Under the pieces are notes generated by a model, which worked only from the letters and a program-made list of their open reading frames with translations, was not told where the DNA came from and did no database searches. The position numbers and the translations under genes are program-made. Shown in pieces: positions 1-64,000 of a stretch of DNA of 64,000 nucleotides. Position 1 is the first letter of the stretch; the number at the start of each line of letters is the position of its first letter. Origin of the DNA: Octopus vulgaris (taxonomy: Eukaryota); the NCBI GenBank assembly GCA_951406725.2, contig OX597835.1, positions 4,154,001 through 4,218,000 of the forward strand, written 5' to 3'.

Positions 1-119
1 ATGTATTCAACTGATTAAAATTCTATTTATTTGATGTAATGATTGCATTGTTCAATTAAATGGAGCCGCTTGAAACGGTCGTACTGCATCACTTCTTGAT
101 ATCCTGTTGCTTATTTTGA

Positions 120-160
<41 letters not shown>

Positions 161-215
161 CTGTATATATGTATATATACACACACATCTTTACACACAC
201 ACTCACACACACACA

Positions 216-256
<41 letters not shown>

Positions 257-1327
257 ATATAGAAAAGTATTGGTTATAGAACAAACATTTAATCATTTAT
301 AAAAATCACCATGGTTTTCAAACACTTAAAAAATAATGCATATACATAAAATCACAGAAAGTAAAAATATATAATCGAATAAAATACAAATAGAACGGCC
401 TATCAAAAAGTTAAATATACACGACTAAAAATCCATAAAATACCAAAAAAAAAACTAATAGACAAATATAGAATAAATAAAGATAAGAATAAAAGGAAAG
501 AAAATAAATGCCCACCGGTGAGGATGTATGCGAGTGCACGTGTAAATTGAACAATGGTTGGAAAATAGGAAAATATGGAGTTGGTTGTAGGAAAGAATAC
601 AAGACTAAACTATTGAAGAATAATGGCGGTCTTTTGACCGAAACAATGATATGAAGACAGAATTTGAAAAGGATAAGAAAGATGGAGAATGAGTAGAAAA
701 CAGTAATAAAAATATATGTTGACTTACGATTTAACAATAAACTCAAGATGGAAAAATTGCAAAATAAAGCAGAGATAATAATATAAATTGTCTTTCAGCT
801 TTGACAGTAAATAGGGGACAATTGTGCAAGTAACGTATGGAGGAAAGTGGAATGCTTTCGAAGCTTTGAAAGCAAACCAGGAAAGAGAGAAAGACTCTTG
901 TAGATGAGTAAAATGATTGGGTGTTTGCAGGTTTGGGGAAAAAGGTAGGGAAAAGTTGAAAGTAGAAATAAGGAAGTCGTGAAGGAAAAGAAGTACATCA
1001 AAGAACTGGACTAGAAGGGTGGTAATAGTAGTAGTAGTAGTAGTAGTAGTAGTAGAGAGAGAGAGAGAGAGAATGGGAGAAAGAGCTTTCTCTTTCTCTC
1101 ACTTTCTTTCTGCGTTTGTCTTTTGTCAAATACGTTGTAGGTACAGCTGGAATAAACGTTATTGTCTTAGGTGCCGAAATTATAATGATTGATTATGATG
1201 AATTATGATGAATTGGCTACTGATGAAGGGATCAGACTTGCACACGTCCGCTTCAACTGGCTTTTCGTTGTTCCTGTAAATTTATACACGCACACACATA
1301 CACGGATGTGTGTGTGTTTGTATACAC

Positions 1328-1379
<52 letters not shown>

Positions 1380-1466
1380 TCACACACGCACACACATATT
1401 TATATGTGTATGTATATATATATATACATATATGTATGCATGTATGTGCATGTGTATATATATATA

Positions 1467-1580
1467 CCGAATATACTCGAGTAATAGTCGATTTTGAGTA
1501 AAAGTCGACCCCCTATTTTGGGCCCAAAAATTGGGAATTTTTCCATAAATCCCATATAAAAGTTGACCCTAGTATTTCAC
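1467..1580 (+). mobile_element. Possible Tc2/pogo-type DNA transposon terminus
   Basis: TA followed by CCGAATATACTCGAGTAATAGTCGA, resembling CCGTATATACTCGAGTATAAG-type TIRs, with subterminal repeats AAAAGTCGACCC/AAAAGTTGACCC. It sits at the end of a (TA)n tract; no partner TIR found. Confidence 0.4.
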
Positions 1581-2091
1581 GAACAATAGGAAAATATTTG
1601 TGGGTCAAGGTACCGTATTATCCTGTACGGACAAATAACACTGTTACAAAATTGAGTGGCTGCCTTATTGTAGCTTGCTCTACAGGTGAAATGCTCGGTG
1701 CTTATAGGAAGACACTATGTAATAGCGATCAGTACACATCTATTGATGGGTGCTACATCATTATTACTAAAATGTATGCACAGGATGCGCTGCAAGTCTG
1801 CATACATCTTGAAGCGCAATAAACATATGCGTCAAACACTCGTTGTTTACATGGTGAGAAACAGTACTATTGGCGAACACTGGTAAACGCCACTGTCTGA
1901 ATTCGTACAAAGCATGACTTTGGTAAGCCTAAAAACTGTCAATTAATCTCTAGGTCAGTGGTTCCCACTCGACCTTTACATTTTCCCTATCTCCAAATAC
2001 AGTAAACACATGCGTCATACGTTCGTCTGTTTACAGGGTGAGAAATGTGTTTCACAGACAGCACAATCGGCGAACAACGTAAAGCTATTTT

Positions 2092-2691
2092 GGCGAGCTG
2101 GCAGAAACGTTAACACGCCGGCCAAAATGCGTAGCCGTATTTCGCCTGCCGTTACGTTCTGAGTTCAAAATTCCGCCGAGGTCGACTTTGCCTTTCATCC
2201 TTTCGGGGTCGATAAATTAAGTACCAGTTACGCACTGGGGTCGATGTAATCGACTTGATCCGTTTGTCTGTCTTTGTTTGTCCCCTCTGTGTTTAGCCTC
2301 TTGTGGGTAGTAAAGAAATAGGTATTTCGTCTGCCGTTACGTTCTGAGTTCAAATTCCGCCGAGGTCGACTTTGCCTTTCATCCTTTCGGGGTTGATAAA
2401 TTAAGTAGCAGTTACGCACTGGGGTCGATGTAATCGACTTGATCCGTTTGTCTGTCTTTGTTTGTCCCCTCTGTGTTTAGCCTCTTGTGGGTAGTAAAGA
2501 AATAGGTATTTCGTCTGCCGTTACGTTCTGAGTTCAAATTCCGCCGAGGTCGACTTTGCCTTTCATCCTTTCGGGGTCGATAAATTAAGTACCAGTTACG
2601 CACTGGGGTCGATGTAATCGACTTGATCCGTTTGTCTGTCTTTGTTGTTGTTCCCCTCTGTGTTTAGCCCCTTGTGGGTAGTAAAGAAATA
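2092..2691 (+). mobile_element. tRNA-derived SINE family A, head plus 3 tandem ~184-bp units
   Basis: Head GGCGAGCTGGCAGAAACGTT, B-box-like GAGTTCAAATTCC, core GCCTTTCATCCTTTCGGGGTCGATAAATTAAGTACC (Nin/Deu-like, from recall). Units start at 2137, 2322 and 2506. Confidence 0.9.
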
Positions 2692-2794
2692 TATTTTCTT
2701 GATTAGACAAGTCTGTTAATATTTTGGAAGTGTAAGAGTTAATATTGGTCTCAAATTTTAGGACAAGGTTAGTACTTTTAGGACAAGGTTAGTC

Positions 2795-2950
2795 CTTTTG
2801 GGAAGGGGCTGAGTCGATTACATCGATCTCAGTGCTCGACTGCTACTTATTTTATCGACCCCGAAATGATGAAAGCCAAATTCGTCCTCGGCGGCATTTG
2901 AACTCAGAACGTTAATACGGACGAAATGCGTGCTAACAATTCAGCCGGTG
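2795..2950 (-). mobile_element. Degenerate SINE A copy
   Basis: AGTCGATTACATCGA...TTTATCGACCCCGAAATGATGAAAG...TTTGAACTCAGAACG is the reverse complement of the family A body. Confidence 0.75.
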
Positions 2951-3422
2951 GCAGTTAAACATTGGGAGGTGAGGGGTCAATGTAATCGTCTTATCCCCTC
3001 CCTTGAAATTGCTGGCCTGGTGCCAAAATTTGAAATCAATATCAATTTTAGTAATGTCCGTCTTTTGAACTCTGCGTGTTGATACATTTTAGAAAGTTCA
3101 TTTATTGTTATTCTTCGTGCAAAACGTGTTTTGTTCATTATTTCCTCGGTGGTCAAGTTCACTTGTTGTTGTTCAAGGTGTCATTGCTTAAAACCTCTGA
3201 AGAGATAACGAAAAAAATTCCAAATGCAAACAAAATGACTTTGAAAGTATCAACCTTCCTCGTTTGTTTCGGTAAATAAACTTCGCGCGTTTGAAGATCC
3301 ATTCTGTCTCTTAATGTCACGGAGAAGTAAATGATTCAGTCTGAAACGGTAAAGGATACAGAAATTAGATGTCAGGGGCTGTCACGGGATAGCATCTTAC
3401 CATGGTAAGATACAACGACAAT

Positions 3423-3841
3423 AAGGTGGTGAGCTGGCAGAATCGTTAGCGCACTGGACGAAGTGCTTAACGGTATTTCGTCTGCCGCTACGTTTTGAGT
3501 TCAAATTCCGCCGAGGTCGACTTTGCCTTTCATCCTTTCGGGGTCGATAAATTAAAGTACCAGTTACGCACTGGGGTCGATGTAATCGACTTAATACCTA
3601 TGTCTGTCCTTGTTTGTCCCCTCTATGTTTAGCCCCTTGTGGGTAATAAAGAAATAGGTATTTCGTCTGCCGCTACGTTCTGAGTTCAAATTCCGCCGAG
3701 GTCGACTTTGTCTTTCATCCTTTCGGGGTCGATAAATTAAGTACCAGTTACGCACTGGGGTCGATGTAATCGACTTAATTCGTTTGTCTGTCCTTGCTTG
3801 TCCTCTCTGTGTTTAGCCCCTTGTGGGTAATAAAGAAATAG
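3423..3841 (+). mobile_element. SINE A, head plus 2 tandem units, with 18-bp TSD
   Basis: Second unit starts at 3658. Flanks GGTAAGATACAACGACAA (3404-3421) and GGTAAGATACAACAACAA (3841-3858). Confidence 0.9.
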
Positions 3842-6127
3842 GTAAGATACAACAACAACAGCAACAATCATTGGTTTTCTGTATCAGCCACAAGAGCTAA
3901 CAAGAGAGTTATACAATAGTTTTCAATGAACATTAAAAACATGGTTTACATATAAAATAGATAATTAAAATAATATATATAATTGTAATAATGACATACA
4001 ACCATTTATGGTCACCCATACAGAAACGGATGGGGACCGACTTGTTAGGTCCAGTCGAAGCGTCCCATGTTTCTGCTCACTCATCAAATATTGTGTATTT
4101 TTTTTCGCCGATCTTCAGAATCACCCCACGATATGTCTTGACTTGTTTTCTCCAGAAACGAACCTACATCTTCCGTGTAGAAATATTTTACTCGTTCATA
4201 AACTTTTCTTGTGGTCTTCACCAACGTTCGACCTGTTGAACACTCTACGTTGTACTGATTTAACTCTTGTCCCACCCAAACCCCCATATTGGTCGGTTTA
4301 CATTCCTTCGTTTATCAATTCGATCAATCCCTTGTTTCAAATAGTTTCCAAAATATAGTACTAAACGCAAAAAGTCTGCTGCTGACCCTAAAGAGGTTGT
4401 GAGGTATTAAATTTCTTTACTGAGTGTCAATACTATTCACCTGTGATAAGAGAGAAGAACAGCTAAAGGTTGACGGCTGGAACACAGGTGACTTAGTTCT
4501 GTATCAGAGCCACACTGACCAAATTCGATCCCCTTTTCTTTTCTTTCTTTGGCTGTTGATTTGTTTTGGTTCTGAGGAAGAAATCATTGTGCAGTGTCCC
4601 TATATGTTCAGTCAATTAATCGATCGAATTGAACCATGAATGCATCCAAATGAGTCTATAATAGATAAAGAAATAGATGTATATAACCCATTATTTTTTA
4701 CTTTTACATATAGATAGACAGATAAAACTTTAAATGCAGATTCTTTAACCTTGTACAAGTGACATTCTAAAGCAAAATCTATAAATACTGTATAATATTT
4801 TATCTTCTGGCAGACTGTATGGTGCAGAGTGAAGACGTCTTAGTAATTCTGTATATTCAAGAGGTTACCAACCAAGAGAAGGAGAGAGAGAGAGAAGGAG
4901 AAAGAAAGAAAGCGAGAGAGAGAGAAAGTACTTTTATCACTTTCCGTTGTTACAGCTCTGACACAGTCACGATTTATGCAAATATCTTCAGCTCTGATAG
5001 CATGTCACTGATCTGAACCTATTTCGTACCTTGCTTATATAATCTTTAAAATGTTGGATCGTTGTAACACCAGCTTCGGTATACAGTATACTTAGTAAAA
5101 CCGGAATTTAAATTATTTCTGAGATTTACTGAGATGATATTTTATGTGGAATAAAACACTGGAAATAAGGCAGAAGGCATGAGACACCAGGAATAAATCA
5201 CCAGAAATATGGCAGCTTCATGAAGACATCTCAAAAGAATCATACACGATACTGATTTTCAAGTAATGTCGATGTAAATATTTCAAAATAATGTATGACC
5301 TCTGGGAGTGTTAAAAGTCCTCAAAATGATTTTATGAATAGCAAATTATGTCGAATGAATGGGTCGCGTCACATTGTTATAATGGCTGTTGTACATGGAC
5401 GCAGCCATACAATTACGTGGCACTTGGGGGCGTTTACTGCTTCTGGTCAGCAAAAGCTGTGTAAATGCATGTGTGTAGCGGAAGCTGTGCGATATCACCG
5501 GAAGTACTGTAAATGTAATTCAAATAACAAGTTTGACACACAACAACGTCAGGTTGAATCTGACCGGAGATTGGATTAAGGGCTCTAATATATACGGAAT
5601 ACTCAGCCATATCTAAACACAGTAATCATCGAAAGCGACGGAGGATCAAAAAACTCAAATGTCTAGATGCACTGAAAATTTTAAAATAAAATGAGAATTA
5701 AATTGATTTCGTTTCTTCTTATTTAAGATTTCAAAAGTTTGGCGTCACAGAAGAACCAATTCCTTTCTTGTTCTAGTTGAAAGAAACAGTTCCTGTTCGC
5801 CCCAGTGTGTCTGTGGAATGGTGGATTTTAATAAAATTCTTAATACTTTCAAACAACACCATCCGACAGACACGCAGTCATTTCTATTCGGGTCTTGCGA
5901 CTGGCGTTGCCTTATTGTGCTATCGCTTTTGTTTTCACTTTAATAAACATGAAATTTGTCGAGAGAAAAACTAGAATGATGTGTTTGCATAAGTTTGAAA
6001 GATTTCGCAGCAGGACTCAATATGAAGCTTTTAATGTCTCTTGTTGCTAAGCATTCTTAACTGAGTGCCGAACAAATAGATTATTTCTATAAACTAAACC
6101 AAACTTCACAATCGACTATTATTATTA

Positions 6128-6280
6128 TGGCAGAATCGTTAGCACGTCGGGCGAAATGCTTACCGGTTTTTCGTCTGCCGCTACGTTCTGAGTTCAAATG
6201 CCGCCAAAGTTGACTTTGCTTTTCATCCTTTCGGAGTCGACAAATTAAGAACTCGTCAAGCACTGGGGTTTGATGTGATC
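6128..6280 (+). mobile_element. SINE A, 3'-truncated
   Basis: TGGCAGAATCGTTAGCACG...GAGTTCAAATGCCGCC...TTTCATCCTTTCGG. Confidence 0.8.
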
Positions 6281-6284
6281 TCCA

Positions 6285-6612
6285 AAATGTCCAATGCCAT
6301 TCCCTGCAAATCTGGTTCTATATCAGAGTGACCTTCCCCTAGAGACATGCTTCAACAGAAGGTGAGGGGTGTCTCACTCCCAGTGGTCTTTCAGCACGCC
6401 GGACACCATCCCGGGATTTCTGCGTACCTGTGCTATTTATTGCTAGATAGCCGTTGAGCCTGCATTAGGGTCATCCCACCTTTCAACAGGTCTTGCTTTT
6501 ATTCCTGCTGGGTTTCTAGCAACCCTCCTCACCAGGATAGCTTGGTGGGGGTGCCAGTTTAGTCACCAGCAACGGGACCATGCAACAGGTTGTACTGGAT
6601 TTAATGTTACTA
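6285..6612 (-). mobile_element. Possible RTE-clade LINE 5' UTR fragment
   Basis: Minus strand reads CCCGTTGCTGGTGACTAAACTGGCACCCCC...CCTGGTGAGGAGGGTTGCTAGAAA, resembling RTE 5' leaders as I recall them; no ORF support. Confidence 0.35.
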
Positions 6613-6935
6613 GTAGCACTTATAAGTAACCTCACATAACATACATACATACCTACATACACACATATACACACACACACGCGCTCGCACACACACATAT
6701 ATTTGTATGTGAATATGTATGCGTATTTTATTATCTCCATTGCATTGAGTTCAGTCGAAGTGGATTACTTGCATATTCAGTATTCAATACAGGATACGAG
6801 AGTAGAGTTTACACACACACACATACATACACACATACACACATGCCTACATACACACATACATACACACACATACATACATGCATAGATACATACGTAC
6901 AACTATTCACATACATACATACATACATACATACA

Positions 6936-6967
<32 letters not shown>

Positions 6968-8321
6968 CACATATATATCCTGTGTGTAACAGCTGGGTGT
7001 ACGACAGCTACTGGTGTGTTTAGAGCTCCACGTAGATTATTATCGTTCGATCTACTTTCAATAAAGTGATGTCTCGCTCAGCAGTATGACTAGTTATGAA
7101 ATATAGTGCAAATTTTGGAGAAATTTAGATAAACACAAGTTTATATTATCAGTTCTTATTTATGTTTCCCTATTCTGGTTGCTTGGAACCCTGCATCCTT
7201 AAATCATCCAAGTGCATTTGGATGCTTAACCAGAATGGATCGTCAGAGAACATTTTATTGCATGATTTACCGTGGACCGCTTGTTTTTAAATTGATTTGG
7301 AATCGATAGAAACCAGTTTATACTGATTTGTCGCACATAAGACATTAGCTCGAATATTGATTTGTCTAAATTTATGATCCCAACAAACCGGAAATCAAAA
7401 CCTGAAGCATCCTCATCAAATTTGACAAATAATAAACTGGTCAGTTTCTAATTTCATTCTTCAATTCAAGCAGCAGTATTTCTTTTCTTTTCTTTTTTTT
7501 ATATCAGTCACTTCTTCTCATTTAATCTTCACCTTCCACTGAAATTAATACAAATCTTTTTTTATTCTCTCGGATAAAGCAATGGAATCGATACAAATAA
7601 CTTATTTCATCGGTAAAGCTTCGCAGTTTTAGACAGAAGTGTGAGCGAGCTGCAGTAGATTTAATTACTATTGGATAACACAGTTCTAGGAGTCGGGGTT
7701 GGGGGTTGTAAAGTCTTTGATTATTGGTCTTCTCTATCAAGATCAATCAGAGGGGTTGTTTGGGGTTACACAGCAACAATATGAAGTCCATTATATATTC
7801 TTTATTGGTTTTATTTTCCATCGTTATATCCTTGATTCTTAGCATTATATTTCTCCGGGAAAATCAGTGCATTAGGCCCTATAGTTTTAATTTATTGACA
7901 GCAAGCCATGGCATACATAACTCAGAATTGGGTCCGTAGACCCGTGTGGTCCCTGGACAACCTCTCGGTGTACTTTTGTCTTCGGACGGTACTGCCTTGA
8001 TACCATCAGCTTCAAAGACTTCCAAACCTGCGAGTCATGTTGAGCTTCAGGTGTGAACATTTTCAAAGAATATCGAAGGACTTGTCCGGAAATAGCTGAG
8101 ATTTTTGGAATAATGTTGTATGGAGGGTGACAGCTGAGAATCACCCGAGTCTTGGCAAGTCTATTTTTCTGTGTTTTAAACTTTCAATTTCTACTGGGGC
8201 GAGTTTTGCATCTCAAATTGTAAAACAGCCAAAAACAGACGGATAGCAACAACAACAACAACAAAAACAGCAGCAGCAGCAGCAGCAACAACAACAACAA
8301 CAATAATGATAATAATAATAT

Positions 8322-8682
8322 CAGTAAATATAAATTGAAAAAAATGTGGCATCTCAAGGCGACTACAGTACCAGTGGTTGTAGGATCTCTAGGAATGATA
8401 AAAAAAGGTACTGAAACCTATTTGAAAATGATTCCAGGCTTACCATCCCTACAGGAAGTGCAAAAAATCGTATTAACTGGAACGGCTCATGTACTGAGAA
8501 GAGCATTATCGCTGTGAAAACAACATCCATTCATGAATTTATTTGTTTATTAAATTTTTAAATACATATTTTACCTGTGAATTTGCGTGTGTAATCTGGG
8601 AATGCATACAATGCCCTTCTCTGCAGGTGTACGGAAAACATTCGGGGAGAAATGGAAGAAAATTTGAAGAAAGAAGGAAAAA
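8322..8682 (+). mobile_element. R4/Dong-clade LINE 3' fragment (RLE C-terminus plus 3' UTR)
   Basis: ORF 8335-8517 KMWHLKATTVPVVVGSLGMIKK...LQEVQKIVLTGTAHVLRRALSL is homologous to the end of the 17673-20266 element; flanked by (AAT)n on both sides. Confidence 0.88.
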
Positions 8683-8683
8683 C

Positions 8684-8759
<76 letters not shown>

Positions 8760-8829
8760 TAATAATAATAATAATAATAATAATAGTAATAATAATAATA
8801 ATAATAATAACAACAACAATAATAATAAT
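8683..8829 (+). repeat. (AAT)n microsatellite
   Basis: Directly visible; abuts the LINE 3' end. Confidence 0.97.
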
Positions 8830-8933
8830 GAACTCACTCTCCCGTCGAAGACGGCGTATGAGTGTTCAGCTGTTTACCGAACGACCTGTACAAATGATTT
8901 GTTTAAAGTGATGAAATGTATGTACTGCATATC

Positions 8934-8995
<62 letters not shown>

Positions 8996-9009
8996 CTCTC
9001 TCCTTCAAA

Positions 9010-9190
9010 TTGACATTGTCTGAACAGGTGCAAGGTTTACCACGCGTCAGGTGTCAAAGTGACAACAGAGCAATGTGAGATGAAGTGTTTTGCTCAAGAA
9101 CACACTACGCATCATCCAACCTAGGAATTGAAACCACGATCTCGCGAACGTAAGTGCAACATTCTACCTACTTCTAGACCATGTGAATGT
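9010..9190 (-). mobile_element. Degenerate SINE D
   Basis: GAGCAATGTGAGATGAAGTGTTTTGCTCAAGAACAC...GGAATTGAAACCACGATCT matches the reverse complement of 62287-62420. Confidence 0.7.
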
Positions 9191-9224
9191 AGAATGCGTG
9201 GCGAAAGAGGAAAAAACAGTTACA

Positions 9225-9623
9225 TAGGCGCAAGAGTGGCTGTGTGGCAAGTAGCTTGCTTCCCAACCACATGGTTCCGGGTTCAGTCCCTCTACGTGGC
9301 ACCTTGGGCGAATGTCTTCTACTATAGCCTCGGGCCAACCAAAGCCTTGTGAGTGGATTTGGTAGACAAAAATTGAAAGAAGCCCGTCGTTTATATGTAT
9401 ATATATATATATGTGTGTGTGTTTGTGTGTCTGTGTTTGTTCCCCCAATATCGCTTGACAACCGATGCTGGTGTGTTTACGTCCCCGTAACTTAGCGGTT
9501 CGGCAAAAGAAACCGATAGAATAAGTACTAGGCTTACAAAGAATAAGTCCTGGGGTCTATATGCTCGACCAAAGGCGGTGCTCCAGCATGGCCGCAGTCA
9601 AATGACTGAAACAAGTAAAAGAG
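9225..9623 (+). mobile_element. tRNA-derived SINE family B with internal (TA)n(TG)n microsatellite
   Basis: Head AGTGGCTGTGTGG...GGTTCCGGGTTCAGTCCC, CORE-like CACCTTGGGCGAATG, tail GCAGTCAAATGACTGAAACAAGTAAAAGAG. Confidence 0.9.
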
Positions 9624-9679
9624 ATTTGCAGTTTCTGAATATAAAGATACTTGTTCAATTTTATAAGAACTGAAAACGT

Positions 9680-10400
9680 AACTAAGTTATTAAAAGTACA
9701 CAAAATTTAGACATGAACACAGAAAAAAATGGTTTGGTCGTAAAACAACAATTTGTTGAAAGTAACCGTTTAAAGGTATTATAGGATATGAATAGTCAAA
9801 CGTCCAGATATTGTTGTACTCTGTTGTATTTGGGGAAAGTCATTTTCTTTTTGTATCTTATAATGTAACACACTCACCGGTAAAATTTCCACTTATTTCT
9901 TATATTTTTAAAATAAGAAATAAGTGGAAATTTTACCGGTGAGTGTGTTACATAAGGCACAAAAAGAAAATGACTGTCTCCAGACACAACAGAATATGCT
10001 TCAACACACGAACTCACATAAAGAATCTTGCAAACCAAATCCCAAAACGAAATATTGTTGTACTCAATACATAAGAAAGAGTATGCTGTTTAATTGATGT
10101 TACTTTCCCCATTTGATACAAGAGGGGAAGACAATGGACGTGAAATAATAGAAAAAAATATACCGAGATTTAAAACAAGAACTTTAAAAGAATCTGGAAT
10201 CGCCGTAAAGTTGTTATTGTAATTGTTAAAAGGGACCTTAGGAATAGTTAGAGGTACCGATGGCTGGTTGAAGATGCTGGATAACGAGAGGAAATTCCTG
10301 AAACTACAGAAAGTCTGTTTACTTGGCGCAGCAAGGATTAGAAGAAAAGGGATGCAATTTGATATCTGACGATGCGATACGAACAGAACAAGAAATGATA
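9680..10400 (+). pseudogene. Degenerate R4/Dong RLE-domain fragment interrupted by a palindromic insert
   Basis: Reads VESNRLKVL*DM..KRPDIVVL up to 9821, resumes at 10066 as NT*ERVCCLIDVTFP, then ...LQKVCLLGAARI. Confidence 0.75.
9822..10051. mobile_element. ~230-bp fold-back insert with 14-bp TSD
   Basis: Arms 9820-9903 and 9913-9993 are inverted repeats; ATATTGTTGTACTC is duplicated at 9808-9821 and 10052-10065. Confidence 0.85.
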
Positions 10401-10856
10401 GAGGAACAAAATGAATGAATGATGATGATGATGACGTCGAGGAGGAGGAGTAGGAGTAGGAGGAGGATGGTGATGATGGTGATGATAAACCTCATCATCA
10501 CATTTAATACTAGAGAAACTAATCTAGTTCCATAAACGACCAAATGTTGAGTCTTCTCTTCGTGACGTTGGCAAAATCAGAAGATCAGCAACAAAGAAGA
10601 AATTCATGATTTTCAAGAGACACTCGTTTTAATATCACGAAACTAGAAAATTGATGTCAATGGGAGAAAATGATTTTTAAAAATATGCTCAGAAAACATT
10701 AATAAATGAATTCTTATTTATTGCTTTTTTATGTATTTTGCCGTCGTTTCGAGTGATTTCGAGGAGGAAAGCATTTGCTGCAAACGTGATGTATTTCGTT
10801 GAAGATGAGTGGAACAGATTAAAACAAGATACGCAAATAGAGCCATGTTGCTGCTG

Positions 10857-10934
<78 letters not shown>

Positions 10935-11211
10935 GTGCTGCTGCTGCTGCTGATGATGACAGTGAGAAGAGCAACAACAACAGTTACACCAATAATAAAT
11001 GAGTTTTTCTATTATGAATCTATTAATTGTTATTCTTGTTCAAGTTGTTGTAATTGCCATGCAGTGGCGCCGCTTAGCGTCAATTCCTGCTGTTCAGCTC
11101 GATGGTGGACAATGTAATTAATGAGAGATTCTAGATACATATACATACATATGCATGTGTGTGTGTGTATGCATGTGTATATATGTACGTAAATGTATGT
11201 ACCTACGTATG

Positions 11212-11242
<31 letters not shown>

Positions 11243-11373
11243 ACATGCATGCATAAACATATATATGTATATATATATATACACATATATATATATACAC
11301 ATATTTACATATAGATATATATAGATATATAGTTATACATATACATACATATACACACACATACATGCATATA

Positions 11374-11421
<48 letters not shown>

Positions 11422-11566
11422 AATACATATACAATATATATATATAGATTTATACAAATAAATACATGCAGTCATGCATATATACATGCGCTCACGAACA
11501 CTACAGGCACACAGTCACACATATAGACATATAAAACAACATACACCTTGGCATTGCCTTTACACA

Positions 11567-11617
<51 letters not shown>

Positions 11618-11731
11618 GGATAAAAGACGTCACATGTACATAGAAAGACACATGCTCTGTCTCTGTCCGTCTGCCTGCCTATCTACTTGTCTGTCTGACA
11701 ATCTGTCTGTCAGTCTGTCTGTTTGTCTGTA

Positions 11732-11764
<33 letters not shown>

Positions 11765-11884
11765 CTCTCTTTCTCTCACACACTCACACACACACACAAA
11801 TCTGTGCGTATACAAACATCAAAACAGCGCAGCCATATTGATGTAGGTGATCCTTCATCAAGTATCGTTTTGGATTTCAATATT

Positions 11885-12245
11885 CTTTTCAGACCTGAAA
11901 TTTTGGGGGGAGGGTGCCAGTCGATTAGATCGACCCCAGTACGCATTTATCGACCCCGAATGGATGAAAGGCAAAGTCGACCTCGGTGCAATTTGAACTC
12001 AGAACGTAAAGGCAGACGAAACACTGCAAAGCCTTTTGTAAGGGTTGGCAGAAATCCTATTAAACACCCTTCTCCTTCTTCTTCTTCTTCTTCTCCTTCT
12101 TCTTTCTTCATTTTCTTCTTCTTCTTCTTCTTCATAATGATAATAATAATAATTATAATAATAAGGCGAGCTGGCAGAATCGTTAGCACGCTGGGCAGAA
12201 TGCTTAGCGGCATTTCGTCTGTCCGTACGTTTTGAGTTCAAATTC
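11885..12245. mobile_element. Head-to-head SINE A fragments (- at 11885-12050, + at 12164-12245)
   Basis: Family A body on the minus strand and a family A head on the plus strand, separated by (CTT)n(AAT)n. Confidence 0.75.
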
Positions 12246-12655
12246 AAGAACACAACAAAAATCCGGGTCGGGAATCGAACTCACTACATCATGACTGTAA
12301 AGCAGGACACTTACCACTGAGCCACGCTTCTTCACACACACACACACACACACACACACTATCCATTTATATCTATAGCTATATCTACACACACACATAC
12401 AAACATATATATATGTACGTATATATATATAACATAAATAATATATAAATATATGCATATATACATACATATATGTACATAACTACATATATATGTATAT
12501 ATACATGCATATATGGGTACAGGACATAAAAAAAACGAAGACAAAATGAGAAACGAAACAGGCAACATAAAGAACATTCCCTTCATCAGTTGCCCCCTAT
12601 TTTATCTACTCCGCGTTTCGAAGGTGGGGGCAAGACGCAACATACATACATACAT

Positions 12656-12717
<62 letters not shown>

Positions 12718-12726
12718 GCAAGGGCT

Positions 12727-12763
<37 letters not shown>

Positions 12764-13226
12764 TATATACACACGTGCGCGCGCACACACATAGCTCTTC
12801 CAAAGAAAACAAATCAGTGAAACCCTATTTGTCTCCCTTTCGTCCAACGCCGTTCGGTTGTCTTAATTTAGAAAAAATTCATACGAATCGTCGTTCAATT
12901 GCAAACATCTATTTGGTCCCTGGAATAGAATGAAATGTCAATGAAGAGATAAAAGAGGCGATAGCAACAACAACGACAACAATAGCGTGACTAGGAATGA
13001 CGACACAAAGTCTATACACATCTCCGAGCATTGTGAAGGAGGGGGGGGGGAGTAATAAATTCTCACCAATTTAGCAAAGCTAATCGAGATTCCCATCCAT
13101 GATAGAACAAGGACAGGAAATAATCCGTCATTTGATGAATGGAAATTTGCGTTTTGTCAAAATTCTGCTTCGACCTGAGCTGAATAAAAAATTCGTAAGA
13201 GGGAGGTGGTGCTGTGGGGGGAGATA

Positions 13227-13256
13227 TAATAATGATGATAATGATAATAATAATGA

Positions 13257-13341
<85 letters not shown>

Positions 13342-13363
13342 AATGATAATAATAATAATAATG

Positions 13364-13443
<80 letters not shown>
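13227..13443 (+). repeat. (AAT)n/(GAT)n compound microsatellite
   Basis: Directly visible. Confidence 0.97.
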
Positions 13444-13444
<1 letters not shown>

Positions 13445-13988
13445 GTACCAGGAAGTGGCTCTCGTGGCTTCTGATCTTAACTGATTGGAAGAGTTATCAT
13501 GTACATTGTTTTGTCTTGGTATAAAAGATGAGCTACAGCAAATATTCTGCTCAATACCACAGATTTGCTTGTCAGTTGTTTGACCTTAACCAATTGAGCA
13601 TGTCCCTTAGTGGCTGATGATATGTGCATCTCTGACCATGAGCAGAAGTAGTGGGGGAGCATCATAGCCATGTGTTGAGAGGGATTCTTTGGAGTTTGAA
13701 TAATTCACCTCTCGAAACATGGGTGTTTCGTTCAATATTCTTAAACAATCCTTATTCAGGGCCCTTTTGAGCGGGATGGGCTACTCGACCAGGAAAAAAT
13801 TCTAACTGGGCCCCACTTGCAAGGTCATGCGCTGTTTATCTTGATATGAGATCACCATGTCGCACACATATGGTTGTGATGCATGTGCCTGGTGTACCCT
13901 AATCAGACGGGTAGTCATGATGGGTATACTGAGCTTCGTATATTTTACCCCAGTGTCACTTTGGTGGCATGCACTGCTCTCTCGCTCA
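13444..13988 (+). mobile_element. ~545-bp non-coding element embedded in an (AAT)n tract
   Basis: Complex sequence with sharp boundaries into (AAT)n on both sides, the same context as the R4/Dong insertions; no ORF homology seen. Strand assumed by analogy. Confidence 0.55.
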
Positions 13989-14027
13989 ATAATAATAATA
14001 ATAATAATAATGATGATGATGATGATG

Positions 14028-14110
<83 letters not shown>

Positions 14111-14134
14111 TGATAATAATATTAATAAAATACG

Positions 14135-14843
14135 GAGTTAATAGAAATACCTAATAAATATAAAATAGATGCAATAATAGAGCAGTTAAAACAGAGGATT
14201 ATGGCAAAAAGCCAGATGGTGAGAAGATTTGTGACCAGAAATAAGCGGTTCGAGAACAGATTTTTCAAATATTAACCCAAAGCAATTCTTCCGAACGTTA
14301 GAAGGAGACAATGGGCAAAATTTTGCTCCTGATGTAAATCAAGTCAAGGAGTTCTGGAGCGGATTATGGGGAAACAATGTGGTGCAAAAGAGTTCAAGGA
14401 GGAAAGAAACAAAGGAATATTGTCATAAGTACGAGTGATTTGAAAGAACAAGTGGGTAAAGTGTCTAACCGGAAAGCCCCCGGACCAGATGGGGCTGATG
14501 GCTTTTGGTTGAAGAGATGGCACGCGGTGCATGAAAAAGTAGTAGGCCAATTGAACGAGTGTGTCCAGAATGGTACAGACCCCGCGTGGATGGTGACTGG
14601 GAAGACAACACTTTTAACGAAAGATAGCAGAAAGGGGAATATTGTGGGAAACTACCGTCCCATAGCATGCCTAGACACACTCTGGAAGATACTCACTGGA
14701 ATATGAGCGGCAAAGGCATATGCTTTCCTGGCACAGGAAGAAATATTACCAAGGGAACAAAAAGGATGTAGGAAGTGTTCTCAGGGTACCAAGGATCACC
14801 TGGTCATCGATAAATGTCTATGGCTTGGATTAACTTTAAGAAG
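14135..14843 (+). pseudogene. R4/Dong LINE RT N-terminal fragment
   Basis: VSNRKAPGPDGADGFWLK...WMVTGKTTLLTKD...NYRPIACLDTLWKILTGI, then LPREQKGCRKCSQGTKDHLVIDK..MAWINFKK; follows (AAT)n. Confidence 0.88.
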
Positions 14844-14888
14844 TACTTATTCTATCTGCCGATCAGTGGTCAAGAGATGGCGGGGAAA

Positions 14889-14927
<39 letters not shown>

Positions 14928-15088
14928 GACGAGCTTGTTTCAGTTTCCGTTTACCAAATCCACTCACAAGGCTTTAGTCGGCCAGAGACTGTTGTGGAAG
15001 ACACTTACCCAAGGGCCCACGCAGTGGGACTTAACCGGGAACCATGTGGTTTGGAAGCAAGCTTCCTACCATACAGCCACGTCTTCGC

Positions 15089-15090
<2 letters not shown>
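14844..15090 (-). mobile_element. SINE B (internally deleted)
   Basis: TTTCAGTTTCCGTTTACCAAATCCACTCACAAGGCTTT...ACCATACAGCCAC. Confidence 0.8.
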
Positions 15091-15165
<75 letters not shown>

Positions 15166-15325
15166 TGTGTGTGTGTGTTTATATGCTCGTATGAATATAC
15201 GATAATGTGAATAAAACAAACTTTTAATGCAGTTTTTAAAATGTTTGCAACATTGAGAAGGGAATTCCCTGATATTTGAGAACGAGTTCTAAATTGGAGA
15301 AAGACAAAGATTTCACGTGTGTGCG

Positions 15326-15373
<48 letters not shown>

Positions 15374-15917
15374 TGTGGTGTGTGTGTGTGTGTACGCGCA
15401 CGCGCCTGAGCCTGTGCGTGGTAGGGGTAGATGTATTTATATTTGGGTGGGTGGGTCAGTGGATGATAGGTGTATGTGGGGTAAGTGAATGCATGTGTAT
15501 ATGTGTATATGTGTGTGTATGCATGTTTGTTGAGTGTATTCATGTATGTGTGTGTGTGTGAATGTGTGTGCATGAAAATAGTTCGTGCGTTATGTAAGGT
15601 AAGGAAGTAGAAGGGGAGAAAGAGAGAGAGAGAGAGAGAGAGAGGAAGAGGAATAAGGAGAAGCGGGAGGAAGTGGGGGTGTGGTGTAAAGGAAATTCCT
15701 CTCTGCGATGGCATTACGCAACCACCACCACCACCACCACCACCACCACCACCACCACCACCACCACCACCACCACCACTACCACTACCAACACCACCAG
15801 CGACAGCAACATCCTTTCGCTTTTCTGATAAAAAATAATTTCGCTGACGCAAACTACTTGCGAAATTCATTGGATTCAGTTCCTTTTTTCAGCGTATTTT
15901 GTACGGGTAATTTGTAG

Positions 15918-15980
<63 letters not shown>

Positions 15981-16271
15981 CTCTCTCTCTCTCTCTCTCT
16001 CTCGCTCGTAATATAAATACATAGGCATGTATGTGTGTGTGTGTATGCATGTATCTTTTATCTTTTCTTTCAATCATCAGATCGCGGCCATACTGGAGCT
16101 TCGCCTTTAAGAATTGTTTTTTTAGTCGAATGAATCGGGTCCAGTGATTTTCTTTTTACTTCTTTGAAACCCAGGAACTTACTCTACCGATATCTATTGC
16201 CGAACCGCTAATGTACGGAGACGTAAACACTCCAACACCGGTTGTCAAGCGGTGGTGGGGAGAAACACTCA

Positions 16272-16338
<67 letters not shown>

Positions 16339-16453
16339 CACACACATAAGTACTTTCTTTGTTATTAAATATAATAATATAAAATATTTACATGTTTTTA
16401 AGTTACGAAACAATTTATTGTTATATAAAGTTTCATCTATTTCTGGCATTTAT

Positions 16454-16516
<63 letters not shown>

Positions 16517-16570
16517 TATATATATATATACATACATATATATACATATATATAAATATGCATATATATA

Positions 16571-16661
<91 letters not shown>

Positions 16662-17187
16662 CAGTGTTATTTCTAGCAGGTTGAGCGACCCCATAGAGGT
16701 TATTCCGATAAGGTATCACCTAAATACCTTATATAACGAAATACCTGAGTGTTTATTTATATGGGGGTTGTTTTTGTTTGGTGTTGTAATATTCGTTGAA
16801 GAATGTCGATTAAAGATAATCGTTATGCAATGCAGCCTACACCCCCCCCTCAGCACAGACTCGTAGACACACATACTTATCAGTAAAAAAATATTGGTGA
16901 GGCATGTACTTTAAATCTTTGCATAGAATGAGGCACGAACGGTGGCTGACTGCCAGGAAATATTACAAGTTATATAAGAGAAGAGGATGTAGATAGTTGG
17001 TCTGACGTGGAGAAAAGTATGATTCCAGTCAGACAATTGGCAGGCATACGTACGCATGCATAGAAACGTATATAAACATATAGGCAAGCTGTGAACTCAA
17101 GCCTACATGCACATACACACACACATGCATACACACGCACGTGTATATATATATATATATATATATATACGTGTGTGTATACCAACA

Positions 17188-17256
<69 letters not shown>

Positions 17257-17263
17257 AATAATG

Positions 17264-17309
<46 letters not shown>

Positions 17310-17341
17310 TGATGATGATTATAATAATAATAATGATGATG

Positions 17342-17392
<51 letters not shown>

Positions 17393-17407
17393 GTAATAAT
17401 AATAATA

Positions 17408-17448
<41 letters not shown>

Positions 17449-17473
17449 TAAAAATAATAATAATAATAATGAC

Positions 17474-17563
<90 letters not shown>

Positions 17564-17589
17564 AAGAAGAAGAAGAAGAAGAATAAGAA

Positions 17590-17620
<31 letters not shown>

Positions 17621-17672
17621 AAGAAGAAGAAGAAGAAGAAGAAGAAAAGAAGAATAAGAAGAAATAATAATA
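17188..17672 (+). repeat. ~480-bp (AAT)n to (AAG)n compound microsatellite
   Basis: Directly visible; forms the 5' flank of the LINE. Confidence 0.97.
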
Positions 17673-18120
17673 AGAAAACAAACAGTTCAACTCCAACTCC
17701 AAAAAGTTCTACCCAGAACTTGGCAAGAATAAAATAGACATCACTGCCGCACCAACGGCAGAAGAAGTGGAAGAATTCTGGAAAGGAATATGGTCGGCGA
17801 ATGAACAACAAAAAAAAAAGGAGTATTAAAACAACAAACATAGCATCTGAGCAACTTTGGACCCCCATAACAACTGAAGAGGTCACCCAGGTACTGCAAA
17901 GACTAAGCAACTGGAAGGCATCTGGGCATGACAAGATCCCCAACTTCTGGTTGAAATATCTACCAGGAATGCACAAAAAGCTGGCTGAAAGCTTTAACAA
18001 CATACTGGCAGAGCCAGAGACAATGCCTGAATGGCTCACGAAGGGGAAAACCATCTTAATTCCCAAATCCAATGAGAAAGCAAAACCAGAAAACTACGAC
18101 CTATAACCTGTCTCCGTACA

Positions 18121-18924
18121 ATGTACAAAGCATTTACTGCAGTAATATCACAAAGATTAAACAAGCACCTGGACGAAAACAACCTGTTTCCAGAAGAGCA
18201 GAAAGGATGCCGCAAAGGCTCATACGGCTGTAAAGATCAACTAATGATCAATAAAGCCATAACTGAAGACAGCCACAGAAAGAAGAAAGGCCTCAGTATG
18301 GTCTGGATCGACTACAGAAAGGCGTTTGATAGCATCCCCCACACATGGATCCTCGAAACACTAGCCATTAACAAAGTAGCACCAACAATTATAAAATACA
18401 TAGGACACTCTATGAATAAATGGCAAACAGTGCTACAGCTCCAAACAAAAGAGGGACTCATGAAAACCAAAGCCATCCCCTTTAGAAGAGGAATATTCCA
18501 GGGAGACACGCTCTCTCCACTCCTTTTCTGCTTGGCACTGTCACCTCTATCTGATATGCTAAATAGAACTGGATGCGGATATAAATGTTACGGCAAAACG
18601 ATCAGCCACCTTTTATATATGGATGACCTAAAACTATACGCTGCAAATGACAAACAGCTGGAAACACTATTAAAGACAGTTCATGGATTCACCAAAGAAA
18701 TAGATATGAAATTTGGATTAGAGAAATGGGCCAAAGTAACCCTGAAAAGAGGAAAACTAGTTAAGAGTAGCAACATCACACTAGATAAAACCAATGAAAT
18801 AAAAGAATTAGACCAAAGCCAAACTTACAAATACTTAGGAATCCATGAACTAGATAAGACACAACACACACAAATGAAAGAGAAAATAAAAAAGAATATT
18901 ATAGACGAGTTAGATCAATACTAA
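18121..18924 (+). pseudogene. Reverse transcriptase core of the R4/Dong LINE (frameshifted at both ends)
   Basis: YMDD catalytic motif and QGDTLSP; frame breaks near 18098 and 18895. Confidence 0.93.
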
Positions 18925-19483
18925 AAACAGAGCTCAATGCTAAAAACAAGATTAAAGGTATTAACACTTTAGCTGTCCCAGTTATAAGTTACAGCTACAA
19001 TATCCTTAACTGGACACTAAATGAACTGACCAAAATAGATAGGAAAACAAGAAAAATAATGACAGGATCTAGGATGCATCACCCAAAATCTGACATAGAA
19101 AGACTATATATACAACGTATAGAAGGTGGTAGAGGCCTTATACAGCTGGAAAACTACTATAAAATAACCACCATAGGACTGCAAAAATATCTACTTCAGA
19201 AGGAAGGAAAACTGATACAAATAGCGGCAAAACACGAGCAAAACAAAAAACTGTTCTCAGTATTTAAGGAAGCTGACAAATACAAACAAGAAATCATACC
19301 ACCTAACAAATATGAAGAAGAAGAAGATGAAGAAACAACAAAAGCTATAAAACAAATGAAATCGAAACTAAAACTAGAACAGCAACGAACCATGATAAAA
19401 CGATGGCAAGAAAAGCTCCTTCATGGCAAATACTGGACTAAAATAATGCAAAAGAAATAGACAAAGAAAAATCCCAGCAATGG

Positions 19484-20074
19484 TTGAGAAGCTCAGGACT
19501 CAAAGCAGAGACAGAGGGATTTTTAATTGCAGCACAAGACCAAAGCCTCCCCACCAGAAATTACCAAAAACATGTAATGAAAAGAAATATAACAAGTAAC
19601 TGCAGAATATGTGGAGATGGACAAGAAACAATAAATCATATTATCTCTAGCTGCCCAGTCCTGGCTAAGAAGGAATATATTCACAGACACGACAGAGTTG
19701 GGACCTACATACACTGGAAGCTATGCCAACATTATGGAATAACAACAGAAAAAAGATGGTATAGGCGCACACCAGAAAGAGTCACAGAAAACGAGAAACC
19801 AACCATACTCTGGGATATGCCGATACTCACAGATAGAGAAATTAAGGCCAACAGACCAGATATAGTTGTCAGAGATCATGAAGAAAAAAAATGCTTTCTA
19901 ATTGATGTATCAATACCAGCAGATGACAACGTGTCTCTAAAAGAAATGGAGAAACTCTCAAAATACAAAGACCTGGAAATAGAGGTAACCAGAATGTGGA
20001 ATCTAAAAACAGAAACAATTCCTATCATAGTAGGTGCATTAGGCATGATAAAAAATATTCAGACAAATACATAA
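19484..20074 (+). pseudogene. Zinc knuckle plus restriction-like endonuclease of the R4/Dong LINE
   Basis: AAQDQSLPTRNY, CxxC..H....C, RHD, PD..D motif; frameshift near 20055. Confidence 0.92.
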
Positions 20075-20263
20075 CAAAAACACCAGGACTTACAAACACA
20101 TATAACATACAGAAAATTGCTCTACTAGGCACTGCACACATCCTACGCAGAACGCTTTCAATATAGTAACCATCAGAGCATCACAACAAATCACAGCACA
20201 TACCCAAGGCACACAGAGCTGCGCTCGGTAGTGAAGTGAAAGTACGCTATAAAAATAAAACTA

Positions 20264-20495
<232 letters not shown>

Positions 20496-21136
20496 TAGAA
20501 GATATTTTATAAAACACGGATTGACTTTGTTTCATATCCTCGGAGGGATTTGAACTCAGAACCTTAATGTCACAATGTCTATTGTTCAATTGATTCTTTT
20601 CGTGAGAGATTTTCTATGCTGTTGGTCTTCTTTAAAGAAATAACCCTCGAACCATTGGTGTCCTAGATCAAAACTGACCCGGGGCTCATCAACAACAGAT
20701 CACATTGCATCGACCTTTATAGAAGGAGAAACATGGTTAAGGAAGTATTGGATACAATGTGTCTGAATGGATGGTCATGGCTAGAAGGTCTTCGATGGTA
20801 GGTCAATTGTAACAACAACAACAACGAAAGCGACGACAACAATACTAACCACACGGAAAAGATTAAAAGAAAACTGGTCAGATTTAGGCAGGAAAATGTC
20901 GAAACGGTGAGAAACGGGATTTAAAAATATATTTTAAATTATTCTAAGAATAGAAAAAGAAAGAAGTGGAACAGAGTCTGTGAGAGAGTTAAGGTTGAAA
21001 GAAAGTGAAACGTTAGATCTCGTTTAACTGGTTTTGGTTTCATGTTTATCTTTTTCGTTTATCTTCAATAATCCTACACCGAAGTCCTTGAGAAGTCTAT
21101 GCGAGTGTGTGTGTGTGTGGATCTGTAAATGTGTGG

Positions 21137-21177
<41 letters not shown>

Positions 21178-21289
21178 GACTTGTTGTCACTAACTCTCAG
21201 AGAAAAATCGTGACGTGGTCAACGTGTAACTTGGGAATTGTAAAATCAACAACGAAAACTAACAGCAATTCTGCCACCTCACCGCTTTG

Positions 21290-21353
<64 letters not shown>

Positions 21354-21570
21354 TCCTATCTACTAAAGGCATAATGCCTGAGATTGGGGGGGGGGGCGGA
21401 GATTAGTCGATTACATCGATCCCGGTGTTCACTGGTACTTAATTCTTCGATCCTCAAAGGATGAGACCCAAAGTCGCCCGCAGCAGAATTTGAACTCAGA
21501 ACGTGAAGACGGATAGAATACCGCTGAGCGCTTCGCCTGGCGTGCTAGCGATTCCGCCAGCTCACCTCCC
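21354..21570 (-). mobile_element. SINE A variant with a different 3' tail
   Basis: Family A head and core, but the tail (plus strand CCTATCTACTAAAGGCATAATGCCTGAG) abuts (AAT)n. Confidence 0.8.
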
Positions 21571-21601
21571 AATAACAACAACAATAATAATAATGATGAT
21601 A

Positions 21602-22193
21602 AGCACAAGATCAAAGCTTGCTCGCTAGAAATTACCAGGCTAACGCCCTCCAGAGCGGTACTGACCCTAAATGCGGATTCTGGGATGCATTGTCCTGTGC
21701 TGACATCAAACGCCACGGCAGGGTAGGACAGTATTTACACTGGAAAATATGTAAACACTACAAAATCGGTACCCCTGTTTACTGGTTGGAACATCGTCGT
21801 GAGCCAGTTGTTGAAAGTAAAAATGTCACTATCCTCTAGGATTTTCTAGTCAACACTGATAGAACGATCCAGGCTAATCGACCAGACATAATTATTAAAG
21901 ACAGGGAAGAAAATACTTGTAGATTAATAGATGTAAGTGTTCTCACAGTTAAAAATATATCTGTAAAGGAATTTGACAAATGAAGTAAATATAAGGACCT
22001 GCAAATTGAAATACAAAAGATGTGGCATCTTAAAATGAGAACTGTTCCTGTTATTGTAGGTGCCCTAGGTATGATAAAAATGGGATGTCAGAAACATCTA
22101 GATAATATCCCAGGAGAACCATGTCTCAGAGAAATCCAAAAGATTGTGCTGACAAGTACTGCCCACATCCTTAGAAAAATCCTATCAATTTAA
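21602..22193 (+). pseudogene. R4/Dong LINE 3' fragment (RLE domain)
   Basis: AQDQSLLARNYQ..RHGRVGQYLHWKIC..NRPDIIIKD..IDVSV..KYKDLQIEIQKMWHLK..TAHILRKILSI*; in-frame stops present. Confidence 0.9.
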
Positions 22194-22367
22194 ATGTTTG
22201 TGCTGCTGATGAAACAACTCACAATATAAAAACTAATACAACAGAAGACTGAAACCAAACCCCATAACAAAACGTACCGATACAGTACAATATCTCCCCC
22301 CCGCCAAACAAAACTGTAGCACACACCACCCCGCCAACCGTACTCCTTGTTGATTCCAACTTATTCA

Positions 22368-22444
<77 letters not shown>

Positions 22445-22447
<3 letters not shown>

Positions 22448-22590
22448 ACAAAAATGGGACAAGAACGCAAAACATCCAGACAGTTAGGTAATACAAAAAA
22501 GGGACCACAAAACATCCAGACAGACGATACAAAAAAACAAGGACGGGTCATTCGGAGTTTTCTATCATCAGTCGAGTTCCAGGTTATCTT
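22445..22590 (-). mobile_element. Possible Penelope-like terminal fragment
   Basis: Minus strand CTGATGA-TAGAAAACT-CCGAAT..GTC is a degenerate hammerhead-like core; internal ~40-bp repeats; ends in (CA)n. Confidence 0.35.
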
Positions 22591-23299
22591 AACAGTATCA
22601 ATGATATTTCAATATGCTCATTCCTCCAGCTGTTTCAATAATCCTTACATTACATATGAGAGGATGACAGAACTATCTGGTCAGGGAACAGTTTCTGTAC
22701 AGAAATATGAAGAATATAATTTCGGTTTTTTTATATAACGGAAGGAAAAGAATGTTTATTCTATATCGTAGTTAAATTAAAATGTATTCTTATTTCTGTT
22801 TAGAAGCTGATCGAAGGTAACCATGACTATCTTTCGGCTCCATACTATGCCAGACTCTAGATGTATCCTTCTCTGGGATTAACGAACCAAGCATCCCACT
22901 TCACATTTTTAGAGCTTCACTCATTTCCATGCTGGTGAGTTAACACAAGCTGAAGGGAAGAAGATGTTACTCGCCAAACTAAAATAATTGTGAGAAGACG
23001 GTGTCACATCTCAGCTGGAATATCTTTGACTGAAAAACTATTATTATTTTGTGGTTTACGTTGACCAAAATTAACAGCGGTTATCTGATCTAAGTTGTGT
23101 AGTTTCGTGTTCGTGAATTTGTTTATAATAGGTTTTGTAATATAATCTCGTTGTTAGACAGTGGTTAAGTAGGGTAACATGATATTTTCTAGTTTATGAG
23201 TTTTTGTGGGAGAGGAGCGCGGAGATGATGTGTTTATCAATTTTATTATTACAAAGACGTATTTATTTCATGTGTGTGTGTGTAGTTTATTTGTTTTGC

Positions 23300-23575
23300 T
23301 GGGATGAAGAGGATGACTCAGTGGTTAGAGTGCTGGGCTCACCATGGCAAGATTGTGAGTTCGGTTCCTAGCGAGGCGTCATTCCTTACGCAAATCACTT
23401 TATTTCCCTTTGCCTCAGTCCTCTTCACTGGCATGTAATTCAAAGGGCCAGCCTCGTCATATTCTGTGGCGTGTCTGTGGAGTGCTCAACACGTTAATTT
23501 TATGAGGAGCAGGCTGTTCTGTTGACTGGGTTAACTGGAACCCTGGTCGTCGTAACCGACGGAGTGCTCGTTTAT
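23300..23575 (+). mobile_element. Degenerate SINE D-like head with tail T2
   Basis: CTCAGTGGTTAGAGTG head; tail TCAAAGGGCCAGCCT...GGAACCCTGGTCGTCGTAACCGACGGAGTGC. Confidence 0.7.
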
Positions 23576-23942
23576 TTGTTTTACTGTCTGCTGTAGCTGT
23601 TGTATCTGTGAGTGTTATTCCACAAAATGGACTGCTAATATGTTCCAGTGTGGAAATCTGACCAAAGTCTTTTGATGGAAAGGCTGCTGCTGTTAGAAGT
23701 GAGGTACTCTACAGTAATGGTGGTATTAACCCCTCAAAGAACCATTTCATCCAAGGTGAACCTCAAAGTTGTCGTTAGATCTGCAAGAATTAGCAGCCAA
23801 CACACACACAACGCACTCATTCTATTATTCTGCCAGTCTGAATGTTAAAGTCCCACAATATCTTATATTTCTTACTTTCTAGTATTTTACTAGGTTCATG
23901 TTCATACCATTTATCAGTAAGTTCAAATCCTAGCTTTCTATA

Positions 23943-23979
<37 letters not shown>

Positions 23980-24365
23980 CATTATTGGTATGGGCTCTTA
24001 GGAGCATAGTTCGATTTGTTTTTGCTCCGCCTCTGTTCTGTTTTTGTTTTTCCAACGGATTTCCTATTTTCTTCCTGAAGAGAAAGACACAATATGGTCC
24101 CATTATTCCATCGGATTTTGGTAATTTGTGCCTTTCGAAACACGTGTAGAATGAAATAAAACGATTTCTGTTCAATCCGCGTTCAGCTCCATTTCTTCAA
24201 TTCACCAATAATGTTCTAATTTCAATTATCCGCACCAACGCACGGTTGCAACACCATATGGTTGTACCTCCAACCGAGCTGTTTTACTGCTGTGATTTTT
24301 GCTACTAAGGTATCGGTTAAACTTTTGATTAATCTACTACAAGATTATTCATCTTTCTATTTCAC

Positions 24366-24439
<74 letters not shown>

Positions 24440-25349
24440 TGTGCAGAGAAATACACACGCACAGAGATTGGGATATTGATAGTGTTTCTGTCATTCTGTC
24501 TTATGTATGTGTGCATATCTATATTTATCTGTTTATCTTTCAACACAGACACACACAGACACACACACAGACACACACGCCTGCGCGTGCACACGCAGGG
24601 CGTGCTTTTGCTCAGTGACCGTCTTCCAAATTTTCTCATACGATATTGTTGACACCAAGGCTATCGACAGAAGACACTTAACCAAAGTGCTGCGAAGAAA
24701 AAGGAACGAAAGCGAGAACTGAGTCGACGTGAAGGGCATTTCTTCACCTCACCTCTATACTTGCATCTGTTCAGTCTACTCATAGAATACAAAATTTCTG
24801 CTTCAAAGCTAGAAAATACTTCAGCTATTGCTGACCATTTAAAAAGTAACAGACATATTTTAACATCAGACACAGTTTTTCTTTCGGTTATTTAGTGAGC
24901 ATCACGGGCCATTGCCAGTTACCTTTTATAGGGCTTCCATAAAGGTGTAGGGAGAGAGGTCCTGTTTGGCCGTTCGACCTGCATGGAATGACAATAAAAT
25001 CACTCCCAAACACACTCTGTTGTCTTAATTAATCAAAGATACGTTAGACCCATATAGCTTTATAAAGATGGGATTGTCATGACCGGAATGCCTGTATCAT
25101 CTCGTTTGTGATTAAGCAACAACGACAACAGAAGCGGCTACAACAGACCAGTTTCGATTTCGTGATCCAGTTTCGATATCCCATAACTTCATTACACAAG
25201 AACCTTAAAAGAAAAAAAAGCCATTAGCTATCTTGTAACTGATTCTTTTCTTCCCAGAAATCTGAGACATTGTTCTCTGTTGGGATGAACCTAACAGCTC
25301 AGTGGGTTAAAAGGATAAACTTTTATATTTAGCAATTATACTATCTACT

Positions 25350-25631
25350 GTGGAGGCGCAATGGCCCAGTGGTTAGGGCAGTGGACTCGCAGTCGGAGGA
25401 TCGTTGTGTGTGTTTATTGAGCGAAAACACCTAAAAGCTCCACGAGGCTCCGGTAGGGGATGGTGGCGACCCCTGTTGTACTCTTTCGCCCCAACTTTCT
25501 CTTACTCTCTCTTCCTGTTTCTTGAGTAACGCTGCGATGGACTGGCGTCCCGTCCAGCTAGGGGGGAACATATAACCCACAGAAACCGGGCCCATGATCC
25601 TGGCTAGGCTTGAATAGGGCGACGTTTATCG
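25350..25631 (+). mobile_element. tRNA-derived SINE family C with tail T1, 14-bp TSD
   Basis: GGAGGCGCAATGGCCCAGTGGTTAGGGCAG (A box); TTATACTATCTACT at 25336-25349 and 25632-25645. Confidence 0.9.
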
Positions 25632-25654
25632 TTATACTATCTACTAGTGTGATT

Positions 25655-25972
25655 GGCACACCGTCGGTTATGTCGACGAGGGTCCCAGTTGATCCGATCA
25701 ACAGAACAGCTTTCTCGTGAAATTAACGTGCAAGTGGCTGAGTACTCCACAGACATGCGAACCCTTAACTTAGTTCTCAGGGAGATTCAGCATGACACAG
25801 AATGTGACAAGGCCTACCCTTTGAAATACAGCTACTGCTCATTTTTGCCAGCTGATTGGACTGGAGTAACGTGAAATAAAGTGTCTTGCTCAAGGACACA
25901 ACGCGTCTCCGGGAATTGAACTCACGACCTTACGATCATGAGCAGAATACCCTAACCACTAAGCCACGCTCC
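25655..25972 (-). mobile_element. SINE D with tail T2
   Basis: CCCTAACCACTAAGCCACG head on the minus strand; tail matches 46146-46330. Confidence 0.85.
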
Positions 25973-26718
25973 ATCTCATCTCCTACAAGTGTTATACCCA
26001 TCGAAACTGGGGGTTATATTTCGGTTTCTTTTCAGTAATTCTTAATTTTTCCGATTCCAAGCCCTGCTCCATTTCCTTCCTGTGTTTCATCTTGTTTTTA
26101 TTCTGTTTTTCCTTTTTTTCCTTGGTCCTTTCTTCCATTTCCCCAGTTTTTTTGTGAACCCACCACCTAACTTTTATTAACCTCTCTCTGACCTTTTCTT
26201 CTGCTTCTGCTCTTTAATTCCCAATATTTCTTATTCTCTTACATCATCTTTTAGCCTTCCTCATATTTCGTCGTCCGCTTACCTGATTGCCTGTCTCACT
26301 TCTTTCTCACTACTCTGTCTGTCTGTCTGTCTCTTTCCTTCTCTCTCTCTCTCTCTCTCTCTCTAAATTTCTCACCTATCCATTCGTCTAATACATTTCT
26401 CTTTATAATTCTTTCTTTTTGTTTCTGTCTCTTTCAGTACACTCATTGCTTTTTCTTATCGGGTAACACAAAGCGGGACACGTGACTTAACTTTTAGCAA
26501 CTATATTTAGCAACTTCACACTGCATTTAAAAATACTGCAGTTTTTATATTCTACACGTATAATACTGAGACTTGTGTGAAAAATAAGCAATAAACATCT
26601 ATCCAAATGGCGGCCCTTCAAGTCATATTCTTTACAAGTGGTGCTTCAATATTTACAACTCACAGATTTTTCATTAATTTTTCTCCAATACTTAAAATTT
26701 TTCCCTTAACCTTTCTTC

Positions 26719-26954
26719 TACCTATTTCTTTATTACCCACAAGGGGCTAAACATAGAGGGGACGAACAAGGACAGACAAAGGTATTAAGTCGATTACAAC
26801 GACCCCAGTGCGTAACTGGTACTTCATTTATCGACCCGAAAGGATGAAAGGCAAAGTCGACCTCGGCCGAATTTGAACTCACAACGTAACGATAGACGAA
26901 ATACCGTTCAGCATTTCGCCCGGCGTGCTAACGTTTCTGCCAGCTCGCCGCCTT
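26719..26954 (-). mobile_element. SINE A monomer with TSD
   Basis: Full head and body; CCTTTCTTCTACC at 26710-26722 and 26951-26963. Confidence 0.9.
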
Positions 26955-27649
26955 TCTTCTACCACAGTTGCAAAAATATCCACGTCATTAATAAATTATT
27001 TTTCATGCAATAATTTCTATCTAATTCTTCATGTGTTAATTATAGTTCATATTCTTTTTTACAATATCACGTTACAAATTGTTAGTAGTGAGCTAATTTA
27101 CAGACGGGTGAAGACGAACGTCTATTTTTCATCCCAGTGTGTCAATATTTAATTTCTTTAATAACCTCGTTATTGCAGTTTCACTTACACCTATACAAAC
27201 ACACACACAAACACGCGTTCACGAGCGTTGAAACCTGCAAACTTAGGCGCCCGTAAAGTCCACCCCTTCCACGTTAGCGAACAGAAAGTTTGATCTAAGG
27301 GAAATAACTCTATCTAAGGGAAACTACTCTCAACGGAATCGATCAAAGGGAGATAATTAGTAAAATACTAATATTCAACTTCGACAACGGACAGCATTCG
27401 ACAACGAATTCGAACGGAAATAAAATAATATTCCAATGTTTTTAATATGGAATGACGATGAGCAAAACTCTTTGCCTCCTTCTCTCTACAATAAATAAGA
27501 GATTGTTGTTCCTGTTGCTGTTTAGTTGCCAGTTTTCTGTGATCAGCTTCACTTAACGACATTAAAGAGATGATGATTCACTCATCTCTCTTCCACCCCT
27601 CCCGACACCCAAAAACACTGACACCCACCCAAGAGAGTTACTCTCTTCC

Positions 27650-27796
27650 TCTTTTACACTTTTACTTGTTTCAGTCATGTGACTGTGGCCATGCTGGCGT
27701 ACCGCCTTTAGTCGAGTAAATCGACCCCAGGACTTATTTTTTTGAAGCCTAGTACTTAATTTATCGTCCTCTTTTGCCGAATCGCTAAGTTACGCA

Positions 27797-27858
<62 letters not shown>

Positions 27859-28122
27859 TATATGCGTACGTCTTTGCATCTATGTTAGTCCACCACCACA
27901 CCACCACCACCACCACCAGCACCAGCACCACCACCACCACTTGACAACCGGTGCTGGTGTGTTTATGTCCCTGTAACTTAGCGGTCAGGTTAAAGAAAGC
28001 AGTAGAATAAATACCAGGCTTTAAAAAAAATATGTACTGTGGGCGATTCATCCGACTATGAAATTTTTCAAAGTGGTGCTCCAGCACGGGTGCAGTCTTA
28101 TGCTTGAAACAAGCAAAAGAGA
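27650..28122. mobile_element. Inverted pair of SINE B 3' halves (- at 27650-27794, + at 27940-28122)
   Basis: Both match the family B tail and are separated by microsatellites. Confidence 0.8.
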
Positions 28123-28282
28123 ACACAAAAGACATCTACACGGTAGCACGGACCCCAATTTTGTTCCCTTCATCCAATATTCTCCGTCAATACTAACCAA
28201 GCAATTAGACACTCACTGGTGACCCTGGTATTACGTTCTAGTCACACATTCTATGTTTATAGTCTAATATTCTAACTTAATA

Positions 28283-28703
28283 CCTATTTCTTTACTATAC
28301 CCACAAGGAGCTAAACATAGAAGGGACAAACGAGGACAGACAAAGGGACTAAATCGATTACATCGACTCCAGTGCGAAACTGGTACTTACTTAATCGATC
28401 CCGAAAGGATGAAAGGCAAAGTCGACTTCAGCGAAATTTGAACTCAGAACGTAGCGGCAGACGAAATACCTGTTTCTTTACTACCCAGAAGGGACTAAAC
28501 ACAGAGAGGACAAACAAGGACAGACAAACGGATTAAGTCGATTACGTCTACCCCAGTGCGTAACTGGTACTTATTTAATCGACCCCGAAAGGATGAAAGG
28601 CAAAGTCGACCTCGGCGGAACTTGAACTCAAAACGTGACGGCAGACGAAATACGGTGACGCATTTCGCCCGGCGTGCTAACGTTTCTGCCAGATCGCCGC
28701 CTT
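28283..28703 (-). mobile_element. SINE A, head plus 2 units, with 14-bp TSD
   Basis: Junction GAAATACCTGTTTC near 28470; ATTCTAACTTAATA at 28269-28282 and 28705-28718. Confidence 0.9.
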
Positions 28704-29061
28704 CATTCTAACTTAATATTGCAACCTCAAATGATAGTCTTACAAGACATTCTTAAGCAAACTCTTATAGTCTGAACCGACACTCTGACGTCATCATTAC
28801 GCTCTAGTTATCTCCCTTGAAATGCATCGCCAGAGAAGTCAGTCGCTGCTAACACCGGAGGACCATCACCTGTACTTGTACACGGGACTTCATTGAGGTG
28901 GCAGCCATTCTAAACGTCGTATATTTCGTCAGAATCCAAACACCTGATTTTAGGCAGTCTGTAGTTGTCTCCCTTTAACGGTTTCTTCATACTACTAGTG
29001 TTTACTTGAATCGTTGACGACCACAAATATAGAATTTAAATAGGTGAAGCTGCTGCTGCTG

Positions 29062-29102
<41 letters not shown>

Positions 29103-29203
29103 CTGTCTGTACTGACTATTACGTAGCATCATTCACATCTTGTCTTAAAAAAAAAATGACAAATCATACGAGAGGACACATTAAACAATGTAGTCTTAGA
29201 TAT

Positions 29204-29367
29204 ACGTAGGAGTGGCTGTGCGGTAAGTAGCTTGCTCACGAACCACATGGTTCCGGGTTCAGTCCCACTGCGTGGCACCTTGGGCAAGCATCTTCTGCTA
29301 TAGCCTCGAGCCGATCAAAGCCTTGTGAGTGGATTTGGTAGACGGAAACTGAAAGAAGCCCGTCGTA

Positions 29368-29446
<79 letters not shown>

Positions 29447-29662
29447 ATATGTTTGTGTGTCTGTGTTTGTCGCTCCCAACATCGCTTGACAACCGTTACT
29501 GGTGTGTTTACGTCCCCCGTAACTTAGCGGTTCGGCAAAGAGACCGATAGAATAAGTACTAGGCTTACAAAGAATAAGTCCTGGGGTCGATTCGTTCGAC
29601 TAAAGGCGGTGCTCCAGCATGGCCACAGTCACATGACAGAAACAAGTAAAAGAGAAAATACT

Positions 29663-29731
<69 letters not shown>

Positions 29732-29841
29732 AAGTACTAGGATTACAAAGAATAAGTCCTGGGGTCGATTCGATCGACTAAAGGCGGTGCTCCAGCATGG
29801 CCACAGTCAAATTACTGAAACAAGTAAAAGAGTAAAGAGAG
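29204..29841 (+). mobile_element. SINE B plus a duplicated 3' tail (29727-29841)
   Basis: Full copy to about 29655, then (TA)n, then a second TAGAATAAGTACTAGG...AAACAAGTAAAAGAG. Confidence 0.88.
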
Positions 29842-30022
29842 TCTACTGTGGCTGAAAACGTATTACAGACACAGCTTTAATAATAAAATAAGAAATGAGA
29901 AATTAATAAAAAAAGAAGATGAGGATTCAACCATTAAACAAGTTACACGATCCTCGTTGTGAACACTGATTCAACAACTTTATGGAATTTGTGATCTTAG
30001 TTAATTCTGTGAATCAATATAA

Positions 30023-30281
30023 TATAAATAAATGCTCCCTTTTTAAAGGCTACCCAGGTTCATGAGCCCAGTTTCCCGGTTTCTATGGCGTATGTGTTCC
30101 CCAGCTGGACGGGACGCCAGTCCATCGCAGCGTTACTCATTTTTGCCAGCTGAGTGGACTGGAGCAACGTGAAATGAAGTGTTTTGCTCAAGAACACAAC
30201 GCGTCGCCCGGTCCAGGAATCGAAACCACAATCTTACGATCGTGATGCTGATACCCTAACCACTAAGCCACGCGCCTCCAC
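30023..30281 (-). mobile_element. SINE D with tail T1, 14-bp TSD
   Basis: Close reverse complement of 62287-62550; GTGAATCAATATAA (30009-30022) and GTGAATCAGTATAA (30282-30295). Confidence 0.9.
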
Positions 30282-30381
30282 GTGAATCAGTATAAAATAA
30301 CTATTATAGCGCTCTTTCTATTATCAACAGCTCATTTGAGTGATATATAAATCGTATCGGAGCAGAGAGGGGGATATATAT

Positions 30382-30436
<55 letters not shown>

Positions 30437-30815
30437 TAGAGAAAGAGAAAGAGAAAGAAAGAAAGATGGGGGAGAATAGTGTTTGATGGTTGGTGTTTAG
30501 TGTCACTTACAGATCACAGAATATAACCTGACAAGTCTAAAACGAGTGAAACAAATGTTCATGAATGAGGTAAGACGTTAGGAAGCGGGTGGCTGGGTGG
30601 CTGGGTAGCTGGGTGGCTGGGTGGCTGGGCGAGAGAAATGTGTTCCTCAAGAAATAACCCGATCTGTGATATTCTACTCAACATTCTGAATATTGCACAA
30701 AATAGATCTTGATAACGGATGCAGAGAACTGTTACATTCCAACAAAACATTCGAAATAGAAGAAGAGAATTTGACAGTTGGATGTCTTATTATCAGCGTA
30801 GTATGGAATTGTAAA

Positions 30816-31115
30816 TGCGGAGGCGCAATGGCCCAGTGGTTAGGGCAGCGGTTTCGCGGTGGCAGGATCGCGGTTTCGATTCCCTGTCCGGGCGTTGTGT
30901 GTGTTTATTGAGCGAAAACGCCCAAGAGCTCCACGAGGCTCCGCCAGGGGTTGTGGCGACCCCTGTTGTACTCTTTCGCCCCAACTTTCTCTCAATCTCC
31001 CTTCCTGTTTCTTGAGTAACGCTGCGATGGACTGGGGGTAACACATACGCCACAGAAACCGGGAAACCGGACCCATGAGCTTGGCTAGGCTTGAAAAGCG
31101 CGACGTTTATCGTTT
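30816..31115 (+). mobile_element. SINE C with tail T1, 14-bp TSD
   Basis: A box plus GGTTTCGATTCCC B box; TATGGAATTGTAAA at 30802-30815 and 31116-31129. Confidence 0.9.
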
Positions 31116-31326
31116 TATGGAATTGTAAAATCATTTGTGAGCCAGTGATAATGATAATCATGACGGTTGTCTCAGATTCCGACCCAGGGGCCAGCAATTT
31201 TGACAATCGGGGGAGTAGTCGATACTATCGTCCCCAGTACTTGATTGGTACTTTATTTTATCGACCACGAAAAGATGAACGGCGAATGTGACTGCGGCAT
31301 GGTTTGAACTTCGAGCGTAAAGAGTC

Positions 31327-31811
31327 AAAGGATGAAAGGCAAAGTCGACCTCGGCGGAATTTGAACTCAGAACGCAGCAGCAGACAAAATACCTATTTCT
31401 TTACTACCCAGTAGGGGCTAAACACAGAGAGGACAGACAAGGACAGACACACGGATTAAGTCGATTATATCGACCCCAGTGCGTAACTGGTACTTAATTT
31501 ATCGACCCCGAAAGGATGAAAGGCAAAGTCGACCTCGGCGGAATTTGAACTCAGAACGTAACGGTAGACAAAATACCTATTTCTTTACTACCCACAAGGG
31601 GCTGAACACAGAGGAGACAAACAAGGACAGACAAATGGATTAAGTCGATTACATCGACCCCAGTGCGTAACTGGTACTTAATTTATCGACCCCGAAAGGA
31701 TGAAAGGCAAAGTCGACCTCGGCAGAATTTGAACTCAGGACGTAACGGCAGACGAAATACGGCTACGCATTTCGCCCGGCGTGCTAACGATTCTGCCAGC
31801 TCGCCGCCTTC
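31327..31811 (-). mobile_element. SINE A, head plus 2 full units and a partial third unit
   Basis: Junctions AAATACCTATTTC near 31392 and 31576 (184 apart); adjoins an older degenerate A copy at about 31170-31326. Confidence 0.9.
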
Positions 31812-32238
31812 GTCTATTAAAATTCCATCACAAACCATTGATCGAACCGGGACTCTAGTAGCAGAAAAGATTTACCCAAGGTGCTGCGATGTGGGACTGA
31901 AACCGAAACGACGTGGTTTGCAAGAGCGAACTCCTTAACCACATTCAGAGAAAAAATATAAAAACTATGTGTGTATGTTCTACTGTTTCTGTCACTCCCC
32001 GAGTTACTCGTTGGTAGTTGTTAAGACTATTATTCAATTACATTGTTTTTTTAGACAAAAGGAAGTCAGTAAAAATCTAACACCGACACAGTAAGACGAT
32101 CCGTTAATGACGGCGAGTGATTTGTTTGTTTGAGAAATTAGATTGTGCAAACACAATATAGTTAATAAAAATGACAGTTTTATTACCTGCTTGCCGATAC
32201 TTTACAAGCTTACCTGCCGAAATGTACAGTTTATGTAA

Positions 32239-32306
<68 letters not shown>

Positions 32307-32376
32307 GTGTGAATGTGTGTGTGTGTGTATGGGGGAATGTGTGTGCAAACACATATATACATATAATACACATACA

Positions 32377-32422
<46 letters not shown>

Positions 32423-32735
32423 GTTTACAACATACCACAGACCGAATTTAGAAATAGCATCAAAGAGTTATAGCTATTTCTTCTATAAAAGGAGATCTCA
32501 GTAAAAACACAGCAATTGGAAGGCAGACACAAACAGGTAAGAGAGTGAATTGACGGCAATCTATCATACAATTTTAAGTTATCTACGGACGCACGTTTCG
32601 AAATCAAGTTTTTAGAAAGCATGAGAATTAAATATTAAATAATTCTACGTTACCCAAACTTTTTCTTCAGCGTAGAATACTATAATCATAAGTGATTATA
32701 TATTGAATTTGAGATACTATACTAATATACTAATA

Positions 32736-33530
<795 letters not shown>

Positions 33531-33929
33531 CACACATACATATAGGAAGAAGACAGAAAGAAAAAGAAAGAAAGATGATGCAAATGAACACGCTTGGGCT
33601 TGATACATGCATATACACATGTAAATGTATATAGGGATATATATCGAGATAAGCAAAAATTGAATATAATCATCAGATGAACTTTCTCGCACAAGCATAT
33701 AACTATTTAGATATTTACAGAACAATAGATAGAATATGCATAAAGTCAAGAGCGTGTAACTCGTAGTGGATGCATGTAAACTTTACCGTTAAGCCGGCCT
33801 CCTTCTTCAGGGTGGAAAGACTGGCAATTAGTTGTATGTCATTACTATTACGTAATGGTGAGTGCTCAGAAACAGCTGTCGGACTTGAAATGCACCGGCC
33901 TTTCCCCCTGGTTTTCTGTATTTCATGTT

Positions 33930-34153
33930 TTTCCCCTCTATGTTTAGCCCCTTGTGGCTAAGAAAGAAACAGGTATTTCGCCTGCCGCTACGTTCTAAGT
34001 TCAAATTCTGCCGAGGTCGACTTTGCCTTTCATCCTTTAGGGATCGATAAATTTAGTACCAGTTACGCGCTGGGGTCGATGTAATCGACTTAATCCCTTT
34101 GTCTGTCCTCGTTTGTCCCTTGTGTTTAGCCCCTTGTGGGCAATAAAGAAATA
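33930..34153 (+). mobile_element. Headless SINE A multimer fragment
   Basis: Starts with the tail of one unit, then junction GAAACAGGTATTTC, then one full unit. Confidence 0.85.
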
Positions 34154-34224
34154 AGAAGCCTAGTTAATCTACCCAGCGATTTCATGGTTCGGATTTTTTA
34201 CTCATATGCGTAGAGTAAAAAGTC

Positions 34225-35090
34225 TAACTTAGCCATCTGAAGCATTGAAAAGAAGATTTGTGATGCTCCATGTTTGGTGGGTGTTGCAACTCTAAAGTCT
34301 CTCAGGCTGATTTTAGAGTTAAAAGTAAAAATAAAGTTACCTTCTCGAGTCATGTCGACTCATAAGGGCCAGTTTCCCGGTTTCATGGCGTATATATTCC
34401 CCACCAGGACGGAACGCCGGTTCGTGGCAGGATTACTCATTTTTGACAGCTGAGTGGAGTGGAGCAACGTGAAATGGAATGTCTTGCTCAAGAACACAAC
34501 GCGTCGCTCTGTCCAGGAATCGAAACCACAATTTTACGATTATGAATCCAACACCCTAACCACTTAGCCACGCGCTTCCACTGATTTTAGAGTTGGAACA
34601 AGGCGGAAGAAGAGCGCAGCAGAGGTTGCTGGAGACGTAGAGTTGGGGCTGAAACATAGACGGCTGGTGGGTGAAGTGACCTGAGTAGAAGCCTTGGGCG
34701 AGGGGTGCCCTAAACGCCATAGCGGACACCATCTTCAGTGGAAGTAGTTATTATAAGCACCTCCGCCCAACGAAGAAGAGAAGACATTTTTCAAGGCTGT
34801 TGTGACACTAATATTAACTACCCTCCATCCCAACATCCACCTCCTCCGATTTCCTAGCAATGGTACACAAGATTGGGAGAAGGAAGTTGGCCTGAGGAAG
34901 GAGCTGAAGTTCCCAGAAACTGACACATCCAGATCACTCAGCTCAGACATGGTGGAGGTCTTAGAAGCTACCGAGCAGATGGTTCTGCAGAATTCTCCAT
35001 TCATTGGGAAGACTACATTGAGGAGACAAGCGAGAGACAAACTTGAGGAAGAGATTAAAACATGCGGAGCTGGTGAAGTCATGCGGAAAC
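34225..35090 (+). pseudogene. Hero-clade non-LTR retrotransposon remnant (C-terminal/RLE region)
   Basis: After removing the SINE insert it reads KVSQADFRVGTRRKKSAAEVAGDVELGLKHRRLVGEV, GCPK, AIADTI, DWEKEVGLRKELKFPET..SLSSDMV, and after a frameshift EFSIHWEDYIEETSER. These are collinear with Hero motifs recalled as VRTGRKW/LRHRxxVG/DLGKQLKFP/SLRPD/ELTVPWE. Confidence 0.75.
34321..34580 (-). mobile_element. SINE D with variant T1 tail, 14-bp TSD, inserted in the Hero remnant
   Basis: CTGATTTTAGAGTT at 34307-34320 and 34581-34594. Confidence 0.9.
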
Positions 35091-37346
35091 AATGCAAATT
35101 CATGTGTTTCGTAAATAAATATTTCAAGGAAAAGACAGAATGAGGAAATGATAAAATTTATGCTTTTCCTGAGTACAAAAGAATATTGGCAGACTCGTTA
35201 GAAGCGTTTGACAATGCCTTGCGGCATTTGTTTCAGTTCTCTTCGGTCTGGTTTCGAATTCCGCCGAGTCACACTTTGCCTTAATCCCTCCCTTCGGGGA
35301 GGATAACTAAAGTGACGGATCTCACAGCGAGGTAGAGTAGGGGTGGAGACTGTCAGAAATGAAAGGGTATGTGTGGGGTATGAAGAAATTGCGATATTTA
35401 GTGAAGTGAAGGTTTTTAAACCTGTCCGACCATCAACCCCATGGCAAAGGAAGAACTGTTTGGGAGGAAAACTTAGTCTTGTCTTCTCCTAAATGAAGGA
35501 TTGTAGATGGGACGAGAGCAAAGAGTTTGTTTAATATTTTGTGGATAAGGCTCGGCATCTGTCAAACCCTATCCACCACTCCCTATCAATCTCCTCTCTC
35601 TGTCTATCTCAGAATCGGTTTAGGAAGATGGGAAAGGCAGCGCCCATTCCTCTACAAGATCTTCTGAGATTGATGCGGTTGGAGTTGGGGAAGGCGAGGA
35701 AGATGCCCTTCAACCCTGCACATCACCCAAATGCTTGCAACTGAGTAGTTTCCACTACAACCCCGAAGGATCAGACGGTGATTGTGTTAAACTGATGAAT
35801 TCGGTGTACCACTCAAGTTTAAATCTACAGAAAAAAAAGGACCAAGGAAGAATCTCTTCGAGGTCTCTCCACCCGTTTCATCACTCTTCTGTGCTCGCAC
35901 CAAAAAAGCAGAAAACATGGGTACTGTGACGTAATCGGTCTCCTGTCACGCGATGACTTTGGCAGCGATGTTTACTTCGCAATCACACAGTTCTGAGATG
36001 AATCCCGCTGCGAGGCACTTTGGGCAAATATCTTTTAATCGAGTAAATTAAAGCCTTAAATGGTTCATGGAAATTGTGTTGAACTGTGACTGTCTTCGAA
36101 TGGTCGACAAAGAACCGATCGATTTCCTTTGCTCAGAGTCCTCAACTCTGTTTCAAGCATTCAGACCAAGTTTCAAATTTTGAGTTATGGCTTCTTCCTT
36201 CCAATTTCACATCATTTCAGAGAAAGTCCTACCAACAAATGAATGATACTTCCTTCCTCTTCTGACGAAGTCTTTAGAGAACAATGAATTAATAAATAGA
36301 TAGATAAATAAGTAAATAAATAAATAAAATAGCGGTTAAGGTGAAGCTGACTGGTTTTAAACGAGAATCGAAACTGGAATGTTGTCTCAATTAACGTTTA
36401 AGTAGCTCTTTACTTCCGGTTGTATGGTAGCAGGCTTTCATATCTTTCCTAATATCAGACAGACAAACAAACAATGAAGTCACTGATTGACTTCGTCTCC
36501 GATAGATCTGTAATCTGTCGTCTGCTTTCTTTCTACACCTCCATACGTATCCTGGCCACACCTCGACATTACACTTAACCCAACCCAAGACGACCTGAGG
36601 TAAGAAAAACAAAGCAAAAAAAAAAAAAACAAGCATTTTATCCATTGGTGTTTTATTACTGACATTTACCTTATCTTCACATCTTTTCTTCTTTCTCCGT
36701 CTCTTCTCCCTTCATTTCCTCTTTATCAGTTGGGGCTTAGATTTCTAGAATTGCTTTTCAATTCACTGTGATCTGTGATTTGCTGGGCGTTACCATTTTT
36801 ATAATGAAGATCTCGGCAGTGATTGAAGTGATGGAGAAAGAGATGAAGAGAATATCTTCCTTAATCAGTTTGTAATATCTTTCACACAAATCAAAACAAC
36901 AACAACAATAATAACAACAACAACGACGACGTCGACGTCAACAAACGCACAGACAGACAGACACAGACAAAAATTTAACGAAATCTAGAAAAAAAAAAAC
37001 CAGAAATTTAAAACAACCTCTTATCGTGAAAGACAGGAAAAAATATTCTCTTTTTCTTTTTTACTTTTTTTATTTAATTTTTGATATCAAGTAAAAATAA
37101 ACAAATGTCAGGAATTAAATTGATGATGAAGAAATATTAAAATGTTGTTAAAATTTAAAATTGAAATTATCTTATATCTGTGAATCTACTTAACCACCCG
37201 CCATCTCGTCTCTCCAACAACAACAACAACAATATTAAACTGTAGTACATTTAAAGCAGTCTTCAAGTAATTATTTAAACACGAACAGATACAGTTTTAC
37301 TAATAATCCCCCCCCCACAAATTCTACAAAGTTATAAACATACCAT

Positions 37347-37590
37347 CACTTCCGGCTGATGCCACTATCACGTGATCGGTCACACACACACACACACACA
37401 CACGCACACACCAATTTTGCATCATGTTTATTGACGACCTTGTTCATACTCTTGGCCAGTTGATAAGAACATACCTACGAACAGGTAAAATACTTGTATG
37501 TAAGATTTAACATTTAGACACAAAGTTAGTTTGGTGGCCATTTTGATTCCTGCACACGTCAGCCATAACACATGCGGGCGCGCGCTCGGT
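37347..37590. promoter_or_regulatory. Candidate promoter-type motif cluster
   Basis: CACTTCCGG (ETS, 37347-37355), ATCACGTGAT (E-box, 37367-37376), GCCATTTTG (YY1-like, 37537-37545) and a CpG-rich patch, in TE-free sequence. Confidence 0.3.
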
Positions 37591-37629
37591 GTGTTTGTGT
37601 GAGCGTGCGTGTCTTTGTGTGTGTGCGTA

Positions 37630-37684
<55 letters not shown>

Positions 37685-37941
37685 ATGATTGAAAAGCGAG
37701 AAAATTGTATCTCATTATATTATGATTTTATGCATGTATGTGTATATGTATATATACATATATGTATGTTTGTATGTATGTATGAATATATGTATGTACG
37801 TATGTATGTATTTATATATTTATGTATGTATGCATGCGTGTATGTATGTATGTGTGTATGTATGTATGTATGTATGTATGTATGTATGTATTTATATATT
37901 TATGTATATATGCATGCGTGTATGTATGTATATGTATCTTA

Positions 37942-38171
37942 TTTGCTTGTTGCCCACAAGGAGCTAAACATAGAGGGGACAAACACGGACAGACAACGGA
38001 TTAAGTCGATTACATCGACCCCAGTGCGTAACTGGTACTTATTTAATCGAACCCGAAAGGATGACAGACAAAGTCGACCTCTGCGGAATTTGAACTCAGA
38101 ACGTAACAGCGGACGAAATACCGCTAAGCATTTGGTCCGGCGTGCTAACATCTCTGCCAGCTCGCCGCCTT
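37942..38171 (-). mobile_element. SINE A monomer in a (TATG)n tract
   Basis: Full body and head ending GCCAGCTCGCCGCCTT. Confidence 0.9.
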
Positions 38172-38506
38172 GAATGTATATATATATGTATGTATGTATT
38201 TATGCATGCATGCGTGCTTTTATGTATATATGTATGTATATATGTATGTATGTATGTATGTATATATGTATGTATGTATGTATGTATGCATGCATGCATG
38301 CATGTATGTATGTATGTATGTATGTATGTATGTATGTATGTATGTATCTATGTGCTACGTGTGTATGTACGTGTATGTGTGTAGGAGTCGACTGTGTGTA
38401 TTTGAGTGTGTGTGTGTACGTGTGTATGAGCGAGTGTGCGTATGTGTGTGAGTGTGAGTGACTGTGTTTGTGTGTTTGAGTGTGTATGTAAGTAAATGTG
38501 TGCGTG

Positions 38507-38561
<55 letters not shown>

Positions 38562-38976
38562 GTGTGTGTGTGCGTGTGTGTGTGTGTGCGCGTACTGGAT
38601 GCTCTCTATATTTCTTAAAGACCAACTTTGTAAGACATTTGCAATCCTTATGATTTTCTCAAAGATTTTCTTTGTGAATCGAAAACAAATTCAGTTTTTT
38701 GTTTCATTGGCTTTTATTGATGAAGGGCAATTTCAGTGAAGCGAAACGATAAAGGAACAAAAAAAAAAAACTGATTACTTTAAAGACATTTAATCCTGTC
38801 TGTCTGTCTGTCTGTCTCCTTTGTTGTGTGTTATTTAAAGATGATGAAAATTTTGTTTTCTTTTTCAAAATAAAATACATTTGAAAAATAATGAAAAAAA
38901 TAAGAAAATTCGATAAAGAATATCGTCGAAGAAAAAAAAGGAACCAGAACTGGAACAGCATTGAACAACACGAATA

Positions 38977-39013
38977 CACCACCACCACCACCACCACCAC
39001 CACCACCACCACC

Positions 39014-39056
<43 letters not shown>

Positions 39057-39149
39057 GCACCACCACCACCAGCACCACCACAACCACCACCACCACCACG
39101 ACGACTACCACCACCACCAATACTACTACTACTACCACCACCACCACCT

Positions 39150-39231
<82 letters not shown>

Positions 39232-39330
39232 CACCACCAACAACAACAACCATCATCATCCCAACCACCACCACCATAACTACCACCACCGTTACTACCA
39301 CCGATGCCACCATTACCATCACCAATAGCA
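38977..39330 (+). repeat. (ACC)n/(ACT)n compound microsatellite
   Basis: Directly visible. Confidence 0.95.
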
Positions 39331-39383
39331 ACAGCAGAAACAATAGTAGGATCTCTAACGGCAAGCAAAACATTTATTGTCTC

Positions 39384-39438
<55 letters not shown>

Positions 39439-39543
39439 TGTGTGTGTGTGTGTGCGTGTGTGTGTTGAAGAGATTTAGGTGTGAATATCTGGGATTGAGA
39501 AGCTATTTTCAACAGTTATTTATTGCTAACGCCTCGCTTCTAC

Positions 39544-39601
<58 letters not shown>

Positions 39602-39983
39602 CTGCCGGTTGGGGATAATATCTGCCGGTTGGGGGGGAAACCGGTAACTCGACACCGCCGGTGATCGCTGACTGCAGTCGCAGCCGCAAAAGTCTCGCTC
39701 TTCTCTAACTCAATGCTGTCATTTGAAACATGTCACAAAAGACAGGCTTTTGTCCTCCTCAGTGAAACACTAGCGTTTCACGAATTGGAGGACGAGAGGA
39801 AAAAAAGTTCAACAGAATTATTGTTTTTCGGTGTTTGTTTTTTGACTTTTGTTTTTGTTTTCCATTTTATAATTCTTTTTTTTTTACAGTTATTTTGTTG
39901 CAGATATCACCTGCCACAAACCATATTCACAACAACGGGTCTTAATATATTAAAATGCAAACTTCTATATATATGCTTGCAAG

Positions 39984-40017
<34 letters not shown>

Positions 40018-40052
40018 CTTGCAAACATATATATATATATATATATATATAA

Positions 40053-40083
<31 letters not shown>

Positions 40084-40150
40084 TAAATAAATAGATATAG
40101 ATATACACACATATATATACATATATTTTTATGTGTGTACGAATGTATGC

Positions 40151-40199
<49 letters not shown>

Positions 40200-40869
40200 C
40201 GTGTATATATACGCGCACAGTCACAGGGGTTCAGCCATGATATTTTCCAGGATGTCCGTTATTGTTAAAGAAAAAAAAGTTACAGAAAAGCTGTGTATAT
40301 CATAAGTTGTAAGGTCGTTTATATGTGTATGTGTGTTTGTGTATATATGTGAGTGTATGTGTGTGTTTGTGCGTGTATGCATGAGTGTGTGTGCATATGT
40401 GTGCGTATGTATATGTGTATATGCGTGTTTGTGTGTGTGTGTGTATCTGTGTGGTAGAAAATTGTCTAATACGTATCAATGTAAACCGTTTTTCGAATAT
40501 ATTTCGTTTTGTGATATCTGAGCCTATATTCCCGGGGGCCAGAGATGTATATGTGTGTGTGTGTGTGTGTATGTGAAGAGCGAACGATCGAGCGAGAGAG
40601 AGAGAGAGGGGGAAAGAGAGGGGGGAGGGAGAGAGAGAAAAAGAAATCCTGTTACTCTGGAAGTTTCCAGACATTTGTTGGATTTCCAGCTCAGAGTAGC
40701 CTGGGTCTATTTGTGTCTGAGGAACAAACTACGCGCCAGGGAGCCTTCAAAGTTAACAAATCACTGGATTAAGCTTAACTTTCTGACTTGTGTCTCGAAC
40801 GGTCGCCTTGTTTTTTCAGAATTTTTCTTCTTCGTTGTGCCAGATTGCCGAAAATGAAGCAAGGATTTC

Positions 40870-41325
<456 letters not shown>

Positions 41326-42436
41326 GCGTGTGTGCTATACATATGTATATGCTATACATACGCACAGACACATAGACATGTATATATGTGTACACACACA
41401 GAGTCTTAATCCGTCAGTAGACTTAATCCTTCACTCATCTTTGCATCATCACTTGGTCCTGGGGTTCCTTTATCCAGACATTAGGGAGGGACAAGTCCCA
41501 TGTTGTTGGAGGCTGACATCTTCTCTTCCAGTCAGTTGTCTCGGAGACACAGAAAAAGAAAAGAGGATTCTGGGCTGCGACCCTTTCCTCTCTGATTAAA
41601 GGGTAAAATATGTGTGTGTGTGTGTGTCCGCGGCCATGGCCAAGTGATTAAGAAGTTCGCTCCGCAACCATGAGGTACTCGGTTCGATCTCAAAGCGTAG
41701 GTTATTGGTCACGTGACGTGACTTGTTATCACAGCACCGGAACGAGTCAAACAATTAGAGCAGAACTAAAAATAGGTCGTGTGTCTGAAAGCTCCATCAC
41801 ATATCTGTAATTCGAAGATCTAACCGTACCCAACACACTGTGACAAACTGAATCTATTTGAAGGGTTCTTTAATTATGCTAATTCACAGAATAATTAATT
41901 TCATTGATCGAACTGAATATTCATTACTGAAAGTGACGGAGGATCCATTTATTGTAACATCCTTGTGTAGACAAACACGACGGGGATGGTTGCACTACAT
42001 AATACAAAAATAGCGAAAGAAATGGATCTCGGTCGGTTTCGACGATCAGGATTCAGTTATTCTCTCAACTGAATTATTCGATCAACTGAGTAAATAAGAG
42101 GCCGAGTATCCCTCAGACATGTGTATCTTTAATGTTATTCTCACGTTGAATCAGTGTGACAAGGTTGTACCCTTTACAATATAGGTTTAATTCACTGGGT
42201 GGGCTTCCGCACATTTTCCGTCTCCTCGTTTTCAGTCATTAAGGCAAGGGTTGACCTGAGGCTATGGTAATTGACATTTGCCCTGAATTCTAAGCGGTGA
42301 GATCGAACTCGGTGCCTGGTAATTGCTAACCGAACTTCTCTCCCATTCGTCCATTGAGTAGACACGAACTGTAGACGAAACATCGCTTGATGAAGTAGAG
42401 TCCGTCTCCTTCTGAAGCTGAGAGAGAGAGAGACAG

Positions 42437-42518
<82 letters not shown>

Positions 42519-43719
42519 GAAAACAATGACAGAGGAAGAGAGGGATGAAGAGAGAGAGGAAGAGAGAAAGAGAAAAGTCAGAGAGAGAATAAGAGAGAAT
42601 GAGAGAGAGAGAGAAGGTGAGAGAAAGTGAGAAAGGAGAGAAAGAGACTGAGAGAGAGAGAGGGGGAGAAAGAGAAAGAGTCAGAAAGAGAGAGAAAGAA
42701 AATCAGCGAGTGAGAGAGAGAGAATGGGGGAGAAGGAGAGAAAGTAGGAGAGAGAGAGAGAAACAAAGATAGAGATAGTGTGTGTGCGTGAGTGTGTGTG
42801 GTGTGTGTGAGAGAGAAAGAAAGCGAAATGACGCCGTATCATCGGAAACCCGACACCTTATAATGTCCGCTCGCCACAAAAATTGAGGTAAAAGAATAAA
42901 TAAAAATAAACGTCCATTGAAACGGCTACGAGAGGAGGGTGGGTGGGAAGGTGGATATACATACATACATATATATATATATATCGAGGGAAGGGTGGGG
43001 GTTAGTAGTAAAGAGAGAGGGTGTTCTACCACCACCCTCGCCCTCTCACTTTTACTAATTGGCGACTATTTTCCTCTTTCTGTGTGTAAAGAGTTATCAC
43101 TTTTATAAATGTGTGGTCGTTGTGTCGCAATAAAACATTAACGGGACGGCTGGTGGTGATGGTGGTGGTGGGGGAGGGATGATGATAGCGGGGGTGGTGC
43201 TGTTAGTTGTCTGTGTTGTGTGGGGGGAGGGGAGGGGAAGTACGACAGTGGATGACGGTAGATGGCGCTGTGTTTCGGTTGTAAGACACGATAGTTTCAT
43301 ACAAGAAAAAAATCCTTCGATCGATAGTTGTCAGACGATCGAATTAATTGCATAACATTTTCGAGATAGAAAGAATCCGTCAATGGGTGATTTGTCGCTC
43401 TGATGACACCGAGCAGTGGCAGCCCAACTCCTCCTCCGGTTTTCCTCATCCCCCCCCCAAAAAAAAAGCGAAAATCTTTGTCCAGTAAGTTTAGAAAGAA
43501 CGTGCAACTTTTAAAACACCGGTCGCCGGCACTTTTTTGTAGCCAGAGGTGGTTGTAAGCAACTAAAGAAAACAGCGAGGTACGGATGGCGGGATTGAAA
43601 CAAAGATCTCTGACTTCATCTGCTGCCGATTCAACCATCAACGCCCTCTGTCTGGATTTATAAGGAAATAAAACCGGGTCCGCTCTATGGCGACAATGTG
43701 CTGTTGTTGTTGTTGCTGT

Positions 43720-44090
43720 TGAGCGAACGGTCTTCGTGCCAGAGCTCGCAAGATGGGAGAAGTCCGAAACGTGGTCCCTTGCTATTCGTAAGACCCGCAG
43801 AAGAGAAAGCAGGTCAACCTCCGACACCGAGAGCATCGACGGATGGGTGAATGCGCATCCAGGCTCAACTGTTGCGTAGGAAGTCAGGGACGAGAAACAG
43901 GAAGAAAGAGTGAGAGAAAGCTGGAGCGAAAATGTACAAACAGAGGTCACCACCACGTCCTGCCGGAGCATCGTTGAGCTTTAGGTGTTTTCGCTCAATA
44001 AACACACACAACGCCCGGTCTGGGAATCGAAACTGCGATCCTCCGACCGCGAGTCCGCTGCCCTAACCATTGGACCATTGCACCTCCACT
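43720..44090 (-). mobile_element. SINE C with a distinct tail (T3)
   Basis: Family C head and body at 43885-44090; 43720-43885 is unrelated to T1 or T2; flanked by (GTT)n. Confidence 0.8.
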
Positions 44091-45540
44091 GTTGTTGTTG
44101 TGTATGGGTGTGTAAAGACTCACAGCCAGATTCTGGTTCAAACTTTGTCTCAAGATAAACAAATCAAGGATCCTTCGTCGTTTTCGACGATGACTGAGTT
44201 AAATGAGTCACTGATTTCGTAGTGGTTGAGTATCCTACACATACATGAGTCCTTAATGTAGTCCCCAGGTTGATCAAGGCTATCAGTACTCCTCGTTTGA
44301 ATTACTGCTACTATCCGTCTGCCAGGCTTCCTTACAGTTTCTATCTATCCAGTTTCACTCACGATGTTTTGCTCGACCTGATCTGTTGTGCTTCGCCGTG
44401 GGTTCGAACCTCGTATGTCATGACTAAGGATGGAACTTCTTAACACTTAAACCCCACCCCATGGTAACTGAATGTTTAACCCCAGGAAAGCCCTCATTGA
44501 CAAACCTTTGGCCAAAACTGTTCAAGGCCATTACTATTTTATCAAATCGCCAAAACTACGTCCTTCTTAGACAGTAGGCCGTGATCGAAGGCAAAGTGAT
44601 ATCTAGCTTATGTTTCTAGTAGTTAGAAAGACCAGCTAAACGTTTCCTCGTGCGTTTGTTTGAATCTGACTTGTCCTTAAGACCCAAATCAATCTTCGCC
44701 TCTGTTCAAAGACGTTCTATCTATGACCATCCTATAGTAATTCTTTATCAAAGGCTACAAAATATATGACTCCCTTTTAAAGATGCTATGACGTTAGTTG
44801 AGGTGGGGATTTGGCTACTATTTCTAACGGGTCACGCCTCCTTCGTTTGGAGTCCTGAGTCCTAGACTCGTTGATTGGGAGAGCAAGGGTGAGGGTGAAA
44901 TGTTAAAATAATGCTGGGCATGGAGGGGGGTGTCGTGTCTGGCGGAGAGTGGCGGAGGGAAGAGGTTATTTGCCAGGGGCGGAACCAACAACAACAACAA
45001 CAACAACAGCAGCAGCAGCAACGGCAGCAACGGCAACAGCCACGAGAGCTACAACAGTGACGTCACCTGCTAATGTAAACTGACTTTAAACCGATCCATC
45101 AATCTATGGCTGCCATTTCATCTCATTATCGTTCGTTGTTGTTGTTGTTGCTATTGTTGTTGTTGCTGTTGTTGTTGTTGTTATTGTTTGTTGCTGCGTT
45201 GTTAGCGGTGGTCGTCGCCGTCATGGTGTCGTCAGTGAATGAAAGAAGTCGGATTGTTAAAACGACGGGAAGCGGGGGGGGGGGGGAGTCGTGATGATGA
45301 TGATGGAGGTGGGGATGGAGGTAAACCTTGAATAATGATGGTGGTGGTGCTGGTGACGGGATAAGCATAGTTATGATGGTGGTGAGGGTGGTATTAGTTG
45401 GTGGTGGTGGTCACGGAATAGTCGTGGTGGTAGCGGTGGAAGGGGGCTGAACTGTCCTGAATTGAGAGTTACGGGTAGTGTTGTTGTTGATTGTTGATTT
45501 ATATCTGTGTCCACACACACACACACACACACACACACAT

Positions 45541-45578
<38 letters not shown>

Positions 45579-46143
45579 ACCACACATACACACACCACAC
45601 AGCCATTCACGCGCACAGAGAAGGAAATGGCGAATATGAATATTATTTGTTGTTTGTTAACGCCTCGAATATAAGAATACAAGACTCATACATAAACTCA
45701 CACAGGGCACCAATACATTCAGGACCTCAGCCATTCAGGATTAGCTATGTCTCTTCCTATGGAAAGTCCCAGTTGAGGAGAACCCTCGGCTTGGGAAAGG
45801 GTTTTGTGGCTTTGGAGGAAGGCTAGTTTTTGCGGCTTTTGAGTAAGGTCCATATAATAAGTCCCCGCTCTCTTTATCTCACTGAAAGACGATACGACTT
45901 AGCAATGTTGTTTGCTATCACAGATGAATTCAGGTCGGAAATGGAACGAAATTGGAACAAAACCACGTGATATTTCGCCCATCATTTCACCAATCCTACC
46001 AATTCGACGCTGTGGACCGGAATCATATATTACAGGAACCGGGAGGAAGAAAGGCATCATGGACATCTGTGGTATTTGAACTCAGAACTTGAAGAACCTG
46101 AGTAAATATCGCAAAACTAACAATTCTGGCCATTCACCACCTT

Positions 46144-46519
46144 GTGTGGAAGCACTCTGTCGGTTACGACGACGAGGGTTCCGGTTGATCCGAATCAACG
46201 GAACAGCCTGCTCGTGAAATTAACGTGTAAGTGGCTGAGCACTCCACAGACACGTGTACCCTTAACGTAGTTCTCGGGGACACAGAGAGTGACAAGGCCG
46301 GCCCTTTGAAATACAGGTACAACAGAAACAGGAAGTAAGAGTGAGAGAAAGTTGTGGTGAAAGAGTACAGCAGGGATCACCACCATCTCCTGCCGGAGCC
46401 TCGTGGAGCTTTAGGTGTTTTCGCTCAATAAACACTCACAACACCCGGTCTGGGAATCGAAACCGCGATCCTACGACCGCGAGTCCGCTGCCCTAACCAC
46501 TGGGCCATTGCGCCTCCAC
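46144..46519 (-). mobile_element. SINE C with tail T2, 10-bp TSD
   Basis: TCACCACCTT at 46134-46143 and 46520-46529; inserted at the head of an old SINE A copy (about 45990-46143). Confidence 0.9.
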
Positions 46520-46993
46520 TCACCACCTTACATAGATGATAGATGACCGTCCCAACTCTTTGTATATAACTCACCGCAATGCCTAATGTGTCCTTCATAG
46601 TTTAAGATGGCGGCTACGACTAAAGGAACTTTGATGCTATTTCTAGCTTATAAGCTCCCTCGTTAGCCCAAGTTGTAGCATCACCATGTTGTATAGTCTT
46701 GTTGTATCGCTCAGTTGTTGTTGCTGTTGTATAACCGCGTATTGCTGTACAAATGCTGTTGGTGTTGTTGTTTTGCTGCGTGGATCGTACAACTGTTGTT
46801 GTTGTTGTTAGTAGTGGTGTTAATGTACTTATAAGTTATCACGTATTTCAATTCGCTTGTTTATTGAGGAATGTTGATTATTTTAAGATTAATCAGTGTA
46901 GTTAATTAATTAAACGAGGTGGATCTATCTAACGGTTTCTTTTTTCACTCAATAAAGTCACAGTTGTAAACACAGCGCCCTCCACAGCAAACC

Positions 46994-47215
46994 TCTTTTA
47001 CTCTTTTACTTGTTTCAGTCATTTGACTGTGGCCATGCTGGAGCACCGCTTTTAGTCGAGCAAATCGACCCCAGGACTTATCCTTTGTAAGCCTAGTACT
47101 TATTCTATCGGTCTTTCTTGCCGAACCGCTAAGTTACGGGGACGCAGACACACCAGCATCGGTTGTCGAACGATGTTGGTGGAGGGACAAACACAAACAC
47201 ACAGACATATACATA
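46994..47215 (-). mobile_element. SINE B 3' half
   Basis: CTCTTTTACTTGTTTCAGTCATTTGACTG...CCAGCATCGGTTGTC. Confidence 0.88.
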
Positions 47216-47217
47216 TA

Positions 47218-47260
<43 letters not shown>

Positions 47261-47271
<11 letters not shown>

Positions 47272-47479
47272 TAACTTAGAGACAAAACCACTATTAGGCA
47301 AATCAAACAATGAAAAACTTAAGCCAATACATATGATTTTTCATTTTTTCATTTTTTCATTGTTTGATTTGCCTAATAGTGGTTTTGTCTCTAATTTAAT
47401 ATAATATAATATTTTACTATAAAATTGGATTCAATCCTAAATCTGGTTTTTTCCCTGTAAGTTTGGATTTATTCCCTAA

Positions 47480-47483
<4 letters not shown>
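47261..47483. mobile_element. Fold-back insert in a (TA)n tract
   Basis: Arms at about 47265-47317 and 47353-47405 are inverted repeats with one mismatch; a single-copy extension runs to 47483. Confidence 0.75.
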
Positions 47484-47570
<87 letters not shown>

Positions 47571-47960
47571 ATATATAAGCATATATATATGTGTGTGTGT
47601 ATATATATATATATACATGTATACATGTATGTATGCATATACATATACATATATGTGTATATGTATTGATATAAAGATGCATACACACATACATGTGTAT
47701 GTGCATGTGTTCATTAAACTTCGAAGTCACTACCGACCTTTTTCTTGTAAAAGTTTAAATGGCATGTACCTTATATAGAAAGTATTGAGAAAACCCTTCA
47801 GTTTAAACCGTTTTATATATATATGGTCCTTTATGTGGGCACACCGCTTATACATACGTACATGCATACATACATGCATACATGCAAACATTCATGCATG
47901 CATATTTGTGTGTACGTATTAATACATCATTTTTGTACATGAATATACTATAACACTTTA

Positions 47961-48127
<167 letters not shown>

Positions 48128-48236
48128 ATATATATATGTATATATATATATATCGTTCCTTTGGAAAAAGGAGTAGGTGTCGTTATACATGTACGTACAT
48201 ACATAATAACACCAAAAAATTTATAATAAAATAATA

Positions 48237-48306
<70 letters not shown>

Positions 48307-48666
48307 GGATATTAATGATAAATTTGGGGAAGATATTTTGAATGCCAAAAAGTGCGCTATCGTGTGATTAGATTTATAACTGCGAAGAAGCATAAAACAA
48401 GAGACAGAAAAAGGAGGGGAAAAAAAATCCAAGATGGACGTTTGTGTTTTGGTTTTTGTTCCGCGTAAACTGGAGAATAACAACAATAGATGTTTTATAG
48501 ACTTACTAGAAAACAATCCTAGAGACACACAAACATGCATAAACAAACACCCATCTACATCCCATATTATCTATACACACACATATACATACCCATATAT
48601 ATATATATGTTTATTTATATATATATATATATATATATAAATAAACATATATACATATATGGGTAT

Positions 48667-48701
<35 letters not shown>

Positions 48702-48728
48702 ATTATATATATATATATGCATGTATGC

Positions 48729-48765
<37 letters not shown>

Positions 48766-48941
48766 CAGACAGATAATAGATAGATAGGGAGAGAGGGAGC
48801 GGGTGAGAGAGAAAGATCCATACACACACATTTTTATGTACATATTGCATACATGCAACCGCATACATACATAATAAAGAGACGCACATGATGCGTGTAC
48901 ATATGCATGTGTGTATATCAGTCTTTCTATATTTATGTGTT

Positions 48942-48986
<45 letters not shown>

Positions 48987-49035
48987 ATATATTTATACAT
49001 ATAATTTCAAAACAATGTAAGCCCACTTCGACATG

Positions 49036-49067
<32 letters not shown>

Positions 49068-49068
<1 letters not shown>

Positions 49069-49720
49069 GAGTAAATTTTAAAAAATCAATAAAATAACAC
49101 AAAAACATCAAATATGACGACTACAGTATTGGTTTATCATCTGAAATGAGCACTTGAAGTATCGTGGTGTTTCGGACGTTTTTCCTTCTTCAGAAAAGAA
49201 TTAAAAGGAAACATAGTGTAAGAAAGAAAGAAAGAGAGATTAAGGGCGATAGAGAAATAACGCAGGTGGAAGGTGAATGGCTAAAAGCTAGGAGGAACGC
49301 CGTTGTATAAAGGATAGTCAAGAAAGAAAGTGAGGGGCATTGGTTCAGGGGAGTGACAGGAATGAGGTGGAGGAGCTAAAAGAGTTGCATGCATGCTTAA
49401 AGGATTGAAAGAATGAGAGTAGGAAGAAATAGGAAGTGATGTGATGCATTTAAGACAGTGGAAGAGGCGGTGGTGTGTCAGAGGCAGACGCAAGTGTAAG
49501 ACTGAGGTGTGTTACACGAACGGACCCAGGAAAGGCTGGATTAGATAAGGGTGGCTGGGTGACCGTGTCGATTAATTAGACCGGCCATGTGTTGACTGTT
49601 TCAAAGCTAGTATTGCGGTTACAGAGACAGCGGGGGTGGAAAGATTTTGCATAAAAGCAGGGTGAGGGGTTATGTTGATGTGAGAAAGAACAATCAAAAC
49701 GGGTGTAAAAATTGGGGGCT
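49068..49720 (-). mobile_element. Degenerate Penelope-like element 3' part
   Basis: Minus strand gives broken KIFPPP..ILALKQS..PGS..CNTPQSYTC (PLE linker Cys motif-like), followed by a hammerhead-like CTGAAGA-AGG..CC-GAAAC (49170-49193), ending at (TG)n. Confidence 0.5.
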
Positions 49721-50148
49721 TTATAGAGAACAGTAGGAGAGACATCCCATGAAAAGAGGTTTCAAAGGTAGAGAAGTTGAAATGAAGAGTGATGGGGTTT
49801 AGATCATCGCAGGGAAAGATTCCGGCGTCACTGTAGCAGTCATGTAACTTTAGTGTGTTCCCAGTGAACAGTGAATATCAAATGTGCAGCCAGCGAATTG
49901 GTTACTCAATGAAATCAATGATTAAATTAGCATAGATCGGGGCTATATTTGTACCCATGTTTACCCAGTACAATGTTGATAAACTAATAAATCTCATACG
50001 TAAAGAACACTAAATAAAATTAAGAACGAGTTCAGCTAAACGAAGGAGGGTATAAATGTTATGGCAAAGAATGGTAGAGTTCGAGAAAGTGATGTAGGGC
50101 GCGAAGAACTTCATCATAAGGACTGATGGAATACAGGGACATGATATA

Positions 50149-50280
50149 CAGGGTGTCCAAAAAAATTGCCATAATTTCTTCCCCTAATAACATGAACAAT
50201 TTTTGTCCAAATTGTCTCAAATTTTAACAGAATTGAATACATTTTTAAAATATGATCTTTCGTATGTTTTTCTTTTAGAA
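50149..50280 (+). mobile_element. Possible Tc1/mariner-type terminus
   Basis: TA followed by CAGGGTGTCCAAAAAA; no partner TIR found. Confidence 0.35.
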
Positions 50281-50287
50281 TTAGACA

Positions 50288-50466
50288 CAGTGTGTGACAA
50301 GGCTTGCCCTTTGAAATAAAAGTATAACTCATTTTGCCAGCTGAGTGGACTGGAACAACGTGAAATAAAGTGTCTTGCTCAAAGACACAATGCGTTGTCG
50401 GGAACTGAACTCAGGACCTTACAATGGTGAGCCGAATGCCCTGACCACTAAGCCACGCGCCTTCAC
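50288..50466 (-). mobile_element. SINE D with partial tail T2
   Basis: GACAAGGCTTGCCCTTTGAAAT..CCAGCTGAGTGGACTGG..ACCACTAAGCCACGCGCC. Confidence 0.85.
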
Positions 50467-50508
<42 letters not shown>

Positions 50509-51397
50509 CAACAACACCAACAACAAATCTTCTCCAAATCTCGAACGCCATTGAAAGTACGTATATAAACGTTGATCCAGTCTAGCTGTGTAGATACAGA
50601 CGTAAAGTCAGTTGTATAAATCGTGTGTGTAGATGCAGGGAAATCTCACAAACTTCGAAATATATCACCATTTACTTTTAACACTTGTCAGTGTCGGAGT
50701 GAGAGAAGCTTTTTTCTGTTTTTCTGTTTTTTGTCAAAAAAAAATATAAAAACGAAATTCAGAAAAAAAAAAAAAGATTCTCGTTTCTTTTTCCTTCAAT
50801 TCTTCACGAAAAAAAATAAAAGAAAGAAATTCTTTCTTCGTATCTTTTAACTTCCAGTTTTGTCACTTTTTAAAGACTTTTTTTTTTAAAAAAAAGAATA
50901 CTTTCCCATATTTTCAATTATTTATTGTTTTATTTTCAACTGGTTTTCTTTTCTCCTCAAACTTTAGTCATCACTCGTCGTCACTCGTCGTCACTCCAGC
51001 GAAATATTTCCTCATCTTTAACCGTCCTCATTCTCTCCTTTTTTCTCTCCTTTCTCATTTATCATTAAATATCTTCCAATTCCTCTCTCTCTCTCTCTCT
51101 CTCTCTCTCCTTCTGGGTTCTTTTGTTTTTAATTTTTCCTGGACTTTTCTTTACTCTTTCTGTCTCTATCTTTATGATTCTCTCTCACTCACCACCCCTC
51201 CTTCTTTCTGTCTCTGTCTCTGTCTCTCTGTCTCTGTCTCTCTGTCTCTGTCTCTGTCTCTCTGTCTCTGTCTCTGTCTCTCTCTCGCTCTCCCTCTCTC
51301 ACTCTCTCTCTCTGTGTCTGTCTGTCTGTCTGTCTGTCTCTGTCTCGTCTTATCCTTTTTTCCATCTTTTCTCTTCTACACAGTCGTCGTCATCCCG

Positions 51398-51582
51398 ACC
51401 ACCACCGCCACCACCACCGCCACCACCACCGCCACCACCACCGCCACCACCACCGCCACCACCACCGCCACCACCACCGCCACCACCACCGCCACCACCA
51501 CCGCCACCACCACCGCCACCACCACCGCCACCACCACCGCCACCACCACCGCCACCACTACCGCCGCCACCACCACCACCAC
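51398..51582 (+). repeat. 12-bp higher-order repeat [(ACC)3 GCC]n
   Basis: CCACCACCACCG repeated about 14 times. Confidence 0.95.
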
Positions 51583-51850
51583 CTAACTAACCCTGCTGTC
51601 TCCAAATGCAACACTTTCCTTCTTTATGAAACACTTCAGCTTCTTTTTTTCTGCAGGAAAAGAGCAAAACAAACAAAACAAACAAAAAACGTAAGAAAAC
51701 ATAAATATATAAAAAAACAAACTCGTTATTTAATAGATATTCTTTCAGTGAAGTTGCTCTTTTCACAATGGAATACTTTTCCTCTCTTCTGCCTCATTGC
51801 GTATATATGTATATGAGAGTTGTGTGTCTAGTGATTACATACATACATAC

Positions 51851-51888
<38 letters not shown>

Positions 51889-51892
<4 letters not shown>

Positions 51893-52053
51893 CGCAGGAG
51901 GGGCTGTGTGGTAAGTAGTTTGCTAACCAACCACATGGTTCCGGGTTCAGTCCCATTGCATGGCATCTTGGGCAAGTGTCTTCTACTATAGCCTCGGGCC
52001 GACCAAAGCCTTGTGAGTGGATTTGGTAGATGGAAACTGAAAGAAGCCCGTCG

Positions 52054-52115
<62 letters not shown>

Positions 52116-52334
52116 TGTGTGTGTGTTTGTGTCTCTGTGTTTGTCCCCCTAGCATTGCTTGACAACCGATGCTGATGTGTTTATGTCCCCGGTTCGGCAA
52201 AAGAAACCGATAGAATAAGTACTGGACTTACAAAAGAATAAGTCCCGGGGTCGAGTTGCTCGATTAAAGGCGGTGCTCCAGCATGGCCACATTCAAATGA
52301 CTAAAACAAATAAAAGAGTAAAGAGTAAGAGAGA
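51889..52334 (+). mobile_element. SINE B
   Basis: Full head, internal (TA)n(TG)n, and tail. Confidence 0.9.
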
Positions 52335-52339
52335 GTATA

Positions 52340-52369
<30 letters not shown>

Positions 52370-52370
<1 letters not shown>

Positions 52371-52625
52371 AGGCACATAGCCTAGTGGTTAGAGCAGCGG
52401 ACTCGCGGTCGAGGGATCGCGGGTTCGAATCTCAGACCGGGCGATGTGTGTGTGTTTATGAGCGAAACACCTAAGCTTCTGCTGACTCTTTCGCCACAAC
52501 TTTCTCTCACTCTTTCCTCCTACATCTTGCAGTTCACCTGTGATGGACCGGCGTCTCGTCCAGGTGGGGAACCTATACGCCACCAAGGAAACAGGGAAAC
52601 CGGCCCTTAATTTCCAGGCATGGCT
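52370..52625 (+). mobile_element. SINE C variant
   Basis: TAGCCTAGTGGTTAGAGCAGCGGACTCGCGGTCG..GGGTTCGAATCTC; T1-related tail. Confidence 0.85.
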
Positions 52626-52630
52626 CGAGA

Positions 52631-52667
<37 letters not shown>

Positions 52668-53158
52668 TATACACATATATATACATACACATACACACAC
52701 ACTCAAATGTTTAGGCGTGTGGTCTAGTGCTTAGGATATTGAGCTTTGGGTTCACGGTTATATGGTCGTGTGTTCGAACCTTGAAGAGGCATTTTACTCC
52801 GAACTTGAACAAAGCAATTCATTTTACGCTCTTCCAGTCTGCTCAGCCGTAAATGCGTACCACCCTATTGCTGCACCTCACTTTCTTTCTCTCCTCCTCT
52901 TCGTTTCTCTTCTTCACGCTGTCACAACATCGATGTTCCAGTGACACCACGACATATATATATACTTATATGTATACACATATATCTATGTAATGCATAC
53001 ACACATACGCGAGCGCACACGCACACAATATATATATATACATACTTTACATGTACATTTTATGTAACAAGTGAATGTATTTACTATATATCTTATATAT
53101 TTCATTACATACATGAATGTGTAAACGTATTGTATGTATATATATAAATGTATATATG

Positions 53159-53254
<96 letters not shown>

Positions 53255-53494
53255 GCATGTATGTATATATAAATAATATATATGCATATATACATACATA
53301 CATATATGTACATACATACACATACATGTGTATATATTTATTAATATATGGGCACAGGATGTCACAAAACGCAAACAACATGGAATACGAAAACAAAGTT
53401 GGGTCCGCAAACATGTTTGTGTAATATATATGCATATATATCACAAATATGTTCATTTTTGAATATATACATAAACATGAATACACATGTGTGT

Positions 53495-53545
<51 letters not shown>

Positions 53546-53781
53546 TGAATGTGAAAGCGAATGAGATAAAGATGGCGATTATGAAACCGCTCGCCCCCCC
53601 CCTGCTACCCCACCCCCTGAAGCTGTTCTTTCGTGTTTTATTAGACAAAAGAGGCATATTTTAGTAAACAGTCATAAAATATCGAATGGATGTTGAATAA
53701 GTAAATTAAATGATGGTGCCGGGAAACAAATGGATATGTTTATCTAGAGTGAAGGGCTTATGTGTGTGTGTACGTACGTGA

Positions 53782-53822
<41 letters not shown>

Positions 53823-53909
53823 ATGCATAAATAAATTTATATGTATTCTTTTAAACATAAACGCATTCACACGTGTGTTAGGGTGGTTGTGTTTTGGTGT
53901 ATGTACATA

Positions 53910-54022
<113 letters not shown>

Positions 54023-54172
54023 GTATATATATATATATATATATACATATTTGTGTATGGATAACTATATGTATGTGTGTATTTAGACATATTTTTAGAC
54101 TGAGCATATCAAACTAAATACATATACATACATACACGCATGCATACATGCATGTTTGAATATATATATATA

Positions 54173-54221
<49 letters not shown>

Positions 54222-54333
54222 TATACACACACACACATCTAAATGCTTTATATAATTCAACAAACAGTAGCACAGGTGATATATGTGTGTGTATGTATAT
54301 ATGTATGTATATATATGTAAATATATACATATG

Positions 54334-54383
<50 letters not shown>

Positions 54384-55119
54384 TACATATATATGTATAT
54401 ATTTACATATATATATAAATATACATACATATATATATATACATATATACACATACATATATATATGTATACATACACATATATATATATATATACCAAA
54501 TCATGACGACAATTTGACACTGTCTTTCTTGTTTCATTTCCTCGTGATTTAAAGACGTTGGACAGTTGTCACCCTTGAAAAACAGCAAAATATGAGATGC
54601 GGGTAGCGGTGGTATATGTTGAGATACGAGGAACACCCAGTCTTGGCACCTATACCCCAACCCCCCGCCATACACTACCCACCCACCCTCCCACAGCTTA
54701 CCTTCTCACTTAGTCATTTGTTTTCTCTTTTCTCACTGTTTTTCTTTTTTCTTTTGTTCGTTTCTTTTTTTTTACCTTTGACGGGTATATTGTAATATTA
54801 TAATATATCTCTGGAGCTATATCTAAAACATTAAGTTTCCCAAATATCTCATGTCATATGCATGTGTGTAAGTATGTATGTATGTATGTATGAGTGTGTA
54901 GGCGTACGTATGTGTGTGTTTGCGCGTGTGTGCGTGTGCGTGTGTGCGTGTGCGTGTGTGAGTGTGCGTGTGTGTATGCATGTGCGGTTTGTGCGCATCT
55001 TCGTGTTATAAGCATGTGAATATATATCTTGTATACGCTTGCACACACCTCACCATATATGTATGCATATATGTGTGTGCATATCTATATCTATATATAT
55101 ATTTATACATATAAATATC

Positions 55120-55150
<31 letters not shown>

Positions 55151-55163
55151 GCATACATACACA

Positions 55164-55226
<63 letters not shown>

Positions 55227-55464
55227 GTATATATACATATATATAATTTGATAAATATGTACGCGAAACTCCTAGGCTCTTGCATAACATTTGCAAGTTT
55301 TCTGCGGATTTGGACATGTGCGTGTGTGTAAATGTATGTATGTATAAATATACACACACATATATACATACATACATACATATACACATACATATATATA
55401 TATTTATACATAAAAGAAAACATACAAATCTGCATATATACGTAAATGCATACATACAAACAAA

Positions 55465-55570
55465 AATACTTTTTTGTTGATGTTGAAATTCCAATGAAGG
55501 AGCCTTGGATCTAGGTTAGAAACCGGTTCTTTCCCTATTGGTAAGAAATCTTGAAATAAAACTGAACAAT
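55465..55570 (+). mobile_element. Possible Penelope-like terminal fragment
   Basis: TGAAGGAGCCT-TGGATCT-AGGTT-AGAAACCGGTTC: stem-loop plus GAAA plus palindromic ACCGGT, between microsatellites; the core is non-canonical. Confidence 0.3.
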
Positions 55571-55589
55571 GAGACACATATACATAATA

Positions 55590-55640
<51 letters not shown>

Positions 55641-56589
55641 ACACACACACACTCATGGTAAAGTCTATTTGCCAACGTAAGGTGGCAGTTCTGCTTAGGA
55701 CGTTTTTACTACTGTTTATCCCCAGGAAAACCTCTTTTCCAGCTGGCTACCGACACATCATCTGTGTTCGTATACTGTGAGTGCAAGGAGGTTAATGCTC
55801 CCCGTCCAGCATTAATGGTACCTACAGACCAATGGTGTCTGGGTAATTCACCTTTCCGCTCAGAGATTTTTAAACAATTGTGTGTGTGTGTGTTTGTGTG
55901 TGTGTTTGTGTGCGTGTATCATTCAACTACGGTAGTAATTGAATGATATTCTTAAGCCTCAGCTTCAGAGCATTGTCGCTAATTCAGTTCTTAACCAAAT
56001 GGGAAATTGTTCACATTTTTGAAGAGGACTGATCCCTAGCTACATTTTGGCATAAAAAAATAGAGATTTGGTCCAGTAGAAAAAAGTTTACATCAAAATT
56101 TGTAACAACATTATAGGAGAGTAAGTAACACCTCCAATGAAGTTTAGGTCTAAATAACTTTTTCATTTTAAAAGCAAAATATATTTACTTTAACTTCAAT
56201 GATAGAAGAAAGCGTCAAGAATTTCATAGTTTTAGTCCCATGCAGCAAAAACTTTGTATCAAAACTTTGTATCAAAACTTTGTATCAAAAAAATTGTGAG
56301 GTAAAATATATTGAAAAACAAAATAAGTAAGGCAAAAAATTGGATTTATGCATAATTAAATTTTTTATTTAAAAAACAAACAATATTTTAATTAAGTCTA
56401 AATGATAGACTTCAATTCGAGGAATTTCATGGTACAAATCACATGTAATGAAATTTTAAAAGAAAAAAGTTATGAGCGTTTGTTTCCCAAATTTGAGGGT
56501 GATAATACTTTTTTGAGAGTTCTATATTTTTTATTAATATATTTCTAGGGGACTTTTAATATATGTCATCGGCATCAAGACTTGCAGAT

Positions 56590-57354
56590 GCGTTAGCACG
56601 TCGGGCGAAATGCTTAGCGGTATTTCGTCTGCCGTTACGTTGTGAGTTCAAATTACGCCGAGGTCGACTTTGCCTTTCATCCTTTCGGGGTCGATAAATT
56701 AAGTACCAGATGAATACTGGGGTCGATGCAATCGACTTAATCCGTTTGTCTGTCCTTGTTTGTCCTCTCTGTGTTTAGCCCCTTGTGGGTAGTAAAGAAA
56801 TAGGTATTTCGTCTGCCGTTACGTTTTGCGTTCAAATTCCGCCGAGGTCGACTTTGCCTTTCATCCTTTCGGGGTCGATAAATTAAGTACCAGTTACGCA
56901 CTGGGGTCGATGTAATCGACTTAATCCCTTTGTCTGTACTTGTTTGTCCTCTCTGTGTTTAGCCCCTTGTGGGTAGTAAAGAAATAGGTATTTCGTCTGC
57001 CGTTACGTTTTGCGTTCAAATTCCGCCGAGGTCGACTTTGCCTTTCATCCTTTCGGGGTCGATAAATTAAGTACCAGTTACGCACTGGGGTCGATATAAT
57101 CGACTTAATCCCTTTGTCTGTACTTGCTTGTCCTCTCTGTGTTTAGCCCCTTGTGGGTATTAAAGAAATAGGTATTTCGTCTGCCGTTACGTTTTGCGTT
57201 CAAATTCCGCCGAGGTCGACTTTGCCTTTCATCCTTTCGGGGTCGATAAATTAAGTACCAGTTACGCACTGGGGTCGATGCAATCGACTTAATCCGTTTG
57301 TCTGTCCTTGTTTGCCCTCTCTGTGTTTAGCCCCTTGTGGGTAGTAAAGAAATA
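56590..57354 (+). mobile_element. SINE A, partial head plus 4 tandem 184-bp units
   Basis: Units start at 56620, 56804, 56988 and 57172. Confidence 0.92.
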
Positions 57355-57408
57355 TATAAATCTGGAAAAGTACATGACTGAATGACTGAAACAAGTAAAA
57401 AATTAAAA

Positions 57409-57477
<69 letters not shown>

Positions 57478-58555
57478 TACATATGTACATAATCTCATTG
57501 TATTGTATCATGTGGATCTTACTTCCACTCGTATAGTAACTAGGCTTCCTTACTCTCATTTCTGTGTCCATAGTAGGGGATGCTGGGATACTATTGGGAA
57601 CGAGGGCTCTTTAACACAGAGATGTCAAAATAGTGCACGTCCGGTCACATGTCTCTCCGTGTCATTTCCGTACTCACAACTCTCGCGTAGTTTCCTATGT
57701 GACAGCGAGTGAAGTTTCACTATCAACATCTTTGCTTGCGACCCTTGTGCCTGTGCCTCCCCATATTCTGCAGATCCATTATGTGGGAAGGTGTGTAGCG
57801 CGCCAGATTCGTTTGTTACCTGGTCTCATCAACTGTTTTTAAAGACAAATCATAGACTTTTACCCCAATCAATGTCATATATGTATCCGGGCTCTTCCGA
57901 AGTGAGCCCCTGAGGGCATACAAAATTCCCATTCAAGTTTGGAGAGAGTTACATCACATTTCTCCTCGTCCTTTTTCTTAGTGAAATTCACAGGTAGAGA
58001 GGTACTGCAATATATGTTTTAGAATTTTTCCTTACATGACCGATGTGCACCTTTCCCTCGCAAAGCCGCTGTTTATATCCGGCCTTGTTATTAAAACTTT
58101 CTCTTTGGTAATTTTGTAGTCAGAGAAATAGAAACATCGTGTGTTTACAAAAAGTGTCCGCTTGTGGAATTGTCTTTTCTTCTCCGAGTATATCTTCTAC
58201 GATAAAGTAAAGAGATGGATATTGAAACACTTCGAAGTCCCTTGCTAAAATAGCTGAGCCAAAAAAACCCCAAAAAAACTAGCTTTCCATCAAATTAAAT
58301 GTGATAAAATCAAATCTTCCACCAAGTTCTGACAGACCAACAACATCAACAACAACATCAACAGAACACTTACGAATGCATAAATCATTTTCCTGATGTA
58401 TTTTCAGACATTCTATAAATGAAAAAAACACGAAAGTACTTTTTTCACGTCACATTATATATTTTCTCAACGCAAATCTACACAGACCTCAGACGACACT
58501 GTCTATATAGGCACGCTGATATGTTGATGCATGCGTGCGTGTGTGTGCGTGTGTG

Positions 58556-58596
<41 letters not shown>

Positions 58597-58867
58597 AGCA
58601 GATATATATATATACATATATATGTATATACACACATGCATATATGTTAATGTGATAAATTTGTATGTACACGCGCACACACATGAGTGCACATATATTT
58701 ATATAAACGTATGTGTATAAATATGTGTATACACACACACACACACACACGTATGTAAACGTGCATGCATTTATGTTTGAGGGAGAGCGTAAGGACCATT
58801 ATACCCGTATATGCACACACACACGCATCCACACATACACATTTCCGTGTGCATATACGTGTGTATG

Positions 58868-58920
<53 letters not shown>

Positions 58921-58941
58921 ACTCCTGACAAAAAATTTTTT

Positions 58942-59320
58942 GTAGGCGCAAGCATGGCTGTGTGGGAAGAAGCTTGCTTACCAACCACATGGTCTCGGGT
59001 TCAGTCTCACTGCGTGGCACCTTGGGCAAGTATCTTCTACTATAGCCTTGGGCTGACCAAAGCCTTGTGAGTAGATTTGGTAGACGGAAACTGAAAGAAG
59101 CCCGTCGTATACACACACACACATATGTATATATGTATATATTTGTGTGTCTGTGTTTTTGCTCCCACCATCACTTGATAACCGGTTCGGCAAAACAGAC
59201 AAAAGGAATAAGTACTATGCTTACAAAGAATAAATCCTGGGGTCGATTCTTATCGTCTTTATATATAAAGGCGCTGCTCCAGTATGGCCGCAGTCAGATG
59301 ACTGAAACAAGTAAAAGAAT
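58942..59320 (+). mobile_element. SINE B
   Basis: Head, internal microsatellite and tail, with an internal deletion. Confidence 0.88.
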
Positions 59321-59419
59321 ATGAGGTTTCAAATAATGTTGTAGCACAACCAACGGAGGTGCCCCAGCATGACCGTAACATTTAAGCTGAAACACTTAAA
59401 ATAATAAAAGAATATACAT

Positions 59420-59522
59420 CGCTAGCCACTACACATTCTTTATTTTCTCTCCTTGTTTCTTTCTGTGTCCCTTTCTGTGGAAAAGCGTAGGCTCGAAACG
59501 TTAAAGACTTTTTCGCTTCCCG
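59420..59522 (+). mobile_element. Penelope-like terminal fragment with a degenerate hammerhead core
   Basis: CTGTGGA-AAAGC-GTAG-GCTC-GAAACGTT; same family as 40870-40920. Confidence 0.4.
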
Positions 59523-59900
59523 AAAAGTAGATCCGCTATGGTCTTACCACTAAGAAAGGAATGTTATCAAGAAAATTTTAGCAAACGCCTGAACGTAAGC
59601 GAGCAAGACAAATGAAAATAAACAAAATATAGATTAATCACAAACTAATTTCGCTAATACCACTTACTTAATTGTCCGTAGCTCGTCAGTGTGATCGTCT
59701 TTGCAAATATACTTTACAAAACTATACACGAGACGTCCGCATAAGATTGAACATGTATACAGTTCTACCAATTACACTTGGAGTTATCTTTCAAAAGTTT
59801 TCGTTTTGGCGCGCTAGAATAATTCTGCAGAAAATAAATTTCTGCAGTGAATTTTGCCGGTTAGAGTGTGAGAGTGTGTACGCATACATACATGTACATA

Positions 59901-60578
59901 CAGAGGTTGGACAAAATAGTGTAAACACTTTAATATTTCAAGCAAATTTATTTTAACATTGGGTAGGAAAACCTTTGGCTGTAATTACAGCATGAATTCT
60001 ACGAGGTACGGATTCATACAAAGCTTGAATTGCTTCCAAAGGAATTTTTGTCTATTCTTCAGCTAAAACTATCTCCAGTTCTTGTAGTGATGATGGTGGA
60101 GGATATCGACTCCTTGTTTTTTCTAAAATGCACCATAAATGTTCAATAGTATTGAGATCTAGGGACTGTAGTGGCCAGATAAGATATTCAACTTCACTAA
60201 AATGTTCCTCGTGCCATTCAGTAATAACTTTAGTTGTGTGAATTGGTGCATTATCATCCTGAAAGATTGCGTTTCCCTTTGGAAACAGTTCCGCAACCAT
60301 AGAATGAATCTGATCCGATAAAATGCTTAAATAGTCTTGACTATTAATTCTGCTATGAAGGGAAACAACAGGGCCTGCGGATTTCCAAGATACAGCTCTC
60401 CCAGATCATCACAGATCCTCCTCCATGTTTAACAGTTGGAAGAAGGGAATCTTGGTCATATGCGTCTTTTGGCTGTCTCTACACGTATACTCAGCCAGTG
60501 GTTGGAAATAGAGTAAAGAATGACTCGTCCCAGAAAATAACATTCTTCCACTGCTCTAGGGACCAATTTTGTAGGTTT
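59901..60578 (-). mobile_element. Tc1-superfamily transposon remnant (DD36E), 3' half with TIR
   Basis: Minus strand: WKNVIFWDES, PTVKHGGGSVMIW, FQDDNAPIH, WPLQSLDLNTIEHLW, PRRIHAVITAKG; several stops. TA followed by CAGAGGTTGGACAAAA at 59899-59916. Confidence 0.92.
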
Positions 60579-60905
60579 TTTGGGGAAGTTTCAATATTAA
60601 TTATTTCGTGTCTCTCAGTTCTGAATTTTAGACGATTGAGATCATTAAAACAATGGTTGCCAATATTTGGAGAATATTTTAATTAAAAGAGAATTAGCGT
60701 ATAAAAGAGTGAGGAAGTAAATATTTGCGACCAGCAAGGTTTTCCGTCAGCCAATTGCAAAGTCATTTTTTCCTTCAAATATTCCGTCCATCTTCATTCT
60801 ACAGAAGTTTCCCTGGTTCTGTTCATGAAAATCGCCCACAAATCGTTAACGAGAAACTTCAGGTTAAGATTTTGGGAAGGAAGCGAAAAAGAGAAGCAGT
60901 AGAAT

Positions 60906-60945
<40 letters not shown>

Positions 60946-61082
60946 GAAGAAAGGAAGAGAGGAGGAGGGAGTAAGATTGTGTGGTGGAGAGGGAATGGGA
61001 GGAAGGGAGGGAGTTGAGAGTAAGTGGATGTAGTGGTATGTTCTGTGTAACAATGAACAATAGTAACTAGTGTGAGATGTAG

Positions 61083-61770
61083 GGTTAGGGTGGAGGCAGA
61101 AGGAGGAGGAGGAAGAGGAGAAGACGAAGAAGAAGAGGAAGAGAGGGAAGAGGAAGAAGAAGAAGGTGACACGATAATTGGAAGAAACAATAAAAGGCAA
61201 AACAAAGTAAAAGCTAAAAGAAAGAGAGATTAAACCGTGTAAGAGAAAGACAGAGATGGTAATAAGAGAGAGAGAGAAAAGAAGGAAAGGACGAAAGGAA
61301 GGAGGAAGAGGAGGAGGAGGACGAAGAGGAGGCAGAAAGAAGAAGAAGAAGAAGAAGAAGAAGAAGAAGAAGAAGAAGAAGGAGAAGAAGAGAAGAAGAA
61401 GAAGAAGAAGAAGTAAAAGAAGAAAAAGAAGAAGAAGGAGAAGAAGAAAAATAAGGAGAAGAAAAAGAAGAAGAAAAAAGAAGAAGAAGAAGGAAAAGAA
61501 AGGAAAGAAGAGGAAGAATATGGTGAGGGTGATGAAAAATGTGGAAATATGAGGAAATGGAAGCTAACGAGAGAAGACCAAGAAAAGATAATATCAAGGA
61601 AGGAAAGAGTAAGTGAAGAAGTTTTGTTAATGGTTGAAGAAATTAAGATAGATGCCATAGAGGTAGGAAGGAGAGACGGAGGAGGAGGAAGAAGAAGAAG
61701 AAGAGAAGTAGGGGTGGAGGAGGTGGAGTATGAAAAGCAGTAAGAACAGGAGTAGGAGGAGAAAGAAGAG
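61083..61770 (+). repeat. Purine-rich (GAA/GGA) low-complexity tract
   Basis: Directly visible. Confidence 0.9.
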
Positions 61771-62096
61771 AAACGTTGATGGTTAACTCGTGGTTGTACG
61801 GCTGCCATCCATTCAGAGATACAATGAGTTTCATTGATAATATTTCATGAATGAACCAAGTTCAACGGTAACTAATACTACGTACACACACACCTTCGAA
61901 TTGGACCAACAATCCATAACATGTCATGTTGTTTTGACTTTCTGTCTCTTTACTAAGAAGGATAACTGCTGTCGTTTGGGAGTGAATGAAGCCTGTTGTT
62001 CTGAAGTCATTATCTGTCAACCGAGCGATCCGTTCGGATGGTGTCGATAACTTGTGGCTAGCCTTGCTATTGTTCGACGAATATGATATACGAACG

Positions 62097-62177
<81 letters not shown>

Positions 62178-62286
62178 GCACACACACACGGACGCACACA
62201 CACACACACGCGCACACATACACACATACACACACACACACACACACACGCACACACACACACACATACAGGTATTGTTGATGGAA

Positions 62287-62550
62287 GTGGAGGCGCGTGG
62301 CTTAGTGGTTAGGGTGTCAGCATCATGATCGTAAGATTGTGGTTTCGATTCCTGGACCGGGCGACGCGTTGTGTTCTTGAGCAAAACACTTCATTTCACG
62401 TTGCTCCAGTCCACTCAGCTGGCAAAAATGAGTAACGCTGCGATGGACTGGCGTCCCGTCCAGCTGGTAAAAACATACGTCATAGAAACTGGGAAACCGG
62501 GCTCATGAGCCTGGCCAGCCTTTAAAAGGGCGCATTTATTTTTATTATTA
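62287..62550 (+). mobile_element. tRNA-derived SINE family D with tail T1, 11-bp TSD
   Basis: GTGGAGGCGCGTGGCTTAGTGGTTAGG..GGTTTCGATTCC; TGTTGATGGAA at 62276-62286 and 62551-62561. Confidence 0.9.
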
Positions 62551-62651
62551 TGTTGATGGAAACACGGCTCAGTGATTTGAGCACCGGGTTTACAACCCGT
62601 GAAGTTGCGAGTTCGATTCCCGGATCGGGCTGTGTGTTGCGTCCTTGACTA

Positions 62652-63042
62652 GCGCAGGCGTCGCTGTGTGGTAAAAAGCTTGCTTTCCAACAACATGGAT
62701 TCGGGTTCAGTCTCAGTACGTGGCACCTTGAATAAGTGTCTTCTACTATAGCCTTGGGCCGACCAGAGACTTGGCAGGGAATTTAGTCGACGGAAACTGA
62801 AAGAAGACTGTCGTAAATATGTATGTATTTATATATATATATGTGTGTGTGTGTATGTTTGTTCCCCCAACTTCGCTTGACAACCGGTGCTGGTGTGTTT
62901 ATGTCCCTGTATCTTAGCGGTTCGGGTAAAGAGACCGATAGAATAAATACTAGGCTTCCAAAGAATAAGTCCTGGGGTCGATTTGCTCGACTAAAGGCGG
63001 TGCTCCAGCATGGCCACAATTAAAAGAGTAAAAAGTAAGAGT
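62652..63042 (+). mobile_element. SINE B
   Basis: Head, internal microsatellite, tail AAAAGAGTAAAAAGTAAGAG. Confidence 0.88.
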
Positions 63043-63300
63043 ATATATTTCGGTACTATGACCCCCTTCTTCAGCCTGTAGAAATGTCCCTCGACTTTTC
63101 TACAAGATCCTGAAGAAGGGGTCATAACCCCGAAATATAGAAACGTAAGGCAATAGTCCGAGTTTGTTTTGCTTTGTGTTTGTTGTATCTTTTACGTCTT
63201 CTCGCCTTGTTCTGGCTTTGCTCAACGAGTCTCCTTTTATATTTTATTGGCTATCAATGACCGTTGCTATGGAGAATCAATAATAAAACCTGTGTTGTTC
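63043..63300. mobile_element. Penelope-like terminus with inverted duplication and two hammerhead-like cores
   Basis: CTGAAGA-AGGGG-TCATAA-CCCC-GAAA at 63110-63135 (+) and its inverted copy at about 63048-63074 (-). Confidence 0.6.
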
Positions 63301-63956
63301 TAGTGTTCCCTTCTGTGTCAAAATAAACTCCAGTTACTGCGGTTGGAGGGGGGTGGGGTCAATAACTGGGACTATCGCCCTTCCTATTGTTTCGACGGAA
63401 TATCAGACATATTGTTTTATATATTCATTGAGGTATGTGGTTGTGTGTATACACTCAGATATACACCCACATACATACATACATACATACATACATACAT
63501 ACATACATACACACACACACATACATACATACGTACATACATACATACGTACATACATACATACACACACATACATACATACATACATACATACATACAT
63601 ACATACATACATACATACATACATACATGCACACATACATACATATGGATATATATATATACACATATGGATATTTATATATATATATATATGTGTTGTG
63701 CGTGTATATACACACACTCACATACGCGAGTATGTGTGTGTGTGTCTGCGTGTGTGCGTGCTAAATTGTTGTCAAGAGGCCCATGGTGAGGGCAGTTTAA
63801 TCTAGTCTATTATGTAGACATGCATAAACACACATCCACGCACTTATGTACACATATATACATATATATGTGTGTATGTATATACAGACATACACGAGTG
63901 ATTTAGTATGTGAACATATAGACACATATTTGTATGGCTGTATTTGTGTATATATG

Positions 63957-64000
<44 letters not shown>

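Follow-up and report, generated by a model that had tools for sequence, protein, structure and literature searches.

A fixed junction in the short tandem chains of a tRNA-derived octopus SINE

How does a SINE come to stand in a genome as a chain of units, all joined at the same point behind a single promoter head? The question is raised by a locus of the 64 000-nucleotide stretch of Octopus vulgaris DNA analysed here (the window), where one tRNA-like head is followed by four headless units. The original prediction traced such multimers to the RNA or reverse-transcription stage, either through repeated template jumps on a loop closed by the SINE tail or through copying of a 184-nt circular RNA in a retrozyme-like cycle. 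The arrays are real and family-wide; most likely they arose by inheritance together with ordinary exchange.

Layout of the family in the window

The animal DNA of the window is rich in microsatellites and contains fragments of LINEs and SINEs. A BLAST search of it with head plus unit returned eight loci of one tRNA-derived SINE family (Table 1), which is short, non-coding, dispersed and of high copy number. In its architecture a single promoter head stands before a row of one to four units of about 184 nt. As predicted, no locus carries more than one head (8/8), with none doubled or internal. An internal junction is present at six of the eight loci. These six array loci had been named correctly, as judged by BLAST and TRF; the two monomers with a head and one unit (F and K, both on the minus strand) had been missed. 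TRF reported a period of 184 at 2137–2691 (3.0 copies), 3472–3844 (2.0) and 56619–57354 (4.0), and on the minus strand at 28279–28653 (2.0 copies) and 31327–31760 (2.4 copies). The exact 184-bp period claimed for the multimers therefore holds for five arrays by TRF but not for single units, the lengths of which are 182–187 nt. The longest array in the window has four units, and the sample used for unit comparisons consists of 16 full units at eight loci in this one 64-kb window.

Table 1. Loci belonging to the SINE family within the window and features of array N
Feature	Positions	Strand	Description
Array A	2092–2691	+	Head and three units; flanking direct repeat of 6 bp only
Array B	3423–3841	+	Head and two units; target-site duplication of 18 bp
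Monomer F	26722–26955	−	Head and one unit; target-site duplication of 13 bp
Array G	28283–28703	−	Head and two units; target-site duplication of 14 bp
Array H	31327–31811	−	Head, two units and 66 nt of a third
Locus I	33926–34153	+	47-nt tail fragment, junction and one unit; headless
Monomer K	37940–38172	−	Head and one unit, inside a microsatellite
Array N	56582–57354	+	Head and four units
tRNA-like head of array N	56582–56619	+	5′ part altered; A box degenerate
Predicted 12-bp head hairpin of array N	56603–56630	+	−14.1 kcal/mol; loop 1 nt from the start of unit 1
Unit N1	56620–56803	+	Recombinant: 5′ half of sister-family type (block 56710–56715), 3′ half N4-like
Unit N2	56804–56987	+	Headless
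Unit N3	56988–57171	+	Headless; three differences from N2
Unit N4	57172–57354	+	Terminal; ends at AAAGAAATA; without clear target-site duplication
Junction 14-mer N1/N2	56797–56810	+	Identical at 56981–56994 and 57165–57178

The A-box pattern was found in six of the seven heads (array N being the exception) and in none of the full units. The strict B-box pattern had no match, the site reading GTTCAAATTCC, which is one base too long, and ARAGORN found no tRNA. Most units are free of T4 runs; arrays B, G, H and N contain some. A CpG change creates a T4 run at the unit starts of H2 and H3 (31576 and 31392, minus strand), which is a possible Pol III stop directly behind the junction, and an RNA stopped there would end like that of locus G. 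The SINE tail was compared with the LINE fragments in this window and matched none. A broken LINE at 17738–20267 (+) carries RVT_1 and zf-RVT domains, ends in (AAT)n and has relatives at 42–75% identity; between the 3′ end of this LINE and the SINE tail there is no match. A DDE_3 transposase fragment lies at 60052–60405 (−).

Several copies of a sister family also occur in the window; the head and the first 115–120 nt are common to both families and the tail is different. Several sister copies are located in, or end in, (ATT)n runs, and sister pieces at 12171–12244 (+) and 11919–12036 (−) face apart across an AAT/GAA microsatellite. The partial third unit of array H runs directly into an old headless sister copy, and the head of this array adjoins a cut-off copy of another SINE family (31180–31326 and 31815–31940, minus strand). 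The head that the old sister copy once had may have been replaced by array H.

The junction and the ends of the copies

All internal junctions fall at one position (10/10), where AAAGAAA(T/C)AG at the end of one unit meets GTATTT(C/T)G at the start of the next. The 14-mer across the junction is identical in six of the ten and changed in the other four, by C for T in the tail arm (G and I) or by the CpG change (H2 and H3), so the invariance originally claimed for the junction applies to its position and not to its sequence. Changes affect 4/140 junction bases and 133/2924 bases in the units (Fisher p = 0.53); the junction is therefore without visible extra constraint. A splicing reading, in which the units start with GT and end with AG, was rejected by inspection: a purine-rich run precedes the last AG, and a better acceptor lies 27 nt upstream.

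For a wider census of the junction position, contigs from two runs whose labels name different organisms, X10 and X8, were aligned to window positions 2070–2345. Matches were obtained for 73,511 of 6,579,193 contigs (X10) and 158,343 of 14,162,910 (X8). Among the best 15 of 182 contig joints, nine lead from the stub of a second unit back into unit 1, and the register is exact at the four of these nine that have filled intervening letters (2332, 2342, 2343 and 2344). The other six of the 15 are internal skips or lead back by 88–89, at a depth of at most 273, and the summed depth over the junction bin is 3.9–5.1 million. Indel rows at the junction amounted to 0 of 3 in the X10 and X8 contigs, for which some differences are uncounted. 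In X10, the loose ends that precede the start of the unit have the sequence of the tail; terminal tails have no entry among the loose ends listed, beyond which there are 635 further rows. The depth of the bin past the junction relative to the tail bin is 0.32 (X10) and 0.31 (X8), a rough floor only, as summed contig depth is not copy number; in the window the corresponding figure for tails is 10/17. One register thus dominates the contigs of both runs among the joints listed, as the original prediction required of a fixed junction, and such dominance in at least two organisms fits one old origin. In contig joints a circle and a genomic chain look alike, and X10, which is only guessed to be RNA, is silent on expression. 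Raw reads of X24, from another organism, matched in 21 of 12,895,792 cases; X18 (2 of 782,807 contigs matching) was left out of the evidence. Low-depth joints from 2255/2256 to 2168 (at most ten contigs) start exactly where the sister tail diverges, and the sister family, to judge from these joints, may sometimes be tandem too.

Dimers B and G and monomer F each lie within one target-site duplication (of 18, 14 and 13 bp), and these are the three of the eight loci at which a duplication is clear. That of array B (3404–3421 and 3841–3858, one mismatch) begins with GGTA, as does that of monomer F, and in both the GGTA is made up of the final tail letter and the opening three letters of a next unit. 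In array G the element reads AAATAGG and is followed by a duplication starting TATT, the GG not being in the target. The copies with clear duplications hence end 3–5 nt inside the next unit. Of the seven terminal tails in the window, three continue as GTA or GTATT (chance 2e-4); the remaining four (A, I, K and N) lack a run-on, stopping at AAATA, and have no clear duplication. From the ends of B, F and G, which run into the next unit, we infer that their template RNA already held the junction and that priming relied on microhomology of 4 nt, a short way into the next unit. If the enzyme merely preferred GGTA targets, B and F would be accounted for, but not G. Of what this analysis adds, the run-on ends are of greatest use.

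Unit differences and the origin of the chains

Units differ at a mean of 8.75 positions within arrays and 15.4 between arrays. Grouping by locus, which was to be weighed against grouping by position in the array, is seen in arrays A and N: the units of array A form a supported clade (95/87) containing A1+A2 (88/75), and N2+N3 form a fork (97/88). Clustering by position is absent, with 16.4 differences between first units, 14.8 between later units and 15.3 between first and later units. Of the 69 columns that vary within arrays, 13 match nine family-wide polymorphic alleles, where 1.5 would be expected (0/5000 simulations), in a test that assumes even mutation rates and in which the five alleles of the 5′ half include sister-family signal. 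The nine alleles are non-CpG, have shares of 0.14–0.25 in the contigs and were picked by the author from the 40 rows listed. The two tail types of array B recur in array G with their order reversed. N1 and N4 differ mainly in columns 23–98 (8/9 differences), which include the sister-family block, and are equal beyond; the block in N1 matches the contig loose-end consensus that leads to the sister tail. N2 and N3 share three states that differ from N4, one change is common to A1 and A2 but missing in A3, and rare alleles are shared in array A and in N2–N4. Such nested and mosaic patterns point to a crossover inside a unit (array N); units that started out identical could also have been mixed by gene conversion once inserted. 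Three of the frequent family polymorphisms, at unit columns 111, 157 and 180, are A/G on the sense strand, a pattern that could stem from A-to-I editing of the RNA prior to insertion.

The explanation that we hold to be reasonably probable is one founding duplication, followed by inheritance of chain source genes, priming at internal tails and in-register exchange of units. The fixed junction itself likely arose once and is inherited. The founding event would have joined the end of a tail to another copy at its GGTATTT site, which lies where the head hairpin has its tip, and a tail-arm match of 5–6 nt probably assisted; nested insertion would be one simple route. Because the A box is found in the head only and most units lack T4, Pol III is predicted to read through the whole chain from the single A box. 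A LINE reverse transcriptase would then prime at the tail of any unit, 0–5 nt into the next, by microhomology with the target. The resulting copies would have one head, at least one unit and often more, and a single target-site duplication around the whole. Unit number and the mix of haplotypes would change by in-register homologous exchange anywhere within the 184 nt, whether by unequal crossover, gene conversion or reverse-transcriptase copy-choice, with the level (DNA or reverse transcription) left unspecified, and this exchange would leave the junction untouched. The rare alleles common to A and to N2–N4 would speak against this account, as they fit copying from one template. So would the unmatched strict B box and the T4 runs of arrays B, G, H and N, the failure to find a partner LINE among the fragments in the window, and the four terminal tails that lack a run-on.

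Two claims about the stage at which multimers form have to be divided in this light. Chains do pass through RNA as chains, given the duplications around B, G and F and a template that already held the junction; that they are made anew in each array by looping or rolling is not supported, since these modes predict units identical at birth and the units differ (13 allele matches against 1.5, with nested patterns). Unequal crossover had been excluded on the ground that the junctions lack GCTTAGC. This objection is valid for the first dimer but lapses once two units exist, because exchange anywhere in the 184 nt then keeps the junction exactly.

Repeated self-insertion, which we regard as unlikely, would have the RNA end (tail plus GGUAUU) pair with a resident GGTATTT, so that the cDNA joins the upstream copy in register. 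Target-site duplications do begin with GGTA or TATT, letters of every head and junction, and self-insertion predicts mixed haplotypes and, as in array N, a recombinant first unit behind an older head. Against it, the eight loci contain no doubled or internal head, and the three units of array A have rare alleles in common. With this sample it is inseparable from the explanation preferred above.

A 184-nt circle could also be made without a ribozyme, by a host nuclease cutting between the two G residues of the junction and by ligation, and be copied round by a LINE reverse transcriptase, ending on a head-bearing RNA. Its fixed junction would lie at a hairpin tip, and 3′ run-on is natural on a circle. 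A different unit 1 is permitted, so that neither the recombinant N1 nor the dimers B and G conflict with it; B and G consequently do not test the circle. The later units mismatch in the three longer arrays (N2/N3 versus N4 at three sites, A1 = A2 versus A3, and H2 versus H3), and these arrays do not fit a circle without later conversion. Neither do searches for a ribozyme favour it. Rfam gave no match at gathering score in the window and none at E ≤ 10 on array N; on array H there was one unrelated chance match (E = 0.76), and CUGANGA is absent on both strands. The unit was thus rightly described as having no hammerhead, and the ribozyme scan proposed as a check found none in the window or in arrays N and H. 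Circular folds of three units were no better than those of shuffles (z = −0.91, −0.12 and +0.68), and the junction is not conserved beyond the rest of the unit. We therefore rate such a circle as very unlikely, and the same grade applies to a ribozyme-free, retrozyme-like cycle with gene conversion later blurring the units.

End-to-end jumping between RNA templates is behaviour of the R2 kind. Applied here, a cut at the head-hairpin tip would leave a 3′ fragment, and the enzyme would run off this fragment and land on the 3′ end of another SINE RNA. The single 5′ head, the mixed haplotypes and the position of the junction at a hairpin tip would all follow, but so would many headless copies starting with GTATTTC (0/8 found) and ragged junctions (0/10). 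A precise 3′ end is also needed, whereas three copies run past it, and we consider this route highly doubtful.

Looping on one RNA, in which the tail binds to the start of the unit and the enzyme enters that unit again, has a slighter chance still, at most as a growth step on existing chains. The hairpin on which the original prediction built (GAAATA-GG-TATTTC) cannot close over a loop of 2 nt; the predicted fold is marginal, with 5 bp, a 4-nt loop and an energy of 0.0 kcal/mol alone or −1.4 kcal/mol with flanks (ViennaRNA). The predicted head hairpin is longer than claimed, with 12–13 bp and −14.1 and −16.9 kcal/mol by the same program. Pairing of the tail at the re-entry point, made possible by the complementarity of GAAATA and TATTTC, has a probability of 0.000 in four of four head-plus-one-unit RNAs, where the head arm takes the site. 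In whole-chain RNAs, hairpins at their own junctions are predicted at 0.1–0.5, and in that of array N the head arm can pair with unit 3 (0.64, predicted). The claimed pairing survives in array A only, where the tail of unit 2 is predicted to pair with its own start (P = 0.49) and where the units share rare alleles; such a loop is predicted in one of five arrays. Looping would in addition give identical units, which are not seen in B, G, H and N. Finally, separate DNA-level duplication of a monomer at each locus, as in a nascent SINE-derived satellite, would agree with the locus clustering of A and N and has a precedent in the squamate sSat repeats as treated in the available part of PMC10702118, but it is extremely improbable, since independent origins would not share one junction and since monomer F and dimers B and G already end inside the next unit.

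Significance and comparison with known systems

In this high-copy SINE, chains rather than monomers are the usual mobile form and every unit has the full tail. One family thereby makes two things testable, namely where a LINE reverse transcriptase starts on a template with several internal tails and by which route a SINE becomes a tandem repeat; the 3′ run-on into the next unit indicates simply, from genomic sequence, where priming took place. Should circles exist, retrozyme-like amplification would extend to ribozyme-free elements, for which the odds are low on present evidence.

A family-specific 20-mer had no match in metagenome, viral or prokaryote contigs, and phage records gave no match. 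A core 22-mer was found at 121 metagenome loci, in SINEs of other animals, and in one chance prokaryote match, with homology to the 121 loci limited to about 40 bp. TRF detected no period of at least 100 in the 122 loci, in which short-read contigs may collapse repeats. The 121 loci belong to an abundant SINE family of other animals that has its own head region, several tails and the shared 40-bp block.

The published systems are compared here as they appear in the accessible portions of the sources. In the open literature covered, as distinct from subscription journals and repeat databases, no account of the chains of this family was found. A 2026 annotation of octopus repeats leaves most SINE families unclassified, and the portion of its text covered does not mention chains (PMC13282606). 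CORE, Meta, V and Deu are SINE superfamilies with a conserved central domain (PMC4824008), and the octopus OR1 and OR2 are named as CORE SINEs (PMC4824008, PMC4758252); one of the two supplementary files of PMC4824008 contained no match to the present family. In common with central-domain SINEs, as far as these texts describe them, it has a tRNA-like head, a central block also found in SINEs of other animals and exchangeable tails, as in the sister family.

What defines non-LTR retrozymes is that every unit contains a type I hammerhead (bioRxiv 10.64898/2026.07.22.740005). Their short tandem units of fixed register and similar size, their mostly few repeats and the dispersal of both monomers and multimers resemble the present chains as far as that text goes, whereas here no hammerhead was found (Rfam, CUGANGA) and a tRNA-like head is present. 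The squamate sSat1–3 consist of units from part of a SINE in variable number, of which one terminal unit is longer and extends as far as the end of the SINE; their long, homogenised arrays can comprise as many as 1000 units, show a subtelomeric bias and are regarded as having formed at the DNA level (PMC10702118). The jerboa Dip SINE multimers, as cited in the same paper, are made of full-length copies. The octopus chains share with sSat the tandem units from part of a SINE and the variation in unit number. Unlike sSat and Dip as reported there, they are short (at most four units in the window), dispersed and within target-site duplications.

The blood clam S. broughtonii has arrays of the form TSD1-(SINE)n-TSD1, in which a full-headed first copy and head-truncated repeats lie within one target-site duplication; about 3% of its high-scoring SINEs are tandem or palindromic, and the internal units lack part of the tail (PMC11481361). 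Arrays B and G likewise have one headed copy and headless repeats in one duplication. The present family departs from the clam arrays, as described in the portion available, in the frequency of the junction (six of eight loci), in the whole tail carried by every unit and in terminal copies that enter the next unit. The one-headed chain architecture is thus known from the clam, and the octopus family is, judged by its sequence, an unusual variant of known tandem SINEs.
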